This document shows, piece after piece, positions 1-64,000 of a stretch of 64,000 bases of DNA; positions within the stretch are counted from its first letter, which is position 1; the number at the start of each line of letters is the position of its first letter. The notes beneath the pieces are model-generated. The model worked only from the letters and a program-made list of their open reading frames with translations, had not been told where the DNA came from and did not search any database. Source of the DNA: an uncultured Planctomycetaceae bacterium. GTDB taxonomy: Bacteria; Planctomycetota; Planctomycetia; Pirellulales; Lacipirellulaceae. Location of the stretch: assembly GCA_964430075.1 (NCBI GenBank), contig CAYSFP010000008.1, positions 145 through 64,144 of the forward strand. The letters run 5' to 3'. Made by a program: the position numbers and the translations under genes.

Positions 1-11
1 CGCAACGTCGA

Positions 12-141
12 AAAAGTGGACAAAATGGACGCCCAAACGGGTGGCTCCCCTTTCACAACCCCTTGCCAGATCAGCATTTGCAAAACGCGCTGTCCGCTGT
101 CCTGTCCCAAACGCGTTTCCCGCGCACTCCGAAGTGTCCAG
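12..141 (+). repeat. TGTCC/GGACA-box dispersed element, copy 1 (truncated by window start)
   Basis: Blocks aaaagtggacaaa (12-24), caaccccttgcc (56-67), ctgtccgctgtcctgtccca (90-109) and tccgaagtgtccag (128-141) recur reverse-complemented at 36544-36673 with identical spacing. Confidence 0.85.
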
Positions 142-153
142 TTCCCCTCCGCC

Positions 154-230
154 GCTACACCCGCAGCAGTTCCAGCGGCGACTGCCAGAACAGCCGCGGC
201 GCAAATACGGCCGCCAGGTCCCCGGCAAGC
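154..230 (-). repeat. Duplicate of the 3' end of the GNAT gene
   Basis: 154-201 is identical to 1574-1621 (48 bp). The minus strand reads ...DLAAVFAPRLFWQSPLELLRV*, versus ...ALAAVFPPRLFWQSPLELLRV* in the intact gene. An in-frame stop lies upstream, near 333. Confidence 0.9.
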
Positions 231-407
231 CGCCGGGACGAGAGCCCGATCAGCTTGGCCGACTGGTCGGCCGTCCTCTCTCCGCGAACTGCGATGGAGC
301 CCAGAACACTGCTTAGAAATCGGCCTCGCCGTTATGGGTTTTGCACTCTAATTGGAAGGACGCGGTGCGCCATTATTCGCGAGGCATTACCTACGCTTGG
401 CGAGTGT

Positions 408-941
408 CTAGTCCGGACGTGAGATTGCCGCGAGCGCCCCGAAAGCCAGCGCTGCGAACGTCAACGCTCCGAGCACGTCGAGTAGCGTGAATTGTCGGCG
501 CGGTTTCGGCTTCAAAAGGAGCGCCAATGCCGCCGTCACCGCCGTTACGGACCAGTGGGGCGGAGAAATGCGCCACTCACGCGGACGAATCCAATTGTAT
601 CCCAGAAAGCCGACTTCCGAAGTGGGCTGAACACCGATGTACGACATCAAGAATTGCGTGGCTTCTAGATATTGCTCTGCCGGCAACGATCGTATTTGCC
701 ACCCCCGGTAGTGCTGGTTTTTGTGCACAGTTTTCCAACAAATGGCGAGGTGGCCACGCCATGAGGTCACGCCGAGATTTTGATTATCCGGCAGCGGTCC
801 GTTAATCCACTCGCACCGATAGTAGCTGCGCACCCACAAAGCAGATGAGCCGATACACGCGGTGAGGCATGCGAGGAATGCGACATGTCGCATGCCTCGT
901 AGTCCGACGCGAAGCCAGCGGCGCTTGGGGGCGGTCGGCAT
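408..941 (-). CDS. Hypothetical membrane protein with planctomycete-type PKRRW..LR leader
   Basis: 177-aa ORF with hydrophobic segments, LWVRSY and PPHW motifs and a C-terminal RRQFTLLDVL. Confidence 0.7.
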   Translation of the reverse strand: MPTAPKRRWLRVGLRGMRHVAFLACLTACIGSSALWVRSYYRCEWINGPLPDNQNLGVTSWRGHLAICWKTVHKNQHYRGWQIRSLPAEQYLEATQFLMSYIGVQPTSEVGFLGYNWIRPREWRISPPHWSVTAVTAALALLLKPKPRRQFTLLDVLGALTFAALAFGALAAISRPD

Positions 942-965
942 TTTTTGTGTGGCTGTGTCGAAACG

Positions 966-1307
966 TTAGAAGCCGCCTCGGGAAGGCGCTCGGGATACCT
1001 TCGCTTCGGGAAACAAGTCCTTAGCAATTTGCAACTCGGCGTCAGTTGCGCCGGGCAGGTTGATCTCTCTCACCGCTCTGTCGCCCAGAAACTTGCTAAG
1101 CGGCCAAGTTCTCGGGTTCCGTGCTATCGGGACATAGCCGATGCTCGTTCCTCGCGGCGTCTCGCCGACAAACAGCGTGTCGATGTAAGCCTTCCGTTGT
1201 CGCATGACATGGGCACTCCAACCTAACCAAGTCGCCAACCCGGTCATGACCAAAAACAGCCCGCGAAGGCTGAAGTGCAACCAGCGTCGTTTGGGGGCGT
1301 CGGCCAT
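966..1307 (-). CDS. Small hypothetical protein with PKRRWLHFSLRGL leader
   Basis: N-terminus MADAPKRRWLHFSLRGLFLVMTGLATWLGW, a leader plus TM pattern common in planctomycetes. LRR-cap-like C-terminus. Start could be 1316. Confidence 0.7.
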   Translation of the reverse strand: MADAPKRRWLHFSLRGLFLVMTGLATWLGWSAHVMRQRKAYIDTLFVGETPRGTSIGYVPIARNPRTWPLSKFLGDRAVREINLPGATDAELQIAKDLFPEAKVSRAPSRGGF

Positions 1308-1458
1308 ATTTCCCATCAGAGCAGCGAGGCAAACTTCCGAAGCATCGACAGCCGGGGCGTTCGTTGTGTTGAGAAACTGCTACCGGCTAAAAGAGGCCCG
1401 CAATACGGCCATCGCTGCATCCGCTCAAAGTCCACGATCTGCAATGATAGACATTCTG

Positions 1459-1556
1459 CCGCGGACGCCAAACAAGGCCATCCACATTTCCTCGTCATTT
1501 GCATCTTTGCAATTCTCCCCCCTCCGACCTTGGCGCTCTTGGCGACCTTGGCGGTT
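1459..1556. repeat. 9-bp periodic mini-element
   Basis: cttggcgct-cttggcgac-cttggcggt at 1529-1555, with a degenerate inverted arm ccgcggacgccaaacaag at 1459-1476. Confidence 0.55.
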
Positions 1557-1574
1557 CCTCCCCTTCGTGAAATG

Positions 1575-2996
1575 CTACACCCGCAGCAGTTCCAGCGGCG
1601 ACTGCCAGAACAGCCGCGGCGGAAACACGGCGGCGAGCGCTTCGGCGACTCGCTCGGAAGAAACCTGCAGCCGCCCGGCCGTCAGCGCTGCCGGGATCGA
1701 CAAGTTGCTCAACAGCAGCGAGTCCATGATCGGCCGCGCACAGGCGACCCAATCTGCCGGCAGCTCCGCGACCCGCTCCAGCCGCGCGCTGCGGCGCGTG
1801 AGCGTGAACCGGTAGCGATCCTCGCCAAGGTCGAAGCCCAATTCCCATGGCCGCGCGATCCCCGCCGCCCGGGCCCGCTCGTGCCACGCCGGATAGAACC
1901 GTTCGGTCCACTTTTCGGGCGCGAGCAATTTCGCCATCCATCGCGCTCGCCCCGCGCCAGCATCGCTGATCCACTGCCCCCCAGCGGTCACGAGCAGTTC
2001 ATGCAGCGGGTCGCTCGCCGGCGTGAACAGCGAGATCGAGTTGTGATCGCGATCCATCGCGTCCTGGCACGCCCGTGCCAAGAGCTGCGTCTGCGCGGCG
2101 GCGAACTCCTCCAGCGTCGCCATCTCGATGATGCACGAGCCGCGGACCACGGCGTAGCCGACGACCTTGCCGCATGCGTGGACGTCATCAGGCGGCAGAT
2201 CGTTGCCGCCGGCGGCGCGATCCTCCACCGCCAGCAGGATTTGATCCTGCGCCTTGCGCCCAATCAGCCATTGCCACCCCAACTCGGAGCGGAGCAGCGG
2301 CCCCCACTGGTCGACGGCAAACAAATGGTAGAGCGAGCGAACTGCATCAAGCTCGAAATGCCGCCAGGTACGGACGGTCAGCGGCGTCCTTTTAAGCCGC
2401 CGCCGCGCTGCGTCCTGCGCATCGAGGTGCGCGAGCACGGCGCGTGCATTGGCCCGCGTGTGACCCTGGCCGCGCAGCAGGCTCCAGCCCCGCCGGGCGA
2501 AAAACTCGGGCGTCTCGGCATGCACGATGCCGACGACGGCGCCCTCGCCCGCGGCGATGTCCTCGGCAGAGTCGAGCAAGCGTTCGCCATAGCCCGCCGA
2601 GCTGAACTCCGGCAGCGCGGCAAAGTCCTGCAGCTTCACCACCGGCACGCGCTGCCCCTCGAACCACGCGATGTGGTCCGCGACATGCACATGCGCCACC
2701 AGGTCGCGCTCGCGGCGCACCAGCAGCCGATCGCTGGGCCGGTAGCTCGGCTCGTCGAGCCGGCTCTGAAAATCCTCGCCGAGGGCGGCGTGCCGCGTTT
2801 CGACCAGCAGCTTCAAGACCAGGGGATGATCGCCAGCATTGCCGGCAACGATGCGAACGCCGTCGCCCAGCACCTGCACGCAGGCGGCGTCAGCGCAGCC
2901 GTAGACGTGAGCCGACGACGAACCATTCCCCGCGCCAGCATGCTGGCGAGAACGTCCGCCGGTCGGCCCCTGGCTCCATTCCGTAGGGGCGGACAT
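1575..2996 (-). CDS. Eis-like GNAT family N-acetyltransferase
   Basis: GNAT motif A-like segment DFAALPEFSSAGYGERLL, then PEFFARRGW, a second GNAT-like repeat and an SCP2-like C-terminus. Confidence 0.75.
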   Translation of the reverse strand: MSAPTEWSQGPTGGRSRQHAGAGNGSSSAHVYGCADAACVQVLGDGVRIVAGNAGDHPLVLKLLVETRHAALGEDFQSRLDEPSYRPSDRLLVRRERDLVAHVHVADHIAWFEGQRVPVVKLQDFAALPEFSSAGYGERLLDSAEDIAAGEGAVVGIVHAETPEFFARRGWSLLRGQGHTRANARAVLAHLDAQDAARRRLKRTPLTVRTWRHFELDAVRSLYHLFAVDQWGPLLRSELGWQWLIGRKAQDQILLAVEDRAAGGNDLPPDDVHACGKVVGYAVVRGSCIIEMATLEEFAAAQTQLLARACQDAMDRDHNSISLFTPASDPLHELLVTAGGQWISDAGAGRARWMAKLLAPEKWTERFYPAWHERARAAGIARPWELGFDLGEDRYRFTLTRRSARLERVAELPADWVACARPIMDSLLLSNLSIPAALTAGRLQVSSERVAEALAAVFPPRLFWQSPLELLRV

Positions 2997-3166
2997 CGAC
3001 GATACCTCGAGCTCTGTGTTCCGGCAGGGCCCGCGCTCGCGTGATTGTCGTCCGATTCGTGCGATGGACGCACGATCAATCTTCGTCCAGTTGCCTCCAA
3101 CTTTGGTGCAGAATTGCGCCGCCTCGAAAAGCCATCACGCGAGCGCCTCTTGTTCCGAGTGTGAGC

Positions 3167-4843
3167 CTATCGCGCGGGAAAGGGGAAATCCAGAAAAAAA
3201 TTCTGAAGAAGCTCGCGCGGAAACAGGCAGGAGGCGTACTCCCGGGAGTCCAGCACGCGGTTGGACCGCAGCCGCGCGGTCGCCGAGGCAAGCTGTCGTT
3301 CCAGCACCGCCCGCTTGCCGGAGACGAACTCCTGCAGCGCCGCGTTGGCGGCGACGATCCCCTGATGCCGCGCCGCCGCAGTTTCCGCCTGTTTCGGCGT
3401 GTTCACCCATTGGCGCTTAACGGCAATGAGCTCGGCAACGTTGCTGGCCTGCCGATCCGCTCCGTTGCCGTCGTCGGTCAAGTCGATTTGTCGCTCAGGA
3501 TGAAACGTGAGCTCGCGCAGTTCCAAACGCAGCCGCCGCACGTCGTCGGCGCTTGCCTGGGGATGATCGATGGGCAGCCGCAATGTTCCCGTGATCGCGG
3601 CAAACCGCGGAGGCGCCGAGCCGAAGAACCGCCGCGCGATTTCGTCGGTCGCTTCGTCGTACTTGGCCCCGCCGATGCCGTGGACAAATACGTCGGCTAG
3701 GGCCAGGCGGATGAACATCGTCGTGATCAGCGCACGGGACCGCAGCTTGACGCCCTCGGCCTCCCAGCCGAGCAGCGCGTCCACGGCATCCGCTCGACGA
3801 GCCGAGGCGGCGACGGGGAGCAGCCGCTCCCAGTTCCGCCGATCGGAGGCCAGCAGCCCGCCTGACGACGGACGAACGAACAGCGGCCGGCGCCGGCGAT
3901 CATCGGATGTCCAAATCCAGAACGGCGCCTCCCGCCACGGACCGTCCGTAGCGAGGTCCGGCACGGGGTGGGCATGATTACGCAGCCGATGCGACTGCCG
4001 GTAGCCGTGCAGCGTGCCGTTGTAAGCCGCCGCAAAACGTGGCAGATCGGTCAAAATGGCCAGTGCGAAGCGGTGAAACGCCGTGGTTCGGCAGAGGCCG
4101 CTTTGCGCGAGCTCAAGATTGCCGCGCCCCCAGGCGGCTTCCGCGCGGGATCGCGCCTGGTCCAGCGCCGTGCCGAGCAATCCCGTCGTAGTGCCGCGCT
4201 CGACAACCGTGGGCCACCACTCGTCCAGAAAACGCTCGGGCGCAAGCTTCCCGCATTCGTCAGCCACGCGCTGGGGAAACGACTTCCAGAGCTGCTCATC
4301 CGCGATGGGACGCTCCTCCCACGGCAGCGCCGACATGGTCGCATCGTAGTCGACGATCGCGAAGTGCGGCGCGTCGACTGTGCCGCTGGGAACCAGGATG
4401 GACGGGCTGCGGCACAGGTCGGCGTCGATCGAAATCTGCAGCCCAACGCCGCCGTGAGCGCGCGCCGCTTCAGCGACGACAAAGTTCTTCAGCCACACGC
4501 CCGGATGAATCAGCCCCGGTTGGTGGCCCGTGACGATCAAGGGCCCCAAGTGGTCGAGTCTCTCCGAGACTCGAAAAGCCGATTCAGGCCGATCGATCTG
4601 CAACGTTGAAGCTGGTGAAGGACGAGTTACGGAATCCGAGTTTCGGAGAGACTCGGCCACTTGCAGCACTTCGGCGCGTGCCTTCGCGGCAAACTCCGGC
4701 AGCGACTCGCCCAGCACGTCGAACTGCACGTGCTCCCGCCACGCGTGGTTCTCGGCCAACAGCGCCGGCAGCCCGCGCCACGAGGGAACGGCGAGCTTTT
4801 GCCCGCTTTCGGCTGGTGCGCGATAGCGGGCGTGCGGCGGCAT
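3167..4843 (-). CDS. Conserved hypothetical, BshC-like HUP-fold putative ligase
   Basis: IVTGHQPGLIHPGVWLKN resembles the BshC VVTGQQ region. FVHGIGGAKYD resembles BshC YIGGPGE and is followed by a coiled coil. Confidence 0.55.
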   Translation of the reverse strand: MPPHARYRAPAESGQKLAVPSWRGLPALLAENHAWREHVQFDVLGESLPEFAAKARAEVLQVAESLRNSDSVTRPSPASTLQIDRPESAFRVSERLDHLGPLIVTGHQPGLIHPGVWLKNFVVAEAARAHGGVGLQISIDADLCRSPSILVPSGTVDAPHFAIVDYDATMSALPWEERPIADEQLWKSFPQRVADECGKLAPERFLDEWWPTVVERGTTTGLLGTALDQARSRAEAAWGRGNLELAQSGLCRTTAFHRFALAILTDLPRFAAAYNGTLHGYRQSHRLRNHAHPVPDLATDGPWREAPFWIWTSDDRRRRPLFVRPSSGGLLASDRRNWERLLPVAASARRADAVDALLGWEAEGVKLRSRALITTMFIRLALADVFVHGIGGAKYDEATDEIARRFFGSAPPRFAAITGTLRLPIDHPQASADDVRRLRLELRELTFHPERQIDLTDDGNGADRQASNVAELIAVKRQWVNTPKQAETAAARHQGIVAANAALQEFVSGKRAVLERQLASATARLRSNRVLDSREYASCLFPRELLQNFFLDFPFPAR

Positions 4844-4868
4844 GTGTCGGGGAGATTCGGCTACGACT

Positions 4869-5666
4869 TTACTGGCAGCAGCAGGGCGTGAACTCGCTGC
4901 ATGGCAGCGCAGCGAAGCTGCTGGCGGTCGCCTGCGAGCGGCAGGCTTGAATCGCCTGTTCGATCACCGAGTGGTAGTAGGCCAACCGCGTTTGCGCGTC
5001 ATCGAGCGACCCGCCAAAGCTGCGCTTTTCGTCGAGATAGATCAGCGGCACCGCCGCCTCCGTGATCCGCAGGCCATGAAACGCTGCCTGCACCCAAAGT
5101 TCCAACGGCATCGCGTAGCCGGGGTCGGTCACGTTGAGGTGCTTCAGGGCCTGCACACGATACGCCTTGAATCCGCAGAACGCGTCCGTCAGGCTCAGCC
5201 CCAGCCGGCAGTTCAGCTCGTCGGTGATCTGCAGATTGATCCGCCGCCGATCGGCCGGCGCGAGACCCACGGGAATATCGACGCCCAAATAGCGGCTGCC
5301 CGACACGATGTCGACGCCGCGACAAGCTTCCACCAATTGCGCGATACGCTGCGGCTCATGCTGCCCGTCGCAGTCAATGGTCACCAGCACGTCGTAGTTG
5401 TGCGCGATCGCGTAGTCGAAGGCCGTCCGCAATGCAGCGCCATAACCCCGGTTCGTCGGATGGGTCACGACGGTGATATCGCTGCGCTGGGCGAGCAGCT
5501 CGCGCGTGCCGTCGGTCGAGCCGTCGTCGACGACGAGGATGTCGCCCGCGTTTCGCACGACCTGATCGAGCACGGTCGTGACGTACCGGGCCTCGTTGAA
5601 CACGGGCAACGCGGTCAGATAACGCACGGCGGCGGGGACGGCTTCCGTGGAGCGGTGTTTCGACAT
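4869..5666 (-). CDS. Glycosyltransferase family 2 (DPM1-like)
   Basis: ALPVFNE, VVDDGSTDGT, NRGYGAAL, TIDCDGQH and VSGSRY motifs. Confidence 0.9.
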   Translation of the reverse strand: MSKHRSTEAVPAAVRYLTALPVFNEARYVTTVLDQVVRNAGDILVVDDGSTDGTRELLAQRSDITVVTHPTNRGYGAALRTAFDYAIAHNYDVLVTIDCDGQHEPQRIAQLVEACRGVDIVSGSRYLGVDIPVGLAPADRRRINLQITDELNCRLGLSLTDAFCGFKAYRVQALKHLNVTDPGYAMPLELWVQAAFHGLRITEAAVPLIYLDEKRSFGGSLDDAQTRLAYYHSVIEQAIQACRSQATASSFAALPCSEFTPCCCQ

Positions 5667-5855
5667 GGCTTCGTCGGCGTGGGGCCTGGTAGTTCTCGGT
5701 TCCAGGATTCTACGGCCCGTGGGCCGCAGTGGTTCTTCGGCAATCCTTGCCCCCGGCCTGTACGGCCCCATTCTAGACCGCGGCTTGAGAGGGTCAACAA
5801 ACCGCCCGGTGAGGCGAAAAACGCTGCCCAGGCGGCACTTACGGCGCGGGCCCGC

Positions 5856-6644
5856 TCAGGCGAGCCGAATCGGATCGCGCTCGGTCCGACTGGCCCAAAC
5901 CGTCACCTCGGCGAGCTGATCGGTCAAATAATCGGAGAGCGACAACAGGGCAAAGCGCTCGCTAGCAAAGTGGCCGGCGAGCACGACGCTGATCCCCAGG
6001 GCTTGAGCCTCCAGGCAGGTATGGAACGTCAACTCGCCGGTCATCAACGCGTCGCACTCGCGCGCCCGTGCGGCCTCAAGGAGCGATCCGCCACTGCCGC
6101 AGGCAATCGCCACGCGAACGATGGGTTTGTCAGCGGCGCCCACGATTCGCACGGCGTCGGCGCTGAGAAACTCTTTGGTCCGCGCGGCAAGCTCGCCAAG
6201 CGTCAGCGGCTCGCCGACCGTCCCGCACCGCCCCGTGCCGACGTCGGGATCGTCGCCCGCGGGCACAAGGGGATGAATCTCCTGCAATCCCAGGCCGATC
6301 GCCAGATGCTGGTTGATGCCCACCGACGCGGAATCGAACGCGGTGTGCGGGCTGTAGAGCGCGACGCCGTGGCGGATCAGCTCCAGCAGCAGCCGACCCG
6401 CGGTCGTGCGGGAGGTGATGGATTTCACCGCGCGGAACGGTAAGGGGTGGTGGGCCACGACGAGCTGGGCGCGGCCTTCGACGGCCTCGGCGACCGTCTC
6501 ACTGGTGACGGTGAGGCACGTCATCACCCGCTCGGCGGGCCAGGCGGCGTCGCCCACCAGCAAACCGACGTTGTCCCACTCCTCGGCAAGCGCCAAAGGG
6601 GCCAACTGTTCCAGCACGTGCGCAACCTGTCCGACGGTGGGCAT
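5856..6644 (-). CDS. Nif3-like dinuclear metal centre protein
   Basis: APLALAEEWDNVGLLVG, AHHPLPF, YSPHTAFD, TGELTFH and GHFASE motifs. Confidence 0.92.
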   Translation of the reverse strand: MPTVGQVAHVLEQLAPLALAEEWDNVGLLVGDAAWPAERVMTCLTVTSETVAEAVEGRAQLVVAHHPLPFRAVKSITSRTTAGRLLLELIRHGVALYSPHTAFDSASVGINQHLAIGLGLQEIHPLVPAGDDPDVGTGRCGTVGEPLTLGELAARTKEFLSADAVRIVGAADKPIVRVAIACGSGGSLLEAARARECDALMTGELTFHTCLEAQALGISVVLAGHFASERFALLSLSDYLTDQLAEVTVWASRTERDPIRLA

Positions 6645-6727
6645 ACCACAAATCGTAAACGCTCGTCGGGCGGTCAAGCAAGACGGCGCCCGCGGCGCGG
6701 CCCGCTGCGACGGGACGCAGTGCAAGC

Positions 6728-9361
6728 CTATTCGACGACGACAAAGCGGTGGTTCAGCACCCGCGAGCCGTTGACCTCCTCGGCTCGCAGCCACAGCTCA
6801 GCTCCCAGCAACTGCGACCCATGCGGATAGCGATAGACCTTCGTGTCCGAGCTGCCGCCGAGCCGGAACACTTGCGTGCGTTGCCGCCGCCGCCCGGGAG
6901 CGGAAAGATGACATTTGAAGTCGACCAACTGGGGCGAATGGTTGACCATGCGTTGCTCGATGATCAATGTGCCGTCGTTTTCTAGTCGCGTCGAGGTCTC
7001 GATTTGAACCAGGCCGTCGCCCACGATCAGCTCGCGATCGACGCTGAAGCGATACAGGCGATCGGCGTCGACGGAGAAGTCGGCCCGCAGCGGGGCGGCG
7101 CCGCTCGTGGCGTCGAATGGCAGCGAAATCTCGAACGGCCGCACGACCGTTTCCCCGGCGGCCAGCTTGAAGTCGATGCGTTGGGGCGTGATCTGCCAGC
7201 CCTCGGGCGCCGACAGTTCCACCGTCCCGCCCACGCCTTGAGCAAACGCGTTGGTCAGCTCGATGCCGTTGGGATGCGCCGTGCCGAACACGCTCGGCAC
7301 ATACAACTGCTTGAACTTGACCGCCATCCCCCACCGGGCGACCGACGCGTTGAGCCCCAGGACGAAGCGGGGCATGGACTCGACGTCGATCACCAGGCGG
7401 TCGCCGCTGGGACGCGATTGCTGTGCACGGCCCCACACGTCGAGCACGCGAAGCTCGTCGCCCAGCGGGATGACCTCTTCGGTGGGAACGTCGTTCCAGA
7501 CCACCATGAGCACGTCGCCGCCGGATCGTTGAAAGAGCCGGTTGGCGCTGCCGTTTTGCAGCTCGATCGTGCCCAGATACGTGGCTCCGCTGAGCAGCGA
7601 TGCCGTGGTGCGCCATGGCAGCAGCAGCTCGCCAGGCATGCCGTCGGTGGTCATCAGACCATGGTCGTCGTCAAATGGTTTGGCGGCAAAAATGGCGTCG
7701 GCGCCGTGAATCTTCGCGGCCAGCATTTGCTCGACGAGGTCGCGAGCGCGCGTTTCCAAGTCGTATTCCCGCGTCGACAACGGCTCCACGAGCACCCACC
7801 GCGCCACTTTGGGCGGCGCGGGTAGCTGCAGATACGCTGCCAATTCCTGTCCGGTCAGAGCGGGAGACGACGCGAACTGCTGAAACTGCCACGGCAGTCC
7901 TTCCGACGACGTTTGACTTTGGATCCATCTCCAGCCGAAACCCAAGCTCACGTCCTGACCGAAGCGAAAGAGCTTGTCGCGGAGCGATGCGATCCCCGTA
8001 TCTAAATTGCCCACGCGCGACAAGCTGGCGTCGTGGTCGCCGCCCAATTGCCACCACCGCACGCGCAGAGACAGTTTCGTCAGCACCGGCTCGAGTAGCG
8101 GCATCCAGCCGGCGGCATCGGTGTTGAATATGTCGGCGATCGACGCGTCGTCCGGCAGCCGCCGACCAAGCTCCGAGTCGGGGGGCGGGCGATCGATCAC
8201 GCCGACCACTTCAATGTGGTTGGCCGCCGCGCGATCAGCGAACCGCACGAGTTCCTCGCCCAGCGCCTCGTCGGCCTCGTTGTACCAGACGGGCGCCTTG
8301 ACCCAATGCACGGCCACGCGCGGTAGGAGTTTTGCAAGATCTTCGAGGGAGAGCGGGACGCGGTCTCCCACGAGCGACCAGCCGAATTCACCGGTGCGGA
8401 GTCGCTCGAGCGGCGGCGCCAGTGCGACGTTAACGATGCGCTGGTCCATCATGCCGCGAGCCGTCAGCATGGAGACGCGCACCTTGTAAAACCCGTGCTT
8501 GACAATCGGCGGCTTCCACGAGGTCGCGCCGGCGTACGCCGCGCGGTGCGTCTCGGTCACTCCCACGAACTCTGAAGCCCGCCGGCGGCGCTCGGTGATC
8601 AACCGGCCTTCGAGCTGAACGCGGCTGTTCCCCAACGTCTCACTGCTGGCGTCGAGCAGTTCGAAGTGAATGTCCGGGTCGCTTTCCAGGATGCCTGACA
8701 AGGAACAGGTGATTTCGATCTCGCCCGGGTCGGTGTAAACATTGCAGGCGTCGCCGGTCGATACGGTCATCCGGGGTAGGCGAGCCATCCATACATCGTC
8801 CAGCATCACTTTGCCGCTCAGATCGACGTGCTTGCCCGGCTTCACATGCAGTACGAGACGCGCGGCCGAGATTTCGCGTCGCTCGGGATTGACGGGGCCG
8901 ATGTGAAGCTTGATCCACTGGTTCTGGCGCGTGCCTGAGAGCCACTCGGTCGCTTCTGACTGGAGAAGTTGATCGTTGTCGTCGTAAAAATCGACGCGAA
9001 CCTGCACTCGCGTCGATGCGAGGCCGATGAGCCTGAGGCGGCACTCCGCCTTGTAGCTGAAATCGTCCGAAACTGCGACGAGCGGGCTTTCGACGTGGGC
9101 GCCGCCGCCGTCGACGTTGACGTTGAGACAGGTATTCCCAACGTTGGCGTTATCTTCGGCGATGCGGATGTCGACGTAGTGGGGCAGACCCTCGCCCAAG
9201 ACGCGGCGCCAATTGTCGGGCCAGTCGTCAAAGTTCGCGTCCCACGGTCGATCGAACTGGCAGTCGAACACGCAGATCGCGTCGGGGTGCCGATCCGTGC
9301 TGACGTGCGGCGCCGTCGCGGATAGAATCACGAGCGTCGTCAGAGCGGAGAGATTCAGCAT
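6728..9361 (-). CDS. Large secreted hypothetical protein (carbohydrate-binding-like N-terminus, GH-like barrel, NEW3-like domain)
   Basis: 877-aa ORF with a signal peptide. GGTVELSAPEGWQITP is NEW3-like. Confidence 0.75.
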   Translation of the reverse strand: MLNLSALTTLVILSATAPHVSTDRHPDAICVFDCQFDRPWDANFDDWPDNWRRVLGEGLPHYVDIRIAEDNANVGNTCLNVNVDGGGAHVESPLVAVSDDFSYKAECRLRLIGLASTRVQVRVDFYDDNDQLLQSEATEWLSGTRQNQWIKLHIGPVNPERREISAARLVLHVKPGKHVDLSGKVMLDDVWMARLPRMTVSTGDACNVYTDPGEIEITCSLSGILESDPDIHFELLDASSETLGNSRVQLEGRLITERRRRASEFVGVTETHRAAYAGATSWKPPIVKHGFYKVRVSMLTARGMMDQRIVNVALAPPLERLRTGEFGWSLVGDRVPLSLEDLAKLLPRVAVHWVKAPVWYNEADEALGEELVRFADRAAANHIEVVGVIDRPPPDSELGRRLPDDASIADIFNTDAAGWMPLLEPVLTKLSLRVRWWQLGGDHDASLSRVGNLDTGIASLRDKLFRFGQDVSLGFGWRWIQSQTSSEGLPWQFQQFASSPALTGQELAAYLQLPAPPKVARWVLVEPLSTREYDLETRARDLVEQMLAAKIHGADAIFAAKPFDDDHGLMTTDGMPGELLLPWRTTASLLSGATYLGTIELQNGSANRLFQRSGGDVLMVVWNDVPTEEVIPLGDELRVLDVWGRAQQSRPSGDRLVIDVESMPRFVLGLNASVARWGMAVKFKQLYVPSVFGTAHPNGIELTNAFAQGVGGTVELSAPEGWQITPQRIDFKLAAGETVVRPFEISLPFDATSGAAPLRADFSVDADRLYRFSVDRELIVGDGLVQIETSTRLENDGTLIIEQRMVNHSPQLVDFKCHLSAPGRRRQRTQVFRLGGSSDTKVYRYPHGSQLLGAELWLRAEEVNGSRVLNHRFVVVE

Positions 9362-9532
9362 AGCGCAAGATCGACGGCTGTTGTTGTCAGCGTGAAAGCG
9401 GCTTGAGGCGTGAAACGGCGGCGCGCGGCGGACGTGCGACTGGCGTTGGCGCCCCGCTCAACTCTTGATTGATCGCGCGTCCTGGTTGTCGTCCGCCGTT
9501 GTCGGTCCAGCTCCTGCGGAGTAGCCCACGCC

Positions 9533-10312
9533 GTGATTGGCTCCCCCGTTGCCGTTCAAACGCGCTGTCTGTCCGCGCCGCTTAAGCAAGCTTTGCACAT
9601 CGCGGCGCAGATCGGATGCGATGGCGTGCAGATCGACGCCCGCGAGGAGCTCCGCCCGCGCGATCTTTCCGACACAGGCCTTCGCCAGTTGCGGAAAATG
9701 CTGGACGATCTGAATTTGCGGGTCGGATCGCTCGCGTTTGCCTCACGGCACGGCTATGCCGACCCTCACAATCTCGAGCGACGCCTGGAGGCCACTGTCG
9801 ATGCCATGCGGCTGGCCGGACGGCTTGGGGCACGCATGCTCGTGTTCACCATGGGCCGATTACCCGCGCCGGAGGCGAGCGACCGGGGCACGCTCGTCGA
9901 AGCGCTGACGAGCTTGGCGGGCCAGGCCGCTCGTCTGGGCGTCGAGCTTGCTGCTCAGTGCCCGGAAGCGGAACCGGAAGAGCTTGCGGCTCTGTTCGAC
10001 CAACTGCCTGCGGGGCTCCTAGGCGTCGACCTCAACCCTGCCGCCTTGATCCGCTCGGGGCGGCAGTTGCAGACGTGGGTCGAGTCATTGGGAGCCCACA
10101 TCGCCCACGTGTTTGCCAACGATGCCGTTCGCGGCTTCGGCGGCGCGGCCGCGATGGACGTTGAACTGGGGCGCGGATCGGCCGACCTGCCAGCGCTGCT
10201 GGGGGCGCTCGAAGAGTTTGACTACTGTGGCTGGATCACAGTCGAGCGGCACAATTCCGCGCACGTCGTACAGGACTGCGAGGACGCAGTCGCGTACCTC
10301 CGCGCAACTTAG
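9533..10312 (+). CDS. Sugar phosphate isomerase/epimerase family (xylose-isomerase-like TIM barrel)
   Basis: GCDGVQIDAR, GVDLNPA, HVFANDA, VELGRG and WITVER motifs. Confidence 0.85.
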   Translation: MIGSPVAVQTRCLSAPLKQALHIAAQIGCDGVQIDAREELRPRDLSDTGLRQLRKMLDDLNLRVGSLAFASRHGYADPHNLERRLEATVDAMRLAGRLGARMLVFTMGRLPAPEASDRGTLVEALTSLAGQAARLGVELAAQCPEAEPEELAALFDQLPAGLLGVDLNPAALIRSGRQLQTWVESLGAHIAHVFANDAVRGFGGAAAMDVELGRGSADLPALLGALEEFDYCGWITVERHNSAHVVQDCEDAVAYLRAT

Positions 10313-10511
10313 AATCGGTGAGTTGTCCGTCGTAGAAGAGAGATCCTCTGATGCAATCTGCAATGAACAACGGACGGCTGACGCTGTTATTTCTTGCGGT
10401 GGCGGATCTTTGACCGCATGCGTCGCTTTTTGCGACCTAGCTTGCGGCGCCCTTTTCCTGATCGTTTCGTACCCAAGAGTTTCTCCGCGTTAGAACGTGA
10501 ATAGGTTGATA

Positions 10512-10536
10512 TCGGCGGCGGAGGGTCCGCCGCCGA
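10512..10536. terminator. GC-rich hairpin, possible terminator
   Basis: Perfect 11-bp stem tcggcggcgga / tccgccgccga with a 3-nt loop. The U-tract is weak. Confidence 0.4.
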
Positions 10537-10821
10537 AGCTTACTTGAGAGGGGAGCGCCAATACCGACAAACAGGCTGCGCACCGCCGCCAGCCCACCTC
10601 ACACCGCACTGCCGCCCCTGAAATTGCGGTGAACCCCTAATTCTATCAACCGCGAAATGGCCCGCAATGGCCGTTCGCGGCTAATCCCCGCCGTCTTGGC
10701 CCGCTCTCGCGAAGCACGATGCGGAGCGTCGCTTGTGCCGCTCGCCACGGTATACTCGGCCAACGGGCCCTGCTCGCCATTTCTTATCATCAATCCAGTT
10801 CTGGCTTCCCGGGGTAGTGTT

Positions 10822-12000
10822 ATGCAACCAGGCGACGTGGATCGGCGGGACTTTCTTCAGCAAACCGTTGGACTTGGGGCGGCGGCTCTCGCGACCGCCG
10901 CCGTTTCGCCCGCAGCCGCCCAACAGTCCGCCGCCAAACGAGTCCGAGTCGGCGTCATCGGCTGCGGCAGCGTCTCGGGGGCGTATCTGCCGCAACTCAC
11001 GACATGCCCCTACGCCGACGTAGTGAGCGTGTGCGACATCATTCCCGAGCGCGCCGCCAACCGCGCCCGCGAGTTCAACGTGCCCAACCACTATGGGCAC
11101 ATCAACGAGATGCTGGCCGGGGAGCCGTTCGACTTCCTGGTCAACCTCACCGACATGCAGGAGCACGAACACCTCAATCAGGAGGGGATCGCCGCCGGCA
11201 AGCACATCTGGAGCGAAAAGCCCATTGCCAACTCGCTCGCGGCGGGCCAGGCGATTCTTGAGCAAGCCAAGGCCCAGGGCGTGCGCGTGTGGGGCGCGCC
11301 GATCGTCGTCCACAGCCCTCAATTTGCATTCATGGCGAAGGCTCTCGCTGCGGGATCGCTGGGCCGCGTTGCCTCGGCCCACGCTGATTACGGGCACGAA
11401 GGACCTAATTGGTCGTCGTTCTTCTACGAGCCCGGCGGCGGCAGCATGCCCGATCTGGGCGTGTACAACCTGACCAGCCTCACCGGGCTGCTGGGTCCCG
11501 CCAAGAGCGTGGCGGCCATGACCAGCATTGTCACCCCCACGCGCAATATCGTCGGCAAGGGCGAAATCAAAGTCGGCGAAGAAGACAACGCCATGGTGCT
11601 GCTCGACCACGGGAACGGCACGCTCTCGCATGTGCAATCGGGCTTCAATTTCTTCAACCCTCATGGGCACGACGGCAGCAAGGAGAATCGTCACACGATC
11701 AGCATCTTCGGCTCCAAGGGCGCGATGGGTCTGGTGGGCTACGACTGGGCGCCCTTGGGCGTCGATCTCGCGACGGACAAGCAGCCGCAATTCAAACGCA
11801 GCGTTACGGATGCCGAGGGATACGTCTGGCAGCAAGGCGCCTCGCTGGCCGCGGAGACGCTGGTCACCGGCAAGGAATGGCTATTCACGCCCGAACACGC
11901 GCTGCATGTGGTGGAAATCATGACAGCTGCCCGCGAGTCGCAGCGCACCGGGCGGCGGATTGACCTGACGTCGACGTTCAAGTGGCCGCTGGCGATCTAG
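10822..12000 (+). CDS. Gfo/Idh/MocA oxidoreductase with Tat signal
   Basis: DRRDFL twin-arginine leader, GVIGCGSVS, SEKP and GGGSMPDLGVY. Confidence 0.9.
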   Translation: MQPGDVDRRDFLQQTVGLGAAALATAAVSPAAAQQSAAKRVRVGVIGCGSVSGAYLPQLTTCPYADVVSVCDIIPERAANRAREFNVPNHYGHINEMLAGEPFDFLVNLTDMQEHEHLNQEGIAAGKHIWSEKPIANSLAAGQAILEQAKAQGVRVWGAPIVVHSPQFAFMAKALAAGSLGRVASAHADYGHEGPNWSSFFYEPGGGSMPDLGVYNLTSLTGLLGPAKSVAAMTSIVTPTRNIVGKGEIKVGEEDNAMVLLDHGNGTLSHVQSGFNFFNPHGHDGSKENRHTISIFGSKGAMGLVGYDWAPLGVDLATDKQPQFKRSVTDAEGYVWQQGASLAAETLVTGKEWLFTPEHALHVVEIMTAARESQRTGRRIDLTSTFKWPLAI

Positions 12001-12041
12001 GCGCTGCGGATACGTTCAACCGAAGGCGGCGCGCTTGCTCT

Positions 12042-12124
12042 AGCCGCGACGCGACGCGTCGCCGGAGCGCAAGCGCGAGACGCCCCATTAAGACAGGACA
12101 CCAGCGACGCGTCGCGTCGCGGCT
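12042..12124. repeat. REP-like inverted repeat pair
   Basis: Perfect 21-bp inverted repeat agccgcgacgcgacgcgtcgc (12042-12062) / gcgacgcgtcgcgtcgcggct (12104-12124). Confidence 0.75.
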
Positions 12125-12186
12125 CGATCCAATTCGTTGCTTGGCATTCGAATTGACGCCAAACACAATCGCGAAGTTAGCAACTC

Positions 12187-13092
12187 ATGCCGCGCTGGAT
12201 CTTCTGGATGCTGGTCACGCTCCTTTCCTGGGGCGTTTGGGCGATTCTGCTCCACGAGCAGCTTAATCCCCAGCCGGTTGCCGCGGCCCACAGCCAGGCG
12301 ATGTCCACGCTCGGCATCCTTCCCATCATCGCCGCGCTGGCGGCGATGAAAGACCCCGCCGCGGCGGCTAACCGACGTCGGGGGGTGTTGCTTGCCTTCG
12401 GCTCCGGCGTCGTTTCTGGATTGGGCAACATCGGCTACTACGCCGCGCTGGCCAATGAGCGGACTGCCACAGTCGTGCCACTGGCCGCGCTGTACCCCGC
12501 CGTGACGATCCTCTTGGCGATGCCGCTGCTGCGGGAACGAATCACCCGCTTGCAGTGGTTCGGCATGGGCCTGTCGCTCGTGGCGATGTATCTCTTCCTC
12601 AAACCCGAACGGCGCGAAATCTCCGCCGGCGCCATGCTCGCGCTTGTCCCCATCGTGCTGTGGGGCGTGACGCTGCTGATGCAGAAGATGTCGACGGCCG
12701 ACATCTCGGCCCGCTCCTCGGCCATCTGGTTTCTCGCCGCGTTCGTGCCGCTGGCCGCCGTCATCCTGCTGCGGGAGCCGCTCCCCTCGGGCCTGGCGGT
12801 GAGAACCTGGGCGATGCAGTCCGCCGTGGGCTTCACGCTGGCGCTGGGGAACCTTACGATCCTGTTGGCGTGTGAGCAAGGCGGCAAAGCCTCGGTGATC
12901 GCCCCGCTGTCGGGGCTGTATCCGGCCGTGAGCGTGCCCATCGCCGTACTGTGGCTCGGCGACGAGGTCTCGCGGCGGCAGTTGGCGGCCATTGCCCTTT
13001 CGTTCGCCGCCGTCGTATTGCTGACTTATCAAACCGAGTCCGCCGCGCTGAGTCCTGAACCCTCGGCGCCCGAAGGAACGCCCGTGCCATGA
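12187..13092 (+). CDS. EamA/DMT family transporter
   Basis: Two EamA repeats (VVPLAALYPAVTILLA..LLRERIT; VIAPLSGLYP) and about 10 TM segments. Confidence 0.88.
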   Translation: MPRWIFWMLVTLLSWGVWAILLHEQLNPQPVAAAHSQAMSTLGILPIIAALAAMKDPAAAANRRRGVLLAFGSGVVSGLGNIGYYAALANERTATVVPLAALYPAVTILLAMPLLRERITRLQWFGMGLSLVAMYLFLKPERREISAGAMLALVPIVLWGVTLLMQKMSTADISARSSAIWFLAAFVPLAAVILLREPLPSGLAVRTWAMQSAVGFTLALGNLTILLACEQGGKASVIAPLSGLYPAVSVPIAVLWLGDEVSRRQLAAIALSFAAVVLLTYQTESAALSPEPSAPEGTPVP

Positions 13093-14024
13093 AACCTCTC
13101 GCTGAACTCCTTGCCGCGGGCGTCGTCATCGGCGACGGCGGTTATCTCATCGAACTGGAGCGCCGCGGCTACGTCGACAGCGGCTCCGGCCGCGAGCGCG
13201 TCGGCACGGGCCGCGGCAGCGGGCAGTTCACGCCTGAGGTGGCCATCGAGCAGCCCGACGCTCTCCGCGAGCTGCACCGGGAGTTTCTCAATGCCGGCTC
13301 GCGCGTGCTGCAGGCCCTCACGTTCTTCGGCACGCGCGAGAAGCTCAGCCGCGCGGGCTACGGCGAACAGACCGAATCGATCAACGCCGCGGCGGTGAAG
13401 CTCGCGAAAGAGGTCGCCGGCGAAGAGGCGCTGGTCGCCGGCAGCGTGTCGCGCACGCAGCTCATCGAGCGCGAAGGGCCCGAAGCGCTGGGCAAGGCCC
13501 GCGATCACATTGCCGAGCAGATTCGGCTGCTGGCAGACGCGGGCGTCGATTTCCTGCTCCTGGAAACGTTCTTCCACTTGTCCGAAATGAAGGTCGCGCT
13601 CGAGGCCGCGGCCGCCAGTGGCTTGCCGGTGATCGCCACCATGAGCTTCCGCCCGCTGGTGACGCAGTGCACCGACGGGCACTCGCCGGCCGATTGCGCC
13701 CGCGCGATGGCCGACTTGGGCGCGATCGCCGTCGGCGCCAACTGCGAACAGGATCCCCAGCGCATGCTGCCCCTCTTGCGCCAGATGCGCGACGCGGTCG
13801 ACGTACCCATTGCCGCCCAGCCAGCCGCGTTTCGCACCACGGACGAGTGCCACTCGTTCACCCGGTTGCCGCAGTTTCCCGACGATCTGGAAACCATCCA
13901 AATTTCCCGGACCGCGTTCACCGAGTTTGGCAAGGTCGCCGCGAACGAGAACATCCGCTTCGCCGGCGGCTGCTGCGGCTGCAACCCGGCGTATATCCGA
14001 GCGCTGGCCCAGGGTATTAGTTAG
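13089..14024 (+). CDS. Homocysteine S-methyltransferase family protein (BHMT-like)
   Basis: VIGDGGY..ELERRGYV, FTPE, LHREFLNAGS, and Zn-ligand motifs GANC and GGCCG. Confidence 0.88.
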   Translation: MKPLAELLAAGVVIGDGGYLIELERRGYVDSGSGRERVGTGRGSGQFTPEVAIEQPDALRELHREFLNAGSRVLQALTFFGTREKLSRAGYGEQTESINAAAVKLAKEVAGEEALVAGSVSRTQLIEREGPEALGKARDHIAEQIRLLADAGVDFLLLETFFHLSEMKVALEAAAASGLPVIATMSFRPLVTQCTDGHSPADCARAMADLGAIAVGANCEQDPQRMLPLLRQMRDAVDVPIAAQPAAFRTTDECHSFTRLPQFPDDLETIQISRTAFTEFGKVAANENIRFAGGCCGCNPAYIRALAQGIS

Positions 14025-14055
14025 TCGAACCGTTTTTTCGGGTGCAAGGTGCAGC

Positions 14056-15009
14056 ATGACGTCCCACTTCGCGATCGGCGTCGACGTGGGCGGAACCAAG
14101 TGCGCAGCCGGGCTGATCAGATTGCCGCAAGGCGATGTGTTGGCTCGTCGGCTTCAGCCTACCAGGGCCTCGCGCGACGGGACGGCTGTGCTCGCCGATG
14201 TTATCGAACTCATCAACGCGCTTGTCGCGGAATCATCGGCCTTGGGCGCCGCGCCCGTCGCGGTGGGCGTCGGCGTTGCCGAACTCGTCGGCTGCGAGGG
14301 ACGGGTGCTGAGCGATGCGACGATCGCGTGGTCGAACTTGCCGATTGCCGAGTCCGCGGCGCAGGCAACGAAACTGCCCGTCTTCCTCGACGCCGACGTA
14401 CGGGCTGCCGCGCGGGCCGAGGCATGTCTGGGTGCGGGGCGTGGACGCCACTCGATGCTCTACGTTACGGTCGGCACGGGAATCAGCGCCAGTCACGTCG
14501 TGGGCGGCGTTCCCTACGCCGGCGCCCGCGGGCTGACAGGCACGTGCGGCAGCGCACCGGGATTAATTCCCACGAATGACGGCCAGCTTGTCGGCGGGCA
14601 GCCGCTTGAGCACTTCGCGTCTGGTCCCGCGATCGCTGATCGCTTCTCCGCGCTCCGCGGCGATCGGGCGTATGTCACGCACGAAGTCATCGACCTGGCC
14701 GAAGCGGGCGACAAGCTGGCACGAACCGTCGTCACATCCGCCGGCGCCGCCTTGGGGGCCATGACGGCACATCTCGTCAATGTGCTCGACCCGGAAGTCG
14801 TCGTGCTCGGCGGCGGGCTTGGCCTGGTGGGCGGCGCCTACCGACGGACGATCGACGACGCCCTGCGCGCCCACATTTGGAGCGATCTGCACAGGAACGT
14901 CCCCTTGCACGCTGCGCAACTTGGCGTCGATGCGGGAGTCGTCGGCGCCGCGCTGTTTGCCAGCCGCCAGTGCGACCGACTGCACGCTCGGCAGATTTCG
15001 TCACCGTAG
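14056..15009 (+). CDS. ROK family sugar kinase
   Basis: GVDVGGTK, DADVRAAARAE, VTVGTGIS and LEHFASG motifs. Confidence 0.88.
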   Translation: MTSHFAIGVDVGGTKCAAGLIRLPQGDVLARRLQPTRASRDGTAVLADVIELINALVAESSALGAAPVAVGVGVAELVGCEGRVLSDATIAWSNLPIAESAAQATKLPVFLDADVRAAARAEACLGAGRGRHSMLYVTVGTGISASHVVGGVPYAGARGLTGTCGSAPGLIPTNDGQLVGGQPLEHFASGPAIADRFSALRGDRAYVTHEVIDLAEAGDKLARTVVTSAGAALGAMTAHLVNVLDPEVVVLGGGLGLVGGAYRRTIDDALRAHIWSDLHRNVPLHAAQLGVDAGVVGAALFASRQCDRLHARQISSP

Positions 15010-15034
15010 GCGGCAGCTCAGCGCCGCTCGCCCC

Positions 15035-15751
15035 ATGCTCAAGCCCATCGTCCTCGCCGATCACGAAGCGGTCAGCCGGCGCGCCGCCGAGGAAGTGATC
15101 GCCCTGCGGCAGGGCAACGCCGCCGCGCTGATTTGCCTCGCCTCGGGCGGCACGCCGACGCGGACTTACGAGTTGCTCGCCGCCCATGGCGCTCAGAACC
15201 CGGAGTTGTTTGCCCAGATGCGGGCGCTAAAACTCGATGAATGGGGCGGCTTGCCCGAGAACAGTCCGGGAACGTGCGAGCATCATCTCCGCAACACGCT
15301 CATCGATCCGCTTGGCCTCGGCCCGCGTTATGCCGCCTTTGCCAGTTCGCCCGCGGACCCGGCGGCAGAATGTGCGCGAATGGCCGCGTGGCTGGCCCGC
15401 CACGGTCCCATTGATTTGTGCATCCTGGGGCTGGGCGTGAACGGCCACTTGGGGTTCAACGAGCCCACCGGCGCACTGCAGCCGCACGCCCACATCGCGG
15501 TCCTGTCGTCGGCTTCGCTCGGCCACGCCATGATCGGCTCGACCGCGGTGCGACCAAGCTACGGCTTGACGCTCGGCATGGCCGACTTGCTGCAGGCGCG
15601 CCAAGTCTTGCTCCTTGTCACCGGAGCGGCCAAACGCGAGCCAATGGCCCGCCTGCTCGAGGGGCGCATCACGACGAGGCTGCCCGCCTCGCTATTGCAT
15701 CTGCATGCCAATGTCACGCTGTTATGTGACGAGGCGGCCTGCCCCCCTTGA
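15035..15751 (+). CDS. Glucosamine/galactosamine-6-phosphate deaminase-like (NagB/AgaI family)
   Basis: LASGGTP, KLDEWGGL, LGLGVNGHLGFNEP and PASLLHLH motifs. Confidence 0.88.
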   Translation: MLKPIVLADHEAVSRRAAEEVIALRQGNAAALICLASGGTPTRTYELLAAHGAQNPELFAQMRALKLDEWGGLPENSPGTCEHHLRNTLIDPLGLGPRYAAFASSPADPAAECARMAAWLARHGPIDLCILGLGVNGHLGFNEPTGALQPHAHIAVLSSASLGHAMIGSTAVRPSYGLTLGMADLLQARQVLLLVTGAAKREPMARLLEGRITTRLPASLLHLHANVTLLCDEAACPP

Positions 15752-15784
15752 GCGAGGCTTGCGTACTCGACGAGCGCGCCGGCA

Positions 15785-16735
15785 TTACTGCAGCGTCACC
15801 GTCGCCACGACGGCGCGATGGTCGGATGGATATGGCGCCACGACAATGTCCGCGTGCTCTTCGTCCTCGCCCACGACGGCAACCTGCTCAACCTTCACGC
15901 CGCGTCCCGCCGCCAGCACCAGATCGATCCGGTCGTGTCGATCCTTGGGATCATCTTCCGCGGTGATCGGCGTCCAGGTGTTGCCGGGCTTCGCCACCGG
16001 ATCGGGGTGCACCTCGCGGTACGCGTCGACGAACCCCGTTTCGTGCATCACGGCCGTGCTCGGCCAGGCCACGACGACCGGGCAGAGGCCCGCCTGGCAC
16101 GCCGCCTCCGTCCAATCGAGCGACGACGGTTCATTGAAATCGCCGGTGACGAAGATCGGCGCGTCGTCGTTCCGCACCGCGTGGAGCTCCGCGAGCATCG
16201 ATTGGACTTCCTTGCCCCGCGCCGCCCGCGCGGCGCGCTCCGCCTCCTCGCCGGTATCGAGAAACGGCGCCTCGCCGTAGGGAATGTCGAATAACTGGTA
16301 CGGCTGGTACGGCGCATCGATGTAGTGCACATTGAACAGCCAGACGCGGCGGCCGGAAGGCAGTTCGAACTGCACGCCCCATTTGCGCGGCGTATGGCCG
16401 ACGATTTTATGGCGGCTCATCACCGCCGTGTCTTCGTCGCCCTGCGAGAAGTAATGCCAACCAAGCTGGGCGGCGATCTTCTCGGCGTGATCGGGCCGCA
16501 CGCCATTTTCCCGCGGACCGCAGACCTCTTGCAGGCCGACCAGATCCGCGCCCGATTCCGTGATGACGCGCGCGGTTTGCTCGAGCGGCTGTTTGCCGCC
16601 CGTTCCGCCCACCCAGATGTTGAACGTCATCACGCGAAACGTCTCTGGTTCCTGAGCGTGCGCCACGAACGAGTCTCCTCGGACGAACCATGCGGCGACG
16701 ATCGCGGTTAGCAATATGATGGCATTTTTGCACAT
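15785..16735 (-). CDS. Endonuclease/exonuclease/phosphatase family protein, secreted
   Basis: VMTFNI, VGLQE, GDFNEPS, RIDLVL and PSDHRAV motifs, with a signal peptide. Confidence 0.88.
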   Translation of the reverse strand: MCKNAIILLTAIVAAWFVRGDSFVAHAQEPETFRVMTFNIWVGGTGGKQPLEQTARVITESGADLVGLQEVCGPRENGVRPDHAEKIAAQLGWHYFSQGDEDTAVMSRHKIVGHTPRKWGVQFELPSGRRVWLFNVHYIDAPYQPYQLFDIPYGEAPFLDTGEEAERAARAARGKEVQSMLAELHAVRNDDAPIFVTGDFNEPSSLDWTEAACQAGLCPVVVAWPSTAVMHETGFVDAYREVHPDPVAKPGNTWTPITAEDDPKDRHDRIDLVLAAGRGVKVEQVAVVGEDEEHADIVVAPYPSDHRAVVATVTLQ

Positions 16736-16804
16736 GCTTAACGATTCCTCACGAGACGTTTTCGCGGCGAAGCTTTGGCGCCGCGGCAAATGACGACCTC
16801 GACG

Positions 16805-20746
<3,942 letters not shown>

Positions 20747-20952
20747 GTGCGTTACGCTGCAGGACTTGCGATGAGATAAGAGAAGTAGCGCCGGCCCGTT
20801 GGTCTTCAATCTTCGATCAATGCGAAGCGCCAAGGGCGGTCGACAGGCCCAAGCTACTCGCGCCGCAAGCGGCAATCAAGCATGGCGGTTCCGCGAGTCG
20901 CGAACTCGCAACGGACAACCGACGGCTTCGCCAGTCGCCGGGCGCGGCCCCA

Positions 20953-21395
20953 TTACGCCGCCTTGAGAAACACGGCGCCCAGCGGCGGCAACTTGAGCGT
21001 GAGCAAATGCATCCGGCCGTGCATCGGCACGGGCGACGCCTCGACCCACGCTTGCACCGTGCACTCGAAGATCTTGAGCGCCGTCGCATCTTCATCCGAT
21101 CGCTGGTTCGGACGAGCAGAATGCGCGCCGCGCTGGCGGTGAACGCGTCGGCTTCGTTTGACGTCGCTCGGCGCGTCCGCCGCCGGCACGGCGCACCTGT
21201 TTTCCTGCCGTTGGGCGATACGTCCACGAACTCCCGAATCCAACCTGGCGATGGCACCTCGTTGTCGGGACACGGAAGTTCTACGAGGCGCTGCGATTTT
21301 GCCAATCGGCAGCCCGACGCGCCCGACTGCACGACCGGCGGCAGCCGCAAGCCGGCCACGCTGATCGCGCCGCCTTTCCTCATTCAGGAAGCTCC
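20953..21395 (-). pseudogene. glgB: Decayed C-terminal fragment of 1,4-alpha-glucan branching enzyme
   Basis: One minus frame ends VEASPVPMHGRMHLLTLKLPPLGAVFLKAA*. Upstream pieces SFL/MRKG and VPSPGWIREFVD lie in other frames and match the GlgB C-domain motif order. Confidence 0.6.
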
Positions 21396-21563
21396 CGTCA
21401 TTGCCGCTCTGGAGGCCGTTCCGCTGCCAGCGACGTCCGAGTTGATCGAAAACTCGACGCGAAACCTTCCCGCACTTGCCGGACAACCTTTCTTTGTCGT
21501 TTCCACCGCAGCACACGGAAAAGCGTTGCGGGGGCCCGCAAACTATGGACATGATGAGAAATT

Positions 21564-21647
21564 AACATAATATAGGTCGATTGCGACGACGCGGAGCGTT
21601 GAGAGAAAGAGAGCGATTGAGCGCTATGAACATAATAGGCGAATTGC
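21564..21647 (+). promoter_or_regulatory. AT-rich direct repeat upstream of the polysaccharide operon
   Basis: aacataatataggtcgattgc (21564-21584) and aacataataggcgaattgc (21629-21647). Confidence 0.4.
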
Positions 21648-21653
21648 ACTGGC

Positions 21654-23921
21654 GTGAATCTCCATCCGCATCAGAGTCTAACGCCGCGTGATGCCGCCCG
21701 CGTTCTGTTTCGCCGCTGGCGCGCGTTCGCATGGACATTTCTCGCGATCGCCGCAGCGACGGCGCTCACGATCATCGTCTACCCCCGTTCCTACGGGTCG
21801 GAAGCGAAGATTCTTATCCGCATCGGCCGGGAGAGCGTGTCGCTGGACCCCACCGCGACGACCGGCCAGACGATCATGATGCAGAAGGCGCAGGATGCGG
21901 AGGTTAATTCGGCCTTAGACATCTTGAACAGCGCTGCGTTGCACAAGCTCGTGGCGGAAGAGGTCGGCGTGGATCGGATCCTGGATGAAGCGCCTGACAC
22001 GGGCGCCGCACAGAAGTCCAGCGGAGGTCAGGGCGACGCGCCCTTATCTCATCTGAGCGCGCTGTTGAGAAAACTGGGTCTGTCCGAGCCCGGGACGGAT
22101 CTCGACCTCGCAATTCGGCGGCTCGAAAAGGGCGTCCGCGTATCAGCGGCGAAGAACTCGACGGTCATCTCGATTCAGTACACCGCCGCCGCGCCCGAAC
22201 TCGCGCGCGACGTTGTGGCGGCGATGATCGAGATCTTTCTGCAGCAGCATGTGCGCCTCAATCGCACCGATGGGTCGTTGGAGTTCTTCGTCGAGCAGGA
22301 GGCGCTGGCTTCGGCGGAACTTGGCGCGGCTCAGATCAGGCTGCGCGATCACAAGAACAAATACAACCTCGCCTCGGGATCGATGCAGCTTGCCGTATTT
22401 CATGAGCAGATCAAAAACGTCGAGCTGGAGCTGCTGCGAACCACGCGAAGCCTAAGCTATTCCTTCGCACGAATCGCTGATTTGCAGAGTCAGATTGAAG
22501 ATCTCGATCCTGAAATCGTGACGAATCGCGTGGCGGGCCTCGCCAATGAGGCCAAGGACGCCATGCGGGACAGACTTTACGAACTTGAGTTGAAGGAGGG
22601 CAAGTTACGCGCGCGCTATACCGATGAGCATCCGTTGGTCGTCGAGGTCAAACAAGAACGCGAGACCGCCCAGCGCATTCTTGCGGCACTGCCTGATGAG
22701 CGCATCCAAACGACCGAAGCGCTCAACCCCAACCAGCGCAAACTGGAACTCGAGCTGGCCGAAGAGCGCGCCATGCAGCAGGCGCTGATTGCCCGCAAGA
22801 AGTCGGCGACTGAGCAGCATCAGCGCCTGAATGAAAAGCTCAAAGAGCTCAACGAGCAAGAAGTCACGTTGGCGGCGCTGGAACGCAGCGTGTCGCTGCT
22901 CGAAGAGAAGTATCGCATGCACGCGGCGAAGCTCGAGCAAGCTCGCGTGAACGCCGCGCTGGAACAGCAGCAAATCACGAATGTCAACGTCGTTCAGCCC
23001 GCCATGCTGGTCAAGAAACCTGTTTGGCCGAACAAGCGGCTGTTCGCGATGCTCGGAATGGTCTTGGCGATGGGGGGAGGACTCGGCGTCGTCGTTCTCC
23101 TTGAATGCCTCGATCAGACGCTGCACACTGCCAGGCAGGTAGAGCACGTCCTCGGCCTGCCTGTGCTGTTGTCATTACCGCGCGCCAGCAATCGCAAGAG
23201 ACGCAGACGCAGACGCATAGCGCCGGCCCGGGCGCTTCCGTCAGACCGATCGACCGTTGCGCCGGGCAGCCTTTCGGTGAGGCCGCATCGGCTCGCGGCA
23301 GGTCGTTATGCACCGCTGATCAGCCAGTTGGTGCGGACCGGACAACGCAGCGGAAAGTCGGCGCGGTTCGTGGGCGTCGTCGGCTGCCAGGGCGAGCGAA
23401 GTCGCAGCCGCGTGGCCGTCAATCTTGCCATACGGGCGGCCGGCAACGGTTCACGCGACGTCTTGCTCATCGATGCCGATGCGCGGCACCGCCGGGTGGC
23501 CAAGCGCTTTGATCTCAATGGCTCTCCAGGCTTTCACGAGGTCTTGGCCGGCGTAGCGGAGGCGGAGAATTGCATTCATCACCCGCGTGACGCCAATCTC
23601 GCCGTGATGGGCTACGGAAGCTCCAACGGCCACGCTGTCGACTCGGTACGCGCCAATGGTTCGACCGCACAACTGGACTGCATCAAGAAAAACTTTCGCC
23701 TCATTGTGGTTGATTTGCCGTCCACGGCCGCGCTTCACCCCCGGTCTCCGGCGGCCGAATGCATCGATGAGGTTGTCATGGTGATCGAGGCCGAGAAAAC
23801 GCGGATTCAGTCCGCCAAAACCGTCTTGAGCCGGCTGGAACGCGCGGATGTTCGCGTGTTGGGGGTCGTCCTCGCCAATCGGCGAGACGTTGTACCGGGC
23901 TGGCTCTATCGGCGGCTGTGA
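21654..23921 (+). CDS. Polysaccharide co-polymerase / Wzc-GumC-like chain-length protein with degenerate kinase domain
   Basis: N-terminal TM, long coiled coil, PVWPNK plus second TM, VLLIDAD and DEVVMVIEAEKT. Confidence 0.88.
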   Translation: MNLHPHQSLTPRDAARVLFRRWRAFAWTFLAIAAATALTIIVYPRSYGSEAKILIRIGRESVSLDPTATTGQTIMMQKAQDAEVNSALDILNSAALHKLVAEEVGVDRILDEAPDTGAAQKSSGGQGDAPLSHLSALLRKLGLSEPGTDLDLAIRRLEKGVRVSAAKNSTVISIQYTAAAPELARDVVAAMIEIFLQQHVRLNRTDGSLEFFVEQEALASAELGAAQIRLRDHKNKYNLASGSMQLAVFHEQIKNVELELLRTTRSLSYSFARIADLQSQIEDLDPEIVTNRVAGLANEAKDAMRDRLYELELKEGKLRARYTDEHPLVVEVKQERETAQRILAALPDERIQTTEALNPNQRKLELELAEERAMQQALIARKKSATEQHQRLNEKLKELNEQEVTLAALERSVSLLEEKYRMHAAKLEQARVNAALEQQQITNVNVVQPAMLVKKPVWPNKRLFAMLGMVLAMGGGLGVVVLLECLDQTLHTARQVEHVLGLPVLLSLPRASNRKRRRRRRIAPARALPSDRSTVAPGSLSVRPHRLAAGRYAPLISQLVRTGQRSGKSARFVGVVGCQGERSRSRVAVNLAIRAAGNGSRDVLLIDADARHRRVAKRFDLNGSPGFHEVLAGVAEAENCIHHPRDANLAVMGYGSSNGHAVDSVRANGSTAQLDCIKKNFRLIVVDLPSTAALHPRSPAAECIDEVVMVIEAEKTRIQSAKTVLSRLERADVRVLGVVLANRRDVVPGWLYRRL

Positions 23922-23976
23922 GCCTGTGCCGCCCCCCCTACGACTCCACATACTTTGACGAGCCGCATGAGCTCCG

Positions 23977-24909
23977 TTGGCAGAGAGTAGTCAATTGAAG
24001 AAGAACAGCAGTCCGAACATCGCTGAGGATGCGCAGCCGCGCGACGCGCGCGCTGAAATGCTTGATTCCTATGCCGTTGGCATCGCGGATTCGGAGTCCG
24101 ACGGCCGTCATGCGCTGGCCCTCGAAGAACGCGTGCCGGCGCCCTTGCCAGTTCGACGACGAAGGCGCGTGCGCGCCCGTCGTCGCCGCGACGCATCGCA
24201 AGGCTCGGCGATCATCGGCGCATTGGCCGGAGTGCTCGCCGACGGTCCTGCCCAGCCCTACCTCCAGGATGCGGCTGCCGGCTGCGCGAGCAGCTCCCTT
24301 GGGGACGCTCGCTGTTCGCCGTGTCCGGCTTGGAAGCGGGCCATGGACATCGTGGGAGCGCTGCTGGTCCTGGTCCTCATGTCGCCGCTGCTGCTGGGGA
24401 TCGCCGCGATGGTCAAATGCGTGTCGCGGGGCCCCATCTTCTTTCGTCAGCAGCGCGTGGGCGTCGGCGGCCGGCCGTTCACGCTTTGGAAGTTCCGTAC
24501 CATCGAGCTGAGCGACGCGCCGGCCGTCCATCTGGCCCACATCTCTCAGTTGATGACAACGAATCGACCGCTCCTCAAAGTGGACCAGCGCCTGGCCGTG
24601 ATTCCGGGCGGTCGGACGCTTCGTGCGCTCGGCTTGGATGAGCTGCCGCAGTTGTTGAACGTGTTGCGCGGCCAGATGAGTCTTGTCGGCCCGCGACCGG
24701 ACGTGATTCCTTACGACAATTATGAACCGTGGCAGCGCATGCGATTCGACGTCCTGCCGGGCATTACAGGACTGTGGCAAGTCAGCGGCAAGAATCAAAC
24801 CACTTTTGCCGAAATGATGGAGCTTGACATCGAATATGTGCGTCGGCGCAGCCTGATTCTGGATTCGGCAATCCTGGCAAAAACAATTCCTACGGTGTTA
24901 AGAGGCTAG
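23977..24909 (+). CDS. Bacterial sugar transferase (priming glycosyltransferase)
   Basis: KRAMDIVGA, PFTLWKFRT, LDELPQLLNVLRGQMSLVGPRP and PGITGLWQV. Start uncertain. Confidence 0.9.
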   Translation: MAESSQLKKNSSPNIAEDAQPRDARAEMLDSYAVGIADSESDGRHALALEERVPAPLPVRRRRRVRARRRRDASQGSAIIGALAGVLADGPAQPYLQDAAAGCASSSLGDARCSPCPAWKRAMDIVGALLVLVLMSPLLLGIAAMVKCVSRGPIFFRQQRVGVGGRPFTLWKFRTIELSDAPAVHLAHISQLMTTNRPLLKVDQRLAVIPGGRTLRALGLDELPQLLNVLRGQMSLVGPRPDVIPYDNYEPWQRMRFDVLPGITGLWQVSGKNQTTFAEMMELDIEYVRRRSLILDSAILAKTIPTVLRG

Positions 24910-24977
24910 TTGCGCCGCTGTTTCGAATGGGCGCGCATGCCGGGCTTGATTTGAGTTCATCACGTCGAGGTTGCATC

Positions 24978-26066
24978 ATGATTCGCGTTGGTCTGATCGG
25001 TTTGGGGCACTGGGGTCCCAATCTTGTTCGATGCTTCCACGAGTTCCCAGAATGCAAAGTCACTTACGTTTGCGACCGCGACGTGGAGCGGCTGCGGCAA
25101 ATCTGCAACAGATATCCAGAGGTCCACGGTACGTCCGACGACGCTGACGTGCTGCGATCCGATCGAGTCGACGCGGTTGTGATCGCGACGCCGACGCGGA
25201 CGCACTATGCCTTGGCCAGCCGCGCACTGGACGAGGGTCTGCACACGTTCGTCGAAAAGCCGCTGGCCACCCGGTCGGCAGAGTGTTTGGACTTGATCGG
25301 TCGCGCCGATTCCAACGGCTGCGTCCTGTTCGTGGGCCATGTATTTCTCTACTCGGCGGCCGTCGCGAAACTGAAAGAGATCGTCGCCGCCGGCGATCTG
25401 GGAGAGATCTACTACATCAGCTCCACGCGGCTCAACCTGGGGCCTGTGCGCCGGGACGTGAACGCTTTGTGGGATCTCGCGCCGCACGATATTTCGGTCA
25501 TCTTGGAACTGATGGACGCCTCGCCGGTGAGCGTCAATTGTTCGGGCCTGGCCTACCTCGATCAGAACATTCACGACGTCTGTAATTTGACGATGCGGTT
25601 TCCACAAAACAGGATCGGCATCGTGCACGTAAGCTGGCTCGATCCGAACAAGCGCCGCGTCATGACGATCGTCGGCAGCAAGATGATGGCGGTCTTCGAC
25701 GATATCCAGCCGCTCGAGAAGATTCGCATCTACGATACGGGCGTCGAGCTGCCGCCGCCTTCCGCGTCGTTCGGCGAGTTCCCCTGCAGCTACCGCTACG
25801 GTGACATTTATTGTCCCAGAATTCAGGAAGTGGAGCCCCTGAAGGCGGAAACGCGAAGTTTCATCGACGCCATTCTAAGTGGCGAGCGACCCAAGACGGA
25901 CGGATGGAACGGCCTCAGCGTTGTGGAAGTCATCGAGGCGGCCGATGCCTCGCTACGAGATAGCGGCGGTCACGTTCCCGTGCTGCGTGCGGCTCAGCCG
26001 GGCGCGCCCAATGCGGATGCCGCTCATGCTAAGCGGCGCGCACCCGTGCTCGTCACTCAGGGTTAA
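24978..26066 (+). CDS. Gfo/Idh/MocA oxidoreductase (WbpB/WlbA-like nucleotide-sugar dehydrogenase)
   Basis: GLIGLGHWGPN, FVEKP and WDLAPHD motifs. Context with an aminotransferase and an acetyltransferase. Confidence 0.85.
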   Translation: MIRVGLIGLGHWGPNLVRCFHEFPECKVTYVCDRDVERLRQICNRYPEVHGTSDDADVLRSDRVDAVVIATPTRTHYALASRALDEGLHTFVEKPLATRSAECLDLIGRADSNGCVLFVGHVFLYSAAVAKLKEIVAAGDLGEIYYISSTRLNLGPVRRDVNALWDLAPHDISVILELMDASPVSVNCSGLAYLDQNIHDVCNLTMRFPQNRIGIVHVSWLDPNKRRVMTIVGSKMMAVFDDIQPLEKIRIYDTGVELPPPSASFGEFPCSYRYGDIYCPRIQEVEPLKAETRSFIDAILSGERPKTDGWNGLSVVEVIEAADASLRDSGGHVPVLRAAQPGAPNADAAHAKRRAPVLVTQG

Positions 26067-26067
26067 G

Positions 26068-26670
26068 ATGTCCCCGCCGTACATTCATCCATTGGCTTTG
26101 GTCGAGACCGAAGAGATCGGCCCCGGCACGCGCGTTTGGGCGTTTGCCCACGTGATGGCCGGAGCTCGGATTGGCCGCAACTGCAACATTGGCGACCACG
26201 CATTTGTGGAGTCCGGCGCGACAATCGGCGATAACGCCACGGTTAAAAACAACGTCTGCGTGTGGAGGGGCGTCACGCTTGAGGATGACGTTTTCGTCGG
26301 GCCGAATGTCGCTTTCACTAACGATCGCTTTCCGCGATCCGGACGCATGCCCCAGGTCCGTGATCGGTACGCGTCGACTGCCGGATGGCTCGAGACGACG
26401 GTCGTCGAGCGTGGGGCCTCGATCGGCGCCAATGCGACTATTCTGCCGGGCGTGCGCATTGGCCGTTACAGCATGGTGGCCGCTGGCGCCGTCGTCGCCG
26501 CGGACGTCGAACCGTTTGCCTTGGTCGTTGGCGCACCCGCCCGTCGAGCCGGATACGTGTGTCGCTGCGGAAAAAAACTGGCGGGCGACTACCGGGAGTC
26601 GTCCTGCGACTCCTGCGGCGAATCCCCTGAGAGTCGGCATCCCCTGGAAAAACGCGTCAGCTATCCATGA
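26068..26670 (+). CDS. Hexapeptide-repeat N-acetyltransferase (WbpD/FdtC-like)
   Basis: IGPGTRVWAF, IGRNCNIG, GPNVAFTND and GASIGANATIL repeats. Confidence 0.88.
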   Translation: MSPPYIHPLALVETEEIGPGTRVWAFAHVMAGARIGRNCNIGDHAFVESGATIGDNATVKNNVCVWRGVTLEDDVFVGPNVAFTNDRFPRSGRMPQVRDRYASTAGWLETTVVERGASIGANATILPGVRIGRYSMVAAGAVVAADVEPFALVVGAPARRAGYVCRCGKKLAGDYRESSCDSCGESPESRHPLEKRVSYP

Positions 26671-27776
26671 ACGTTCCCTTTGTCGATTTGAAGTCGCAAG
26701 CAGACCAGTTGCGCGACGACTTGCTAACAGCCGCCCAGCGCGTCATCTGCGGGGCCGACTATATTCTCGGCGACGACGTCGCGACGTTCGAACTCGCTTT
26801 TGCCGACTTCTGCCAAACGGAGTTCGCGATCGGCGTCGCCAACGGAACGGAGGCGCTTCATCTCGCGCTGCGGGCCGTGGGTTGCGGATCAGGCGACGAG
26901 GTGATTACGGCGGCGAACTCGTTTGTCGCTTCAGCGCTTGCCATTTACTACGCGGGCGCCAACCCGGTGCTGGTCGACGTGGACGCGACGTACTACACGC
27001 TCGATGTTGATGCACTTGAGCGTGCCATCACGCCGCGCACCAAGGCGATTGTGCCGGTGCATTTGTACGGCCAGCCCGCCGAGATGGAGCCCATTCTCGA
27101 ACTCGCCGAGAAGCACGGATTGAAGGTGGTGCAGGATGCTTGCCAGGCGCACGGCGCGCTCCACGAGTCGGCGCCGGTGGCCTCGCTCGGCGATGCGGCA
27201 TGCTTCAGCTTTTACCCCAGCAAGAACCTGGGCGGCTGCGGCGACGGCGGCGCTATCGTGACCAACGACGCTCAGCTTGCTCGCAAGCTGCGGATGCTCC
27301 GCAACTATGGCCAGCGCGCGAAGAACGACTACGCGATGTTGGGCTACAACTGCCGTCTGGATACGTTGCAAGCGGCAATCCTCGGCGCCAAGCTTCCTCA
27401 TCTCTCTCGTTGGAACGAGCAGCGCCGGGCGATCGCGCGGGCGTACTGTGGGGCCCTTGCCGACGCCAATGTCGTTCTGCCCGCCGAGCGGCCGGGAACA
27501 ACCCACGTCTACCACCTGTTTGTCGTGCGGCATGCCGAGCGCGATGAGATGCTCGCGCATCTCCAGGACGCGGGCATTCAATGCGGCGTGCACTATCCAA
27601 CGCCGATCCACCAGTGCGGTCCCTTTCGACCGGCACGGACGGTTCCCGAGGGCGCCCCGACCGCCACGCGGTTGGCGCGAGAAATCCTTTCCTTGCCGAT
27701 GTATCCCGAGCTGGATGAGGAAAGCCTTCTCCGCGTCGTGGACGCCGTGAAGGCTTTTACATTGGTCAGCCGTTAA
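26667..27776 (+). CDS. DegT/DnrJ/EryC1/StrS aminotransferase
   Basis: VHLYGQ, DACQAHG, SFYPSKNLG (PLP lysine) and NCRLDTLQAA motifs. Confidence 0.92.
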   Translation: MNVPFVDLKSQADQLRDDLLTAAQRVICGADYILGDDVATFELAFADFCQTEFAIGVANGTEALHLALRAVGCGSGDEVITAANSFVASALAIYYAGANPVLVDVDATYYTLDVDALERAITPRTKAIVPVHLYGQPAEMEPILELAEKHGLKVVQDACQAHGALHESAPVASLGDAACFSFYPSKNLGGCGDGGAIVTNDAQLARKLRMLRNYGQRAKNDYAMLGYNCRLDTLQAAILGAKLPHLSRWNEQRRAIARAYCGALADANVVLPAERPGTTHVYHLFVVRHAERDEMLAHLQDAGIQCGVHYPTPIHQCGPFRPARTVPEGAPTATRLAREILSLPMYPELDEESLLRVVDAVKAFTLVSR

Positions 27777-27793
27777 CGCGCCGTGCCGTTGCC

Positions 27794-29143
27794 ATGTTGA
27801 CGTACGACCGTCCCCAATTTGCCGACAGAGTCGAAGGGCGGCCGCCGGCCCTGAACGCGACCGGGCGATTGTTTGGCCTGCAGTTCTGGATGCCCGCGAT
27901 CGTGCTTGCAGCCGTGCTGTACGTGATCCAGCACGACACGAAGTATGCGTCGTCCGCCTTCGCCGATGGGGAACTCCAAGGCGACCTTGTCGCGGAGGTC
28001 GGCTCCAGCAATGCGTCGCGGCAGTTGGGATTTTTGACGCTGGCGGCCCTGGGCGCCGCGCTGCTGATGCGAAGCCCGCCGGCTCCGTTGGCAATCAACC
28101 GGCGAATTCTGTGCTGGCTGGGAGGGCTCGTGGCCTGGGGCATGTTGAGCGGCTTGTGGGCGGACGACGTCGCGCTGTCATTCAAGCGATTGCTGCCTCC
28201 GCTGTTTACGCTGATCGCCGCGTGCGGCGTCGCGAAATCATGGCAATCGCCGCAGCTCTGCTGGTTCACCGTCCTGACCACCGCATCGTATTTGTTCCTG
28301 GGCATCGCGGCTGAATGTAAGGCGGGCGCATTTCTCTACGGCGACGACTATCGGTTTTCGGGAACGCTTCATTCCAACGATCAAGGCGTCAACTGTGCAT
28401 TGCTTTGCCTTGCCTCGCTTTGTCTTTATCGCCAGACCTCTGGCGACGAGCAATCCGCAGCGAATCGATGGTGGCTGCTGCCATCTGTTGTCGGCGGAAT
28501 GTTTCTCATGCTCACCGCCTCGCGGACGGCGACGCTGTCCTGCGCCGCGGGGTTGATGACCGCTTGGTCCCTGGGGGCGACGACGATTCGGAAAGTGCTT
28601 GCTTGGGGCGCACTAGCATTTGTGGCCCTTGTCGGTGGAATTCTCTGGATCGAGGCGGCCAACTCCGATGATGCGTTCTCGGCGGTCGCCAGCATGGGGC
28701 GCGAGCAAGACGAGGGCGAAGTCGGATCGCTGAGCGGCCGCGTCCCCATCTGGCGGGAGGTCATGGGCGACATCGCTGCGGCGCCGCTCTTGGGATACGG
28801 CTACGGCGCGTTTTGGACGCCTCAGCGAGTCCTGTTTTACTCCTACGTTCGCGGCTGGGAGTTCACGCACGCGCATTCGGCATATCTCGAGACGCTGCTG
28901 AACGTTGGCGCTATCGGCCTCGCCCTGGGATTGTTTGTCGTCCTTGCCGCCAGGAGTGCGGCCATCCATTCGTTCGGCGAAGTGGGCCATCCGGAGCCCC
29001 GGTTTGTCGCCGCCGTGCTGACAATGGCCCTCGTGCATGGATTTCTCGACTCGAACTTCGTCCGCGAGGGATTGGCGTCGACCATCGCGCTCTTGTGCGT
29101 CGCGACCATGATGTTTCACAACGGAAGGCGCGATGCCGCATGA
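27794..29143 (+). CDS. O-antigen ligase / Wzy polymerase family
   Basis: Polytopic membrane protein with TASRT, SGRVPIW, PLLGYGYGAFW and HAHSAYLE. Confidence 0.85.
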   Translation: MLTYDRPQFADRVEGRPPALNATGRLFGLQFWMPAIVLAAVLYVIQHDTKYASSAFADGELQGDLVAEVGSSNASRQLGFLTLAALGAALLMRSPPAPLAINRRILCWLGGLVAWGMLSGLWADDVALSFKRLLPPLFTLIAACGVAKSWQSPQLCWFTVLTTASYLFLGIAAECKAGAFLYGDDYRFSGTLHSNDQGVNCALLCLASLCLYRQTSGDEQSAANRWWLLPSVVGGMFLMLTASRTATLSCAAGLMTAWSLGATTIRKVLAWGALAFVALVGGILWIEAANSDDAFSAVASMGREQDEGEVGSLSGRVPIWREVMGDIAAAPLLGYGYGAFWTPQRVLFYSYVRGWEFTHAHSAYLETLLNVGAIGLALGLFVVLAARSAAIHSFGEVGHPEPRFVAAVLTMALVHGFLDSNFVREGLASTIALLCVATMMFHNGRRDAA

Positions 29144-30603
29144 CGTCCCTGGATAACACAACCGGTCGGCCGTTAGCCCGAGTGGCGCGCAATATCGCGT
29201 CGCTCCTGACGAGCGACGTGATTAACCGGGCTACGACGTTCGTCATGTACGCCGTCGTGGCCCGCTACGCGGGAGCGAGATCGTTTGGCCAGTTGTCGCT
29301 CGGCATCTTGCTGGTCTACACGTTTCAGGTCCTCGCCTGCGGCGGCTTGCCGACGCTGATTACGCGCGAACTGGCGACCAGAAAGCGCCGCACGGCGAAG
29401 TATCTCGTCGCCTCGAGCGTTGTCGTGGCGCTCACGTCGATCGTCGCAACGCTCGCCATGGTGTTGTTCACGGTGCTGATGCACTATGAGGCGGACACGT
29501 CGGCGGTGCTCCTGATCCTCGCGATCGGCCTGGCGCCTCAATCGCTGGCAACGATCGCCGAGGCGGTGTTTCGTTCCTGGGAGTGCATGCATTATATCGC
29601 GTATGCGAATGTGCCGATCAATCTCGCCAAGATGGCGGGCGCCTTCCTGCTGTTGCGGAGCGGTTACGGCATCAACGCGGTCGCCATGCTGATCGTCGGC
29701 TGTCGGGTGGCGATTCTCCTGGTGGAGTGGGCGCTGTTGGCGTGGCGGCTGCCGCGCGTCGTCATGCGAATTGACCTTGGTTTCGCCAAGCGGCTCGCAA
29801 TCGGCGGGGCGACGTTTCTCGGCATCGACGGCTTGATTGCCGTTTGGGGAAGCCTCGACTCGGTGTTGATCTCGAAGATGTGCGGCGAGTCGGACGTTGG
29901 ACTCTACTCCGCGGCGTGGCAATTGCTCGTGCCGGCAAGCTTGTTGTTTCAGAGCATGGTGAGCAGCGTTTTTCCGCTGATGTGCCAAAAGATGAAAGCC
30001 GATCAGGCAGCCCTCGGCGACTTCGTCAAATGGATGGTCGAAGTGCTGTGCCTGGTTGGCTTCCCCATGGCGATTGGGTTGTTTTTCCTTGCCGAACCGG
30101 GCTTGCTCTTGCTTTACGGCGATGCCGAGTTTGTCGCCGCCGCCAGCATCGTGCACGTGCTCCTCGCGGTCGTCGTACTTCAGGCCGTCACCAATGTGCT
30201 GGGCTATGCCCTTTGGGCCGGGCTTCAAGAGCGGGTTTCCCTGCGCATCGTTGCGGTGAATGTGATCGTGAACCTCGTCCTCGGAGTCATTTTGACTTAC
30301 TATTTCGGCGTAATCGGCGCCGCGTTCGCTTCCCTCGCCACCTGGGCGGTCAACGCCATCCAAACCTACCTGGCCTTTTCTCGTTTCAGTTCAAGAGTTT
30401 CGATCGTCGAGGCCGCTTGGAAAGCTGCCGTGGCAAGCTTGGCGATGACCGGCTGCTTCCTGGCCATGCGGAGTTCCGGCATGGTCATGGCGAGCGTGAC
30501 GGCCTCCGTCGCCTACGTAGCGGTCGTCGCTGCGCTGCTGGTGGCGGCAGCAGGCGGAGTCCGAGAGTTCTGCGCCGATTTTTTCTCGCCGCTCGTCGAA
30601 TAG
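29140..30603 (+). CDS. wzx: Wzx flippase
   Basis: About 12-14 TM segments, ARYAGARSFG, and DSVLISK..VGLYSAA. Confidence 0.85.
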   Translation: MTSLDNTTGRPLARVARNIASLLTSDVINRATTFVMYAVVARYAGARSFGQLSLGILLVYTFQVLACGGLPTLITRELATRKRRTAKYLVASSVVVALTSIVATLAMVLFTVLMHYEADTSAVLLILAIGLAPQSLATIAEAVFRSWECMHYIAYANVPINLAKMAGAFLLLRSGYGINAVAMLIVGCRVAILLVEWALLAWRLPRVVMRIDLGFAKRLAIGGATFLGIDGLIAVWGSLDSVLISKMCGESDVGLYSAAWQLLVPASLLFQSMVSSVFPLMCQKMKADQAALGDFVKWMVEVLCLVGFPMAIGLFFLAEPGLLLLYGDAEFVAAASIVHVLLAVVVLQAVTNVLGYALWAGLQERVSLRIVAVNVIVNLVLGVILTYYFGVIGAAFASLATWAVNAIQTYLAFSRFSSRVSIVEAAWKAAVASLAMTGCFLAMRSSGMVMASVTASVAYVAVVAALLVAAAGGVREFCADFFSPLVE

Positions 30604-30628
30604 CCGTCAGTCACGCGTGCCTCATCGC

Positions 30629-31771
30629 ATGAAAATCGTACTGCTTTCGCATGATTTCCCCGAGTACTGCATCCAGCAGGCCAATGGCCTCGTGCGCCAC
30701 GCCGACGTGATGCTGATGCTGCCGAAAGTCGAAGCCGAAGAGTATGGGCCGGCGCTCGATCCGGCCGTGCGCTGGCAACCGTTTATCAAGCGGCGCCTGC
30801 GTCAACCCGGGCGGCAGTTCGTCGAAGTTTGTCGGGTGCTGAAACGCATTCGTTCGTTTCGCCCGGACGTCGTCCACTTCCAACACGGGCACTTGTGGTT
30901 CAATCTCGCGCTGCCCGCGCTGCGCGCCTACGCGCTCGTGGCGACTGTGCATGATCCCCGTCCGCATCTGGGCGACCGTTCTTCCCAGAAAACGCCGCCG
31001 TGGATGATGAACTTCGGCTATCGCCGTGCAGACCGGATCATCGTGCATGGCGAGGAAATCAAGCGCCAGGTGGTGAAGGCGCTCGGAACCCAGGGCGCGA
31101 GAATCCACTCCATTCCGCATATCGCCATCGGCCGACGATCGGAATCGGAAGGATCTATCGACCAGGAAGGAAACGTTGTGCTCTTTTTCGGCCGGATCTG
31201 GGAATACAAAGGGCTAGAGTACTTGATACGTGCGGCGCCGGCCGTCAGCCTCGCGATCCCCGATGCCCAGTTCGTCATTGCGGGAGAGGGCGAGGATTTC
31301 GCTCGCTATCGCCGCCTGATGGTCGATCCGGGGCGTTTCACGGTTCACAACCGCTACATCTCGGCCGCCGAGCGGGATGAGCTCTTCGAGCGTGCGGCCG
31401 TCGTTGTCTTGCCGTACATCGATGCGACGCAAAGCGGCGTGATTCCCGTCGCGTACTCGTTCGGCAAACCGGTCGTGGCGACCCGCGTCGGCGCGCTGGA
31501 GGAAGCGGTCGACCACGGCGTCACGGGCCTGCTCGTGCCGCCGCGAGACGAATCGGCATTAGCACTCGCCATAGTCGACCTGCTGCAGAATCCCGAGCAG
31601 CGCCGGGATATGGGTCTTGCCGGGCGGCGAAAGCTCGACGCGGAGGGCGCCCCCGATGTCGTTGCCCGCCAGACGATGGAGGTCTATCGGCGCGCGATCG
31701 ACGATCGGCTGGCCCGCGGTCCCGTGTGGTCCTCGAACAAGTGCGCTGCTCCCACGAGTGCGAGAAATTGA
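30629..31771 (+). CDS. Glycosyltransferase family 4
   Basis: FFGRIWEYKG, PYIDATQSG and GKPVVATRVG motifs. Confidence 0.9.
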   Translation: MKIVLLSHDFPEYCIQQANGLVRHADVMLMLPKVEAEEYGPALDPAVRWQPFIKRRLRQPGRQFVEVCRVLKRIRSFRPDVVHFQHGHLWFNLALPALRAYALVATVHDPRPHLGDRSSQKTPPWMMNFGYRRADRIIVHGEEIKRQVVKALGTQGARIHSIPHIAIGRRSESEGSIDQEGNVVLFFGRIWEYKGLEYLIRAAPAVSLAIPDAQFVIAGEGEDFARYRRLMVDPGRFTVHNRYISAAERDELFERAAVVVLPYIDATQSGVIPVAYSFGKPVVATRVGALEEAVDHGVTGLLVPPRDESALALAIVDLLQNPEQRRDMGLAGRRKLDAEGAPDVVARQTMEVYRRAIDDRLARGPVWSSNKCAAPTSARN

Positions 31772-31772
31772 C

Positions 31773-33008
31773 ATGCATTTGGCAGTCATCGCATCGATGA
31801 AGAAGGGCCTCGAGCAGTTCATCTACCGGGAGATCCGCGCGCTGGCCGCCAACGGGGCGACGATCAGCCTGTTTCCCACCAAGCATGGTCCGGGCCTCTA
31901 CAATCCTCCGCCCGAGTGGCGCGTCCACCGTTGGCACATCGCGGCGGTTCTGTTGTGCCAGCCGTGGCGCTTTGTGCGAACTCCGGTTCGATACGCCGCC
32001 GTATTGATTCAGGCCCTCTACGACCGAGCGACCGTCGATTTTCTCATGGCCGCCTACTTTGCGCCGCACATCAAGTCGGCAGACGTCATCTACGCGACCT
32101 TCGGCGATCGTAAGCTGTTCGTCGGCTACTATTGCAAGTTGCTGTTGAACAAGCCGCTAGCCGTCGAGATCCACGCCTACGAGTTGTATCAGAACCCCAA
32201 CCCCAAGTTGTTCCCCAAGGCGCTCGCTGCCTGCGACCGCATCATCGCCGCCACGGACTACAACCGCGAATTGCTCTGCAATCGTTACGGCGTTGAACCC
32301 CGCCGCGTGGAAGTCGTTCGTTACGTGCTCGACCTGGACGATTTTCGTCCCACGAACAAGTTCGTCGTCCTCATCGTCGCCTTTTTCGTGGAAAAGAAGG
32401 GCCACGATACGCTCCTCAAAGCGGTCAAGAAGATGAATCGCGACGACGTCGAGGTGTGGATTGTCGGCGGCTCGGGCGGCTCGTCCTCCGAAGTCGACGT
32501 CCAGGCCATGGTCAACGACCTCACAATGGAAGCGCAAGTCGCGTTCTTCGGCAAGCTTTCCGGCACGGCCCTCAAGGCGGCGTATCGGGCTTGCGACGTC
32601 TTCTGCCATCCCAGTCGCTTCGACAGCCAGGGCGAGGCCGAAGGATTTCCTAATACGATCGTCGAGGCGATGGCTTGCGGCAAGCCCGTGATCACGACGC
32701 GGCACGTCGAAATTCCGCGCATCGTCGAACAAATCCTGGTGGGTGAGAACGACGTCGATGCACTGGCCGAAGCCTTGGAGCGAGTCTACCAGTCCACGGA
32801 GTTGCGAAAGGAACTCGGACGGCGGAATCGCGAATTGGCCGAAGCGCATTTCTCGACGAGCAACGCGAGCCGGACGTTCGAGTTGCTGAGGCAGATCGGC
32901 GATCGCGATCGTCCCGCCAATGCAGGCCGCGAGAATGATTCTGCGACGCCGCTGACGGCGCTGTCGCACGGCGTTCTCCCGCCGGGGTCGCCCGCCCCAG
33001 CATCGTGA
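31773..33008 (+). CDS. Glycosyltransferase family 4 (WcaL-like)
   Basis: FVEKKGH and EGFPNTIVEAMACGKPVITT motifs. Confidence 0.88.
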   Translation: MHLAVIASMKKGLEQFIYREIRALAANGATISLFPTKHGPGLYNPPPEWRVHRWHIAAVLLCQPWRFVRTPVRYAAVLIQALYDRATVDFLMAAYFAPHIKSADVIYATFGDRKLFVGYYCKLLLNKPLAVEIHAYELYQNPNPKLFPKALAACDRIIAATDYNRELLCNRYGVEPRRVEVVRYVLDLDDFRPTNKFVVLIVAFFVEKKGHDTLLKAVKKMNRDDVEVWIVGGSGGSSSEVDVQAMVNDLTMEAQVAFFGKLSGTALKAAYRACDVFCHPSRFDSQGEAEGFPNTIVEAMACGKPVITTRHVEIPRIVEQILVGENDVDALAEALERVYQSTELRKELGRRNRELAEAHFSTSNASRTFELLRQIGDRDRPANAGRENDSATPLTALSHGVLPPGSPAPAS

Positions 33009-33038
33009 ATCGCCGGCCCCTGCAACAAGCAAAGCGCC

Positions 33039-34280
33039 ATGTACGATCTCACCGGTCAACGCGTGCTCATGCTGCTGGAGAACAGTTGTTACTCCAGCGA
33101 CGGCCGCGTGCGCCGCGAGGCGAACACGTTGGCGGCCGCCGGTTGTCGCGTCACGGTCATTTGCCCTCGCGGCGCCGGCGAGCGCTGGCGCGAGCAGTTC
33201 GGGCCCGTCGTCGCGTACCAGTACCCTGCTGCGTTGAACGCCGCCGGGTTCCTTGGATATATCGTGGAGTACGCCTACGCGCTCGCGGCGACGGCGATCT
33301 TGTCCGCGTGGGTCGCCGTCCGGCACGGATTCGACGTGATCCATGCCCATAACCCGCCGGACCTGTTCGTGCTGATTGCCGCCTTCTACAAGCTTCTTGG
33401 CAAACGATTCGTGTTCGACCAACACGACCTGGCGCCCGAGATGTATTGGGCGCGCGGCGGGGGCCGTGCCAACCGCCTGGTCTACCGAGCGCTGGTCTTC
33501 TTTGAACGCCTGTCGTGCCGTTGGGCCGACCATGTTCTCGCGGCCAATGACTCTTACAAGAAGTCGGAAGTCGAACGGTCGGGAATCCCAGCGAGCCGGG
33601 TTACGGTCGTCCGCAACGGTCCAGAGCCTTGCCACTTGCAGATCACTCCGGCCGACGCAACCCTGCGGCGCGAGGGCGAAGTCCTGATCGTCTTCGTCGG
33701 CGAAATGGGCGAGCAAGACGGCATCGACTACCTGCTGAGGGCGTTGGCCCATCTGTCCAAGGTCCTGGGGCAGCGCGCGTGGCGCTGCGTACTGGTCGGC
33801 GACGGCGCCGCGGTGAAGTCGCTCAGTCAACTCGCCGGCGCCCTTGAGATCGACGACCGGGTGGAGATCACCGGTTGGCTCGAATACCGCGCCGTCCCGC
33901 GCTACATCGGCGCCGCCGACATCTGCGTGGCGCCCGACCCGTCCAACGGCTACACCGACCGCTCGACCATCATCAAGCTCATGGAGTATATGGCTCAGTC
34001 CAAGCCGATCGTCGCTTTCGATTTGCCTGAGCATCGCGTGACTGCGGCCGACGCCGCGTTGTATGCCGCCGCGAACGACGAAGCGGACTTTGCCCGTCAG
34101 CTTGCTCGCCTGATCGACGACCCGCTGCTACGACGACAACTTGGCGAGTCGGGTCGGGCACGGGTCCTCGGGCGGCTGGCCTGGAGCCACCAGGAAGGCC
34201 CGCTCTTGGCGGCCTATCGACAAGTCCTTTGCCCGCGGACTGTGCCGCAGGACCTGGTCGGACCGGAGCGCAGCGCATGA
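33039..34280 (+). CDS. Glycosyltransferase family 4
   Basis: DGRVRREA, HAHNPPD, FDQHDLAPE and KLMEYMAQSKPIV motifs. Confidence 0.9.
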   Translation: MYDLTGQRVLMLLENSCYSSDGRVRREANTLAAAGCRVTVICPRGAGERWREQFGPVVAYQYPAALNAAGFLGYIVEYAYALAATAILSAWVAVRHGFDVIHAHNPPDLFVLIAAFYKLLGKRFVFDQHDLAPEMYWARGGGRANRLVYRALVFFERLSCRWADHVLAANDSYKKSEVERSGIPASRVTVVRNGPEPCHLQITPADATLRREGEVLIVFVGEMGEQDGIDYLLRALAHLSKVLGQRAWRCVLVGDGAAVKSLSQLAGALEIDDRVEITGWLEYRAVPRYIGAADICVAPDPSNGYTDRSTIIKLMEYMAQSKPIVAFDLPEHRVTAADAALYAAANDEADFARQLARLIDDPLLRRQLGESGRARVLGRLAWSHQEGPLLAAYRQVLCPRTVPQDLVGPERSA

Positions 34281-35335
34281 CATCAGTATTGGCTCCAGCG
34301 GCGTCTCGCATGACCGTCGTCAACTTGCTCGACGATTGGAGTGCCGTACAACCGGCGTGGGACGAGTTTGTCAACAATCATTCTCAAGGCAGCATCTTCC
34401 ACTCATCGCAGATGGTTCGGGTCTTCGCGGCTGCCAAGCGGCATGCTCCCTTGCCCTTGGCCGCTCTGGATCGCGACGGATGCGTGGTGGCCTTGCTCTC
34501 GGCAGTGCGCGTGCAGACGTTGCCACACCCGTTGGGCCGCCTGTCATCGCGCTCCCTCTGGTACGCTGAACCGTTGTGCCGGGACGATCCGGCGAGCATC
34601 GATGCGCTCGTGGAGTTGATTAAAACGCACGATCGCGCGATGCGACGCCCTACGTTGTTCACCGAAGTGCGCCCGTTGTTCGCACCCGGCCCCGAACGTG
34701 CCGCGCTGGAGCGCTGTGGCTACGAATTTTATGACTATTTGAACTACATCGTCGATCTCACCCCAGGCGAAGAACGGTTGTGGGCGAACCTGCGCAAGTC
34801 TTGCCGACGCAGCGTCCAAAGCGCACGAAAGCGCGGTTTTGTGATTCGTGAGCTCACGGCTGCGGAGGGAGTGGATGCGCTCTACTCGATTCTTCAACAA
34901 ACTTATGGCCGCGCTCGCGTGCCGCTGGCCGATCGCAGTTTGTTCGAGGCGGCGTTTCGCGAGCTGGCGCCCGCGGGCGTATTGCGGTGCATGGCCGTCG
35001 CGGACGGCGAGCGAATCGTCGCGATCGACGTGCTCCTGGCATTCAAGGACAGGCTCTACGCTTGGTACGGCGGCGTCGAGCGAATGACCGGCATCTCGCC
35101 GTGCGAAATCCTCCAATGGCACGAGTTCACGTGGGGCGCCGACCAGGGATTGACGGACTTCGACTTCGGCGGCGCGGGCCGGCCGGACGAGCCCTATGGC
35201 GTGCGGGACTTCAAAGCCAAGTTCGGCGGCGAGCTCGTTTGCTTCGGTCGCTATCGGAAGATTCACGGGCCGTGGCGCATGGCTCTCGCCGAACGCGCCT
35301 ACCAGTTGGGACGAACCCTCATCGCGTCAAAGTAG
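34277..35335 (+). CDS. FemAB/FemX-like GNAT protein
   Basis: LRKSCRRSVQSARKRG, LYAWYGG and FDFGGAG..YGVRDFKAKFGG motifs. Confidence 0.8.
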   Translation: MTSVLAPAASRMTVVNLLDDWSAVQPAWDEFVNNHSQGSIFHSSQMVRVFAAAKRHAPLPLAALDRDGCVVALLSAVRVQTLPHPLGRLSSRSLWYAEPLCRDDPASIDALVELIKTHDRAMRRPTLFTEVRPLFAPGPERAALERCGYEFYDYLNYIVDLTPGEERLWANLRKSCRRSVQSARKRGFVIRELTAAEGVDALYSILQQTYGRARVPLADRSLFEAAFRELAPAGVLRCMAVADGERIVAIDVLLAFKDRLYAWYGGVERMTGISPCEILQWHEFTWGADQGLTDFDFGGAGRPDEPYGVRDFKAKFGGELVCFGRYRKIHGPWRMALAERAYQLGRTLIASK

Positions 35336-35344
35336 CTGCCAACA

Positions 35345-36493
35345 GTGAGCTTAGAGATCACGCCGCATTGCCGATTCCTGCTCGCCGAGGAGCGCGCCGA
35401 CGACGTCTTTCGGCAGTGGCTCGCCGCGGACGCGCGGGCGTGCCGTCTCTCGCCGAGCTTCCGCGCTTACTATCAGATTCGTTCGCTGATTCCTTTGCGC
35501 CTGCGGCAACTGCTGCAGCGACTTCGGCCGGTGAAGGTTTCCGACCGCTGGTGCTATCCTGACGCATTCTTCGACGCGCTCGGCGGAGCGTGTCCTCAAG
35601 CTGACCAGTGCTACGCGCTTGTCCATCCCTGGCCCGATGCCGCGGAGTTTGCCTTCGTCTTGACCCACGACGTCGAGACCGCCGAGGGCATGCGCCGCGT
35701 GCTTCAAATTGCCGATCTCGAGCAGGAACTCGGCTTCCGCTCTTCCTGGAACATCGTCCCGTACAAATACTCCGTCGATCGAGGCGTCATTCGCGACCTG
35801 CAAGAGCGCGGCTTTGAGATCGGCGTGCACGGCTACAATCACGACGGCAAATTGTTTACGAGCCGAGGGGCGTTCCATCGCCGCCTCCCTCATATCAACG
35901 AGGCCCTGAAGTCGTTCGGATCCGTCGGGTTTCGCGCCCCGATGGTCCATCACAATCTCGACTGGATGCAGACACTCGATGTCCAGTACGACGCATCCTG
36001 TTTCGACGCCGACCCGTTTCAAGCGATGCCGGGCGGCATCGGCGGCGTGTGGCCGTTTGTCGCCGGCAAATTTGTCGAACTGCCGTACACGTTGCCGCAG
36101 GATCACACGTTGTTTGTCGTACTTGGCGAGCAGACGGGAACAATCTGGGAGCAAAAGCTGGATTATCTCGTCAAAAGGTGCGGAATGGCGTTGCTCATTA
36201 CGCATCCCGATTACTTGGATTCGCCGCGCCGGCTCGATGCGTATCGCCAGTTCCTGCAGCACGCCAGAGAATTGTCCGGCATGTGGCACGCGTTGCCGAA
36301 GGACGTGGCGTCGTGGTGGCGGCAGCGCGATCGGTCGACCGTTCGCGACGAAGGCGGCCCAGGTCGGCGCATTGACGGGCCGGCCTCCGACCGCGCATCG
36401 GCGGCGACGCTGCACTTCGACATTGCCGACGGTCTTGTGCCGCGCCTCCGTCGCACGGGCGTGCCCGAAGCGGCCATCGGCATCGCACGCTGA
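35345..36493 (+). CDS. Polysaccharide deacetylase-like protein (NodB fold)
   Basis: LTHDVE, EIGVHGYNH, GFRAP, YDASC, ELPYTLPQD and THPDY motifs. Confidence 0.8.
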   Translation: MSLEITPHCRFLLAEERADDVFRQWLAADARACRLSPSFRAYYQIRSLIPLRLRQLLQRLRPVKVSDRWCYPDAFFDALGGACPQADQCYALVHPWPDAAEFAFVLTHDVETAEGMRRVLQIADLEQELGFRSSWNIVPYKYSVDRGVIRDLQERGFEIGVHGYNHDGKLFTSRGAFHRRLPHINEALKSFGSVGFRAPMVHHNLDWMQTLDVQYDASCFDADPFQAMPGGIGGVWPFVAGKFVELPYTLPQDHTLFVVLGEQTGTIWEQKLDYLVKRCGMALLITHPDYLDSPRRLDAYRQFLQHARELSGMWHALPKDVASWWRQRDRSTVRDEGGPGRRIDGPASDRASAATLHFDIADGLVPRLRRTGVPEAAIGIAR

Positions 36494-36543
36494 TTCTCTT
36501 ACGGGGATCTGTCGTCGCAGGGGCTTGGGGGGAACACGGTGAG

Positions 36544-36816
36544 CTGGACACTTCGGACCGCTGCAACATCATGCGTGGGACAGGACAGCGGACAGGCGAT
36601 CGCGGAAAGGACGACGCGGCAACGGGTTGCGGCTCCTTGATCCCTCTGGAGGGTGGCCACTTTGTCCACTTTTGGCGGATTTGGTTGCGCATGGCGGTCA
36701 AGGGGGTGGGGAGTCGGGGGGGGGCAGGAGTCAGGGTTCAGGAGGCAGACCATTGCTTATTGGCCACGGACTACTGTCCTTTAGTACACTACACCACTGC
36801 GCGGCCTGATTTCAAG
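36544..36816 (-). repeat. TGTCC/GGACA-box dispersed element, copy 2 (with promoter-like block)
   Basis: Four blocks match copy 1 in exact register (paired coordinates sum to 36685). 36596-36745 and 36775-36816 also match copy 3. Confidence 0.85.
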
Positions 36817-36913
36817 CTGTTTTTCGCCAAAATCGGGATCCGGTCGCGTCGGCTGCGGCCGACGGGCGGCAGCTCACGAGGCCGAGGGCGAAGCCGTCGA
36901 ACGGCAGACGCCC

Positions 36914-36974
36914 GTAGCCGAAGCGGCTCGCTTCGTTCCGGCAGATCCCGGTCGAAGCGAGCCGCTTCGACCAC
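36914..36974. repeat. REP doublet (GTAG/GTGG-headed palindromes)
   Basis: gtagccgaagcggctcgcttcg and, inverted, gtggtcgaagcggctcgcttcg. Confidence 0.7.
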
Positions 36975-37091
36975 GGCGCCGGCCCCCGTCGCGGCGGAGC
37001 GGTTCGTCGGGCCGATGTTGCGTGGCGGCGGCCGGGCCGGGGGCGAGGACGCCCCGGCTCGCTGGGCTCGCGGGAGCGCTTCGCGGTCAGC

Positions 37092-37260
37092 TCACGACGT
37101 TGAAGGCGAGGCCGTCGCGGGATCGCCGGCGAGGACCTGCGCGATGTTCTCGCGTTGCATGACGACCAGTGATAGGCAGTCGGTGAGCGACCATTGCTGC
37201 TTGTCCACTCGCCGCGAATACACCTCAACCCCTTCTCTCGTAGAGTTCGGCGGAGTGGCC
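37092..37260 (-). pseudogene. vapC: 5'-truncated VapC/PIN toxin remnant
   Basis: EGVEVYSRRVDKQQWSLTDCLSLVVMQRENIAQVLAGD matches the PIN C-terminal motif (SLTDC.S..VM...G..E.L..D). The N-terminus is absent. Confidence 0.7.
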
Positions 37261-37287
37261 GACGACCTTGACGCGGCTGCCGTCGTT

Positions 37288-37677
37288 ACCGCAACGCGGT
37301 TCGATACCGTAGCCCCGGGTTGGCCGGGCAGCGGCCTACCCTGGGTGATTGAATCCGCGAATGACCTTACGCTGAAAGCGTGACACAACCGCCTCGCCAT
37401 CGATTGGGGAACGCCTTCAGCGTAACCAATCACCATAGCGCCATGCCCCAGGGTGATTCGCCAAGGCGAACAACCCTGGGCTACGATGTGCAACGCCTTC
37501 GGCGTAAGGATCCCTCCGCCGTCCAGCAAAAAAGCTCCGCTGCGCGCCAAGCCGCATTTCAAGCGCCGATGGCGACGTGGCGACAAAGAGAAAACCCCGC
37601 GGCCCCGACCATCAGCAGCGCCGCGGCCGAAGGCTCCGGCACGAGATAGGAGACCTGCAAGTGGTCGATCTCAAAGG
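37288..37677. repeat. ~390-bp direct repeat copy A (REPIN-like foldback + PEP-CTERM 3' end)
   Basis: High similarity to 38604-38992, with nested inverted repeats (gtagccc.gggt...accctgggctac; ttacgctgaaagcg...cgccttcagcgtaa). Confidence 0.9.
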
Positions 37678-38404
37678 AATTCCTACCTCCTGGTCCTAAT
37701 AAGTCGTCGTAGTGACTTATGATGAGGATGTCGACGATCCCCGCGTCGCTCGCAATGCCGAAGAACCGGTCTTCCACCGTTCCGCCATCGAAGGTTTGGT
37801 CGCCAACCAGCATATGGAACGAAACCCTCTCTTTGAGGAACACGCCCACTTCATTGACAGCTAATCTGAGATAGGAGCCAGGTTCGCCGTCGGTCCACAC
37901 GAACCCGAACGCCCGTGGATATTGCCCCGACGCAGAGGGCTCAAAGCGGAAACGGAGAAATGAGGGAACCGTACCGCTAAGCAGCGACGAATATCGCACC
38001 GATTCCAGCGACCGACCGCCGCTGCCGTCGCCATCGATCACCCCATCGTCGCCGTCGACCGAATCGGTGTTCGGCCCCGGCGGCAAAATGATGCCGGGAA
38101 TGGGGTCGACGCCTCCCGGCGGCGGGTCCGGCACGCCGACGCCGGGAGGGAGCGGGACCTCGACAACCCCTGGGATATTGAGCACGCCGTCCTCGAAGTC
38201 CTCGATGTACGTCACATACCGCGGGTCGGACGCGAACGGGCTGTCCGCCGCGCTGAGATACGGCAACGGGCCAACGGCCGTTAGCTCCGCACGTGCGGAG
38301 CCTGAGAGGACGGCAAAGAACACTGCCGCGACGGGGACAACTCCGGTTAGCGACAAAGCGAGGCATGAGGGCCGCCGCAGCGGCGATTGTTGAAACACGA
38401 GCAA
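37559..38404 (-). CDS. PEP-CTERM sorting-domain surface protein
   Basis: Signal peptide, Pro/Gly-rich insert and C-terminal VPEPSAAALLMVGAAG. Confidence 0.85.
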   Translation of the reverse strand: MLVFQQSPLRRPSCLALSLTGVVPVAAVFFAVLSGSARAELTAVGPLPYLSAADSPFASDPRYVTYIEDFEDGVLNIPGVVEVPLPPGVGVPDPPPGGVDPIPGIILPPGPNTDSVDGDDGVIDGDGSGGRSLESVRYSSLLSGTVPSFLRFRFEPSASGQYPRAFGFVWTDGEPGSYLRLAVNEVGVFLKERVSFHMLVGDQTFDGGTVEDRFFGIASDAGIVDILIISHYDDLLGPGGRNSFEIDHLQVSYLVPEPSAAALLMVGAAGFSLCRHVAIGA

Positions 38405-38603
38405 GTCCTCGCGGAGGGCACGATTTTCAGCAAGGGGACGGCGTCACGTCGACCGCATGACGGACGACGAAGCGGAAAGCGGCCAACAGGCTCCATTGTA
38501 CTCGAAAGCGCCAGCCCGTCACGCGAACAGGACGCTTCGCTCCTATCGCCGGCGCCCAGAAACGCCCCGCGGCCTCGCCAACAGCGAAAAGGCCGCTGCT
38601 ATA

Positions 38604-38992
38604 ACCGCAACGCGGTTCGATACCGTAGCCCAGGGTTGGCCGGGCAGCGGCCTACCCTGGGGCATTGAATCCGCGAATGACCTTACGCTGAAAGCGTTAC
38701 ACAACCGTCTCGCCAGCGATTGGGGAACGCCTTCAGCGTAACCAATCATCAATCGCGCCATGCCCCAGGGTGATTCGCCAAGGCGAATCACCCTGGGCTA
38801 CGATGGGCAACGCCTTCGGCGTAAGAACCTCCGCCGTCCAGCAAGAAAGCTCCGCTGCGCGCCAAGCCGCATTTCAAGCGCCGGCGGCGACGTGGCGACA
38901 AAGAGAAAAACCCACTGCCCCGACCATCAGCAGCGCCGCGGCCGAAGGCTCCGCGACGCGACAGGCGACCTGCACGCGGTCGATCTCGAACG
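38604..38992. repeat. ~390-bp direct repeat copy B
   Basis: Offset 1315-1316 bp from copy A. Confidence 0.9.
38874..38992 (-). pseudogene. Orphan PEP-CTERM 3' end
   Basis: Reads SFEIDRVQVACRVAEPSAAALLMVGAVGFSLCRHVAAGA*. An in-frame stop lies ~70 bp upstream and there is no start. Confidence 0.75.
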
Positions 38993-39213
38993 ATGTCCTG
39001 CGCGTTCCTGGTCGCTGCGACGCCGCCTGCCTTCGTACGGCGCCGGGGCAAGTGATTGCACTTCAGGGCGGCATGGCCGGGCCTGACCACGGGGCGTGCG
39101 CGGGGCTCGTCGCCTTGTCAGGCCTGCTCTCGCCGGCGTGATTGCTACATTCCGCACGCCGCGCGCGTCGCCGTTCCGCCTCGCTGCGCACGTGAAAGCA
39201 TGATTTGCGCGAA

Positions 39214-39572
39214 GCGATTGCGGAAAGGACGACGCGATCACGGGTTGCCGCTTCTCGACCGCTCTGAATAGCGTCTATTTTGTCCACTTTTGGCGGATTT
39301 GGTTGCGCAGGGCGGTCAAGGGCGGCGAAGCATAGGTCGGAGGCAGGAATACAAGGTTCAGGAGTTGGGAGTCAGTCGGGGGCGGCGTTCGACTGCCCGC
39401 TGCGGACGGCCGCCCCTGCTCTACGGCCTGCCCAGAAATTCGGCTAAACCGCAAGCGTTGGTCCGTCCCGTTCGACTGGTTTGCTGAGCTGGCGTCTTGA
39501 CTGGCATTTCTGGGCAAAGCCCTGCGATTCTGTCAATTTGTACACTCATCGATGGCGCGGCCTAGTTTCAAC
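39214..39572 (-). repeat. TGTCC/GGACA-box dispersed element, copy 3 (partial)
   Basis: 39214-39365 aligns to 36596-36745 (offset 2618 over the first ~100 bp). 39531-39572 matches 36775-36816 at 30/42 ungapped. Confidence 0.8.
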
Positions 39573-39763
39573 CGAAAACTGCGGAAAACGTGAGCGATGA
39601 GCCGGCCGGGGTTCCGCAGGTTCTGGCCGGAGAATGGCGGCCACGGCTTCCTTTCCGGGCCGGTAGACTGCAGGCATGCTTCGCCGGTGGTCAATCTTCT
39701 TCCCGTCCGGATCAGCTTCCCTGGCGCCTGCCGCCGCGCGTGCGCGCCGGGTGATCGTGCCGC

Positions 39764-41173
39764 TCATGGCAACTGCCGGCGGACTTCGGTGACGATCATC
39801 TCTTCCACCTCGGGCGCCCACGGCGCCGGCAGGCCGTAGTAGACCATCGCGCCGCCCCCTTCGTAGCCGCCTTCGGCCAGCACGCGGCGCGAGGGAATGT
39901 ACGCCATCACGTCGTTGGCGTAGCCGGCCACCCAAGTGTTGGCGCCGCCCAGTTCCCCCTTCAGTCGCAGCGCGTAGTCGACCACGACCTCGCCGCCCAA
40001 GGCGACGAATTGCACGTCGTTTCCCAACCGCCAGCACGCCACCGGATAGGGATACGTCGGGTTCAACGGTCGCCCCGCTTCGATCTCGGCCAACAACTGC
40101 TTGGCGCGCGACGCCACGTAAGGGTCTCGCGACTCGGCATCCGCTGCCAGTTGGGCTTGCGACGGCAAGGACTCGAACGGCAGATCGATCTCGCGGTAGT
40201 CCGTTGTCAACGCTCCGCCGACTTCCTGCATCGCCGAGGTCAACAGCACGGCTTCGACCTCATCCGCCAATCGCCGGCCGTAATGCTCGGCGAGCGCGGT
40301 CGTCCGCCGGGGAATCGGATTCTGATCGCCGCCACATCCCGCCCAGAACAGGGCCACGCACTCGGGATGCAACCGTTCGAACTCCTGCTGCGCGACGCCC
40401 GGGTAATCGCCCGACCATTGAAACCCGTCGAGCACCGTCGCGTGGCAGGCGTAGCCGAACAGCACCGCACGCAGCGTTCCGGCTGCGTCGTGCACGGCGA
40501 GCACGGGCACGTCGTGATCGCTTGGCCCCACGAGCGCTGCGACCGTCCGCCGTTGGGGAACTTCCGCCTCGGGGTTGTTCCGCCGGTTCACGGCAAAGGC
40601 GGCGCGGCCGCTGCCCGCGGTGAGGCGCGCCGGCTGCAGGCCGGCGAGCGCCTCGCCCGCCACGTGCACGGCCTGGTCGACAACGGCATCGGTGTACCGC
40701 TCGATCTGTCGCTGTTGATGGTCGGTTAACCGCCACGCCAACATGGCTCCTAAATTGCGTCCGACCGCGGGCCCGGAGTGTGTGTGCGAAGTGCAAATCA
40801 CAATCTGCGATCGCTCGAGGCCATGTTTCTCGCCGAGCGCCGTGCAGACGCGCGCGGCCGTGTCGCGGTCGATGCCGACGAGATCGAGCGTGATGACGAC
40901 GCCGCGCTGGCCGTCGCCGTCCTCGAGCGCCAGCGCCTTGGCCCACAGGTCGGTCAACTTGCCGTCAGCCGGTCGATCGCGTGCACCATAGCCGGACATC
41001 CACATGGATTCTGGGGGCGTGATGAGAATCTTCGCCGCCCCCGCTTTCCAGGGGAGCGCCGCGTTGTCGACAGGCGGCGTTGGTTCCGCTGCGGTTGACG
41101 GTCGCGGAGAGCAGTTCGCCAACAGCGAGATGGAAATCAGCGCCGCCGAGATGGCCGCGAAGGCGTATCGCAT
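39764..41173 (-). CDS. Neutral/alkaline ceramidase N-terminal domain protein
   Basis: WMSGYGAR, LWAKALAL, TSHTHSGP, YACHAT and GEVVVDY motifs. Lipoprotein-like leader. Confidence 0.8.
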   Translation of the reverse strand: MRYAFAAISAALISISLLANCSPRPSTAAEPTPPVDNAALPWKAGAAKILITPPESMWMSGYGARDRPADGKLTDLWAKALALEDGDGQRGVVITLDLVGIDRDTAARVCTALGEKHGLERSQIVICTSHTHSGPAVGRNLGAMLAWRLTDHQQRQIERYTDAVVDQAVHVAGEALAGLQPARLTAGSGRAAFAVNRRNNPEAEVPQRRTVAALVGPSDHDVPVLAVHDAAGTLRAVLFGYACHATVLDGFQWSGDYPGVAQQEFERLHPECVALFWAGCGGDQNPIPRRTTALAEHYGRRLADEVEAVLLTSAMQEVGGALTTDYREIDLPFESLPSQAQLAADAESRDPYVASRAKQLLAEIEAGRPLNPTYPYPVACWRLGNDVQFVALGGEVVVDYALRLKGELGGANTWVAGYANDVMAYIPSRRVLAEGGYEGGGAMVYYGLPAPWAPEVEEMIVTEVRRQLP

Positions 41174-41280
41174 GACGTGTCCTCCCAGGCAAGCGGGCGG
41201 CCTTGCTCGATTGCGACCGCCGGTCCGATCATAGTGTACGCTATGCGCATCGTGCAAAGACAGCGAACTCGATTCCATGG

Positions 41281-43377
41281 ATGACTCCCATGAAAATGAC
41301 GCTGCTGGGGGCGACGCTCGTCGCGGTCTTGCTCAACCCATCCGCGGTAGCGCAGCCGGCGACAACGGTCTCGATTTCAGCAGGGCGCTGGCTGATCAAT
41401 GGACGGCCCACGAATCCGAGCTCGGCTGCCGAAGGCCTGTTGATGAACGTGCGCATGGTCAACGCCACGTTCGAGGATTTGTCCGGCCAGAAACCCGACT
41501 TCGACGCCGCGGCCAACACGGACGAGTTCATCGCGAGCCTGTCGGAGTACGCCGCCCTGGGCGTGAACGCCTTCACGCTCTGCCTGCAGGGCGGCATGCC
41601 CGGCTATGAAGGCGCGGTCAATTCGGCCTTCGCCGCGGATGGCTCGCTGCGCGGCGACTCCATGGATCGCGTCGAACGCGTGATCCGCGCGTGCGATCGG
41701 CAGGGCGTCGTCGTCATTCTCGGCTGCTACTATCAACGCCAGGCGAAAATCCTGCGCGACGAAGCAGCGATCCGGTCGGGACTGGTCAACGTCGCCAAGT
41801 GGATTCGGTCGAGCGGCTTTCAGAATGTCGTCCTCGAAGTGGCAAACGAGTATCCCCACGATGGGTTTGTTCACCGTGCGATCTGCGATCCGGAGGGACA
41901 GGCAAGCCTGATCCGACTGGTCAAGGAGACGTCGCCCGATTTGCTCGTCACGGCCAGCGGTTACGGCGACGGCAGAATTCATCCCGAGGTGGCGGAAGCC
42001 GCCGATTTCCTCACGCCGCATTGGAACGGCACCGCGGTCGGCGATATTCCGGCACGCGTTGCCGCGCTCAAGAAGTTCGGGAAGCCCATTGTCTGTAACG
42101 AGGACGACAAAATCGGCGCGCAAGCCGTGGCCGCGATGCGCGCGACGGTGGACAGCGGCGCCGGCTACGGCTTGATGCTCCAGGGGCATAATCAAACCTT
42201 TCCGTTTCACTTCCACGGCGCCGCCGATGACGACGTTTTTTACGCCGCGCTGCAGGCGATCACGTCGGAAGGGGCCGACGAGGCTCTGCCGGAAGCCTCT
42301 GAATCCGGAGCGAATTATTTCCCGCCGCCGGAGTCGCAAGGCGGGTGGCGGTTCGTCGAAACGGCGGAAGAAATCGAAGCCGTCGCCGAGATGGACGCCG
42401 GCAAGATCGACCAGCTCCGCCAGTGGCTGCTGGACTCGGACGAACGCCCCTTTGCCGCGGTCGTGATTCGCCATGGCACGGTGGCCTTGCAGGTCGAGCG
42501 CGGGAACAGCGCCGTCGCCGACGCGCGAAATGTCAAGTCCTGCGCCAAGGCCGTGTGTGCAACGGTGCTGGCCATCGCCGCGGAGCAGAGCCGGCAGGGG
42601 CAAACGCCGAACAGGATGTCGTTGGACGACAAGGCGTTCGACTTCATTCCGTGGGCTCACCCGTTGAGCGATCCGCGCAAAGCGCAGATTACGGTGAAGC
42701 AACTGCTCAATCACACGTCGGGCATCACCCCGGAATCGACGGGCGTACCGAACCGTGGGCCGTGGCAATTGATCGTCGGTCACGTGGGCGACGAGCGAAA
42801 CCAGCGGCTCGCGTTCGACCCAGGCGCCGACCTCGATTACGGGACGCACGCGTTCTATCACGCCGCGCTGGTCTGTGAAACGGTGACGGGGAAGCCGTAC
42901 GACCGATTCACGATCGATCATCTACTGGCGCCGATGGGCGTCGAAACGTGGTGGTTCGAGTTTATCGATGGCGATGCCGCGCACGGGCGTCATCCGTCGC
43001 ATGCCATGGGTTTGCCGGCGCGAGAGCTGGCTCGCATCGGCTACTGTATGTTGCACGACGGGCGCTGGGGCGAGCGGCAAGTGATTCCCGACTGGTTCAT
43101 CCGCGAAACGGCCTCGCCGACGCACGTCGTCACGGGCATCAAGACGTTCGGCCGCGACGCCCGGTCATTTTCCCACGGATGGGAGTTGCCCGGCCTGTTG
43201 AGCGGGGTCAAGGGCCGCGGCATCCCTCGCGACGCCCGCTTCAAGCCGGGCAGCGGCGGGCAGTTGATCGCCTTCGTCCCGAGCCTGGACCTGGTCGTCG
43301 CTCGCCAAACCGGCGGCAGCGGGCAGTGGGCTTATGAAGAGTTTCTCAGGCGGGCGTGCGACGCCGTCTTGCCATGA
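41281..43377 (+). CDS. Fusion of a GH5-like TIM barrel and a serine hydrolase (beta-lactamase family)
   Basis: N-half has LEVANEY and PIVCNED. C-half has SCAK (SxxK), LLNHTSG, YGT and VPSLDLVVAR. Confidence 0.75.
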   Translation: MTPMKMTLLGATLVAVLLNPSAVAQPATTVSISAGRWLINGRPTNPSSAAEGLLMNVRMVNATFEDLSGQKPDFDAAANTDEFIASLSEYAALGVNAFTLCLQGGMPGYEGAVNSAFAADGSLRGDSMDRVERVIRACDRQGVVVILGCYYQRQAKILRDEAAIRSGLVNVAKWIRSSGFQNVVLEVANEYPHDGFVHRAICDPEGQASLIRLVKETSPDLLVTASGYGDGRIHPEVAEAADFLTPHWNGTAVGDIPARVAALKKFGKPIVCNEDDKIGAQAVAAMRATVDSGAGYGLMLQGHNQTFPFHFHGAADDDVFYAALQAITSEGADEALPEASESGANYFPPPESQGGWRFVETAEEIEAVAEMDAGKIDQLRQWLLDSDERPFAAVVIRHGTVALQVERGNSAVADARNVKSCAKAVCATVLAIAAEQSRQGQTPNRMSLDDKAFDFIPWAHPLSDPRKAQITVKQLLNHTSGITPESTGVPNRGPWQLIVGHVGDERNQRLAFDPGADLDYGTHAFYHAALVCETVTGKPYDRFTIDHLLAPMGVETWWFEFIDGDAAHGRHPSHAMGLPARELARIGYCMLHDGRWGERQVIPDWFIRETASPTHVVTGIKTFGRDARSFSHGWELPGLLSGVKGRGIPRDARFKPGSGGQLIAFVPSLDLVVARQTGGSGQWAYEEFLRRACDAVLP

Positions 43378-43472
43378 GCAAGAAGACCCGAAACCAGACT
43401 TCCCCGTTCGGCGCCATATCCGGCGTAGCCCTACTATTGAGCCCTGCGCAGCCAATGAACCCGTCGAGCTGG

Positions 43473-43505
43473 GCTATCGGCTGTCGGCTGTCAGCTATCG
43501 GCCAG
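43473..43505. repeat. Heptamer tandem repeat
   Basis: gctatcg-gctgtcg-gctgtca-gctatcg-gccag between convergent genes. Confidence 0.6.
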
Positions 43506-43580
43506 AAGGGGCGCATTGGCAGCGCAGGGCTCAATAATTCACTCGGCGTCACAGTCCGTGCGCTCTCGGCGAAATCTCCC

Positions 43581-44330
43581 TTACGCAATCGAGTGACTAA
43601 GCCAGTCCTCGAAATGCGTCGTGCCAAGCCGCGCGTTTTGCCCGGGTGTAAGGCTCCGATCGTTGACCGCCGTGCCAAAGTAGCGGGCCTGGGGATCGGT
43701 CGTCACCTGACGCGTATCTCGCGTGGCGGACAAGAATCGTCGGACAAGCTCGTCCATGCGGATCGGGTCGGGGCCGGCGAGCTCGACCGTGCCATTGAGC
43801 GGCTTCGCGAGGGCGATGTCGGCCAGCGCCGTAGCGACGTCGTCCGAGACGATGGGTTGCATCAGGGCGGGCGGCACGCGAACCGCTTGACCGTCGGTCG
43901 CCGATTGGGCGATGGCGCCCACGAATTCGAAGAACTGCGTGGCGCGAACGATCGTGTAGGGAATCGTTGACGCTTTGATCAGCTCCTCCTGGGCCATCTT
44001 TGCACGGAAGTAGCCGCTGGCGAGCAGGCGGTCCGTGCCGACGACCGACAGCGCGACATGATGCCGAACGCCGGCGGCTGCTTCCGCGGCATGCAGATTT
44101 CGCCCCGAGACTTCGAAGAATTCCAAAACTGCCTTGTCCTCGAACGACGGCGAATTCGCGACGTCGACGACAATCTCGGCGCCGGCCAGCGCTTCGCTCA
44201 ATCCTTCGCCGGTGACCGCGTTGACGCCCGAGGACGGCGACGCCGCAAGGACTTCGTGGCCGCGTTGACGGAGAATGGTGACGAGCTTTTTCCCGATCAG
44301 ACCGCTCCCCCCAATGACGACGAGTTTCAT
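43581..44330 (-). CDS. Atypical SDR / NmrA-like NAD(P)H-binding protein
   Basis: VVIGGSGLIG, HHVALSVVG, YFRAK and RATQFFEF motifs. Confidence 0.88.
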   Translation of the reverse strand: MKLVVIGGSGLIGKKLVTILRQRGHEVLAASPSSGVNAVTGEGLSEALAGAEIVVDVANSPSFEDKAVLEFFEVSGRNLHAAEAAAGVRHHVALSVVGTDRLLASGYFRAKMAQEELIKASTIPYTIVRATQFFEFVGAIAQSATDGQAVRVPPALMQPIVSDDVATALADIALAKPLNGTVELAGPDPIRMDELVRRFLSATRDTRQVTTDPQARYFGTAVNDRSLTPGQNARLGTTHFEDWLSHSIA

Positions 44331-44392
44331 GATTGGCCTTTCTGTTGTCGTCGCCGCTGCGACGACGGTTCAGGATGAAAACGTGGCGGTCG

Positions 44393-44821
44393 TTATTTGT
44401 GCGCTTCGACGGGGATTGCGATCTCGTCCGTGTCATGCGGGTGCAGGACGACCGCAATGAGGCGCGTCTGGCCGGACGTCGAGGGATCTCTCGAGACGCG
44501 ATGCAGGCATCCGGTCGGCTCGTAAAACGTCTCGCCGGCTTTGAAGACTTGCGTTGGCTCGTCATCGATTCCGAGCTCGTACTGGCCTTCCAACACGTAA
44601 ACAAATCCCGGTCCAGGATGCCGGTGAGCGAGGCCGCTCTGCCCTGGTCCGATGGTCACTTCCACCACTGTCGCCTTCGCCTTTTGGCCGTCGAGTTTCT
44701 CCTTGATCTCCTGGGTGGAAATGACTCGAACGCTCTCGCCGTCCTCGTGCAGTTGTGCAAGCGCCGCCCCACTAAGTCCACAGACGAGCGCCATGGCAAC
44801 CGAAGGTAACGTGCGGCTCAT
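44393..44821 (-). CDS. Cupin domain protein
   Basis: HRHPGPGFVYVLEG and GETFYEP..LH motifs, with a signal peptide. Confidence 0.88.
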   Translation of the reverse strand: MSRTLPSVAMALVCGLSGAALAQLHEDGESVRVISTQEIKEKLDGQKAKATVVEVTIGPGQSGLAHRHPGPGFVYVLEGQYELGIDDEPTQVFKAGETFYEPTGCLHRVSRDPSTSGQTRLIAVVLHPHDTDEIAIPVEAHK

Positions 44822-44888
44822 GATTATCTCCTTTGTGTTCTTGGAACGCCACGCCCTGCCGGAATCCCCGGCATTGTACGCATTCAAG

Positions 44889-44915
44889 GACGTCTGAAAG
44901 GCCGGATTTGTGACA
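44889..44915 (-). promoter_or_regulatory. ECF41-type sigma factor promoter
   Basis: The minus strand reads TGTCACA-aatccggcctttcaga(16 nt)-CGTC, ~70 bp upstream of the cupin-SDR pair. Confidence 0.75.
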
Positions 44916-45080
44916 GACCTCTGAAGGGGCTTCAGTATTCTCGCGCCGTGGCGTAACGTGGGCGCTGGCCATGCCGCAATCGCGGCAATCCGATTGTCGT
45001 ATCAACTTCGATTGTTTTGGATAGGGTTACGAGGACGTCACGCGCTCCTCTTTGCCCTCTTGCGTGAACGAGGTTTTGCC

Positions 45081-48000
45081 ATGCATGAGATCGCTCGCTG
45101 GCGCGTCGCTTGCTCCGTGTTGTTCCTCTTCAGTGGGATTGACAGCACGAGCGGCGCCGAACGCCCTGTCTGGGCCGATCCGCACCTGCCGGTGGCCGAC
45201 GGCCTCGTCGTTTGGCTCGATGCCGCTGCCCAGCCGGCCGCCGCGAGCCAGCAGGACGATGAAGAGCAACCCAGCGACGATGCACGTGAGCACTGGTTGG
45301 ACTCGTCGGGTCACGGCCGCGATCTGCACCAGCCGACGCCGAAGGCGCGACCCGCGCTGCGTCGCGACGGCGACATGGCCGCCATACGTTTCGACGGTCG
45401 CGGCGCCCATTTTCTACGTGAGAACCTGGGCGTTGCCCTGAACGAGGCGACCGTCTTCCTCGTCGCGGCGCCGGCGAGCAATGAAGGCGGCTTTCGCGGC
45501 TTGTTGAGCCTGCATGCCGAGGGCGAGGACGATTTCTTGTCGGGGCTCAATGTTGATCAAGGCGCCTTTGCCTCGCCGAGCTTTCAAGTCGTGAACGTCG
45601 AAGGCGCGGGCTTCGCCGGCATGCGAAACCTTCGCACCGACGACAGCCCGTTCGGGCAATGGCGCCGCATCTGCGTATCCATTGCCGCCAGTGGGGCCGA
45701 TGGCGACGGCGTGGCGCTCTTTGTCGATGGCCAGGCAGAGGCTAGTCGCCCCCGGGAGCGCGCCATGATGAAATTGGATGAATTGATCGTCGGCGCTCGA
45801 TCCTACGGCGGCACGAACGAACCCCGCGGCTTCTTTCAAGGCGAGGTTGCCGAGGTGATCATCTTCGATCGCGCACTCAGCAACGACGAGCGAGCCGCGG
45901 TCGATGAGTATTTGGCGGCCAAGTACCGAGACGCCGGCCCTATCCCGCCGCCGAGCGATGCCCCGGAAGCCGGTTCCATCCGCCGCGTGGCCTCGCCGCC
46001 GCCGCTGCAAATGTTTGTTCCGGGGTTTTCGGTGCGCGAACTGCCAGTGGAATTGACCAACATCAACAATGTCTTGTACCGCGATGACGGCGTTCTGGTG
46101 GCGCTGGCCTATGACGGAAATGTTTATCTGTTGACGGATTCCGACGGCGATGGATTGGAAGACCGCTGGACGGTGTTTTGGGAAAGCCGCGGCGAACTTC
46201 GCGCACCCATTGGGATGGCGCTGACGCCGCCCGGTTATGAGTACGGCCAGGGCGTTGCCGTCGCGGCAAAGGGCAAGTGCGTGTTGCTGCTCGACCGTGA
46301 CGGCGACGATCGCGCCGACGAGGAACTTGTCATCGCGGACGGCTGGAAGGAACTTGCGCACGGGGTCGACGCTCTGGGCATCGCATTCGATCCGCGGGAC
46401 CACGCCGTGCATTTCGGGCTGGGCGTCGAGAATTTCACGGACGCTTATCTGCTCGGCAGCGGACAGGAATCGAAGTTTCACCTGGACAGCGAGCGTGGGA
46501 CCATCTTGCGCGTGGCGCCCGACCTGGCGTCCCGCGAGATTGTCGCCACGGGCATCCGGTTTCCCGTCGCCATTCGCTTCAACGCCGCCGGCGACTTGTT
46601 TTGCACGGATCAGGAAGGCGCCACCTGGCTGGCCAACGGCAACCCCTTTGACGAGCTGCTGCACGTCCAGCGCGGCCGGCATTACGGCTTTCCGCCGCGG
46701 CATCCGCGCCACCTGCCCCATGTGATCGATGAGCCCAGCGTGTTCGACTATCGCCCTCAGCATCAAAGCACCTGCGGCCTCAACTTCAATGAGCCCGCCG
46801 CGGACGGAACGATCTTCGGACCCGCCTGGTGGAAGTCCGACGCGCTGGTAGCCGGCTATTCGCGGGGTAAGCTCTTTCGCACGAAACTGGCGCGCACGCC
46901 CAGTGGCTACGTCGCGCAGACGCAGGTTTTGGCGGCGCTCTCGATGCTGACGGCCGATGCGTGCGTGGCGCCCGATCGTTCGTTGGTGGCGGCGACGCAC
47001 AGCGGACTGCCCGATTGGGGCTCTGGCGCCAGCGGCACGGGCAAGTTGTACAAGGTGGCGTTTACAGATGCGGACGCCGCCGTCCCGTCGGTTGTTTGGG
47101 CCGAGAACCCGCGCGAGGTGCGGATTGCTTTCGATCGCCCGGTCGACGCGGAAACGCTGAAAGGGCTCGCATCACGCGCCGCAATCGATGGCGGCGAAGC
47201 CGTCGCCGCGGGCGATCGATTCGAGAACCTGCGGCCGCCCTATGCCCTGGTGGAGCATCAACAGAACGCCCCGCGCTTTCCGGTGGAAGTTCAGGGCGTG
47301 CAGCTCACCCCGGATCGCCGCACGCTGATCCTCACCACGGCGCCGCATGTGGCTTCGATGACCTACGCCGTCGCGCTGCCCAGCGTGCGCAAGGGCCGTC
47401 GAGACGGCGATTTGGAACAACTCCCGGACATTGACCTGCAGTATGATCTATGCGGAATCGAAGCCCGCTGGCAGCCAAATGCAGGGGACGGTCCGTGGCA
47501 AGGTTGGTTGCCGCATCTGGATTTGGACGCCTCGCGAGCGTTCACGGCGGCCAGCGCTCATCACGATCCGTTTTGGGAGAATTTCAAGGCGCCGGGAACA
47601 TTGCTGCTTCGGACCTCGCTCAATCTGCGAAACATGCTGCATCCAGCCGTGCAGCCAGGTTCGACGATCGATCACCAGTGGCCGCAGGAGCAAGTGACGC
47701 TCACCTTCACGTCCAATTGCCCTGTCGAGCTAACGCTCGACGGCGAATCGACGGCAGCGACGCGCAGCGGCGGCGCTTGGACCATCGAGCGTACGATCGC
47801 GGTGGACGGCGATGAGAATCTTCCGCTTGAACTGCGGCTATCGAGCGAATCGAGCGGTGACAGCCCCACGTTGACCGTCCACTATCACACGAGCGAAGAC
47901 GCGCGGCCCCGGCCGCTTGCGCTGCGCCGCTTTCTGCTGCCCTGGGCGCGGGGCGTGGCCGAGGCGCCCACGATGGTTGACAACCGCGAGATTCCGGAGC

Positions 48001-49220
48001 TCCAAGGCGGAAGCTGGCTTCGCGGCCAGCGCGAATTCTTTGGCGCCGAGGCCGGCTGCTCGAAATGCCACGCCACGCGTGGCCAGGGCGCCGCGATCGG
48101 CCCGGATTTGTCGAACTTGCCCAAGCGCGACTATGCCTCGGTGCTGCGCGACATCAGCCAACCCAGCGCGGCCATCAACCCCGACCATCTCACGCAGATC
48201 GTCGTGACGACCGACGGCCTGGTGAAAACGGGCACGGTTCGCACGGACGGCGATCGGCTCATCATCAGCGATGCCGAAGGGAAAGAAAGCATTGTTGCGC
48301 GCGACGACGTCGAACAGATGCAACCGTCGGAACTCTCGATTATGCCCGAGGGGATTCCCAAGTTGCTCGGCCCCAAGCGGCTCCGAGATTTGCTCACGTT
48401 TCTCCTCGTGGAACCTCCGCACATGCCGGTGTACGGGGAATTGTCGCCTCCGCCGCCGCGCTCCAGCGAAGAGGTGCAGGCGGTCTTGAATAACGCGGAG
48501 ACGACAACGCTCACTCGTCCTCTGCACATCGTGCTGGTCACCGGCCCCAAGGATCACGGGCCGGGGGAGCACGACTATCCGGCGTGGCAAGGGGTTTGGA
48601 AGTCGCTCTTGGAAATGGCGGACAATGTTCGCGTCACGACCGCCAATTCCTGGCCGACTGCGGATGACCTGAAGTCGGCGGACGCGATGGTCTTCTATCA
48701 GCAAGGCTCCTGGACGCCTGAACGGGCTCGGGATATCGACCGATTCTTGCGCCGCGGCGGCGGCCTGGTCTACATTCACTACGCCGTGGACGGCGGCGGC
48801 GACCCGGCGGGGTTCGCGGATCGACTCGGCCTGGCCTGGCAGGGGCTGCGGTCGAAATTCCGTCATGGCCCGCTGGAGATCGACTTCACCGGCAGTAGCA
48901 ATCATCCCATCGCGCGGAACTTCAACCGCGTTCGCTTCGTGGACGAAAGCTACTGGAACCTCGTGGGCGATCCGCAGCGCGTCAATCTCCTTGCGACGGG
49001 CGTTGAGGAGGGTCAACCGCAACCGTTATTTTGGACATTGGAACCGGAGGCCGGCGGCCGCGTCTTCGTGTCGATCCCCGGCCATTTTTCCTGGACGTTC
49101 GACGATCCGCTGTTTCGCATTCTCTTGTTGCGCGGAATCGCCTGGACGATGCGAGAGCCTGTCGACTGTTTCAACGAGCTCGTGCTGCCCGGCGCTCGCG
49201 TGAACTTCGCGAACCAGTAA
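45081..49220 (+). CDS. Multidomain PVC-type haem protein (LamG-like, propeller, cytochrome c, ThuA)
   Basis: LVVWLDA...GEVAEVIIFDRAL (LamG-like), DSDGDG, CSKCH plus GPDLS, SIMPEG, and C-terminal GPKDHGPGEHDY/GRVFVSIPGH (ThuA). Confidence 0.85.
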   Translation: MHEIARWRVACSVLFLFSGIDSTSGAERPVWADPHLPVADGLVVWLDAAAQPAAASQQDDEEQPSDDAREHWLDSSGHGRDLHQPTPKARPALRRDGDMAAIRFDGRGAHFLRENLGVALNEATVFLVAAPASNEGGFRGLLSLHAEGEDDFLSGLNVDQGAFASPSFQVVNVEGAGFAGMRNLRTDDSPFGQWRRICVSIAASGADGDGVALFVDGQAEASRPRERAMMKLDELIVGARSYGGTNEPRGFFQGEVAEVIIFDRALSNDERAAVDEYLAAKYRDAGPIPPPSDAPEAGSIRRVASPPPLQMFVPGFSVRELPVELTNINNVLYRDDGVLVALAYDGNVYLLTDSDGDGLEDRWTVFWESRGELRAPIGMALTPPGYEYGQGVAVAAKGKCVLLLDRDGDDRADEELVIADGWKELAHGVDALGIAFDPRDHAVHFGLGVENFTDAYLLGSGQESKFHLDSERGTILRVAPDLASREIVATGIRFPVAIRFNAAGDLFCTDQEGATWLANGNPFDELLHVQRGRHYGFPPRHPRHLPHVIDEPSVFDYRPQHQSTCGLNFNEPAADGTIFGPAWWKSDALVAGYSRGKLFRTKLARTPSGYVAQTQVLAALSMLTADACVAPDRSLVAATHSGLPDWGSGASGTGKLYKVAFTDADAAVPSVVWAENPREVRIAFDRPVDAETLKGLASRAAIDGGEAVAAGDRFENLRPPYALVEHQQNAPRFPVEVQGVQLTPDRRTLILTTAPHVASMTYAVALPSVRKGRRDGDLEQLPDIDLQYDLCGIEARWQPNAGDGPWQGWLPHLDLDASRAFTAASAHHDPFWENFKAPGTLLLRTSLNLRNMLHPAVQPGSTIDHQWPQEQVTLTFTSNCPVELTLDGESTAATRSGGAWTIERTIAVDGDENLPLELRLSSESSGDSPTLTVHYHTSEDARPRPLALRRFLLPWARGVAEAPTMVDNREIPELQGGSWLRGQREFFGAEAGCSKCHATRGQGAAIGPDLSNLPKRDYASVLRDISQPSAAINPDHLTQIVVTTDGLVKTGTVRTDGDRLIISDAEGKESIVARDDVEQMQPSELSIMPEGIPKLLGPKRLRDLLTFLLVEPPHMPVYGELSPPPPRSSEEVQAVLNNAETTTLTRPLHIVLVTGPKDHGPGEHDYPAWQGVWKSLLEMADNVRVTTANSWPTADDLKSADAMVFYQQGSWTPERARDIDRFLRRGGGLVYIHYAVDGGGDPAGFADRLGLAWQGLRSKFRHGPLEIDFTGSSNHPIARNFNRVRFVDESYWNLVGDPQRVNLLATGVEEGQPQPLFWTLEPEAGGRVFVSIPGHFSWTFDDPLFRILLLRGIAWTMREPVDCFNELVLPGARVNFANQ

Positions 49221-49277
49221 GGGCAGCGTGCCTGCTTACCAGCCGAGTCATCCGCACTGTTGCGAGGGCAGCTTTCC

Positions 49278-50531
49278 ATGGACGCCCCTATTGTCGTGAT
49301 CGGCGCGTTTGACTCCAAAGGAGCGGAGTACGCGTTTCTTCGCGATGCGATCATCCGGCAAGGCGCCTCGGCGTTGACGATCAATTTCGGCGTGCTCGGG
49401 AGCACGACGTTGTTTCCCGTCGACATCGACGCGGCGGAGGTCGCCCGCGCCGGCGGCGGCGATCTGGAATCGCTGCGCCACAGGCGCGACCGCGGCGAGG
49501 CGATGAAGTGCATGGCCGCCGGCGCCGCGGCCATTGCGCGGCAACTCCATGAGGAGGGCCGCCTCGGCGGAATCATCGGCATGGGAGGAACGGGGAGCGC
49601 GAGCGTGATCACCTCTGCCATGCGCGCCCTTCCGCTCGGCGTGCCCAAGGTCTGCGTCTCGACCGTTGCGGGCGGCGATGTGGCGCCCTATGTGGGCGCC
49701 AAGGACGTCACCCTGATTCCCTCCATCACCGACGTGGCAGGCGTGAACCGAATCTCGCGGGTGATTTTCACGCGCGCCGCCGGCGCCGTGGTAGGAATGG
49801 TACAGGCCGAGCCGCCCCACGGCGCCCTCGACCGCCCGATCATCGCGGCCAGCATGTTCGGCAACACGACCGCCTGCGTCGACGCCTGCCGGACGCGGCT
49901 CGAAGCCGCGGGATATGAAGTGCTCGTGTTTCACGCGACCGGCGCGGGCGGTCGCACGATGGAGTCGCTCGTCGATGAAGGGCTCGTCGACGCGTGTCTG
50001 GACATCACCACGACGGAGTGGGCCGACGCGCTCTGCGGGGGCATCTTCAGCGCCGGCGAGGATCGGCTCTCGGCGCCCGGCCGGCGAGGCATCCCGCATT
50101 TGATCGTGCCGGGGTGCATCGACATGGTCAACTTCGGACCGCCGAGTTCGGTACCCCAGGCTTATCGTGACGCCCAGCGACGCTTCTACGAATGGAACCC
50201 CGCGGTCACACTCATGCGCACCAGTGTCGAGGAGAACCGACGTCTGGGTGAAATCTTTGCCGACAAAGCCAATGCCGCTGCCGGTCCCGTTGCGTTCTTG
50301 ATTCCCTTGCGCGGCGTGTCGATTCTCGATGGCGACGGGCAGCCCTTCTGCGATCGAGCCGCCGATGAAGCGATGTTCGCGGCGCTGCGTCAGCGGTTGC
50401 GACGCGACATCCCGCTCGTTAGCGTGGACGCCAACATCAACGACGCAAAATTCTCGGAGAAGGCGGCGGACATGATGCTCGATCTCATTCGTCAAGCAAA
50501 CGCTCAAACGGCAGGGCGGACCGGAGGCTAA
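49278..50531 (+). CDS. Tm-1-like ATP-binding domain protein (UPF0261)
   Basis: [36 protein letters not shown] and DMVNFG motifs. Confidence 0.9.
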
Positions 50532-50533
50532 CT

Positions 50534-51370
50534 ATGATTTTCTCTCGGGAGCAAGCGCTCGCCCGGCTGCGACAGCGCATCGAGGTGGGCATTCCCATCA
50601 TTGGCGGCGGCGCAGGGACTGGGATTAGCGCGAAGTTCGAAGAAGTGGGCGGCATCGACCTGATCGTCATCTACAATTCCGGCCGCTACCGGATGGCCGG
50701 CCGCGGATCGCTCGCGGGGCTCATGCCCTACGGCGACGCGAACGCCATCGTCATGGACATGGCGGGCGAAGTCTTGCCGGTCGTCCGCGACACGCCCGTG
50801 CTGGCGGGCGTCTGTGCCAGCGATCCGTTCCGTCTCATGGACCGTTTTCTGGACGAGGTGCGCAGCGCGGGGTTCGCCGGCGTGCAGAATTTTCCCACGG
50901 TCGGCTTGATCGACGGCCAGTTCCGCGCCAATCTCGAAGAGACGGGCATGGGCTACGCCAACGAAGTTCAGCTCGTTCGATTGGCCCGTGACAAGAATCT
51001 GCTGACGACGCCGTATGTGTTCGACGTGGACCAGACGCGCGACATGATCGCCGCGGGAGCGGACGTCGTCGTCGCGCATATGGGATTGACCACCAGCGGC
51101 ACGATCGGCGCTCATACGGCGCGCACGCTCGATGACTGCGTTCGCGACGTGCAAGCCATCGCGGACGCGGCGCGCAATGAGCGGCACGGCACCATTGTTC
51201 TGTGTCATGGCGGTCCCATCGCAACGCCCGAGGACGCCGAGTACGTGCTGAGCCGAACGCACGGCGTGCATGGGTTTTACGGAGCGTCATCGATGGAACG
51301 GCTGCCCATCGAAACGGCGCTTACGGAACAAGTTCGCCGGTTCAAGGCCATCCGATTCCGGAAGGAATAA
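50534..51370 (+). CDS. Phosphoenolpyruvate hydrolase-like TIM-barrel protein (Tm-1 C-terminal-like)
   Basis: [39 protein letters not shown] and [11 protein letters not shown] motifs. Confidence 0.92.
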
Positions 51371-51427
51371 CAACCGTGCTCCGCGCCATTCGGCCCGTCA
51401 CGTGGAACCGAAAAGAGACGCGGCGCA

Positions 51428-52858
51428 TCAGCCATCGTCAGGCATGTGCTCCGGGCGCTCGGGATCGTACTGGGGGTTCGGCATTGGCATCTGGGCGTTG
51501 GCCGCCGTCAGCCACTCATGAAGCTCCGCGCGCAGCGCCTCCGCCAGGTCCGGCTCGCTGGCGGCCAGGTCGAATCGTTCGCCGGGATCGTTGCGAACGT
51601 CGTACAACTCGGCGCGCGAGTCGCCATAGAATTCGATCAGCTTGTGGCCGCCCCGCCGGATCGCGCCATAAGGAGTCGTGCCTTCAAGCTGGTAGTGCTG
51701 GTAGTGCGGATAATGCCAGAACAGCGCGCGTTCGGGAATCGTCCCCGTCCGGCTTAGCAGCGGGACGAGGCTGACGCCGTCGAGCGGTTGATCCTTTTCC
51801 GGCGGCAGCCCTGCCATCTCCAAGAGCGTTGGAAACAGGTCCATGGTGACCACCGCCGTGTCGCAAACGGAGCCGCGAGGCGCGCCCCCCGGCCAGACGA
51901 CGATCAACGGCACGCGAACGCCGCCTTCGTAACAGGATCCCTTGCCGGCGCGGAGCGGGGCATTCGATGTCGTCGGTATTCGTCCGCCGTTATCGGACGT
52001 GAAGATAATAATCGTGTGTTCCGCGATCTCCAGCTCCTCGAGCGTTTCCCGAATTTGCCCGACCGTCTGATCCATGCTTTCGATCATGGCGGCGTAGCGG
52101 GCGTTGGCGTGCCGGCTGCCCTCCTGGGGGTGAAAGCGATTGATCAGTTCCTGCTTCGCTTGAATGGGCGTGTGCACGGCGAAATGTGCCAAGTAGAGAA
52201 AGAACGGCCGAGCGGCGTTGGCCCGAAGGAACTCGTCGGCCTCCCTCCCTAAGCGGTCGGTGACGTACTCGCCGTCGGGCCCTTGTTCGAGGGTGTCAAT
52301 CGCGTACGGGGCGAAGTATCCGGGCCGGGGCTGCGGCTGATCGGTGCCCGCGACGTTGACGTCGAAGCCGTGGCGTTCCGGATAGTACTCGCGCCCGCCG
52401 AGGTGCCACTTGCCGATCGACGCCGTCGCGTATCCGGCGTCGTGAAATCGCTCGGCCAACGTCGTTTCGTCGTGCGGTAGATGTTTCGTGAAATCCGGGA
52501 CCAGCAGCTTGGGGTTCTCCGGCGGCAGCCCGGGAATCCAATCGGTGATGCGGAGCCGCGCCGGCGATTTGCCGGTCAGCAGCGCCGCCCGCGTCGGCGA
52601 GCAAACGGTGCACGCGGAATAGCTGGCCGTGAAGCGCATGCCATCGGCCGCCAGGCGGTCGATCTGCGGCGATCGATGCAAGTCGCTGCCATAGCAGGCA
52701 AGATCCATCCATCCCAGGTCGTCCGCCAGGATCACGATCACATTGGGTTGGCGCACCGCTTGGCGGCCCAACGCCAGGGACGAGACCCAACAGCACAACA
52801 GTACGTAGACCGCACATGCCCGCAGGAGTTTGGCCGACGGAGATCGGGACGCGGGCAT
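51428..52858 (-). CDS. Sulfatase (FGly-dependent, family S1)
   Basis: ADDLG, CSPTRAALLTG, GKWHLG, SDNGG and KGSCYEGGVRVP motifs. Start uncertain. Confidence 0.93.
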   Translation of the reverse strand: MPASRSPSAKLLRACAVYVLLCCWVSSLALGRQAVRQPNVIVILADDLGWMDLACYGSDLHRSPQIDRLAADGMRFTASYSACTVCSPTRAALLTGKSPARLRITDWIPGLPPENPKLLVPDFTKHLPHDETTLAERFHDAGYATASIGKWHLGGREYYPERHGFDVNVAGTDQPQPRPGYFAPYAIDTLEQGPDGEYVTDRLGREADEFLRANAARPFFLYLAHFAVHTPIQAKQELINRFHPQEGSRHANARYAAMIESMDQTVGQIRETLEELEIAEHTIIIFTSDNGGRIPTTSNAPLRAGKGSCYEGGVRVPLIVVWPGGAPRGSVCDTAVVTMDLFPTLLEMAGLPPEKDQPLDGVSLVPLLSRTGTIPERALFWHYPHYQHYQLEGTTPYGAIRRGGHKLIEFYGDSRAELYDVRNDPGERFDLAASEPDLAEALRAELHEWLTAANAQMPMPNPQYDPERPEHMPDDG

Positions 52859-53001
52859 GGGGGCTGCCTGGAAGAGCATGGGGCGGTTGAATAAGCGGGC
52901 GGGCCTTCGCGACGCACGAGGGGGCTGTGCAATGATGCTGTCGCTCAACCCCGCGCCGAACCGGGGCTCGCGACGAGATTGCCCGGTTGGCTTGTTTGGC
53001 T

Positions 53002-53883
53002 TTACGATCGCACGAACGCTTCAAATGCTTCGCGCTCTTCGATGAGTGCGGCGACGCGGTCGCTGGGGTTACTGCTGGCTTCCTCGAGAATCCAGCCGTC
53101 GTAATCGGCGGCCTTGAGCAGGGCGAACAGCTCTGCATAGGGGTACGAGTCGCCGGCCAGGTCGTGAACGTGCGTCGTGGCGCCAAGCCGCTTCTCGACC
53201 AACTGGAAGTTCTCGACGAGCCCGCGTCCCTTGAGATCCTCGTCGTTGCTATTCCAGCAGACGGCCGCGTTCGGATGGTCGGCCACGTCCATGATCGCGG
53301 CGATCACCGGCAGCGGAGACGTGCGGCCGCCGTGGACCTCAAGTCGCACCTGCTGACCGAAATCGGCGCCGAACGCGGCAAGTTCGTTGAGCGCCCGGCC
53401 GATCTGCTCGATAGTCTTCTCGCGAGGAACATCCGCAGGCAAGTCATTGGGCCGCACTTTGACGCCGCTGCCGCCGACGTCATGGCTTAACCGGAGGAAC
53501 GCCTTGGTGGCTTCGATGGCGGCGGCCAGTTTGCCGGGATCGGGCGAGTGGAACTCCTCGGCGCTTCCCAAGCCGACGAGCGTCACGGGCGAGTCGGCAA
53601 ACCGAGCTTTCACTTCGGTGCGCCCGGCGGCGTTGAGCGTGGGTTCGACGCCGTGCTTGTGGGTCGTGCGAAGTTCGACGCCGAGCGCCTGAGAGCGCTC
53701 GCAATTTGCCAGCAGCGTGGGCAAATCCCAGTCGGCGCCCCATTGGTATGTCACGAGTCCGAATCGCATCGCCGGCGTCGCCTCGGCTGCGCGGACGCCG
53801 GCGGATCGCCAACTCGACGCGAGTCCGGCCGCCCCGGCTGCGAGGCCGGCTTGGAGAAACTGACGGCGATCGTGCAGGGACAT
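53002..53883 (-). CDS. Sugar phosphate isomerase/epimerase family, Tat-exported
   Basis: DRRQFL leader, VELRTTHKHG, GVKVRPN, RLEVHG and CWNSN motifs. Confidence 0.85.
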   Translation of the reverse strand: MSLHDRRQFLQAGLAAGAAGLASSWRSAGVRAAEATPAMRFGLVTYQWGADWDLPTLLANCERSQALGVELRTTHKHGVEPTLNAAGRTEVKARFADSPVTLVGLGSAEEFHSPDPGKLAAAIEATKAFLRLSHDVGGSGVKVRPNDLPADVPREKTIEQIGRALNELAAFGADFGQQVRLEVHGGRTSPLPVIAAIMDVADHPNAAVCWNSNDEDLKGRGLVENFQLVEKRLGATTHVHDLAGDSYPYAELFALLKAADYDGWILEEASSNPSDRVAALIEEREAFEAFVRS

Positions 53884-54079
53884 GGGATGTTCGCAACTCA
53901 TGGTTGTGCCCCCGTCGTGGGAGGGTTCAGCAAGAAGAAATACGCATTGGATGAAGTTCGCCCGGCGGAAAGCATACCGCGCTGGCTGGTGCAGGCAAAA
54001 CTGGGGCGCTCGGCGGACATCGAACTTCCTGGACTACTATCTATCGACTTCTCCCGCGCCGCGACGATTTCGTACGGTG

Positions 54080-54241
54080 ACCGCAGAGGGCACAGAGGTC
54101 GGGTTAGTAGCCTATGGCCGGCGCAGGCCCTAATAAAGGAGGAATCGTTGAGAAGAGACTCACGAGCCCTTGGATCATCGCTTCCAAATTCGTGCTGCCG
54201 ACGTCCCTTCCTAATCTCCGTGCCCTCCGTGCCTCCGTGGT
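54080..54241. mobile_element. MITE-like mini-element with 9-bp periodic terminal arms
   Basis: accgcagagggcacagagg (54080-54098) is inversely related to ctccgtgccctccgtgcctccgtggt (54216-54241). No ORF inside. Confidence 0.55.
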
Positions 54242-54458
54242 AAATCTTCTTCCCGGCGCCGCGCACCGCGAAGATTTGTACCGTTGTTTGTCGAGTCCTG
54301 AGCTCCCGACGCGTGGTTCCGGCCAATGGCCGGGCTACGGTATCATGGTCGACTCGTGCCCCTGTGCATCCGGCGCCCCGATCCCTTGTGACCGACCCCA
54401 AGGCCTCGACCATTCGGCTGGCGGTCTTTTTTGCCGGATCTGTCCCGAGTGTTTGCCC

Positions 54459-56906
54459 ATGAGACTCCGCATTGTCTTGCTCGTCGCGGCGGCGTGGTCA
54501 GCGCTGGCGGCGCTCTCGCCTGTCAAATCGACGGCCGACGAATCGCCGTTTCGCCTGGCGTGGTTCCGCGCGGACGTGACCGTGCCGATGGGGCACCGGC
54601 TCATGGGCGTTCTGCCGGCGCGCGCCGAGCGCGTGGCCGATCCGCTGGAAGCGCGAGGCTTTGCGCTGCTCGGCCCCGAGGCGCCGATCGTGTGGGTCGC
54701 GGTCGACTGGTGCGAAATTCGCAACGAAGCCTACCAGCGATGGCAGAACGTTTTGGCGGCCGCCGCGAACACAGACCCCGATCGCGTTATCGTGAATTGC
54801 CTGCATCAGCACGATGCACCGGTGGCCGACCTGGGCGCGCAGCGGCTGCTCGACGAGGTCGGACTCGCCAACCACCTTTGCGACCCAGAGTTCCACGAGG
54901 CCGCTGTTCAACATGTTGCGGAGGAGTTGCGCAAATGTCTGTCCCAGACGCGGCGCGTGACGCACGTCGGCGCCGGACAGGGTTTTGTGCGCGACGTCGC
55001 GTCCAATCGGAGGGTCCTGCTGAGCGACCGTCGGGTGACGTTCTCGCGCGGCAGCAATGGCGGCGGCGATCCCGCCATGCGGGCCGCGCCGGTCGGGCTC
55101 GTCGATCCCTGGCTGCGCACGCTCAGCTTTTGGGACGGGGAGGCGCCGCTCGTGGCCTTTCATGCTTATGCCACGCACCCGATGAGCGCGTACGGCCGCG
55201 GCGAGGTGAGCGCGGATTTTGTCGGCCTCGCCCGGCGCATGCGGCAGCACGACGATCCGGAAGTTTTCCAGATCTACGCATCGGGTTGTTCCGGCGACGT
55301 CACGGCCGGCAAGTACAATGACGGGTCGCCGGAGAACCGCCCCGTTCTCGCCGAACGCTTGCACGCAGCCATGCAAGGCGCCTGGCAGAACACGCGGCGC
55401 TGGCCGCTAGAATCGGTCGAGCTGCGTTCCGTGGCCATGTCGCTGCCGTTTCGCAGCGGCGAAGAGTTCACCGCCGCTGCGCTGCGAAAGACGCTTGCCG
55501 ACCCTCAACAGCCCGAACGGGAGAGGATTCTCGCCGCCATGGGACTGGCCAGCAGGCAACGGGTCGAAAAGGGGCAGGCCGTAGCGGCGACGTGCCTCGA
55601 TTTCGGATGGGTGCTCGTGGCGTCGTTGCCCGGCGAGTCGTTCGTGGGCTACCAGCTCATGGCGCAGCGACTGCGGCCGGACGTTCCGGTTCTTTGCGCC
55701 GGCTATGGCGAATGCTGGCCCGGGTATATTCCCACGCGCGACGCGCTGGCGGACGGATTCACGGACGATTGGTTGTGGGTCGATCGCGGCGCCGACGAAG
55801 TCATGCGCAGCGCATTGATCACGTTGCTGCGCTCGCCTCGCGAACCGCAGCCGGCGTTGTCGGCCGGCATTTCGCACGACGTGTTTGTCGCCTCGGCCGA
55901 ACACCCGCGCTACAGCGAAGGCTCGATTCTGCCCCTGGCCGACGGGAGCCTGTTGTTCGCCGTCACCGAATTTGATGCGAGTACGCACGATTTTGCACCG
56001 GCGCGCATTGTGGCGCGCCGATCTCACGACGGCGGAGCGACGTGGCAATCGCCCGAGGTGCTGCAGGAGAACGTTGGCGATATGAACGTGATGTCGGCTA
56101 CGCTTCGGCGTCTTCGATCGGAGCACGGCGCCGACGCCTTGTTTTATCTCGTCAAGGACGGCCGCGACGATCTCAAGGCGTATGTCCGTTTTTCGAGCGA
56201 CGAGATGCGCAGCCTGGGCGAGCCGCGTCTTGTCACCGACGCGCCGGGTTATCATGTGCTTAACAACGACCGCGTGACCGAGCTCGCGGATGGACGATTG
56301 CTGTCTCCGGTCGCATGGACGCGCGATGTGGCCAACGACGGCCGGTTCGAGTCCCGATGTTACTGGTCCGACGATGGAGGGCAGACGTGGGCGACGGGGA
56401 CCAGCAGCGTCAGCGTTGCGAAACGGGGCGCCATGGAGCCGGAGGTGCTCGAGCTGGACGACGGCCGGGTGCTGATGATCGTGCGTACGCAACTGGGCGA
56501 GATTTACGCGAGCTACTCGCCTGATCGCGGCGAAACGTGGAGCGCTGCCGAACCCTGGGGCGTGCGCTCCCCGGAAGCGCCCGCGACGCTGCGACGCATC
56601 CCCGCAACGGGCCACCTGCTGCTCGTCTGGAATCCTCGCTATGATGCCCAGGCGAATCATGGCGGCAGGCGCACGCCGCTGGTGGCCGCGATTTCGCAGG
56701 ACGAGGGCCGCACGTGGAATGCCCTCCGCGTTCTTGAAGCGCGCAGCGATCAGCAGTACGCGTACACGAGCGTGGTTTTCCTCGAAGACCGCGTGCTGCT
56801 GAGTTACTATGTTCACGACGACGCTACGGCACGGATCTCGGCGCGGTTTCGTTCCCTTCCGCTCCGCTGGTTCTACGAAGGTGCGACAAACGAACTCGCC
56901 GATTGA
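54459..56906 (+). CDS. Fusion of a ceramidase-like domain and a BNR/Asp-box sialidase-like domain
   Basis: N-half has CLHQHDAP, YATHP and GCSGD. C-half has Asp-boxes SHDGGATW, SDDGGQTW, SPDRGETW and SQDEGRTW. Confidence 0.8.
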   Translation: MRLRIVLLVAAAWSALAALSPVKSTADESPFRLAWFRADVTVPMGHRLMGVLPARAERVADPLEARGFALLGPEAPIVWVAVDWCEIRNEAYQRWQNVLAAAANTDPDRVIVNCLHQHDAPVADLGAQRLLDEVGLANHLCDPEFHEAAVQHVAEELRKCLSQTRRVTHVGAGQGFVRDVASNRRVLLSDRRVTFSRGSNGGGDPAMRAAPVGLVDPWLRTLSFWDGEAPLVAFHAYATHPMSAYGRGEVSADFVGLARRMRQHDDPEVFQIYASGCSGDVTAGKYNDGSPENRPVLAERLHAAMQGAWQNTRRWPLESVELRSVAMSLPFRSGEEFTAAALRKTLADPQQPERERILAAMGLASRQRVEKGQAVAATCLDFGWVLVASLPGESFVGYQLMAQRLRPDVPVLCAGYGECWPGYIPTRDALADGFTDDWLWVDRGADEVMRSALITLLRSPREPQPALSAGISHDVFVASAEHPRYSEGSILPLADGSLLFAVTEFDASTHDFAPARIVARRSHDGGATWQSPEVLQENVGDMNVMSATLRRLRSEHGADALFYLVKDGRDDLKAYVRFSSDEMRSLGEPRLVTDAPGYHVLNNDRVTELADGRLLSPVAWTRDVANDGRFESRCYWSDDGGQTWATGTSSVSVAKRGAMEPEVLELDDGRVLMIVRTQLGEIYASYSPDRGETWSAAEPWGVRSPEAPATLRRIPATGHLLLVWNPRYDAQANHGGRRTPLVAAISQDEGRTWNALRVLEARSDQQYAYTSVVFLEDRVLLSYYVHDDATARISARFRSLPLRWFYEGATNELAD

Positions 56907-57040
56907 GAAGGTCGCGGCGGCCGAATCGCTGGCCCGCGTGCGCGAGGACGCTCGTCCCGATAGATTGGCCGAAGCCGATGGCCCCTTGCGTGCAGAATGA
57001 TGGGCATGATTTTCACTTCGAAACAGAAGGCGGGTTTAAC

Positions 57041-58024
57041 ATGCGAGATGTGATGGCTTCATTTCTGGCTTTTGCCGTCATTGGCATGGCGACGTGTGCT
57101 GCGGCTGAACCCAGCAACGCCCCGGGCGTTTCTGGAGAAGAGCCTCGTGGGGTTCTTTTTCTCGCGGGCCGCCCCAGCCACGGATTTGGCGCCCACGATC
57201 ACTGGGCGGGCTGCAATCTGCTCGCCGCTTCGCTCAACGAGTCCGGCCTGCCGATCGAAGCGAAGGTCCATCGGTATGGTTGGCCGCGGGACGCCAGCGT
57301 ATTCGAAGGGGTTGATTGCGTAGTGATGTACGGGGACGGCGGCGGCGGCCACATGGTCATGCGTCACGTGCAGGAGATGGACGCTTTAGCTGAGGCCGGC
57401 GTCGGGATCGTCTGTTTGCATTACGCCGTGGAAGTGCCCCAAGGGCCCGTGGGAGATCGATTTCTCGAATGGATCGGCGGCTATTTTGAGATGAACTGGT
57501 CGGTCAATCCGCATTGGACGGCCAACTTCGCGAGCCTCGCGGAGCATCCGATCACGCGCGGCGTGGCGCCGTTCGAGATCAACGACGAATGGTACTACCA
57601 CATGCGATTTCACGAAGGCTTGCGGGGCGTGACGCCGATTCTCTCCGCATTGCCGCCCGCGGAGTCTCTGTCGCGCCCCGATGGAGCGCACAGCGGGAAT
57701 CCCCACGTCCGGGCCGCCGTGGCCCGCGGCGAGGTTCAGCACATGGCGTGGGCCGCCGAGCGCGACAACGGCGGGCGCGGGTTCGGCTTCACGGGCGGGC
57801 ACGTGCACTGGAATTGGGCCGAGCCCAACTTTCGCAAGTTGGTCCTCAACGCGATCGTGTGGTGTGCGCACGAGGATGTGCCCAACGAGGGCGTGATGGA
57901 TCGACCCAAAACGCTGGCCGACATGGAAGCGAACCATGACGAAGAGCCGCCAGCCGACTACGACCGCGAGGCGATCCGCAGGGAATACAACCTGCCGCCG
58001 GACGCCGCTGTCGAGCCCCAGTGA
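57041..58024 (+). CDS. ThuA (trehalose utilisation) domain protein
   Basis: AGRPSHGFGAHDH, CLHYAVE, HPITRGV, DEWYY and GRGFGFTGGH motifs. Confidence 0.88.
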   Translation: MRDVMASFLAFAVIGMATCAAAEPSNAPGVSGEEPRGVLFLAGRPSHGFGAHDHWAGCNLLAASLNESGLPIEAKVHRYGWPRDASVFEGVDCVVMYGDGGGGHMVMRHVQEMDALAEAGVGIVCLHYAVEVPQGPVGDRFLEWIGGYFEMNWSVNPHWTANFASLAEHPITRGVAPFEINDEWYYHMRFHEGLRGVTPILSALPPAESLSRPDGAHSGNPHVRAAVARGEVQHMAWAAERDNGGRGFGFTGGHVHWNWAEPNFRKLVLNAIVWCAHEDVPNEGVMDRPKTLADMEANHDEEPPADYDREAIRREYNLPPDAAVEPQ

Positions 58025-58035
58025 TCGGTTGACCG

Positions 58036-58878
58036 ATGACAACTGCGACCATCCGCATCGGCATGGGCCAAATGCTTGTGGAAGGAGGCCAGCCTGCGGC
58101 GAACCTGGGCCGAGCACAACAATTCATCGGCAACGCCGCGGCGCAGGGGTGCCGCATTGTCGTATTGCCGGAGTGCCTGGACCTGGGTTGGACCGATCCA
58201 AGCGCCCGGCGGCTCGCCCAGCCTATTCCCGGGCCGCACGCGCAGCAGCTTGCCGACGCGGCCAGGCAATCAGGCGCGTTCGTCGTCGCGGGGCTCGTCG
58301 AACGCGCGGGCGAGCGGATCTACAACTCCGCCATCCTGATCGACCCGCGGGGCGAGATCCTGCTCTTGCACCGCAAGATCAATGAGCTCGACATCGCTCA
58401 CGACTTGTACTCTATCGGCAATTGCCTGGCGGTCGCCGATACGGAACTAGGGACGCTGGGGATTAACATTTGCGCCGATAATTTTCCGAGTTCGTTGGCG
58501 ATCGGCCACGTCTTGGCGCGGATGGGAGCGCAACTGCTCCTGTCGCCGTCCGCGTGGGCGGTCGACGCCGACCACGACAACCAGAGCACGCCGTATGGCG
58601 AGCCATGGCGCGGCGCCTTTGCCGAGCTCGGCCGGCTGTACGATCTACCCGTGATTGCCGTCAGCAACGTCGGGTGGCTAGCTGACGGACCTTGGAAAGG
58701 GCGCAAAGCAATTGGCTGCTCCCTGGCGACCAACCGCCGCGGCGAGCTCCTGGCCGCCGCGCCCTATGGCGAAGCGGCGGAAGCGCTCGTCGTAGTCGAG
58801 GTCGAGGCCCGAGAAATCCGAGCCAAGGGGACGCAACTCGCGGACGATCTGGCAGCGCGAGGTTATCTCGGACCTTAG
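58036..58878 (+). CDS. Carbon-nitrogen hydrolase (nitrilase superfamily)
   Basis: Catalytic triad motifs LPEC (E), HRKIN (K) and ICAD (C). Confidence 0.9.
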   Translation: MTTATIRIGMGQMLVEGGQPAANLGRAQQFIGNAAAQGCRIVVLPECLDLGWTDPSARRLAQPIPGPHAQQLADAARQSGAFVVAGLVERAGERIYNSAILIDPRGEILLLHRKINELDIAHDLYSIGNCLAVADTELGTLGINICADNFPSSLAIGHVLARMGAQLLLSPSAWAVDADHDNQSTPYGEPWRGAFAELGRLYDLPVIAVSNVGWLADGPWKGRKAIGCSLATNRRGELLAAAPYGEAAEALVVVEVEAREIRAKGTQLADDLAARGYLGP

Positions 58879-58908
58879 CCGAGGGCGACGTTGCCGCCGA
58901 GAGTTCTG

Positions 58909-59946
58909 TTAGGGGGCCGCCAACGGTTCGCCAACTTGGGGCCAGCCGTCGCTCGTCCAGGTCATGGGGCGCACCTGCAGAATCCGTTGGGCGTCGAGGT
59001 TCTGCATGTCGTACGTGTGATGCACCATCCATTGTCCCGCGTCGGTCGTGATCACGCCGTTGTGGCCGGGGCCGCGCCACCGCTCGCTGTTCTGTAACAC
59101 GATCGTCCCGCCGCCGCCGAGCATCGGTCGTCCTTCGGCATCGACGTACGGTCCCAGCGGCTCGCGACTGCGACCGACGACCACTTTGTACGTGCTGTCG
59201 GCGCCGTCGCAACAACCGTCCCATGAGGCAAAGAGATAGTAGTCGCCGTCGTGAAAGATGACGAACGGAGCCTCAATGGCGTGCGACGTCGTATCCGGCC
59301 GGGCGGCCACCGCCACGATCTCGGCGTCGGGTTTGGGCATGCCCGTCGCAGGATCGACCTCCACCGCCTTGAGTCCCGACCAGTGCGATCCCCAGAACAG
59401 CAGCCATCGTCCGTCCTGGTCCACCAACAGCGCGGGATCGATGGCGTTGAAGTCGTTGTCCCCGGCGTTTGACTCGATGACCTTGCCGCGGTCTTCCCAG
59501 AGGTAGTCTTCACTCGCCGGGTCCAGCGACTTGTTGACCGCCAGCCCGATGACCGACCGCTGACTGCCGAACGTCGAGACGCTGTAGTACAGATAGTACA
59601 GCCCATCGTGGCCGCTGAGGTCGGGCGCCCAGATGCCGTTGGTCCCGGGGACTTCGCGGCGCGCCCATTCGGGCACAGGCCGGTCGAACACCCGCCCGTA
59701 GGGTTGCCAGTGCCGGAGATCGGAACTGCGCAGCAATTGCACGCCGCGCCCCGTGGCGGCGACATAGTAAACGACGCCTCCCGCTTCGTTGGCGACGGCC
59801 ACGCCGGTCGGGTCGGGTGCGCCGTTGAGCAAGCCCTCACGGGGATCGGCTTCGATCGCTTGGGCGAGAGCGGAATCGACCGCGGTCACGTTTCCCAGCA
59901 CGAGCAGCGCTGGCAAGACACGCGTTAACAACTCAGGATGCATCAT
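58909..59946 (-). CDS. GH43 arabinan endo-1,5-alpha-L-arabinosidase-like
   Basis: APDP, IWAPD, NAIDP, AIEAP and GPGHN motifs. Confidence 0.88.
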   Translation of the reverse strand: MMHPELLTRVLPALLVLGNVTAVDSALAQAIEADPREGLLNGAPDPTGVAVANEAGGVVYYVAATGRGVQLLRSSDLRHWQPYGRVFDRPVPEWARREVPGTNGIWAPDLSGHDGLYYLYYSVSTFGSQRSVIGLAVNKSLDPASEDYLWEDRGKVIESNAGDNDFNAIDPALLVDQDGRWLLFWGSHWSGLKAVEVDPATGMPKPDAEIVAVAARPDTTSHAIEAPFVIFHDGDYYLFASWDGCCDGADSTYKVVVGRSREPLGPYVDAEGRPMLGGGGTIVLQNSERWRGPGHNGVITTDAGQWMVHHTYDMQNLDAQRILQVRPMTWTSDGWPQVGEPLAAP

Positions 59947-60366
59947 TACGGCCCCCCGCCGGTCATTGATTATCGCGATAAAGCCAATGTTCAGTATGAG
60001 AATGTTACAGTATTCTGCGAGGAAATGGGTCTATTATCGTATTGAATCCTGGACAAGGCAACTTCGGCCGCCGCACGAAAAATCGCATGGGCGTTGCCGC
60101 GTGTACGCCGGCGCCTGGCCGTGTGCCTCGTTTTCTTCGATAAAGGATCGCGTGTTGGTCCGCGCGGCGACACGGTCCGCCGGACGTTCATTGTCAAGAA
60201 CAATCGACTTGGTTGTAAATACAGTCGGCGATTACGGGCGTCTCGTCCCAGAAGTCGACGGCCTCGAACCTCGGCCTATTCGTCATACTTTTTCCCACGC
60301 GCACAATTTACCGTGGTATATTAATTTAATAGGGTATTCACACCTGCGCACCTGGGACCCATAAAA

Positions 60367-60705
60367 ATGGCCAAGGCAACAAAAGCGAAAAAACCGACCA
60401 AGAGCAGCGCAATTCGAGATTACATGGCGGCGCACCCGAGCGCTGGGCCCACCGAGGTCAGCAAGGCGCTCAAGGCGAAGGGGATTGCAGTGTCCCCGGC
60501 CCACGTCTCCAACGTTCGCCAAGCCGACAAGAAAGGCAAAGGCGGAGCCAAGCGAGGCCGGGCGGCGGCGCGGACTGCAAAGCCAACAAACGGCGAACTG
60601 GTCAACATGGCACATCTTGTCGAGGCTCGCCGCTTTGCCAAAAGCGTGGGCGGCGTCGACCAGGCCGTCACGTTGCTTCAATCGCTCGGTCGCCTCCTTG
60701 CGTAG
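60367..60705 (+). CDS. Small Lys/Ala-rich basic hypothetical protein (planctomycete-type, putative DNA-binding)
   Basis: KSSAIRDY....P.AGP.EV..AL...GI.VS..HVSNVR helical motif, a basic linker and C-terminal F.KSVGG. Confidence 0.8.
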   Translation: MAKATKAKKPTKSSAIRDYMAAHPSAGPTEVSKALKAKGIAVSPAHVSNVRQADKKGKGGAKRGRAAARTAKPTNGELVNMAHLVEARRFAKSVGGVDQAVTLLQSLGRLLA

Positions 60706-60937
60706 CAAGACGGCTACGACACGGTCGCGCAATTCATTTTTCGGTGCGAGCGGCCGTCAAGGCGAAGAACGGCTCGGCTGCTCGCGCTGCGCCATCGCTC
60801 GGTGTGACGCTGGGCCATGGCTTCCAATGCACTTTTCGAGTTGACCTTTCAAACGATGCCGAAAGCGCACAGACAGCCCGGTCCGTTCTGAGCGCATCCA
60901 TCGCGTTACCGGCTGGCGTAACCTCGAAAAGCCCCAA

Positions 60938-61011
60938 TGGGCGATGAAGGACTCGAACCTTCGACCCCCAGCTTGTCGAGCTGGTGCTCTAACCAACTGA
61001 GCTAATCGCCC
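60938..61011 (-). tRNA. tRNA-Val(GAC)
   Basis: Full cloverleaf GGGCGAT-TA-GCTC..GAGC-A-CCAGC-TCGACAA-GCTGG-GGGTC-GAAGG-TTCGAGT-CCTTC-ATCGCCC-A. CCA is not encoded. Confidence 0.95.
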
Positions 61012-61314
61012 GCCCGACCGCTTCGCCTGCTCGCGGCAGGCGCCTCCGGCCAAAGCGTAATCCAGAAAGATAGCATCTGCACGACCGAGGGACCAGGGCT
61101 CGCGAAAACGGCGGCTTCCGGGCTTGCGGGGGATCCCATCTGCCGTCGTGCGTCTGTGCTGGCGCCCCGATCCCACGCGGCGAGACCGTCCTTGTCAAAT
61201 CTTAACGGTTCCGCTCTACTTCTCCGTTACTCCGGTCCGGGCGGGCCGAAGGTGCACGGTCGCCACGTGGGCGGCAACGACGGATCGAGCACGCAGCGCG
61301 TGCACGGGATTGTG

Positions 61315-61491
61315 ATGCGGTTTTCGTTTCAAAATCTGGATACCGGCTGGGGCGAGCTGATGTGCTTCGTCCTGGCGTGGGTGGTGGGCGTCGGCGCCAT
61401 CTGGGCCGATTATGTCGGTCGGTCCAAGGCGCCGAGCGGCGACCGAATTGCGGCCAACGGCCGCGCCGAAGCCCCTGCGTACTTCGACTAG
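61315..61491 (+). CDS. Possible small membrane protein
   Basis: 58-aa ORF with one hydrophobic stretch (LMCFVLAWVVGVGAIW). No family recognised. Confidence 0.3.
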   Translation: MRFSFQNLDTGWGELMCFVLAWVVGVGAIWADYVGRSKAPSGDRIAANGRAEAPAYFD

Positions 61492-61589
61492 CCGCCTTGG
61501 AACGCGGCTGTCGGGCCGCGCCCCCTCCTGGTTCGGTGGGCTGTTGCCGTGCGCACGCATCGGCCGCGGGCGCGTCGCTCAGTTCTGCG

Positions 61590-62978
61590 CTACTCGGCCC
61601 GTACTTCGATGTCGCCGTCGCGCGGCTCGGACGCCGTTTCGTCCACGTCATCGCGGCTGTCGCTCGCCTGCCGTCGCCGCAGGTAGAGCTTGATCGGCAC
61701 TTCCTCGAAGTTCATCGAGTCGCGCACCGCCCCCAGCAGATACCGCTGATAGTTCTTGGCGATCGCCTTGGGCTCGTTGCAGAACAGCACAAGGGTGGGC
61801 GGCTGCACGCCGACCTGCGTGCCGTAGAAGATCTTCGGACGCCGATTCTGAAACAGCGGCGGCGGGTTGCGCTGCACGGCGTCGCGCAGCATGCGATTGA
61901 GCTGCCCCGTGGTGAGCCGCTGCCGCGACTGCTTGAACAACATCTGCGCGTGGTTGAGCAGCGCCTTCATGTTCTTGCCGGTTTTGCCCGTGATGAACGC
62001 GATCGGGGCGTACCGCATCGTGCGGAATGTGTCGTTGAGATAGCGCACCCACTTTTCCGTGGGCATCGACTTCACGAGCAGGTCCCACTTGTTCACCACG
62101 AAGATGCAGGGCTTGTATTCCTCGCCGATGTACTCGACCAACTGTTGATCGACCTTGCTGATCCGCTGCGTCGCGTCGAGGAACAGCAGCACGACGTCGG
62201 CCCGGCGAATGCTCCGTTGCGCTCGGTGGGCGCCAAAAAAGTCGATCGAACCCTGGCTTCGCGTTCGCCGTTGCCCCGGCGTGTCGATGGCCACGAACGC
62301 CTTGCCGTCCAGTTCGAATCGCACGTCGACGCTGTCGCGCGTCGTGCCGGGGATCTCGCTGACGATCATCCGCTCGGCCTGGGCCAGCGTGTTGACGAAC
62401 GTGCTCTTGCCCGTGTTGCGGCGGCCGACGATCGCGACTTTCATCTCGGGCTCGGCGCCCGGCTTCTGGTCGTCGCTCTCGGGCGGCAGCCGCTCGAGAA
62501 TCATGTGCAACAGCACGGCGCGGTTGCGGTTTTGCTTGCTGCTCACCGGCACGATCTTGCCACGGCCCAGGCGATAAAAATCCGCCGCCTGGACGTCGTG
62601 TTTCTCGTCGTCCGCCTTGTTGGCGACGCACAGAATGGGAATGTCGAGATTCCGCAGCCGGCGCCCCACCTCCTCATCCAGCGGCGTCAGCCCCGACCGC
62701 ACGTCGACGACGAACAGGATGACCGATGCGGAGTTGATCGCCGTGTCGATCTGCTCCTCGATGTGCCGGGCGAGATTATCCTCGTCGACCGCGCCGATGC
62801 CGCCGGTGTCGACCAGCTCGAAATAGCGATCCTCGTACGACATGAGGTAGTCGACGCGATCACGGGTGACGCCGGGGCGGTCCTCGACGATCGCCAGGCG
62901 CAGGCCGGCCAGCCAGTTGAACAGGCTGCTTTTGCCCACGTTGGGGCGGCCGACGATGACAACTTTCGGAACAGGCAT
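61590..62978 (-). CDS. der: Ribosome biogenesis GTPase Der (EngA)
   Basis: Two G domains (GRPNVGKS/DTGG/NKAD and GRRNTGKS/DTPG/NKWD) and a KH-like C-terminus. Confidence 0.97.
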   Translation of the reverse strand: MPVPKVVIVGRPNVGKSSLFNWLAGLRLAIVEDRPGVTRDRVDYLMSYEDRYFELVDTGGIGAVDEDNLARHIEEQIDTAINSASVILFVVDVRSGLTPLDEEVGRRLRNLDIPILCVANKADDEKHDVQAADFYRLGRGKIVPVSSKQNRNRAVLLHMILERLPPESDDQKPGAEPEMKVAIVGRRNTGKSTFVNTLAQAERMIVSEIPGTTRDSVDVRFELDGKAFVAIDTPGQRRTRSQGSIDFFGAHRAQRSIRRADVVLLFLDATQRISKVDQQLVEYIGEEYKPCIFVVNKWDLLVKSMPTEKWVRYLNDTFRTMRYAPIAFITGKTGKNMKALLNHAQMLFKQSRQRLTTGQLNRMLRDAVQRNPPPLFQNRRPKIFYGTQVGVQPPTLVLFCNEPKAIAKNYQRYLLGAVRDSMNFEEVPIKLYLRRRQASDSRDDVDETASEPRDGDIEVRAE

Positions 62979-63214
62979 GGGGAGGCGTCGCGACGAAGAC
63001 TCAAGGAAGGACCCTCCATGATAATCCGCGGGCCGCGGGCGGAGTAGCGTGGGTTGGGGGGCGTCGTGACGCCAAGATGCCCGAAAAGTGTAGACCTCAC
63101 GCTCCGCGAGAGGATTTTCGTCTTGCGGAGCGAGACGACTACACTGGCGGCGCCCGGAGTCCGATCCGAACGCCGCGCCAATGGCACACAGAACCGTTCG
63201 TTCGCGACTCCGAC

Positions 63215-63424
63215 AAACAGCTCGGCGACTGGGCAGGAGAGTCCTGGCACGACGAGGTTGTCCTGCAGCACGTCGTCTGCAGCGAACGCTTGGATACTGG
63301 TTCGTGAGTGGTAGACCGTCACCGTTTCCAAACTAGGATCGATGATCCAGACGCTCCGGCAGCCGGCGGCGAGCCAGGCGGCGATCTTCTCGTTCACTTC
63401 GCCCGTGCGGTCGCCCGGGGAACT
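63215..63424 (-). pseudogene. Uma2 (DUF820) endonuclease C-terminal remnant
   Basis: SPGDRTGEVNEKIAAWLAAGCRSVWIIDP..ETVTVY...VVPGLSCPVAELF is the typical Uma2 C-half. There is no N-half and no proper stop. Confidence 0.75.
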
Positions 63425-63453
63425 CTGGCCGCGCGACGAATTTGCATCCGCAT

Positions 63454-64000
63454 TCACCGCAATAAGCATCCGCGCCTCGACTTCGAGGCGACTTGCTCCA
63501 CTGGCTGCTCGTATTCTTCGGACAACTCGATTCGCTTGAGCGCAGCTTCCCCAGAGTTTCTTAAAGCACCCCCCGTTAGCGCATACCGGTTCAAAAAGTC
63601 TTGCACTTTCTTAATGCGTTCCGCCTTCGGCCACGGAGCCAATGCCCATGCAAACAGGATCTCATCGCCAACACGCATCCTCAAAACATCGATCTTATGT
63701 TTGATCTCTGGCGATTTTGGCATCCTGTCGGGTTGACGATGCCAATCCATAACGACTAGAGCATGCATCTCCGCGGTTGCCAGATCATGCTCCTTCAACG
63801 ACGCCAACATCTGGTAATATTCGAGTTAGCGAGAGTCTCGATGTCCTCATGGGAGTATTCTTGGATCGCGTCCAAGAAACGACGCATCTCATTTGGGTCC
63901 TCGCTGTGGCCAACCAGATGAAATTGTGCCCGCAGCCATATCGGCGAGCCGGCCTCGGCTGTCGACGCAGCGTCGCGGATCCATTTTTTTGCAAGAGCGT
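63454..64000 (-). pseudogene. Frameshifted, more AT-rich hypothetical gene running off the window
   Basis: One frame is open from the window end to a TGA at 63795-63797. A second frame continues EYYQMLASLKEH... to 63454. The switch is near 63821-63826. Confidence 0.5.

Follow-up and report, generated by a model that had tools for sequence, protein, structure and literature searches.

A dispersed non-coding repeat family confined to one Lacipirellula species carries GGACA boxes in fixed register and is linked to a promoter-like module

Background

Interspersed non-coding repeats are common in bacteria, most of them being palindromic, selfish and poorly understood. The BOX elements of Streptococcus pneumoniae are modular interspersed repeats (boxA-boxB-boxC) and the ERIC/IRU sequences are similar; both BOX and ERIC are imperfect palindromes for which a stable RNA fold is predicted, and both can alter the expression of neighbouring genes. 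The Correia elements of Neisseria (NEMIS/CREE) display 26-nt terminal inverted repeats, a TA target duplication and many near-identical copies. A different type of organisation is found in Tn3 res, the lambda attP arm sites and the Tn7 and Mu ends, which span 120-240 bp, comprise 5-7 copies of a short word in both orientations, and occur once or twice per element, beside a recombinase or transposase gene.

In this work, we focused on an element of ~170 nt, hereafter called E, from a draft genome of Lacipirellula. E resembles BOX and ERIC in being dispersed, intergenic and non-coding, with a length of 100-200 nt and a copy number in the tens to hundreds; like them, it has a modular build, is limited to a narrow lineage, lacks a transposase of its own and may influence the expression of adjacent genes. 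It differs from them in that it gives no fold signal, keeps invariant words in fixed register between decayed spacers and has a promoter-like module upstream. With Correia elements it shares the format of a short interspersed repeat that brings promoter activity (predicted for E) and a protein-binding site (IHF in Correia, putative in E) and that may insert between the genes of an operon, as at locus C168. Unlike Correia elements, E has neither terminal inverted repeats nor near-identical copies, and its flanks, whose orthologous gaps are too diverged for exact junctions, show no target duplication. REP/REPIN sequences and their RAYT genes occur in the same genome as E and have intergenic 'landing zones' and a strand bias in common with it, whereas E is not palindromic, does not lie on both sides of RAYT genes and is unrelated in sequence. 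As in the res, attP, Tn7 and Mu scaffolds, spacing and helical phase appear to outweigh spacer sequence, E differing from these by its 46 occurrences and by having no such enzyme gene nearby. On sequence grounds, E probably represents a previously undescribed family of bacterial interspersed non-coding repeats, with a scaffold-like architecture and a BOX/ERIC/Correia-like distribution. It is distinctive in that old copies retain 53 positions together with their spacing, in that it travels with a promoter-like module and in that it occurs in one species of a little-studied phylum.

Methods

The window is the stretch of 64,000 nt that was analysed (contig C8:145-64144); the host assembly is a 6.11-Mb draft Lacipirellula genome in 343 contigs (C1, C2, etc.). 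A flanking protein assigns this genome to Lacipirellula (Lacipirellulaceae, Pirellulales); among the relatives, G004 is L. limnantheis I41. Copies of E were searched for in the whole genome by BLASTN and iterated nhmmer. Those covering at least 150 of the 177 model positions were classified as full and the remaining ones as fragments. Promoter-like modules (P) were identified by profile and pattern scoring and by inspection of C98, C168, C21 and C7. Separations between boxes were counted on the consensus. Gene order at C168, C7 and C93 was compared in 3-4 other Lacipirellula genomes; two-sided synteny was absent in relatives for the C98, C88, C40, C1, C15, C31 and C46 loci.

Results and discussion

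Copies of E in the window and in the genome

The preliminary description of the window proposed three copies of a dispersed non-coding element. All three are real and belong to a family of 46 genome-wide, i.e. 38 full and 8 partial copies, with nhmmer E-values from 6.5e-42 to 3.4e-5. Since several copies lie within 120-320 nt of contig ends, the assembly breaks around the units and 46 is a lower bound.

E is built in the order CCCTTGACCGCCGTGCGCA, GTGGACAAAGTGGAC, TGTCCTGTCC, CGAAGTGTCCA, its conservation starting sharply at CCCTTGAC and ending at GAAGTGTCCA (GTGTCCA). In the consensus, block 1 (CCCTTGACCGCCGTGCGCAC) is followed by a spacer of ~12 nt, then by the A boxes (AAAGTGGACAAAGTGGAC) and by ~65 nt with a weak AAC(C/T)CnTTGC..TTyCC core; next come B1 (TGTCC(G/A)C), B2-B3 (the TGTCCTGTCC block), a spacer of ~24 nt and the 3' terminal box B4 (CCGAAGTGTCCA). 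The six boxes are one and the same word, N(T/G)GGACA, present in both orientations, two forward and four inverted. Out of 41 occurrences of TGTCCTGTCC in the genome, 37 fall within E; the TGTCC/GGACA pentamer itself is under-represented genome-wide (7649 observed vs ~12,900 expected from base composition).

Copy 1 (window 1..144, + strand) is the 3' 144 nt of a 172-nt copy that was recovered by nhmmer (C8:117-288, E=1.6e-34), by the covariance model and by alignment; its first 28 nt (C8:117-144), including the invariant 5' block CCCTTGAC..GTGCGCA, lie outside the window. Its A boxes (16..30, +; GTGGACAAAATGGAC) comprise two direct GGAC(A) sites 9 nt apart, in columns at least 90 % conserved in the 38 full copies. 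Boxes B1-B3 (91..107, +; TGTCCGCTGTCCTGTCC) are inverted with respect to the A boxes, and family conservation stops at B4, the 3' terminal block (131..140, +; GAAGTGTCCA). Copy 2 is full-length (36541..36712, - strand; C8:36856-36685, E=1.3e-40), with block 1 at 36704-36686, A boxes at 36669-36655, B1-B3 at 36594-36578 and GAAGTGTCCA at 36554-36545. Copy 3 (39211..39325, -; C8:39469-39355, E=1.1e-20) is truncated: alignment assigns it model positions 10-124, i.e. the 5' two-thirds, so that block 1 and the A boxes are retained, the copy ending immediately ahead of the TGTCC boxes, none of which is present. With E-values of about 1e-40, 2e-34 and 1e-20, the window copies are far beyond chance.

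The gapless pairing claimed for copies 1 and 2 was recovered, window 1-160 (+) aligning with 36685-36525 (-) with no gap over ~150 nt, and so were its four matching blocks: AAAAGTGGACAAA (12-24, 13/13 identical), CAACCCcTTGCC (56-67, 11/12, one mismatch), CTGTCCGCTGTCCTGTCCCA (90-109, 20/20) and TCCGAAGTGTCCAG (128-141, 14/14). The placement of both copies just past a stop codon held in part. Copy 2 does lie 47 nt from the stop codon of a convergent 383-aa gene; the 'stop' located 13 nt from copy 1 belongs to a duplicated gene-end remnant of 47-48 nt and not to an intact gene. Since only about 12-13 of 35 E copies face a convergent gene end genome-wide, such a placement is no rule.

The remnant is one half of an exact direct repeat of 47-48 nt (window 154-201 = 1574-1621), the other half being the 3' end of a 473-aa gene at 1575-2996 (-). 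As the distal gene-end repeat abuts copy 1, E appears to have been separated from the gene end by an insertion of ~1.4 kb. On the other side of this copy, C8:1-54 is identical to C193:10364-10417 in reverse orientation and forms an assembly-graph branch point ~60 nt upstream of E; the end of C232 carries the same flank, and repeats upstream of E break the assembly.

The non-coding nature of E was borne out. All copies are intergenic, between called genes, the four apparent overlaps being ORFs whose first in-frame start codon falls within E. A protein-coding origin was discarded because indels do not come in multiples of three: 55 one-nucleotide indels and ten 10-nt deletions are found in the 38 full copies, with no reading frame.

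Old copies retain the boxes and their spacing

Conservation reaches at least 90 % in 53 alignment columns of the 38 full copies. Mean pairwise identity is 96.8 % in these columns and 48.2 % in the other 121, for which 28 % is expected at random. Each copy is 66-85 % identical to its nearest relative (median 74 %), and no pair exceeds 85 %. Resident copies are old and diverged, yet all retain the same 53 box positions and spacing. The lack of recent copies, together with the lack of any full copy without boxes, is hard to explain by bursts from a few master copies. Because the copies are not recent and the boxes are nevertheless intact in all 38, the pattern argues for purifying selection acting on resident copies.

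Distances between boxes are equally constrained: 33-34 nt from TTGAC to the A box in 25 copies (23 nt in 7 others), 81-83 nt from the A box to TGTCCTGTCC in 32 of the 38 and 33-35 nt from TGTCCTGTCC to AAGTGTCCA in 30. Spacing is constant to ±1 nt and larger indels are only of 9-10 nt, which gives a bimodal spectrum (1 nt, 55 cases; 2 nt, two; 3-8 nt, none; 9 nt, one; 10-nt deletions in ten copies). Indels of 9-10 nt affect 11 copies at three places and correspond to about three events, i.e. a 10-nt deletion between block 1 and the A boxes common to 8 copies, another after the A boxes common to 2 copies, and the 9-nt loss of one tandem A-box unit. The two independent 10-nt deletions, each amounting to one helical turn, suggest that DNA helical phase is conserved, a phasing which rests on these two events. 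Separations of 73, 85 and 117 bp (~7, 8 and 11 turns) between A1, B1, B3 and B4, as counted on the consensus, would place these boxes on roughly one helix face. The strict register of the boxes amid decaying spacers, already pointed out in the preliminary description, is thus confirmed and fits a phased multi-site protein-binding scaffold.

E is not a stably folded RNA

The alternative put forward alongside such a scaffold, a structured RNA, did not hold. RNAalifold proposed only 7 pairs, all in invariant boxes, at -3.7 kcal/mol and with 0 compensatory changes. Relative to dinucleotide shuffles, the mean MFE z-score was -0.33 on the forward and -0.14 on the reverse strand, only 1-2 of the 38 copies falling below -2. 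Single-sequence folds of the central region gave hairpins in about half of the copies, in no common register. The RNAalifold and z-score results do not support a stably folded RNA, and E is not one. A single word in two orientations is the simplest expectation for one protein on double-stranded DNA.

The same data set E apart from several described classes. Membership of the REP/REPIN class was rejected, as there is neither a hairpin-forming palindrome (z-scores as above) nor a covarying consensus helix, and a structured non-coding RNA in general was rejected for want of compensatory changes. A relic of an IS200/IS605 element (PATE or omega-RNA) was discarded too, given the lack of fold signal and of conserved end hairpins. 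As for Rfam structured families, no covariance model matched E: in a search of the window with Rfam 15, only a tRNA reached its gathering score, and five E loci searched at E-values up to 5 gave no match on the element, in line with the view that the family is undescribed.

E is the 3' module of a larger unit with a promoter-like module

What had escaped the preliminary description is that E is the 3' module of a larger unit which begins with a promoter-like module. Upstream flanks of E carry other repeats at variable offsets and downstream flanks have nothing in common, so that a larger shared element was rejected. The most consistent upstream repeat, P, is sigma70-like. Its -35 element reads T(T/A)GAAA and is separated by a spacer of 17-18 nt, which includes a conserved (A)GGCCGCGC (in the form GAAAYYAGGCCRCGC..TGGTAGGGTACAT, or TAGTATACA), from an extended -10 (TGG-TAGGGT, TAGTGT, TAGTAT or TATACA) that is followed by AC(A). 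The distance of P upstream of E ranges from 50 to 450 nt, and P is always directed at E; it is present at no fewer than 24 of the 38 full copies, and four more copies are cut by contig ends ~116-122 nt upstream. There are ~40 P sites genome-wide (e.g. C66:19341-19370, C67:12595-12624, C160:3743-3772 and two in the window), about half of which precede E, the rest preceding other repeats or genes. In the window, P of copy 2 (36786..36815, -; TTGAAAtcaGGCCGCGCagtggtgTAGTGT then AC) is directed at E from 74 nt upstream, and P of copy 3 (39542..39571, -; TTGAAActaGGCCGCGCcatcgatGAGTGT then AC) lies ~217 nt upstream, with a leader containing ..CGCTTGCGGTTTAGCC.. in between.

At the simplest loci (C168, C7, C98 and C21:1016), P is followed by ~25 nt, a leader CCGCTTGCGG(Y)TTAGC, i.e. 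a CCG-CUUG-CGG-type hairpin motif, a C-rich run and E, for a total of ~270-300 nt. At other loci, the interval from P to E also houses a long hairpin repeat, a 31-nt palindrome or heptad runs. An internal sigma70, sigma54 or ECF promoter within E was rejected, no conserved -10 or -24/-12 being visible by eye on either strand; the sole match in a promoter scan of E uses a non-conserved hexamer. No terminator was found after E.

The unit was gained in one lineage

An exact three-block pattern of E matched 29 sites in its own genome and none in 40 relatives (13 of the same genus), the same pattern read backwards giving 0 matches. A sequence-only covariance model yielded 46 matches in the genome and 0 in relatives. 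An occurrence in other Planctomycetota was not borne out by these scans of relatives or by a scan across species. A looser pattern had no match in one genome for each of 185,579 species and, in JGI metagenome contigs, a single chance match in an AT-rich coding region, which the covariance model rejects. Nothing was found in the literature on such an element in Planctomycetes. P is likewise confined to this genome among 14 genomes of the genus. With its ~46 copies, E is a dispersed non-coding family that occurs in this species alone and goes together with a promoter-like module.

Three loci allowed a comparison with orthologous gaps, which are ~180-500 nt shorter in the other genomes. At C168, the P-E unit fills the 308 nt that separate a gene for a small membrane protein from one for an ABC ATPase; this gene pair is adjacent in four other Lacipirellula genomes, with gaps ~180-270 nt shorter, of unrelated sequence and free of E. 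For the divergent pair at C7, the gap is of 628 nt here vs ~170-260 nt in relatives without E, and for the one at C93 of 854 nt vs ~350-600 nt. This Lacipirellula lineage acquired the P-E unit at numerous intergenic sites. Flanks of E contain no conserved or duplicated short word, the orthologous gaps being too diverged for exact junctions to be placed.

Gene context and strand polarity

The nearest downstream gene is co-directional for ~22 copies, usually 2-300 nt away, and convergent for 12-13 copies, at 47-334 nt. Genes downstream of E (ndk, an aminotransferase, an ECF sigma factor, GlgX, an ABC ATPase, RtcB, PQQ enzymes and PEP-CTERM proteins) have no common function, and no gene family recurs within 3 kb of the copies; the possible linkage with integrase or HTH genes was not found for the same reason. 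A regulon promoter was rejected because the downstream genes are unrelated and 12-13 are convergent. A tRNA linkage was rejected too, no tRNA lying near any copy.

The sense strand of E, in the direction from P to E, is the locally C-rich strand in 32 of 38 copies. The composition of the unit itself accounts for part of this polarity (skew of -0.2 to -0.35 from -120 to +200). When ±1 kb was removed and an absolute skew of at least 0.02 was required, 20 of 24 copies still lay on the C-rich strand (p=0.0015), and P modules without E followed the same trend (12/15). Genes for tRNA are biased in the same way (49/74 on the locally C-rich strand; p=0.007) and protein genes show no bias (50.5 %). Such a skew-linked orientation, as for tRNA genes, suggests that the unit behaves like a transcribed gene with selected orientation or like a strand-specifically inserted element, the polarity being measured against local skew.

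A proposed phased DNA array downstream of a promoter-like module

The explanation that we favour, tentatively and as something a little short of probable, is that E is the conserved end module of a lineage-specific promoter-bearing repeat and functions at the DNA level, a putative protein binding to its phased array of six GGACA sites. The basic unit would comprise P, the short leader with its CCG-CUUG-CGG-type motif, the C-rich run and E. E itself would be a double-stranded DNA array in which two N(T/G)GGACA sites run forward and four are inverted, the TTGAC..GTGCGCAC block being a seventh element. One putative sequence-specific protein may assemble cooperatively on this array, roughly on one helix face, and the complex, just downstream of P, could serve as an operator or a roadblock that would gate the entry of P-driven transcription into the adjacent gene or, where genes converge, into the 3' end of the facing one. 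The fixed register and the use of one word in both orientations fit binding to double-stranded DNA. For the 12-13 copies that face a convergent gene, there is no obvious gene to control.

No candidate binding protein emerged, and no additional GGACA cluster marks a regulator gene; an autoregulated gene for the binding protein was rejected, since box combinations outside E are chance coding matches or E remnants. Box A1 matches the high-GC DnaA box, which we take to be TTGTCCACA, at 8 of 9 positions, and two genes with a DnaA C-terminal domain are present in the genome (C14 and C79). A DnaA-box cluster was nevertheless rejected, as TTGTCCACA shows no enrichment and boxes of this kind form no cluster around either dnaA-like gene; the match of A1 is at most a lead. 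By eye, GTGCGCA was considered as a candidate dif/Xer-like half-site.

If E is indeed a binding array, it offers ~40 natural replicates of one regulatory architecture; a promoter-bearing module would be rewiring many unrelated genes, e.g. by splitting an operon at C168, and a new DNA- or RNA-binding factor would be indicated in Planctomycetota.

A possible role at the RNA level

The main rival explanation, which we consider possible although doubtful, is that E acts as RNA. P would then drive a C-rich, largely unstructured transcript of ~230-600 nt. E would form either the 3' part of this transcript, the copies making up a family of small RNAs, or a module of its 5' leader. The GGACA/UGUCC words would be bound by an RNA-binding protein or would pair with one another or with targets, with effects on Rho loading, stability or translation of the gene downstream. 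Transcription of E is suggested by its own promoter-like module, the leader motif, the C-rich sense strand and the tRNA-like orientation, and these make an RNA-level role possible. In particular, the unit includes a strong promoter-like module, in every case oriented towards E; the conserved leader motif could form a CUUG-loop hairpin; the sense strand from -120 to +200 is C-rich and G-poor as in rut sites; the orientation bias equals that of tRNA genes; and 22 copies lie within 2-300 nt upstream of a co-directional gene. Against this, folding energies are no lower than those of shuffles on either strand, RNAalifold finds no covarying pair and no terminator follows E. Moreover, spacing held to ±1 nt with jumps of 10 nt is unexpected for an unstructured RNA platform, two complementary words would need two modes of recognition, and the downstream genes are functionally unrelated.

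A more ambitious proposal, which we hold to be rather unlikely, is that P, leader and E together form a domesticated lineage-specific system of at least ~40 sites, each with six in-phase GGACA words under selection on which one and the same higher-order nucleoprotein complex, with a putative protein partner, would assemble. It might function genome-wide as a polar insulator, roadblock or chromosome organiser, or as a multi-copy non-coding RNA family with internal boxes; the sites are co-oriented with tRNA genes and with GC skew.

An improbable alternative, a selfish mobile element

That the unit is purely a selfish, non-autonomous mobile element appears improbable. The boxes would then be sites of the Tn7/Mu-end or res/att type, served in trans by a transposase or recombinase, and their conservation would reflect the needs of mobilisation and not a host function. 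The unit does occur only in this species and is absent from orthologous gaps of relatives; truncated copies have common breakpoints at model positions 124-128; subfamilies exist, e.g. several copies with a common 10-nt deletion; and the orientation is biased with respect to GC skew, as in single-stranded DNA transposons. On the other hand, terminal inverted repeats, end hairpins and detectable target duplication are lacking, no transposase or integrase gene recurs beside the copies, and boxes intact in all 38 copies, no two of which exceed 85 % identity, require selection on resident copies. The age of the copies, the integrity of their boxes and the lack of terminal repeats and of a partner enzyme disfavour this explanation. 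Should E prove to be nothing more than selfish, it would be a new repeat family at which assemblies of this genome break.

Candidate enzymes were surveyed in the genome. The 5' end (CCCTTGACCGCC) and the 3' end (GAAGTGTCCAG) of E are unrelated in the 38 aligned copies, so that a MITE with terminal inverted repeats was rejected; a parent IS was also rejected, given that no gene family recurs, that rve genes lie on contigs without E and that Y1 genes have other repeats. The idea that E might be the ends of a known IS failed in the same way, the three rve-type matches all being on contigs devoid of E. The genome contains 7 strong Y1_Tnp genes (RAYT-like, ~150 aa; e.g. C21:1485-1940, C2:99129-99473, C4:61801-62142, C38:34681-35025, C67:7082-7420 and C306:170-508), for 7-10 Y1/RAYT genes in all. 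Two of the 7, those at C21 and C2, are accompanied by one E copy each, within ~0.5-1 kb and on a single side (estimated chance of ~0.007 for two of seven within ~1 kb), which speaks for mobilisation; against it, each of these genes has REPIN-type inverted repeats of its own on either side (e.g. CCACGGGTTGCGC..GTAGCCACGGGTGGAGCG), unrelated to E.

The reverse strand

It is very unlikely that the functional strand is the G-rich reverse one, with four GGACA words and flanking GGA-rich heptads, acting either as an RNA that titrates CsrA or as an element in the 3'-UTR of convergent genes. In its favour, 7 CsrA paralogues occur in the genome, the reverse strand of E and of its flanks is dense in GGA words (e.g. 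at the C98 locus) and 12-13 copies lie 47-334 nt past a convergent stop codon, but P is directed the other way, no promoter is conserved on that side (the sole scan match has a non-conserved -10), the GGA sites are not in hairpin loops and give no fold signal, and CsrA genes (PF02599) are equally numerous in relatives without E (5-9 in every Lacipirellula genome searched). A CsrB/RsmZ-type sponge was also rejected for the P-driven strand, which has only two GGA words and no hairpins, as was a CsrA expansion, 7 paralogues being typical of the genus.

Other repeats observed around the units

Several further repeats were encountered. After some P modules, a leader of ~100 nt (GGCTTTGCACCTAAAT..CCGCTTGCGGCTTAGCGCGCATTGAGGTGCAAAGCC) with a long closing stem has no Rfam match (C82:22380-22480, C21:29740-29860, C107, C5:59830-59950 and window ~39400-39520, -). 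The long hairpin repeat often nested between P and E is ~200 nt long (CCGCAGAGnGCGGAGGACGCAGAG...AACCGCTGATCAACGCT... and complement) and was found at C160:3780-3980, C293, C183, C31, C232, C66, C67 and C19; unlike E and P, it is also present in a sister species (relative G009, locus L015). The 31-nt palindrome TTATGTCGCcAAAAAcgttgTTTcGCGACAAAA, which resembles an operator or a REP, occupies dozens of intergenic sites (e.g. C293:3646, C232:907, C31:18393, C19, C34, C47, C131 and C312). Heptad runs, i.e. (GTTAGCC)x7, (GCATCCN)n and CCTGAAC/CCTGACT, were seen at C48:26092-26200 and C98:9282-9360 and upstream of many start codons (C88:15560-15600 and C19). Finally, a CCTCCTGAACCC(C/T)GA motif often stands immediately before start codons, in place of a Shine-Dalgarno sequence.

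Follow-up and report, generated by a model that had tools for sequence, protein, structure and literature searches.

In an uncultured Lacipirellula (family Lacipirellulaceae), the 3′ end of a gene for an Eis-like GNAT acetyltransferase is present twice, around a compositionally foreign insert that holds two small genes and no recombinase; the same gene end encloses unrelated inserts in another genus, where matching empty alleles exist, and a sister lineage lacks the duplication. We consider it on balance probable that a 1,420-bp recombinase-less islet entered the 3′ end of the GNAT gene by a Campbell-type insertion, driven by an enzyme acting in trans or by host recombination. More broadly, the GNAT tail looks like a recurrent landing site for recombinase-less small cassettes, partly of defense type, in the Lacipirellulaceae.

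The window analyzed here is the whole 64-kb stretch of DNA, which begins 144 nt into its contig. A repeat search within it returned an exact 48-nt direct repeat whose two copies are spaced 1420 nt apart (table 1), with no other copy in the window (0 expected, from 100 shuffles) or in the 6.1-Mb genome. The first-pass annotation had described a perfect repeat ending at the GNAT stop codon; the repeat is indeed exact and reaches one base further, as it comprises the last 15 codons of the gene (44 coding bases), the stop codon, which reads CTA on the forward strand (155–157 and 1575–1577), and one base 3′ of the stop. The decay of similarity upstream of the core, with part of the peptide retained, was likewise recovered: an ungapped alignment of the two copies extends to ~120 nt with 77% overall identity and zero indels, and identity falls from 47/47 in the core to 29/48 and then 16/28 outward. 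Read on the minus strand, the distal copy ends in LSSRRLAGDLAAVFAPRLFWQSPLELLRV before its stop and the gene in VSSERVAEALAAVFPPRLFWQSPLELLRV, and the reading frame of the distal fragment is blocked by a stop 58 codons upstream. The other elements that had been noted at first reading are also in place, namely the two small hypothetical genes between the copies, a 9-bp periodic mini-element (period 9, 3.2 copies), which proved to be a member of a dispersed family that we call R1, and a GGACA element that ends exactly at the distal copy.

Table 1. Features of the duplicated GNAT tail and its insert, in window coordinates.
Feature	Position	Strand	Basis or remark
R2, GGACA-box dispersed repeat	1..153		family boundary = end of distal core; runs on to contig start
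Distal 48-nt core, attR-like	154..201		exact-repeat search
Diverged part of displaced, truncated gene tail	202..273	-	clear protein homology ~202-253
Inner right end of insert	254..335		74-80% like C267:103-183 and tails of some GGACA units
Cargo ORF177, 177 aa, small membrane-type protein	408..941	-	ORF list
Cargo ORF116, 116 aa, N-terminal APKRRWLxFSLRG membrane-anchor-like motif	966..1316	-	ORF list
R1 repeat, three CCTTGGCG-type 9-mers at 1525-1553, directly after stop	1516..1573		repeat family
Proximal 48-nt core, attL-like	1574..1621		coding bases + stop = 47/47 identical in sister lineage L167
473-aa Eis-like GNAT acetyltransferase, intact, target gene	1575..2996	-	ORF + Pfam

The distal tail is not a recent copy of the resident gene, for its diverged part is equidistant from the gene of this genome (29/48) and from that of the sister lineage (30/48), it forms an outgroup to both, and it retains the family-consensus residues LAG and FAP, which the resident gene lacks. 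Its pN/pS (0.37/0.55 over 17 codons) carries no information, the sites being too few. A core at 100% identity beside a tail at about 60% needs either pre-existing identity or later gene conversion. That the core is conserved at the nucleotide level in the sister lineage was set aside as a signal, since other parts of the two genes also share identical stretches (54, 47, and 45 nt).

The target itself belongs to the Acetyltransf_9 family (PF13527), with a borderline score of 25.1 bits against a cut-off of 25, and the same assignment is precomputed for many of its orthologs. Its C-terminus, PRLFWQSPLE(L/F)(M/L)R(L/V) followed by the stop, is conserved; one ortholog per genome was found in 13/13 same-genus genomes searched, and among 5.8e9 proteins the closest homolog listed that does not belong to its 90%-identity cluster shows 69% identity.

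As for the cargo, both ORFs lie on the same strand as the GNAT gene, and a promoter-like site is found with ORF116 on the minus strand (1471–1444). Each has itself as its sole match at E<=1e-5 in 5.8e9 proteins, neither has a Pfam or PADLOC match, and neither is found downstream of GNAT in any of the relatives compared. ORF116 has weak relatives (<=43%) elsewhere in genomes of the family, and ORF177 has paralogs at about 30–33% identity in the same genome. The cargo is compositionally foreign: the interior of the insert has 58.3% GC against 64.9% for the genome, which places it at the 2.8th percentile of equal-sized windows. ORF and Pfam searches of the insert and the adjoining repeats returned no recombinase domain, and an Rfam search of the first 1.8 kb of the contig gave chance-level matches only.

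Evidence of recurrence comes from the orthologous site in the genus Bythopirellula. In one genome (G068), the orthologous tail (−63 to +24) forms a direct repeat of 87 nt, at 99% identity, which surrounds a single GmrSD_N (GmrSD-like) gene of 47% GC whose stop codon lies 8 nt from the repeat; in another (G071, contig C134), the tail (−61 to +15) is duplicated around a dCTP-deaminase-like gene and a 91-aa gene, also at 47% GC, with a stop that abuts the repeat. Neither insert encodes an integrase. Precise empty sites are present in relatives, and contig C250 (from G071's own bin, 91.5% identical) as well as genome G017 have an empty site that lines up with the two flanks once these are joined. 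One gene end found around unrelated small inserts in three genomes looks like a recurrent landing site, and all three occupied sites in the family hold units of one to two genes with almost no spare DNA.

Wider surveys bounded this recurrence. No further duplicated tail was found by an order-level peptide search of 401 genomes, and a profile-based metagenome scan recovered 18 loci, one of them duplicated, which belongs to the organism of G068 (99.99% identity). The exact 48-mer had 0 matches in JGI metagenome contigs, a degenerate core pattern gave mostly chance matches in genome contigs, with two-match records at 0/80 among those listed, and neither two scans of viral contigs nor a distant BLAST search against plasmids and phages turned up a sequence that carries the site. 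In metagenome scans, an empty site of the same species, in which the GNAT stop would run directly into bases 1–153, was not found.

With regard to mechanism, the islet would consist of the two small genes and one copy of the gene tail, carried on an incoming and presumably circular DNA. Integration would then have taken one crossover of Campbell type, in which the gene tail on the chromosome recombined with the tail copy brought by the islet, and if this crossover fell inside the 48-nt stretch of identity, the reading frame of the resident gene would be left complete and a foreign-type truncated tail would be displaced to the far border. The enzyme is not encoded by the islet and would have to be either a recombinase acting in trans or the host's homologous recombination; the unit may even be mobile today. 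The original interpretation of the locus as an integrase-less islet in a protein-coding att site holds in part: the structure, the foreign cargo, the recurrence in Bythopirellula, and the single copy in the sister lineage agree with it, and its remaining elements, the species' own empty site, an excised circle, and a recombinase acting in trans, did not come to light.

Several familiar classes of element fit the locus poorly. A transposon with its target-site duplication was rejected because the length of the duplication is not fixed (48, about 76, and 87 nt at the three sites, whose duplications also end differently), no transposase is present, and the repeat search found no pair of inverted repeats bordering the insert. 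An integron gene cassette was likewise discarded, the core showing no significant fold (its hairpin folds no better than shuffled sequence, z = −1.0), the surroundings of the locus no recombinase, and the upstream neighbors being biosynthetic genes. Nor is this an integrase-encoding island or prophage at a gene 3′ end, as no tyrosine or serine recombinase gene lies beside either att-like site or between the two.

Among described systems, the element e14 and phage 21 insert into the 3′ end of the protein-coding gene icd and restore it, by means of their own tyrosine integrase encoded next to attP. The likeness to our locus lies in the duplicated gene 3′ end, with one completing and one displaced copy, and in an element tail that differs outside the crossover region; the difference is that no integrase is found here. 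The preferred reading resembles, judging from organization, the CIMEs of streptococcal ICE/IME systems and the H47 island. CIMEs are decayed ICEs or IMEs that are moved when a related ICE integrates beside them (PMC5704250); as in CIMEs, attL/attR-like direct repeats include the 3′ end of a target gene that stays intact (here a 48-nt repeat with weaker homology to ~100–120 nt), and no integration or transfer genes lie inside, where only two ORFs are found. The present islet and its counterparts differ from CIMEs in bearing no trace of decay, in the absence of any ICE or IME at the site in the 54 genomes with the gene tail, and in being only one to two genes long, so that derivation from an ICE or IME by decay, by which CIMEs are defined, is not what we observe. 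The 13-kb H47 island of Escherichia coli lacks an integrase and an excisionase; experiments have shown that it both excises and integrates, and that it does so without relying on homologous recombination (Azpiroz et al. 2011, PMC3191183). It shares with our locus the want of a recombinase and extensive imperfect direct repeats, within whose identity segments H47 recombines via functions of the host background, whereas the unit described here measures 1.4 kb, resides in a Planctomycete, has the tail of a protein-coding gene as its repeats, and is known from sequence alone. Finally, the tycheposons of tRNA-gene islands in Prochlorococcus carry tyrosine recombinases and target tRNA genes (bioRxiv 10.1101/2020.12.28.424599); they too place cargo between partial copies of a target gene, reuse one site, and include degenerate integrase-less units, but our locus has a protein gene as its target, and a parent element with a recombinase was not found.

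A somewhat unlikely alternative is local rearrangement in a repeat-rich intergenic region. Under this scenario, the locus acquired a further GNAT tail by an ancient segmental duplication or as part of a once longer foreign GNAT copy; a deletion with one end in an R1- or GGACA-type repeat shortened it, gene conversion later matched its final 48 nt to the resident gene, and the cargo are ordinary lineage-specific genes that never formed a discrete mobile unit. The region is indeed a patchwork of two dispersed repeat families, with at least 64 R1 copies in the genome and about 36 BLAST-detectable copies of the GGACA element, and the 297-nt flank beyond the distal copy is entirely dispersed repeat. 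The inner right end of the insert is homologous both to tails of GGACA units and to the start (103–183) of the native downstream contig C267, which holds the syntenic antisigma/sigma pair, so that this end is built from the genome's own repeat types; the native continuation beyond the contig start is placed by synteny. The sister lineage L167, whose GNAT is 90% identical in amino acids, adds to this picture. Its k=31 assembly passes through the core unbroken, which indicates a single core copy, and it also carries R1 directly after the GNAT stop, like the proximal junction here, so that the left border may be native and the history more complex than one clean insertion. Orthology of these two R1 copies would make the left border native DNA, and the event would then be more than a plain core-to-core insertion; however, 22/64 R1 copies lie <=60 nt after the stop of a long same-strand ORF, 17/22 of them at 6–18 nt, so the two copies may also have been placed independently. 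When the downstream region of L167 was sought through the protein clusters of sigma, antisigma, and the small ORFs, their members led only to contigs from the sample of the present genome or to a record devoid of DNA. The paralogs of ORF177, the many local direct repeats that tandem paralogs produce in this genome, and the sharp boundary between 100% and about 60% identity, which looks like a conversion tract, also suit rearrangement. Against it, the same tail surrounds unrelated low-GC cargo in two genomes with precise empty alleles, a recurrence that accidental rearrangement explains poorly, the interior is foreign in composition, and the 120-nt alignment is free of indels while the fragment retains consensus residues. 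Moreover, two GNAT copies or an additional tail at the locus occur in none of the relatives, save for the two clean insertion cases: a decayed second paralog, which the first-pass annotation had named as the finding that would overturn its view, was seen neither in the 13 same-genus genomes nor in the 54 family genomes that show the C-terminus, and an apparent fragment in G107 turned out to be a frameshifted full gene.

It is quite improbable, in our view, that the locus is instead a strict CIME, the decayed remnant of an island or prophage that was once larger and encoded an integrase, with its integrase and transfer genes lost by internal deletion and only attL, attR, and two cargo genes left. 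This is a documented route to integrase-less att-flanked elements (PMC5704250), and the 16 tyrosine-recombinase matches (PF00589) in the genome, all on other contigs, indicate that islands of this kind circulate in it; yet neither pseudogenes nor fragments of an integrase or of other mobility genes occur in the 1.4 kb, no integrase-bearing element occupies the site in the 54 family genomes showing the gene C-terminus (120 searched), and the compactness of all three units speaks against it as well. An assembly artifact or chimera, the other objection raised at the outset, is extremely improbable. It could be invoked because the distal copy lies about 297–298 nt from the contig start of a metagenome-assembled genome, in a bin of 343 contigs, and because the terminal 54 nt of the contig are identical to the ends of C193 and C232. 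But an independent k=31 Logan contig (L166, from SRR16798009) is 100% identical to the window from 1603 to 154 and includes, base for base, the joint between tail and core as well as that between core and cargo; a chimera made by the MAG assembler alone is thereby ruled out. A second such contig (L170) reproduces the gene up to the core. Besides, the apparent k, judged from contig overlaps of 54 nt, exceeds the length of the 48-nt repeat, so no collapse is expected, and a join of two orthologs is excluded because the fragment has no gene on its upstream side. The 1450-nt length of the first Logan contig and its 30-nt terminal overlap might evoke an excised circle; this candidate was rejected, as the length equals 1420 + (k−1) and the contig breaks exactly at the outer end of the core, a loop shape that a 48-nt repeat yields at k=31.

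Pushed further, the recombinase-less islet reading leads to a conjecture that we hold to be rather unlikely, namely that in the Lacipirellulaceae the last ~50 nt of GNAT serve as a docking site for cassettes of one to two genes, often anti-phage, each with its own copy of the gene tail; a recombinase from another locus, or RecA by itself, would carry out their insertion, their excision, and their exchange between species. Functionally, such a site would be an analog of an integron platform, though one that lacks both integrase and attC. To our knowledge, few mobile elements have been described in the phylum Planctomycetes. Should the units prove immobile, the locus would be no more than a repeat-rich intergenic region that has been rearranged. 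The three occupied sites and the matching empty ones provide concrete attL, attR, and attB substrates for tracing a recombinase, and if the units do move, Planctomycetes would acquire and shed single accessory or defense genes at a fixed address without any self-encoded mobility gene.

The exact 48-nt direct repeat reported at the stop codon of the Eis-like acetyltransferase (GNAT) gene was confirmed: 154-201 (the distal, attR-like copy) is identical to 1574-1621 (the proximal, attL-like copy), and searches of the whole window and the whole genome returned no third copy. The genome is a Lacipirellula MAG of 6.1 Mb in 343 contigs, in which the window forms bases 145-64144 of contig C8. The rest of the first-pass description, with its decaying similarity, two genes, 9-mer element and GGACA element, was likewise correct in every element. 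The repeated core comprises 44 coding bases, the stop codon and 1 base past it. The target gene, which has a borderline Acetyltransf_9 match, has one orthologue per genome in 13/13 same-genus genomes searched; in another genome, G107, the orthologue is split over three reading frames (locus L028, contig C9, about 3720-4970), reflecting either a pseudogene or consensus errors of a long-read assembly. At the distal copy, the ungapped alignment to the gene continues upstream of the core, 47/47 matches falling abruptly to 29/48 and then to 16/28. This copy reads ...LSSRRLAGDLAAVFAPRLFWQSPLELLRV up to the stop, its frame is closed 58 codons upstream, and the distal core is exactly where the GGACA element stops.

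Features of the islet, its target gene and the cargos found at the orthologous site
Feature	Coordinates	Strand	Description
GNAT gene	1575-2996	minus	473 aa; the proximal repeat copy is its end
9-mer periodic element (R1)	1525-1553		
ORF116	966-1316	same as GNAT gene	between repeat copies
ORF177	408-941	same as GNAT gene	between repeat copies
G068 cargo (L024, G068:C61)	7221-9266		681-aa protein, GmrSD_N (DUF262) domain; single-gene cassette
G071 cargo pair (L025, G071:C134)	4032-4894		91-aa ORF + 196-aa dCTP-deaminase-like gene (Pfam DCD, 2.5e-28)

An assembly artefact, a refuting possibility that the first-pass annotation had raised, is scarcely credible, because the sequence, with both its tail-to-core and its core-to-cargo joint, recurs in Logan contigs from SRR16798009, which do not depend on the MAG assembler. 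Contig L166 (1450 nt) is 100% identical to window 1603-154 with a 30-nt terminal overlap, L170 corresponds to window 5534-1618, and L168 and L169 cover MAG contig C267. The length of L166 equals 1420 + (k-1) and its break falls exactly at the outer end of the core; we rejected it as proof of a circle, since it is the loop created by a 48-nt repeat at k=31. From the diverged tail, the loop sequence passes into the core uninterrupted. On the gene side, L170 ends at window 1618, 4 nt into the core rather than 30, and k-mers of the gene-to-core joint are absent; low coverage or population/strain heterogeneity could account for this early stop.

The 90% protein cluster of the GNAT gene has a second member, on a 3.76-kb Logan contig of SRR31724218, which shares 90% protein and 87.9% DNA identity with the resident gene and has a resident-type tail. 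This sister contig (k=31) passes through the 48-nt core unbroken, where a second core would force a branch; the sister lineage thus holds a single copy, and the duplication is either specific to the MAG lineage or was lost in the sister. Compared with the resident gene, genus orthologues match at 34-41/47 core bases and 24-42/72 bases before the core, and the distal fragment at 47/47 and 44/72. Because of this comparison, because the distal fragment is equidistant from the resident and sister genes (29 and 30 of 48), and because it keeps the family-consensus residues LAG...FAP where the resident gene has VAE...FPP, the distal tail is not a copy of the resident gene; it combines a core of resident type with a tail of outgroup type, as expected if recombination, or later gene conversion, fell inside the core. 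On the 17-24 diverged codons of the distal tail, pN/pS has no power.

The insert interior has 58.3% GC vs 64.9% for the genome (2.8th percentile of equal-sized windows), and nothing resembling it lies downstream of GNAT in any relative. What the relatives carry there is an antisigma/ECF-sigma pair in convergent orientation, in some of them with a rhomboid gene ahead of it. The MAG's own pair lies on C267, which faces the start of C8 with its first base; at C267:1-1472 (L027), the pair is preceded by 1.4 kb containing repeats and one small RFSLKWLL-type membrane ORF. In G009, the closest genus relative, and in Bythopirellula, the rhomboid gene separates GNAT from antisigma; no homologue of it was found in the MAG bin. 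Among 5.8e9 proteins, ORF116 and ORF177 gave only self-matches at E<=1e-5, with no Pfam or PADLOC match; they have weak relatives only, scattered through the family's genomes, ORF177 having paralogues in the same genome (30-33% identity). No recombinase is present in the insert.

The edges of the insert are built from the MAG's own repeat families: 254-335, just inside the distal tail, is 74-80% like C267:103-183 and also resembles the tail found in a few GGACA units, and the bases directly past the proximal stop (CATTTCACGAAGGGGAGG...) form an R1 variant with a long head, R1 likewise coming after that stretch in C267. Either the repeats arrived only once the insertion had taken place, or the locus owes part of its shape to rearrangements between them. 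R1 (window 1516-1573) belongs to a family of at least 64 sites genome-wide, 9-nt periodic (GGAACCGCCAAGG-TCGCCAAGA-GCGCCAAGG-TCGGAGG) and often arranged as inverted pairs with about 100 nt between them. Its placement suggests an oriented "gene-end" repeat, within 60 nt downstream of a same-strand long-ORF stop in 22/64 copies (17/22 within 6-18 nt) vs 8/64 in opposite orientation. The GGACA-box repeat (window 1-153; C8:55-300) has about 36 BLAST-detectable copies of 64-72% identity. The motif at its end, GGCGGAGGGGAAC, is similar to the R1 head GAAGGGGAGGAAC, and at several loci a "tail" homologous to C267:49-137 comes about 110 nt after the repeat. Beyond the distal core there are 297 nt only, all repeat, and the right flank cannot be followed, because C8:1-54 shares 54 nt (GTAGAGTAGGGAGGTGGCGCGGTGGTTTAGGCATTGGCTTGGTCTGTTTCCGG) with the ends of C193 and C232, the continuing node being absent from the bin. 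These shared ends, not recognised by ARAGORN or Rfam, probably mark the entry into a multicopy element.

When the last 44 residues of the GNAT gene were searched against all 120 family genomes, second tail copies were found in two, both Bythopirellula (G068 and G071). In G068, an 87-nt direct repeat of 99% identity (-63 to +24 relative to the stop) brackets a single gene of 47% GC vs 57-60% around it. A gap of 8 nt separates the stop codon of this gene from the distal repeat, and past that tail copy come the native genes for rhomboid, antisigma and sigma. The product of the cargo gene has a weak Swt1-type HEPN C-terminus (RNxxxH motif) and matches the PADLOC candidates PDC-M55C and HEC-05. In G071, contig C134 carries in order sigma, antisigma, rhomboid and a tail copy (-61 onward), then the 91-aa ORF and the dCTP-deaminase-like gene; it ends within the second, proximal tail copy, which reaches +15 and of which the contig includes only 32 nt. 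The two cargo genes (47% GC) overlap by 4 nt, the 91-aa ORF running into the start of the other; they gave no PADLOC match and, located in a hotspot cassette, form a candidate nucleotide-depletion defence pair. In C250, from the same bin and 91.5% identical to C134, the site is empty, and the joined flanks of G068 are collinear with the empty sites of C250 and of a further relative, G017. Three unrelated cargos, all below host GC and free of recombinases, thus lie between duplicated tails of one gene in two genera. Duplicated segments of three different lengths (48, about 76 and 87 nt) count against a transposase with a fixed staggered cut.

All three loci are most economically explained if incoming DNA brought its own copy of the gene tail and a single crossover with the chromosomal tail then restored the gene and left the second tail behind. 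The first-pass reading of an integrase-less islet at a protein-coding att site is partly supported, and we lean towards it, with either a recombinase in trans or host recombination as the agent: the tail-bracketed, recombinase-less, low-GC cargo and its recurrence speak for it, but its left border may be native. The sister's stop codon is indeed followed by R1, as at the MAG's proximal junction (the sister contig ends 40 nt past the stop), and if these R1 copies are orthologous, that border is native. Independent placement is plausible given how often R1 follows same-strand stops, but orthology explains the match more simply. A rather doubtful alternative, next to the cargos at the two Bythopirellula sites, is local rearrangement and later gene conversion, for which the repeat-built edges and the sharp fall in identity outside the core would speak.

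As to the enzyme, none is encoded in cis at the islet. The suggested search for a recombinase acting in trans did yield 16 tyrosine-recombinase matches in the genome, two of them Xer-like in strength, but all lie on other contigs and none can be linked to the GNAT-tail site; alternatively, the 48-87 nt of identity could have served homologous recombination. A tested precedent exists in the H47 island of E. coli, which has imperfect long direct repeats and no integrase, and in which recombination within identity segments by host-supplied enzymes was tested experimentally (PMC3191183). The islet is also like CIMEs, a named category of att-flanked elements without integrase, but their defining origin is the decay of an ICE or IME (PMC5704250), which finds no support here, so that a decayed larger element is improbable. 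Elements of this kind are already known; the new feature here would be cassettes of very small size, bracketed by a gene tail and free of any recombinase, that recur at a protein-gene att site in Planctomycetes.

Follow-up and report, generated by a model that had tools for sequence, protein, structure and literature searches.

We analysed a 64,000-nucleotide stretch of DNA (the window) from an uncultured Planctomycetaceae bacterium. All five co-oriented genes named in the initial annotation were found. They encode a Gfo/Idh/MocA oxidoreductase (Gfo), an EamA transporter (EamA), a BHMT-like homocysteine S-methyltransferase (HcyMT), a ROK-family sugar kinase (ROK), and a NagB-like deaminase (Table 1). 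The overlap described for EamA and HcyMT was also located, with the EamA stop and the HcyMT start sharing ATGA over 4 bp at 13089–13092, and EamA is predicted to be translationally coupled to HcyMT.

Table 1. Coordinates of genes and features at the locus, counted from the first nucleotide of the window.
Feature	Position	Strand	Basis
Gfo/Idh/MocA oxidoreductase with twin-arginine (Tat) signal, "type A"	10822..12000	+	Pfam GFO_IDH_MocA and C-terminal domains
Long hairpin between Gfo and EamA with a perfect stem of 21 bp (AGCCGCGACGCGACGCGTCGC and complement)	12040..12126		Rfam match, fold energy
Sigma-70-like promoter match TTGGCA-17-CACAAT	12141..12169	+	Consensus scan, 9/12 matches, weak
EamA/DMT transporter, 301 aa	12187..13092	+	Pfam EamA, two domains
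BHMT-like zinc homocysteine S-methyltransferase (HcyMT), 311 aa	13089..14024	+	PF02574, E 8e-52
HcyMT Gly/Arg insert codons, S31-G45 (SGSGRERVGTGRGSG)	13179..13223	+	Alignment with relatives
HcyMT Cys219 codon, zinc ligand, = BHMT Cys217	13743..13745	+	Alignment to 1umy; column nearly invariant
HcyMT Cys295-Cys296 codons, GGCCGC motif, zinc ligands, = BHMT Cys299/Cys300	13971..13976	+	Alignment to 1umy; invariant in the family
Atypical ROK-family sugar kinase, 317 aa, no HTH	14056..15009	+	Pfam ROK, E 1e-43
AgaI/NagB-like amino-sugar-6-phosphate deaminase/isomerase, 238 aa	15035..15751	+	Pfam Glucosamine_iso

The N-terminus of Gfo (MQPGDVDRRDFLQQ) is a twin-arginine signal. Its RRDFLQQ...AAAQQ segment precedes a GVIGCG motif, and both the Rossmann and the C-terminal domains are present (Pfam), as in Tat-exported Gfo/Idh/MocA proteins. 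Among its nearest solved relatives are DgpA glycoside 3-oxidoreductases and scyllo-inositol/L-glucose dehydrogenase, and weak NCBIfam matches point to the glycoside 3-dehydrogenases BT_2158/2159. The gap between Gfo and EamA (186 bp) holds a hairpin with a fold energy of -82.5 kcal/mol (z -3.7) and a weak match to an Rfam hairpin model on both strands, which is likely a terminator or a REP-like insulator. It also holds a promoter-like match that ends 18 bp upstream of the EamA start. Gfo is probably a separate transcription unit, a correction to the initial annotation.

Fold, active site, and insert of the methyltransferase

HcyMT matches Pfam PF02574 over the whole barrel (residues 13–308; 177.3 bits, cut-off 22), and its AF2 model has a pLDDT of 93.8. 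The proposed resemblance to animal BHMT holds, with animal BHMT 1umy as the best solved relative (E 6e-52) and human BHMT 1lt8 matching the model at a TM of 0.88 (Foldseek), against 0.64–0.73 for the MmuM structures 5dmm, 5dmn, and 5dml. The three zinc cysteines, reported earlier as kept, align to those of BHMT and are invariant or nearly so in the family. The DGG motif (D16–G18) and E159 align to D26–G28 and E159 of BHMT and are invariant. Judged by these residues, the part of the enzyme that handles homocysteine and zinc is intact.

The donor side differs. Trp44 of BHMT, a betaine-contact residue according to the 1LT8 work, is Phe47 in HcyMT. Tyr77, which hydrogen-bonds betaine according to PMC3871600 (after Gonzalez 2004), is replaced by Phe80. 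Both phenylalanines are invariant in 33 of 33 family members. Directly N-terminal of F47 lies the Gly/Arg insertion of the initial annotation, which proved real: 15 residues, including two Arg along with Gly, Ser, and Thr, that are absent from every aligned HcyMT relative at ≤50% identity. Within the family only residue 37 of the insert (Q, K, or R) and, rarely, residues 39 and 42 vary. It is disordered in the model (pLDDT <50 at residues 37–44) and, we propose, may bind phosphate.

HcyMT also lacks the C-terminal dimerisation/tetramerisation arm of BHMT (about residues 320–406), its end at 311 aligning to BHMT 313. Two NCBIfam equivalogs fall well short: the BHMT model PRK07534 scores 103.6 bits (cut-off 338) and the MmuM/YagD model PRK09485 75.6 bits (cut-off 215). 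The best NCBIfam match is a YitJ-type AdoMet/homocysteine domain at 171 bits. Assignment as BHMT proper is disfavoured by the betaine-contact residues Tyr77/Trp44, the C-terminal arm, the equivalog score, and the missing dimethylglycine/sarcosine partnership: genes for dimethylglycine/sarcosine oxidation occur beside HcyMT in none of 80 loci, and a domain search of the bacterium's own genome found no FAO_M-type dimethylglycine dehydrogenase. Assignment as an MmuM/YagD-type S-methylmethionine:homocysteine methyltransferase is disfavoured by the equivalog score and the closest fold. HcyMT is best described, from these comparisons, as a BHMT-derived enzyme with a predicted change of donor pocket and a new pathway context.

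Conservation of the gene neighborhood

Neighborhood conservation, which the initial annotation had named as the check on its proposal, was examined at 78 loci in other genomes, mostly Planctomycetota and Verrucomicrobiota, and gave a strongly positive result. HcyMT is accompanied by ROK in 75, EamA in 69 (upstream of HcyMT), a deaminase of the NagB family in 63, and Gfo in 56. Restricting the count to the 48 loci flanked by 3.5 kb or more on each side gave 43, 44, 39, and 35, respectively. Only these five window genes recur near HcyMT, and their co-occurrence spans about 80 genomes and two or three phyla. Across phyla HcyMT is 74%–88% identical and its neighbor genes 30%–74%. The window carries one instance of an accessory catabolic module that is conserved across genomes: EamA, HcyMT, ROK, and a NagB-type deaminase, often with Gfo.

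ROK, which adjoins HcyMT in 75 of the 78 loci, is its most constant partner. It has a ROK domain (Pfam, 150.5 bits), glucokinases as its best solved relatives, a DVGGTK ATP motif, and a DADV segment with the catalytic Asp that aligns to glucokinase ENDAN. The zinc CxCGxxGC and ExGH sugar-contact motifs are absent (GTCGS...LVGGQ versus GELGH...CGCGLEGC of 3vov), and this loss is conserved in 75 orthologues. The deaminase (Pfam Glucosamine_iso, 62 bits) scores below the NCBIfam cut-offs for AgaI (256.2 versus 271 bits) and nagB (121.6 versus 236.9); it aligns to Bacillus subtilis NagB 2bkv (E 2e-33) and keeps the LDEW and GHLGFNEP motifs. The partner in Verrucomicrobiota is NagB-like, with 172 bits against an equivalog cut-off of 326, and at one locus (L022) it is SIS/GlmS-isomerase-like. 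These AgaI-like, NagB-like, and SIS/GlmS-type swaps are non-orthologous replacements. Gene order is permuted as well, with ROK-AgaI in Planctomycetota and NagB-ROK in Verrucomicrobiota. Permuted order together with three deaminase lineages points to selection for a reaction rather than inherited gene order.

In an Actinomycetota clade, only HcyMT and ROK remain, together with a TetR regulator, and EamA is missing. Since the two occur alone there, they probably act on a common metabolite, and what they make together would feed into ordinary metabolism. Some module loci carry RpiR (SIS-domain) regulators, a family that senses sugar phosphates. No NagA-type deacetylase recurs across the loci, in keeping with a sugar whose amine is free or alkylated and not N-acetylated.

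EamA has only weak NCBIfam matches, to a carboxylate/amino acid/amine transporter and to YedA, and its 4-bp overlap with HcyMT recurs at 17 of the 61 junctions measured. Most of its relatives carry amino acids or other small metabolites, some carry S-adenosylmethionine, and the DMT family includes choline transporters. Gfo varies in position among the loci that carry it and is of two types: periplasmic type A orthologues (22 loci, 63%–74% identical) and a cytoplasmic type B (37 loci, 35%–39%). The strict RRxF[LIVM] pattern is found in 4 of the 22 type A orthologues, and the six N-termini inspected all have RR-type signals. Gfo is probably an accessory member of the module with its own transcript.

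Candidate substrates and pathway

HcyMT, the kinase, and the deaminase very probably serve one and the same pathway. The full pathway that we propose, with a methylated hexosamine as methyl donor, is tentative, and we give it a probability of roughly 0.4. EamA would import a cationic methylated hexosamine (N-methylated, mono- to trimethyl), which ROK would phosphorylate at C6. HcyMT would activate homocysteine on its Cys3 zinc site and demethylate the (phospho)sugar at its onium nitrogen, with a Phe-rich pocket below the flexible insert holding this donor and the insert binding its phosphate. The products would be methionine and hexosamine-6-phosphate, and the AgaI/NagB/SIS-type enzyme would convert the latter to a ketose-6-phosphate, for glycolysis, and an amine. 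Gfo would probably prepare or release the sugar, e.g., by oxidising a glycoside at C3. That the bacterium's own genome already encodes MetH and a corrinoid-linked PF02574 paralogue, and shows no FAO_M-type dimethylglycine dehydrogenase, speaks in favour of the proposal. Gene content, fold, linkage, and the conservation of residues are observed; the substrate class, the order of kinase before methyltransferase, and the role of the insert we infer.

Several points weigh against this proposal. Gfo has no necessary place in the scheme. The relatives of EamA mostly transport other kinds of compound, the insert is disordered in the model, and the deaminases score below their equivalog cut-offs. We know of no abundant natural N-methyl or trimethyl hexosamine; the cases known, the N-methyl-L-glucosamine of streptomycin and TMG-chitotriomycin, are trace metabolites. 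To our knowledge, donors of BHMT-type enzymes are quaternary ammonium or sulfonium compounds only, a protonated mono-N-methyl donor is without precedent in the family, and NagB-type enzymes are not known to accept the dimethylamine left by one demethylation of a trimethyl sugar. Because homocysteine is used stoichiometrically, flux would be limited, and the compound may not support growth.

Methionine salvage is an unlikely alternative. EamA would import S-methylmethionine or S-adenosylmethionine, HcyMT would methylate homocysteine, as in Escherichia coli MmuP-MmuM, and ROK and the deaminase would catabolise glucosamine. The predicted EamA-HcyMT coupling fits such a role, but the Actinomycetota loci retain ROK and not EamA. 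Linkage would then reflect co-regulation or a conjugate, e.g., an Amadori/Heyns-type S-methylmethionine sugar adduct split first by kinase and deglycase; SIS/NagB-type deglycase action on sugar-amine adducts is possible (FrlB, GfrE/F), yet the near-constant adjacency of ROK, the permuted order, and the deaminase replacement are hard to explain without a shared pathway. As far as is known, every stand-alone bacterial PF02574 enzyme characterised to date uses S-methylmethionine or AdoMet (PMC6302742), and the YitJ-type domain is the top NCBIfam match of HcyMT, whereas the low MmuM score and the closer BHMT fold argue in the other direction. Nor does a generic salvage role explain why HcyMT evolves very slowly and why its insert is invariant.

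Less likely still is a glycoside of a hexosamine with an onium aglycone (choline-like or a sulfonio-hydroxy acid), cleaved oxidatively by Gfo with a DUF1080 protein or similar. Its aglycone would be the methyl donor of HcyMT, and the freed hexosamine would pass to ROK and the deaminase. The frequency of Gfo, its DgpA-type relatives, and its weak BT_2158/2159 matches are consistent with this, although roughly one locus in four lacks Gfo, as does the Actinomycetota pair, and its periplasmic and cytoplasmic types need not be isofunctional. Double-DUF1080 "3-keto-disaccharide hydrolase" genes occur in 21 loci, abutting the operon in some, and the existence of choline transporters in the DMT family would suit a choline-like aglycone. 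We know of no such glycoside, however, and the minimal ROK and HcyMT pair would be left unexplained.

It is quite improbable that HcyMT adds an alkyl group to, or removes one from, a different thiol or selenol (a thio- or seleno-sugar, or a glucosamine-containing low-molecular-weight thiol), or that a corrinoid protein encoded at another locus supplies the methyl group. Selenocysteine methyltransferases belong to the HcyMT family, and the same genome has a corrinoid methyltransferase cluster, but DGG and Glu159, which bind homocysteine, do not vary, corrinoid genes do not recur beside the module in 80 loci, and the corrinoid cluster has its own dedicated PF02574 paralogue.

If the methylated hexosamine is the donor, HcyMT would be the first homocysteine-dependent demethylase with a sugar methyl donor, a cationic N-methylated hexosamine, probably as the 6-phosphate, recognised via the insert. 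The initial annotation knew of no described pathway of this kind, and none turned up in the literature searched. Such a donor would be a new class of biological methyl donor. A methylated amino sugar, so far unrecognised as an environmental metabolite, would supply methyl groups, carbon, and nitrogen to Planctomycetota and Verrucomicrobiota of lakes, soils, groundwater, and sludge by an undescribed route.

Comparison with known systems

HcyMT shares with animal BHMT (EC 2.1.1.5) and BHMT2 the (beta-alpha)8 barrel, the Cys3 zinc site, DGG and Glu159, and the Phe76 equivalent. It differs in the 15-residue insert before the Trp44 position, in Phe for both Trp44 and Tyr77, in length (311 versus 406–407 aa, without the roughly 90-residue oligomerisation arm), and in its place in a sugar-kinase/deaminase operon. 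An insert-less relative, P0135 (45% identical), keeps Tyr77 and belongs to a classical betaine operon, in which the next genes downstream are dimethylglycine dehydrogenase-like and FAD-oxidase (DAO) genes. In this and other betaine operons (Sinorhizobium-type BHMT), the methyltransferase precedes enzymes that use up what it has demethylated; ROK and the deaminase would, by analogy, do the same with the product of HcyMT. The partners there are DAO/GCV_T oxidases and the enzyme has no insert, whereas here they are ROK and a NagB-type deaminase and the insert is present.

E. coli MmuP-MmuM and B. subtilis YitJ/SamT likewise combine a transporter gene with PF02574 methyl salvage to methionine. MmuP, however, is an APC permease rather than an EamA protein, MmuM is a distant match, and sugar genes are absent from those systems. 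In NagK/NagB, AgaK/AgaS/AgaI, and FrlD/FrlB, a kinase is followed by an amino-sugar-6-phosphate deaminase/isomerase, as in the module, and E. coli AgaI and AgaS are interchangeable, as NagB-type and SIS-type enzymes are here. Compared with these amino-sugar pathways, the module lacks a deacetylase, its ROK lacks the zinc and ExGH motifs, its deaminases fall below the equivalog cut-offs, and a methyltransferase is placed between uptake and kinase.

Organization and conservation of the locus

The genes around the BHMT-like homocysteine methyltransferase of the window (HcyMT; BHMT, betaine-homocysteine S-methyltransferase) encode members of known enzyme families, and the initial annotation had described them accurately. 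The EamA stop and the HcyMT start share an ATGA, and 31 bp separate HcyMT from ROK and 25 bp ROK from the AgaI-like gene, whose product matches Bacillus subtilis NagB at E 2e-33. The 186-bp gap between Gfo and EamA holds a hairpin with a 21-bp stem and a weak promoter match, so Gfo is probably transcribed apart from EamA-HcyMT-ROK-AgaI. The inverted repeat in this gap may be a REP-like element or a terminator. An Rfam scan of the window region and seven related loci found no riboswitch.

Features of the window at and around the HcyMT gene
Feature	Coordinates	Strand	Remarks
Xylose-isomerase-like TIM-barrel gene	9533-10312		upstream of the module
Gfo/Idh/MocA oxidoreductase (Gfo)	10822-12000	+	N-terminus MQPGDVDRRDFLQQTVGLGAAALATAAVSPAAAQQ, a twin-arginine signal
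Inverted repeat	12040-12126		perfect, 21 bp: AGCCGCGACGCGACGCGTCGC and its complement, spacer ~42 nt; fold of region -82.5 kcal/mol (z -3.7)
EamA/DMT transporter (EamA)	12187-13092	+
PF02574 homocysteine S-methyltransferase (HcyMT)	13089-14024	+
ROK-family kinase (ROK)	14056-15009	+
Glucosamine_iso family protein (AgaI-like)	15035-15751	+	NCBI AgaI model 256 bits (cut-off 271)
Secreted endonuclease/exonuclease/phosphatase (EEP)	15785-16789		downstream of the module
DUF7133 (sorbosone-dehydrogenase-like propeller), HEAT and cytochrome c protein	16805-20875	-	large; convergent to the module

HcyMT was located in 78 loci; open reading frames called up to 8 kb to either side of it were clustered, with tblastn as a cross-check. 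Neighborhood conservation was one of the checks that the initial annotation had attached to its proposed methylated-sugar cluster, and HcyMT was found to co-occur with ROK in 75/78 loci, EamA in 69/78, a NagB-family deaminase in 63/78, and Gfo in 56/78. Among the 48 loci with ≥3.5 kb on both sides, the counts are 43, 44, 39, and 35, respectively. No other window gene recurs across the loci compared. The TIM-barrel gene never recurs beside the module and was rejected as a partner, as were nearby BshC-like genes, none of which recur, and the EEP gene, present in 2/80 loci (in one of these, L083, it lies directly upstream of EamA).

Gene order is EamA-HcyMT-ROK-AgaI in Planctomycetota and (GfoB-)EamA-HcyMT-NagB-ROK(-GfoA) in Verrucomicrobiota. 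Planctomycete deaminases are AgaI-like and 56%–70% identical to that of the window, while verrucomicrobial ones are 29%–37% identical to it and score best with NagB models. At L022, the locus of the most divergent family member (P0121), a 355-aa relative of the GlmS isomerase domain, a SIS protein, occupies the deaminase position. That enzymes of three lineages supply one reaction type at this position is an argument for amino-sugar-6-phosphate deamination as a step in the pathway of the module. All that Actinomycetota loci keep is ROK and HcyMT, divergently oriented, plus a TetR gene. The kinase and methyltransferase are the minimal unit.

Gfo proteins are of two types. Tat-exported type A occurs in 22 loci and is 63%–74% identical to the window protein even between phyla; cytoplasmic type B occurs in 37 loci and is 35%–39% identical to it. 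Both are found together in three loci. Less frequent accessory genes code for double-DUF1080 "3-keto-disaccharide hydrolase" proteins (21 loci), RpiR or XylR-type regulators, DUF1559 pseudopilin-like proteins, and DUF7133-HEAT-cytochrome c proteins. A 970-aa DUF7133-type relative lies within the operon between NagB and ROK at L032 (12818-15730), the NagB-ROK gap is about as large at L035, and a similar protein is encoded upstream in ~7 loci. Such a protein could accept electrons from the periplasmic Gfo. At L097 (5991-7193), a short MetE-like (Meth_synt_2) cobalamin-independent methionine synthase gene follows ROK, placing two different homocysteine methyltransferases in one cluster.

Extent and active site of the methyltransferase family

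A representative library of 1.84 billion proteins was searched for HcyMT relatives. The family forms one tight group whose most divergent full-length member is 74% identical to HcyMT, and the next relatives have ≤50% identity. Relatives are encoded in 185 stretches among 185,579 species genomes, and no cultured carrier was identified when the members of the cluster were looked up. The best 80 of these 185 are 74%–88% identical to HcyMT and come mainly from Verrucomicrobiota (Limisphaerales, Pedosphaerales, Verrucomicrobiales) and Planctomycetota (Pirellulales, Lacipirellulaceae) MAGs from lakes, groundwater, soil, and sludge, with a small Gaiellales/Thermoleophilia clade also present. The HcyMT tree groups by phylum (Planctomycetota clade of 12, SH-aLRT 96), and the high identity therefore mostly reflects slow evolution rather than recent transfer. 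The gene is an accessory trait: 7/25 genomes of the window's own family carry it, and it is missing from three members of the window's genus whose assemblies comprise one or two contigs. One orthologue (L017, 8417-9347, genome G007) is broken near residue 211 by a frame change and one TAG, with EamA, ROK, and AgaI intact; either the gene has recently become a pseudogene or the assembly contains an indel. Seven lake or other environmental MAG contigs that carry the module are labeled "Akkermansia muciniphila" or "Bifidobacterium sp." (L029, L056, L084, L087, L057, L090, L097). These have typical verrucomicrobial neighbors and place with Verrucomicrobiota in the tree, and the submitters' labels look wrong.

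The best solved relative of HcyMT by sequence is animal BHMT (1umy, E 6e-52). An AlphaFold model built on a 104-sequence alignment (pLDDT 93.8) has as its top Foldseek match human BHMT with a bisubstrate inhibitor (1lt8; TM 0.88, rmsd 1.6 Å), compared to TM ~0.78 for MetH homocysteine domains and ~0.7 for Escherichia coli MmuM. The zinc cysteines (C219, C295, C296), the DGG motif, and Glu159 are kept. In contrast to BHMT, HcyMT ends at the point where the BHMT oligomerization arm starts, and Tyr77 and Trp44 are replaced by Phe80 and Phe47, both invariant in the family. BHMT Tyr77 is described as hydrogen-bonding betaine in a paper that cites the rat structure for it (PMC3871600). HcyMT also differs from BHMT by a 15-residue insert, SGSGRE[Q/K/R]VGTGRGSG, immediately ahead of Phe47. 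The insert is near-invariant in all family members and is found in none of the aligned relatives at ≤50% identity. The model leaves it disordered, as would be expected of a lid that closes over the substrate. It combines two fixed Arg residues with Gly, Ser, and Thr, a composition that suggests a likeness to anion-binding (phosphate-binding) loops. Tyr160 to Thr was rejected as a diagnostic change because insert-less relatives most often have Thr at this position, and Trp44 to Phe was given little weight because the betaine-operon relative P0135 has it too.

A candidate methyl donor and its alternatives

In the betaine operon, downstream genes use the demethylated product, and by analogy the donor here would be a methylated amino sugar, with the HcyMT product feeding ROK and the deaminase or with ROK making the HcyMT substrate. 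BHMT-type chemistry requires that the leaving group derive from a cationic precursor, and this requirement points toward an N-methylated (onium) hexosamine. We place the probability of this whole reading, a cationic N-methylated hexosamine as methyl donor to homocysteine, at roughly 0.4. The steps would run from uptake through C6 phosphorylation and demethylation to hexosamine-6-phosphate, and then deamination to ketose-6-phosphate; this order is favored by ROK and HcyMT forming the minimal pair, by the likeness of the insert to anion loops, and by the RpiR regulators. ROK of the window is atypical in having lost the zinc motif and ExGH sugar contacts, a loss compatible with a sugar altered around C1/C2. 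No recurrent deacetylase was found near HcyMT among the loci compared, which fits a non-acetylated amine.

Other readings account less well than a methylated hexosamine does for the combination of insert, minimal pair, and replaced deaminase. It is unlikely that the locus joins a generic pair for S-methylmethionine/AdoMet salvage to neighboring glucosamine genes, or that it handles a sugar adduct of S-methylmethionine. A hexosaminide with an onium aglycone, oxidatively split by Gfo, is more doubtful still, and it is improbable that the enzyme acts on a different thiol or selenol or takes its methyl from a corrinoid. O-methyl sugar ethers were rejected as donors on chemistry, since an alkoxide is a poor leaving group; known O-demethylases rely on P450, folate, or corrinoids. 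A LuxS-like reading with S-ribosylhomocysteine or S-ribosylmethionine was rejected because ROK kinases phosphorylate a free primary hydroxyl at C6 and because the third gene encodes an amino-sugar deaminase, of which three independent forms occur. Thermodynamic considerations led to rejection of the biosynthetic direction, in which methionine would be the donor.

Comparison with known homocysteine methyltransferases

Insert-less BHMT-like relatives at L110 and L107 are 43%–45% identical to HcyMT and have quite unlike contexts. P0135 (L110, 6001-11112) is 45% identical and retains Tyr77; encoded after it are an 817-aa dimethylglycine dehydrogenase-like protein (DAO/FAO_M/GCV_T) and a DAO oxidase, the classical arrangement for converting betaine via dimethylglycine to sarcosine. 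Two nicotianamine-synthase-like genes lie next to P0132 (L107, 91-3956), as does an EgtB-like gene. The genome from which the window comes encodes MetH and a third PF02574 paralogue, the second to stand alone; no FAO_M domain was found in this genome. HcyMT is therefore not required for folate- or corrinoid-linked methionine synthesis, and the betaine pathway behind it is absent. The stand-alone paralogue lies outside the window (contig C4:11689-17287) with a URO-D-like methyltransferase, a B12-binding corrinoid protein, and a RACo-type reductive activator, and this cluster looks like a corrinoid-dependent methyl-transfer system with homocysteine as end acceptor.

Routine annotation (JGI names) calls the HcyMT protein a "betaine-homocysteine S-methyltransferase." This label is probably wrong for the subfamily and would misdirect betaine and methyl-cycle inference in metagenomes. 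In the literature searched, neither the cluster nor natural N-methylglucosamine catabolism was found described. What is new is a sharply bounded BHMT-derived subfamily with a remodeled donor side, locked into an amino-sugar kinase/deaminase module in two phyla. To our knowledge, homocysteine receives methyl groups from only a few donors, namely methyl-folate, methyl-corrinoids, betaine, S-methylmethionine, and AdoMet. If true, a donor that carries the methyl on a sugar would add a donor class and imply an overlooked natural compound. Among the bacterial relatives compared, the HcyMT family is the closest to animal BHMT, and this closeness bears on the origin of the animal enzyme.

Follow-up and report, generated by a model that had tools for sequence, protein, structure and literature searches.

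A REPIN-like foldback element in the tail of a PEP-CTERM gene of a Planctomycetaceae bacterium: probable single insertion, with later duplication and gene conversion

The GTAG-tagged REP super-family and the RAYT transposases have been described in some detail (Nunvar 2010; Bertels & Rainey 2011, PMC3116915; Di Nocera 2013, PMC3733652), and GTAG REPs are already known, according to this literature, from the PVC superphylum, including the Planctomycetes. The element considered here resembles the REP/REPIN-RAYT system in that the GTAG tetranucleotide heads a palindromic hairpin, an inverted pair of units forms a long foldback (REPIN), the copies lie scattered outside genes, the same repeats border a Y1/HUH transposase gene of low copy number, and each transposase paralogue goes with its own hairpin sequence. 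It differs in dimensions and abundance: classical REPs measure 20-40 nt, whereas the unit is here ~110 nt long, with a long hairpin between two small ones, and the doublet ~230-270 nt; Pseudomonas REPs number hundreds, as against ~10 copies per genome. Moreover, the transposase lies below the NCBIfam RAYT equivalog cut-off (NF047646; 23.6 vs 80 bits), and the mobility of the system is putative.

An integron cassette consists of an ORF followed by an imperfect palindromic site, and the locus shares with it the presence of two such sites, directly oriented, around one gene; yet it shows a five-hairpin doublet instead of the single bulged attC hairpin, no integrase on the contig and no cassette array, most copies of the element are not at ORF ends, and the gene has a spacer and a promoter-like site of its own. 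A further parallel may be found in enterobacteria, where Shyamala et al. reportedly described, in 1990, REP-mediated gene conversion and tandem duplications whose join-points coincide with REP, the repeats being substrates for homologous exchange. The repeat edge at the element end and the mosaic identity described below recall such duplication and conversion, of which only the outcome is seen here.

The window, i.e. the whole stretch of 64,000 nucleotides analysed, belongs to a 343-contig draft genome of an uncultured Planctomycetaceae bacterium and contains the following features.

36596..36815, plus strand: copy of the 'GGACA element', a different dispersed repeat found by repeat search (context only)
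36905..37075, no strand assigned: two more short palindromic repeat families, inverted repeats I2 and I3 of the repeat search, with further sites by genome BLAST (context only)
37275..37541, minus strand: E1, REPIN-like element copy 1 (hairpin coordinates, nhmmer family search, DNA fold), made of a 35-nt leader, H1 37505-37493, GTAG head 37484-37481, H2 37480-37447, H3 37425-37367, H4 37345-37313, CTAC and H5 37300-37288
37542..37695, minus strand: T1, tail part of copy 1 (alignments), i.e. the last ~45 codons with the stop at 37559-37561 and 17 nt beyond
37559..38404, minus strand: intact PEP-CTERM gene, 281 aa, TTG start (ORF list and profile matches)
38405..38590, minus strand: intergenic spacer of 186 nt between E2 and the gene start
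38591..38856, minus strand: E2, REPIN-like element copy 2 (repeat and nhmmer searches, hairpin coordinates), with H1 38822-38810, H2 38797-38764, H3 38741-38683, H4 38661-38629 and H5 38616-38604
38857..39008, minus strand: T2, orphan PEP-CTERM tail (…SFEIDRVQVACRVAEPSAAALLMVGAVGFSLCRHVAAGA, then stop), pseudogene fragment (alignments)
39214-39571: second copy of the 'GGACA element', which together with the copy at 36596..36815 brackets the whole patch

The layout is thus tail 2, element 2, spacer, gene, tail 1, element 1. The initial annotation had reported a unit of ~390 bp occurring twice, 1315-1316 bp apart; this direct repeat is real, and global alignment extends it to ~408 bp (37288-37695 vs 38604-39008; offset 1315-1316 bp). 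At 400 bp and 92% identity, the repeat far exceeds what chance would produce. The repeat search resolves it into three blocks, namely 37275-37435/38591-38751 (92%), 37435-37508/38752-38825 (95%) and 37513-37684/38828-38999 (90%), with spacings of 1315-1317 across blocks. Each copy comprises ~45 codons of a PEP-CTERM tail and a 267-nt element of five hairpins, ~220 nt of it within hairpins, which is in substance the composition first proposed (~40 tail codons plus a GTAG-headed multi-hairpin stretch of ~220 bp). Identity along the repeat is mosaic, a core at 95% dropping sharply on both sides to flanks of 60-78%; by alignment, the right edge is sharp and falls immediately past the last hairpin, and the left edge is graded (~70-78% over the first 60 nt, ~95% after). 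E2 shares 92% identity with E1 and 90% with a third copy of the element, located at a paralogous locus on another contig (C163).

The foldback is a GTAG-headed REP doublet, REPIN-like, an ordinary, non-autonomous repeat of the transposase-associated palindromic kind. In its unit, a small hairpin and the GTAG head precede a long CCCAGGGT…ACCCTGGG hairpin, which is followed by another small one, with CGTAG preceding CCCAGGGT…ACCCTGGG on one side of the element and the mirror image, …CCCNGGG followed by CTACG, on the other. Folded as single-stranded DNA, the window element reaches -70.5 kcal/mol (z = -3.9 vs shuffles). The head is conserved or co-varies in 28-46 copies; compensatory changes occur at 29/59 consensus pairs (28 copies), the heads on the left and on the right co-vary, the element aligns to itself on either strand, and in its consensus fold the left and right units are paired with each other. 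Half-elements also occur alone. By nhmmer, the genome holds 11 element sites on 8 contigs, corresponding to 9 independent lineages, a low copy number for a REP family; their contexts are mostly intergenic, and copies are found in both orientations, also between convergent genes. The family is present in 20 of 41 related genomes.

The element family is tied to a RAYT-like Y1 (HUH) transposase encoded on C38, a 151-aa Y1_Tnp gene (34666-35121; PF01797, 79.3 bits) flanked by full elements at 34391-34594 and 35149-35348. The other Y1 genes of the genome each have their own type of flanking hairpin; these paralogues are 40-47% identical to one another and none is repeated, which is RAYT-like behaviour. 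Among relatives, almost all of 19 transposase homologues have hairpins of CCNRGG type, headed by (G/C)TAG, at their flanks, two element loci contain the orthologous transposase, and the element is absent from 9 of the 11 genomes that lack a transposase homologue. The connection of GTAG-headed palindromes with HUH/RAYT transposases, given in the initial annotation as established, holds for this genome and its relatives. The C38 enzyme, which scores 50.9 bits against the IS200 model NF033573 (cut-off 55), presumably moves the element. The system may be regarded as a well-documented REPIN/RAYT-type one in Pirellulales (Planctomycetota), with an unusually large unit of five hairpins, and it extends the sparse record of such repeats beyond Proteobacteria.

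The gene between the repeats encodes a protein with a signal-peptide-like N-terminus, a passenger domain and a VPEP tail, whose C-terminus, VPEPSAAALLMVGAAGFSLCRHVAIGA, matches TIGR02595 at 20.3 bits (cut-off 16) and PF07589 at 16.7-21.1 bits (21.1 in the genome search; cut-off 20.7). No relative above 50% identity was retrieved from 25 related genomes or from genome and metagenome contig collections, and an exact-sequence look-up returned no match. As first annotated, one copy of the repeat ends this intact gene and the other is an orphan, T2 being a VAEP tail within a 62-codon open frame; a relaxed tblastn search of 38950-39800 recovered no remnant of a gene body beyond the tail. The 186-nt spacer carries the sole sigma-70-like site of the region (38522..38495, minus strand) and shares 80% identity with its counterpart on C163. 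Between the C163 paralogue and the 281-aa protein, identity is 79%, and the two loci show ~18% nucleotide divergence; the gene downstream of the C163 copy had no close orthologue in relatives.

Here, I show a single insertion of the element directly after GGCTTGGCGCGC, the sequence that closes T1 where tail and element meet. On C163 the paralogous gene still has an empty site, with a canonical RRRR end and no element after its tail, and C163 has one element only, in a stub copy; the junction lies at the same nucleotide in both window copies and in the C163 stub. The identity of the junction in all three copies indicates that the combination of sorting signal and foldback was formed once and then copied, rather than being a modular site. 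In another genome, G006, an independent copy likewise starts at model position 17 of the element. The two window tails further have in common an 8-nt frameshifting insertion, absent from the C163 tail (T163), by which the Arg cluster of the C163 paralogue (DRRRRSK) has been lost; a sorting signal damaged in this way in both tails is at odds with the constant one that had been postulated. The locus thus offers a concrete case of an element landing within the final codons of a PEP-CTERM gene, the sorting signal being then remodelled by a frameshift. Over the first 60 nt of the tail, identities are 70% for T1-T2, 80% for T1-T163 and 70% for T2-T163; over the 3' part (94 nt for T2) they are 95% for T1-T2 and 83% for T1-T163.

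The reading I favour, with a probability of roughly 0.6, is that of a REP/REPIN-type element inserted once in a PEP-CTERM tail and then copied by duplication and gene conversion. One copy of the element entered the extreme 3' end of the gene; two old tandem PEP-CTERM paralogues would have preceded the present layout, the upstream one of which may have lost its gene body; and the ~350 nt running from VPEP through the last hairpin would have been homogenised later between the copies by gene conversion. Such a history of duplication and conversion is suggested by the mosaic identity, the common 8-nt frameshift and the identical junction, the mosaic pointing in particular to an orphan tail from an older and more divergent paralogue whose core was homogenised later. 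Speaking against it are the right edge of the repeat, which falls exactly at the element end, the lack of any surviving upstream gene body as proof of a tandem-paralogue stage, the PEP-CTERM ends touched by 3 of the 9 element lineages of the genome, over a background of ~2%, together with another PEP-CTERM gene between half-elements in a different genome, G011, and a transposase below the curated NCBIfam cut-offs of both IS200 and RAYT. The edge at the element end and the length of the paralogous C163 segment, one repeat period plus 34 nt (1346 vs 1315), hint that the element, or the repeat, helped to set the breakpoints.

An exact end at the right side of the element, and the missing gene body upstream of tail 2, would also be expected if tail 2 and element 2 were a single local copy, produced by aberrant cleavage upstream of the left end, which took along ~150 nt of tail DNA from the 5' flank and landed ~0.9 kb upstream, with no tandem duplication of the gene. 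Single-strand Y1 transposition does tend to be local, as in IS200/IS605. This origin is nonetheless unlikely: over its first 60 nt, tail 2 is the outgroup of T1 and T163 (70% vs 80%) and so does not look like a recent copy of T1, the graded left edge and the mosaic core fit conversion between old copies better, and REP/RAYT transposition with flank capture is not known from experiments. A primary role as functional RNA or 3'-UTR structure (mRNA stabiliser, attenuator or sRNA), for which and not for mobility the element would be conserved, is compatible with insertion and conversion rather than exclusive of them, and is suggested by the strong conserved pairing with its compensatory changes, by a position directly 3' of the gene and by sub-threshold matches to the Acido-Lenti-1 RNA; enterobacterial REPs are known to stabilise upstream mRNA. 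As the main explanation it appears distinctly unlikely, since the structure is symmetric on both strands, as would be expected of DNA palindromes, since copies are found in either orientation, between convergent genes and at the flanks of transposase genes, and since no terminator-like T-run follows the hairpins (for the same reason an intrinsic terminator was discarded). Probably the element is only a structured extragenic repeat, with a possible part as 3' mRNA stabiliser or recombination hotspot. A duplication created by mis-assembly, conceivable in a metagenome-assembled draft of so many contigs, is next to negligible in probability: the copies differ at ~8% of positions and by indels, their flanks are distinct, and a third, diverged paralogous copy sits on another contig.

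The initial annotation had gone further, taking the locus for a cassette-like unit, by analogy with integrons, in which recombination between the units would shuffle extracellular domains. A cassette system for surface-protein shuffling would have been remarkable; the evidence does not support it. Neither C8, the contig of the window, nor C163 encodes a tyrosine recombinase (17 PF00589 matches lie elsewhere in the genome), the junction was formed once, and >90% of the copies of the family lie away from PEP-CTERM genes; the integron reading is rejected for want of a recombinase on the contig. An attC-like GTTAGGC…GCCTAAC pair, present in the outer arms of some family copies, was likewise discarded, having the wrong polarity, being absent from the window copies and being expected by chance. 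Within 300 nt of a PEP-CTERM gene end are found 3 of the 9 independent lineages of the genome and ~4 of ~95 in relatives, i.e. 7 of ~104 overall, where ~2-5% would be expected; the enrichment, at most ~3-fold, is suggestive at best, so that of the proposed occurrence of the foldback at other PEP-CTERM genes a modest excess stands and a strong association is rejected. Most copies are not at the ORF ends of any one gene class, and the two repeats enclose just one gene, preceded by a 186-nt spacer of its own that contains a promoter-like site. The repeats could physically recombine by homology, with loss of the gene as the outcome rather than an exchange of its passenger, and the element is probably not a dedicated site for passenger-domain swapping.

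In its strongest form, the cassette proposal has the repeat-bracketed gene behave as a composite transposon, excised as a circle and re-inserted elsewhere, thereby moving or swapping PEP-CTERM passengers, the excision being due to homologous recombination of the units or to Y1 'peel and paste' with the hairpin sets as left and right ends. IS200/IS605-type enzymes move whatever sits between two same-strand hairpin ends, the C163 copy spans one period plus 34 nt and carries a 34-bp terminal direct repeat, in G011 a different PEP-CTERM gene is enclosed by half-elements in direct orientation, 1164 bp from each other, and the modest enrichment points the same way. Against these stand the single element of C163, with none after its gene tail; a C163 upstream flank that is not a PEP-CTERM tail able to supply the 34-bp homology; an arrangement that has persisted through the divergence of C8 and C163; the >90% of copies unrelated to PEP-CTERM genes; the finding of no different passenger at equivalent sites, among genomes in which no relative of the protein exceeds 50% identity; the lack of a site-specific recombinase nearby; and the G011 repeats being plain half-elements without any tail. 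Taken together, they make the proposal very unlikely. Just as little credit can be given to direct REP-type units serving as surrogate left and right ends for a RAYT-like Y1 enzyme, PEP-CTERM genes, whose 3' ends would attract elements, being occasionally moved or copied as REP-gene-REP; this would, if true, explain both the one period plus 34 nt of C163 and the gene between half-elements of G011.

A side result is possibly the most important point. The Acido-Lenti-1 RNA motif (RF01687; Weinberg 2010, PMC2864571) is listed in Rfam as an sRNA candidate of Acidobacteria and Lentisphaerae, and not as a DNA repeat. The layout is common to both: a long hairpin, CCYAG…CTRGG, leads to CTA(C), after which come 12 nt of spacer and a small hairpin of UUCG type. 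For the window copies the scores are 25.4 and 22.4 bits, below the gathering score of 37 bits, because of a 16-18-nt insert in their long hairpin; as a candidate for the identity of the window element, a known RNA family was set aside, only these sub-threshold matches being found. Sister repeats elsewhere in the genome and in relatives reach 38-65 bits, and the sister REP units flanking transposase homologues 46-65 bits. This abundant family, the function of which is unknown according to Rfam, appears to represent the REP unit that goes with these transposases, in which case its classification as candidate sRNA should be changed to mobile DNA repeat.

As to the surroundings of the locus, the 'GGACA element' occurs at no fewer than 26 sites genome-wide, none near a PEP-CTERM end, and the two palindromic families at 36905..37075 occur at 30 and 37 sites, the intergenic region around them being a repeat-rich patch.

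The foldback at this locus belongs to a known kind of repeat and lies beside an ordinary decayed gene duplicate. Two direct repeats, spaced 1315-1316 bp and broken by the repeat search into three blocks of 90-95% identity, bear out the ~390-bp unit that the initial annotation had seen twice; one copy does terminate an intact gene, and the other is, as had been claimed, an orphan tail with unrelated upstream sequence, a relaxed tblastn of 38950-39800 having detected no residual gene body on its upstream side. In window positions, the features are:

37288-37695: repeat copy 1, PEP-CTERM tail plus foldback element
38604-39008: repeat copy 2, direct to copy 1; orphan tail of 46 codons, with VAEP, within a 62-codon open frame, plus foldback element
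38404..37559, minus strand: PEP-CTERM gene, open, 281 aa, closed off by repeat copy 1

The C-terminus in copy 1, …VPEPSAAALLMVGAAGFSLCRHVAIGA, scores 20.3 bits against TIGR02595 (cut-off 16) and, in the genome-wide search, 21.1 bits against PF07589. In the global alignment the right edge of the repeat is sharp and falls directly past the last hairpin, where identity of the two copies drops to ~60%, and the left edge is graded (~70-78% over the first 60 nt, ~95% thereafter). The passenger domain (protein of 37562-38404) has no Pfam match; its PEP-CTERM-type relatives, 30-50% identical, come from Planctomycetota, Acidobacteriota, Verrucomicrobiota, Burkholderiaceae and many Microcoleus cyanobacteria. 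The family, one of exported proteins, is widespread and uncharacterised. Close relatives of the locus itself were not found in the collections searched.

Read on the gene strand, the element is composed of:

leader, 35 nt
H1, small hairpin, ACGCC-GAA-GGCGT
head after H1, CATCGTAG
H2, long hairpin, CCCAGGGT…ACCCTGGG
H3, long central hairpin, TTACGCTGAAGGCGT…ACGCTTTCAGCGTAA
H4, long hairpin, CCCAGGGTAGGCCG…CGGCCAACCCGGGG
stretch between H4 and H5, CTACGG
H5, small hairpin, ACCGC-GTT-GCGGT

Its halves mirror each other, and the element therefore matches itself in either strand; folding of the single strand as DNA gives -70.5 kcal/mol (z = -3.9 relative to shuffled sequences). Among 28 full copies, double compensatory changes affect 29 of the 59 consensus pairs, and co-variation also links the two heads, as in CATCGTAG/CTACGATG versus TCATTCAG/CTGAATGA. 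Since half-elements of ~110 nt are also common, the unit is a small hairpin, GTAG, a long hairpin and a small hairpin, the full element being an inverted doublet of it.

Searched with a profile built from both window copies, the draft genome (6.1 Mb) yields 11 sites, namely on contigs C8 (that of the window, two), C163, C1, C4, C207 and C38 (two), with partial sites on C214, C128 and C17. Exactly between the two C38 elements sits one of about ten PF01797 (Y1_Tnp) genes of the genome (C38:34666-35121, 151 aa, 79 bits), with an HVH motif and the SGYGAFS tyrosine; other Y1 genes bear flanking hairpins of their own, such as CCACGGGT…ACCCGTGGctac, CCCAGGGCgtnGCCCTGGG and CCGGGGGC…. Of 41 related genomes, 20 contain the family and 30 a homologue of the C38 protein; 9 of the 11 genomes lacking the transposase homologue have no element match, and two element loci chosen without regard to transposase carry the orthologous transposase. 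At 19 homologue loci, hairpins of the CC(C/T)(A/G)GG type with (G/C)TAG heads nearly always stand on both sides, their sequence varying with the transposase clade. Under curated NCBIfam cut-offs the C38 protein reaches 50.9 against 55 for IS200 and 23.6 against 80 for RAYT; its paralogues are diverged single copies (40-47% identity), as RAYTs likewise are. The association with HUH/Y1 transposases proposed in the initial annotation is thus supported, through the C38 gene between two copies and the hairpin-flanked homologues in relatives, and element family and transposase together match the pattern by which REP/REPIN elements and RAYT genes are defined. In the PVC superphylum, to which Planctomycetes belong, REPs tagged with GTAG have been reported before (PMC3733652).

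The only Rfam matches on the element, 22-28 bits and below the gathering score of 37, are to RF01687, Acido-Lenti-1, whose model has the same layout as the REP unit: a long CCYAG…CTRGG hairpin is followed by CTA, 12 nt of spacer and a small UUCG hairpin. Next to a transposase homologue in the relative G008, sister repeats score 46-50 bits and so pass the gathering score. The source genome holds at least 23 over-threshold matches (54 at E <= 0.01), mostly in inverted pairs ~150 bp apart (C67:24175-24371, C182:765-958 and C9:1138-1330, among others), and sub-threshold matches of 29.5-30.9 bits adjoin Y1 genes on C306, C4 and C67. In relatives the number in one genome rises to over 100 (G033, G010, G005 and G006 are among those with matches), some directly adjoining transposase genes (G033:C418, G010:C404, G013:C752, G003:C2:3318158); five or more occur in 22 of the 30 genomes with a transposase homologue and in 0 of the 11 without. 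First described from Acidobacteria and Lentisphaerae and classed there as a probable RNA (PMC2864571), the motif stands in Rfam as a candidate sRNA without known function. The above suggests that Acido-Lenti-1 is instead a RAYT-associated REP/REPIN unit, not an RNA gene.

The source genome has about 134-142 PEP-CTERM tails. Three independent element lineages touch one and the other six do not; the three are C8/C163; C17, where a VPEP protein takes its final ~14 codons and its stop from a half-element; and C128, 136 nt downstream of the stop. The C17 protein (C17:41592-42548, minus strand) is dockerin-like, has 318 aa and ends in …LVLVLWIVGTTIPGVVRNPHGIRSISPG, its last ~14 codons and TAG stop lying inside the half-element (CCCAGGGTAG); a REP unit now stands in place of the basic end of its sorting signal, and the tail has lost its Pfam score.

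Among 106 sites in relatives, 6 are no farther than 300 nt from a detected PEP-CTERM end, and two in G011 add to them; together they represent about four independent events: the orthologous L035, L068 and L071; the paralogous L023 and L047; L020, a single case; and the G011 case, where two direct half-elements at a distance of 1164 bp enclose a PEP-CTERM gene. This last locus, L009, of a same-genus genome (G011:C319:9208-12317), has an unrelated 226-aa PEP-CTERM gene at 643-1323 and half-elements, 81-93% identical, at 314-442 and 1478-1608, G011 having only one further family match. At L023 (G012:C591) and L047 (G012:C265), PEP-CTERM genes for 351-352 aa (…FRVASIPEPTTMLLGA…) both carry the same element pair 84 nt past the stop, again a gene and its REP copies duplicated together. 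Overall ~7 of 104 element lineages lie near PEP-CTERM ends versus 2-5% expected (random sites give 1.8%, and three other repeat families of the same genome 2/93). The enrichment is at most 2-3-fold, and more than 90% of copies are unrelated to PEP-CTERM genes.

How tail and element came together can be read from C163:4661-6006, a paralogous copy (82.5% identity) of window 38890..37542 that holds 34 nt from the end of a tail, element, spacer and the gene with its own tail. No element follows that gene tail, whose end is canonical (…GFSLDRRRRSKSGLAR…) and whose homology with the window tails ends directly after GGCTTGGCGCGC. In the relative G006, the match of an independent family copy starts exactly one position further on, at model position 17; the left end of the element is therefore fixed, and the tail of the C163 gene is an empty site. 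The junction is identical in the three tail-plus-element copies (both window copies and the C163 stub); the supposed unit of sorting signal and foldback is therefore a single historical insertion, made in the final codons of one PEP-CTERM gene and later copied as DNA. The sorting signal proposed to be constant is itself altered, because an 8-nt insertion (duplicated GTCGCCAC), common to both window tails and missing from C163, shifts the frame, brings an early stop and removes the Arg cluster; the ancestral frame without it is open through the whole element.

Identities are mosaic. Over the 5' 60 nt of the tails, copies 1 and 2 share 70%, copy 1 and C163 80%, and copy 2 and C163 70%, copy 2 being the outgroup; over the 3' 94 nt the values are 95%, 83% and 84%, copies 1 and 2 being the closest pair. 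The elements are 92% (copies 1 and 2), 90% (copy 2 and C163) and 88% (copy 1 and C163) identical. A highly similar core within older diverged homologous flanks points to gene conversion between old duplicates. The simplest history would start from two tandem PEP-CTERM paralogues; the element would have inserted into a tail, the stretch from VPEP to H5 would have been homogenised between the copies, and the upstream gene body would have been lost.

The initial annotation's cassette mechanism is not supported: none of the 17 PF00589 recombinase matches in the genome lies on C8 or C163, and, unlike integron cassettes, with their attC foldbacks and arrays, the locus has no attC-like foldback and no array; the gene has its own 186-nt spacer, bearing the region's only sigma-70-like site. 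Recombination between the 408-bp repeats is possible in principle, and its outcome would be deletion of the gene. Movement of the gene assisted by the element keeps a small probability on account of two coincidences, namely that the right edge of the repeat is exactly the end of the element and that the C163 copy exceeds one period by 34 nt and carries a terminal direct repeat of 34 bp. The order tail-element-spacer-gene-tail is older than the C8/C163 split (~18% nucleotide divergence), and the arrangement has therefore persisted over a long period.

Other repeats surround the locus. A GGACA element, a dispersed repeat of another kind (core TTGTCCACTTTTGGCGGATTTGGTTGCGCA), at 36596-36815 and 39214-39571, in direct orientation, brackets the whole 2.6-kb patch; none of its at least 26 sites genome-wide (75-85% identity, both orientations) is near a PEP-CTERM end, and the repeat has no Rfam match. 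Between it and element 1, the intergenic region 36905-37075 is a pile-up of repeats, with two short palindromic families, CCGTAGCCGAAGCGGCTCGCTTCG/CGAAGCGAGCCGCTTCG (~30 sites) and one around GGGCCGGGGGCGAGGACGCCCCGGC (~37 sites).
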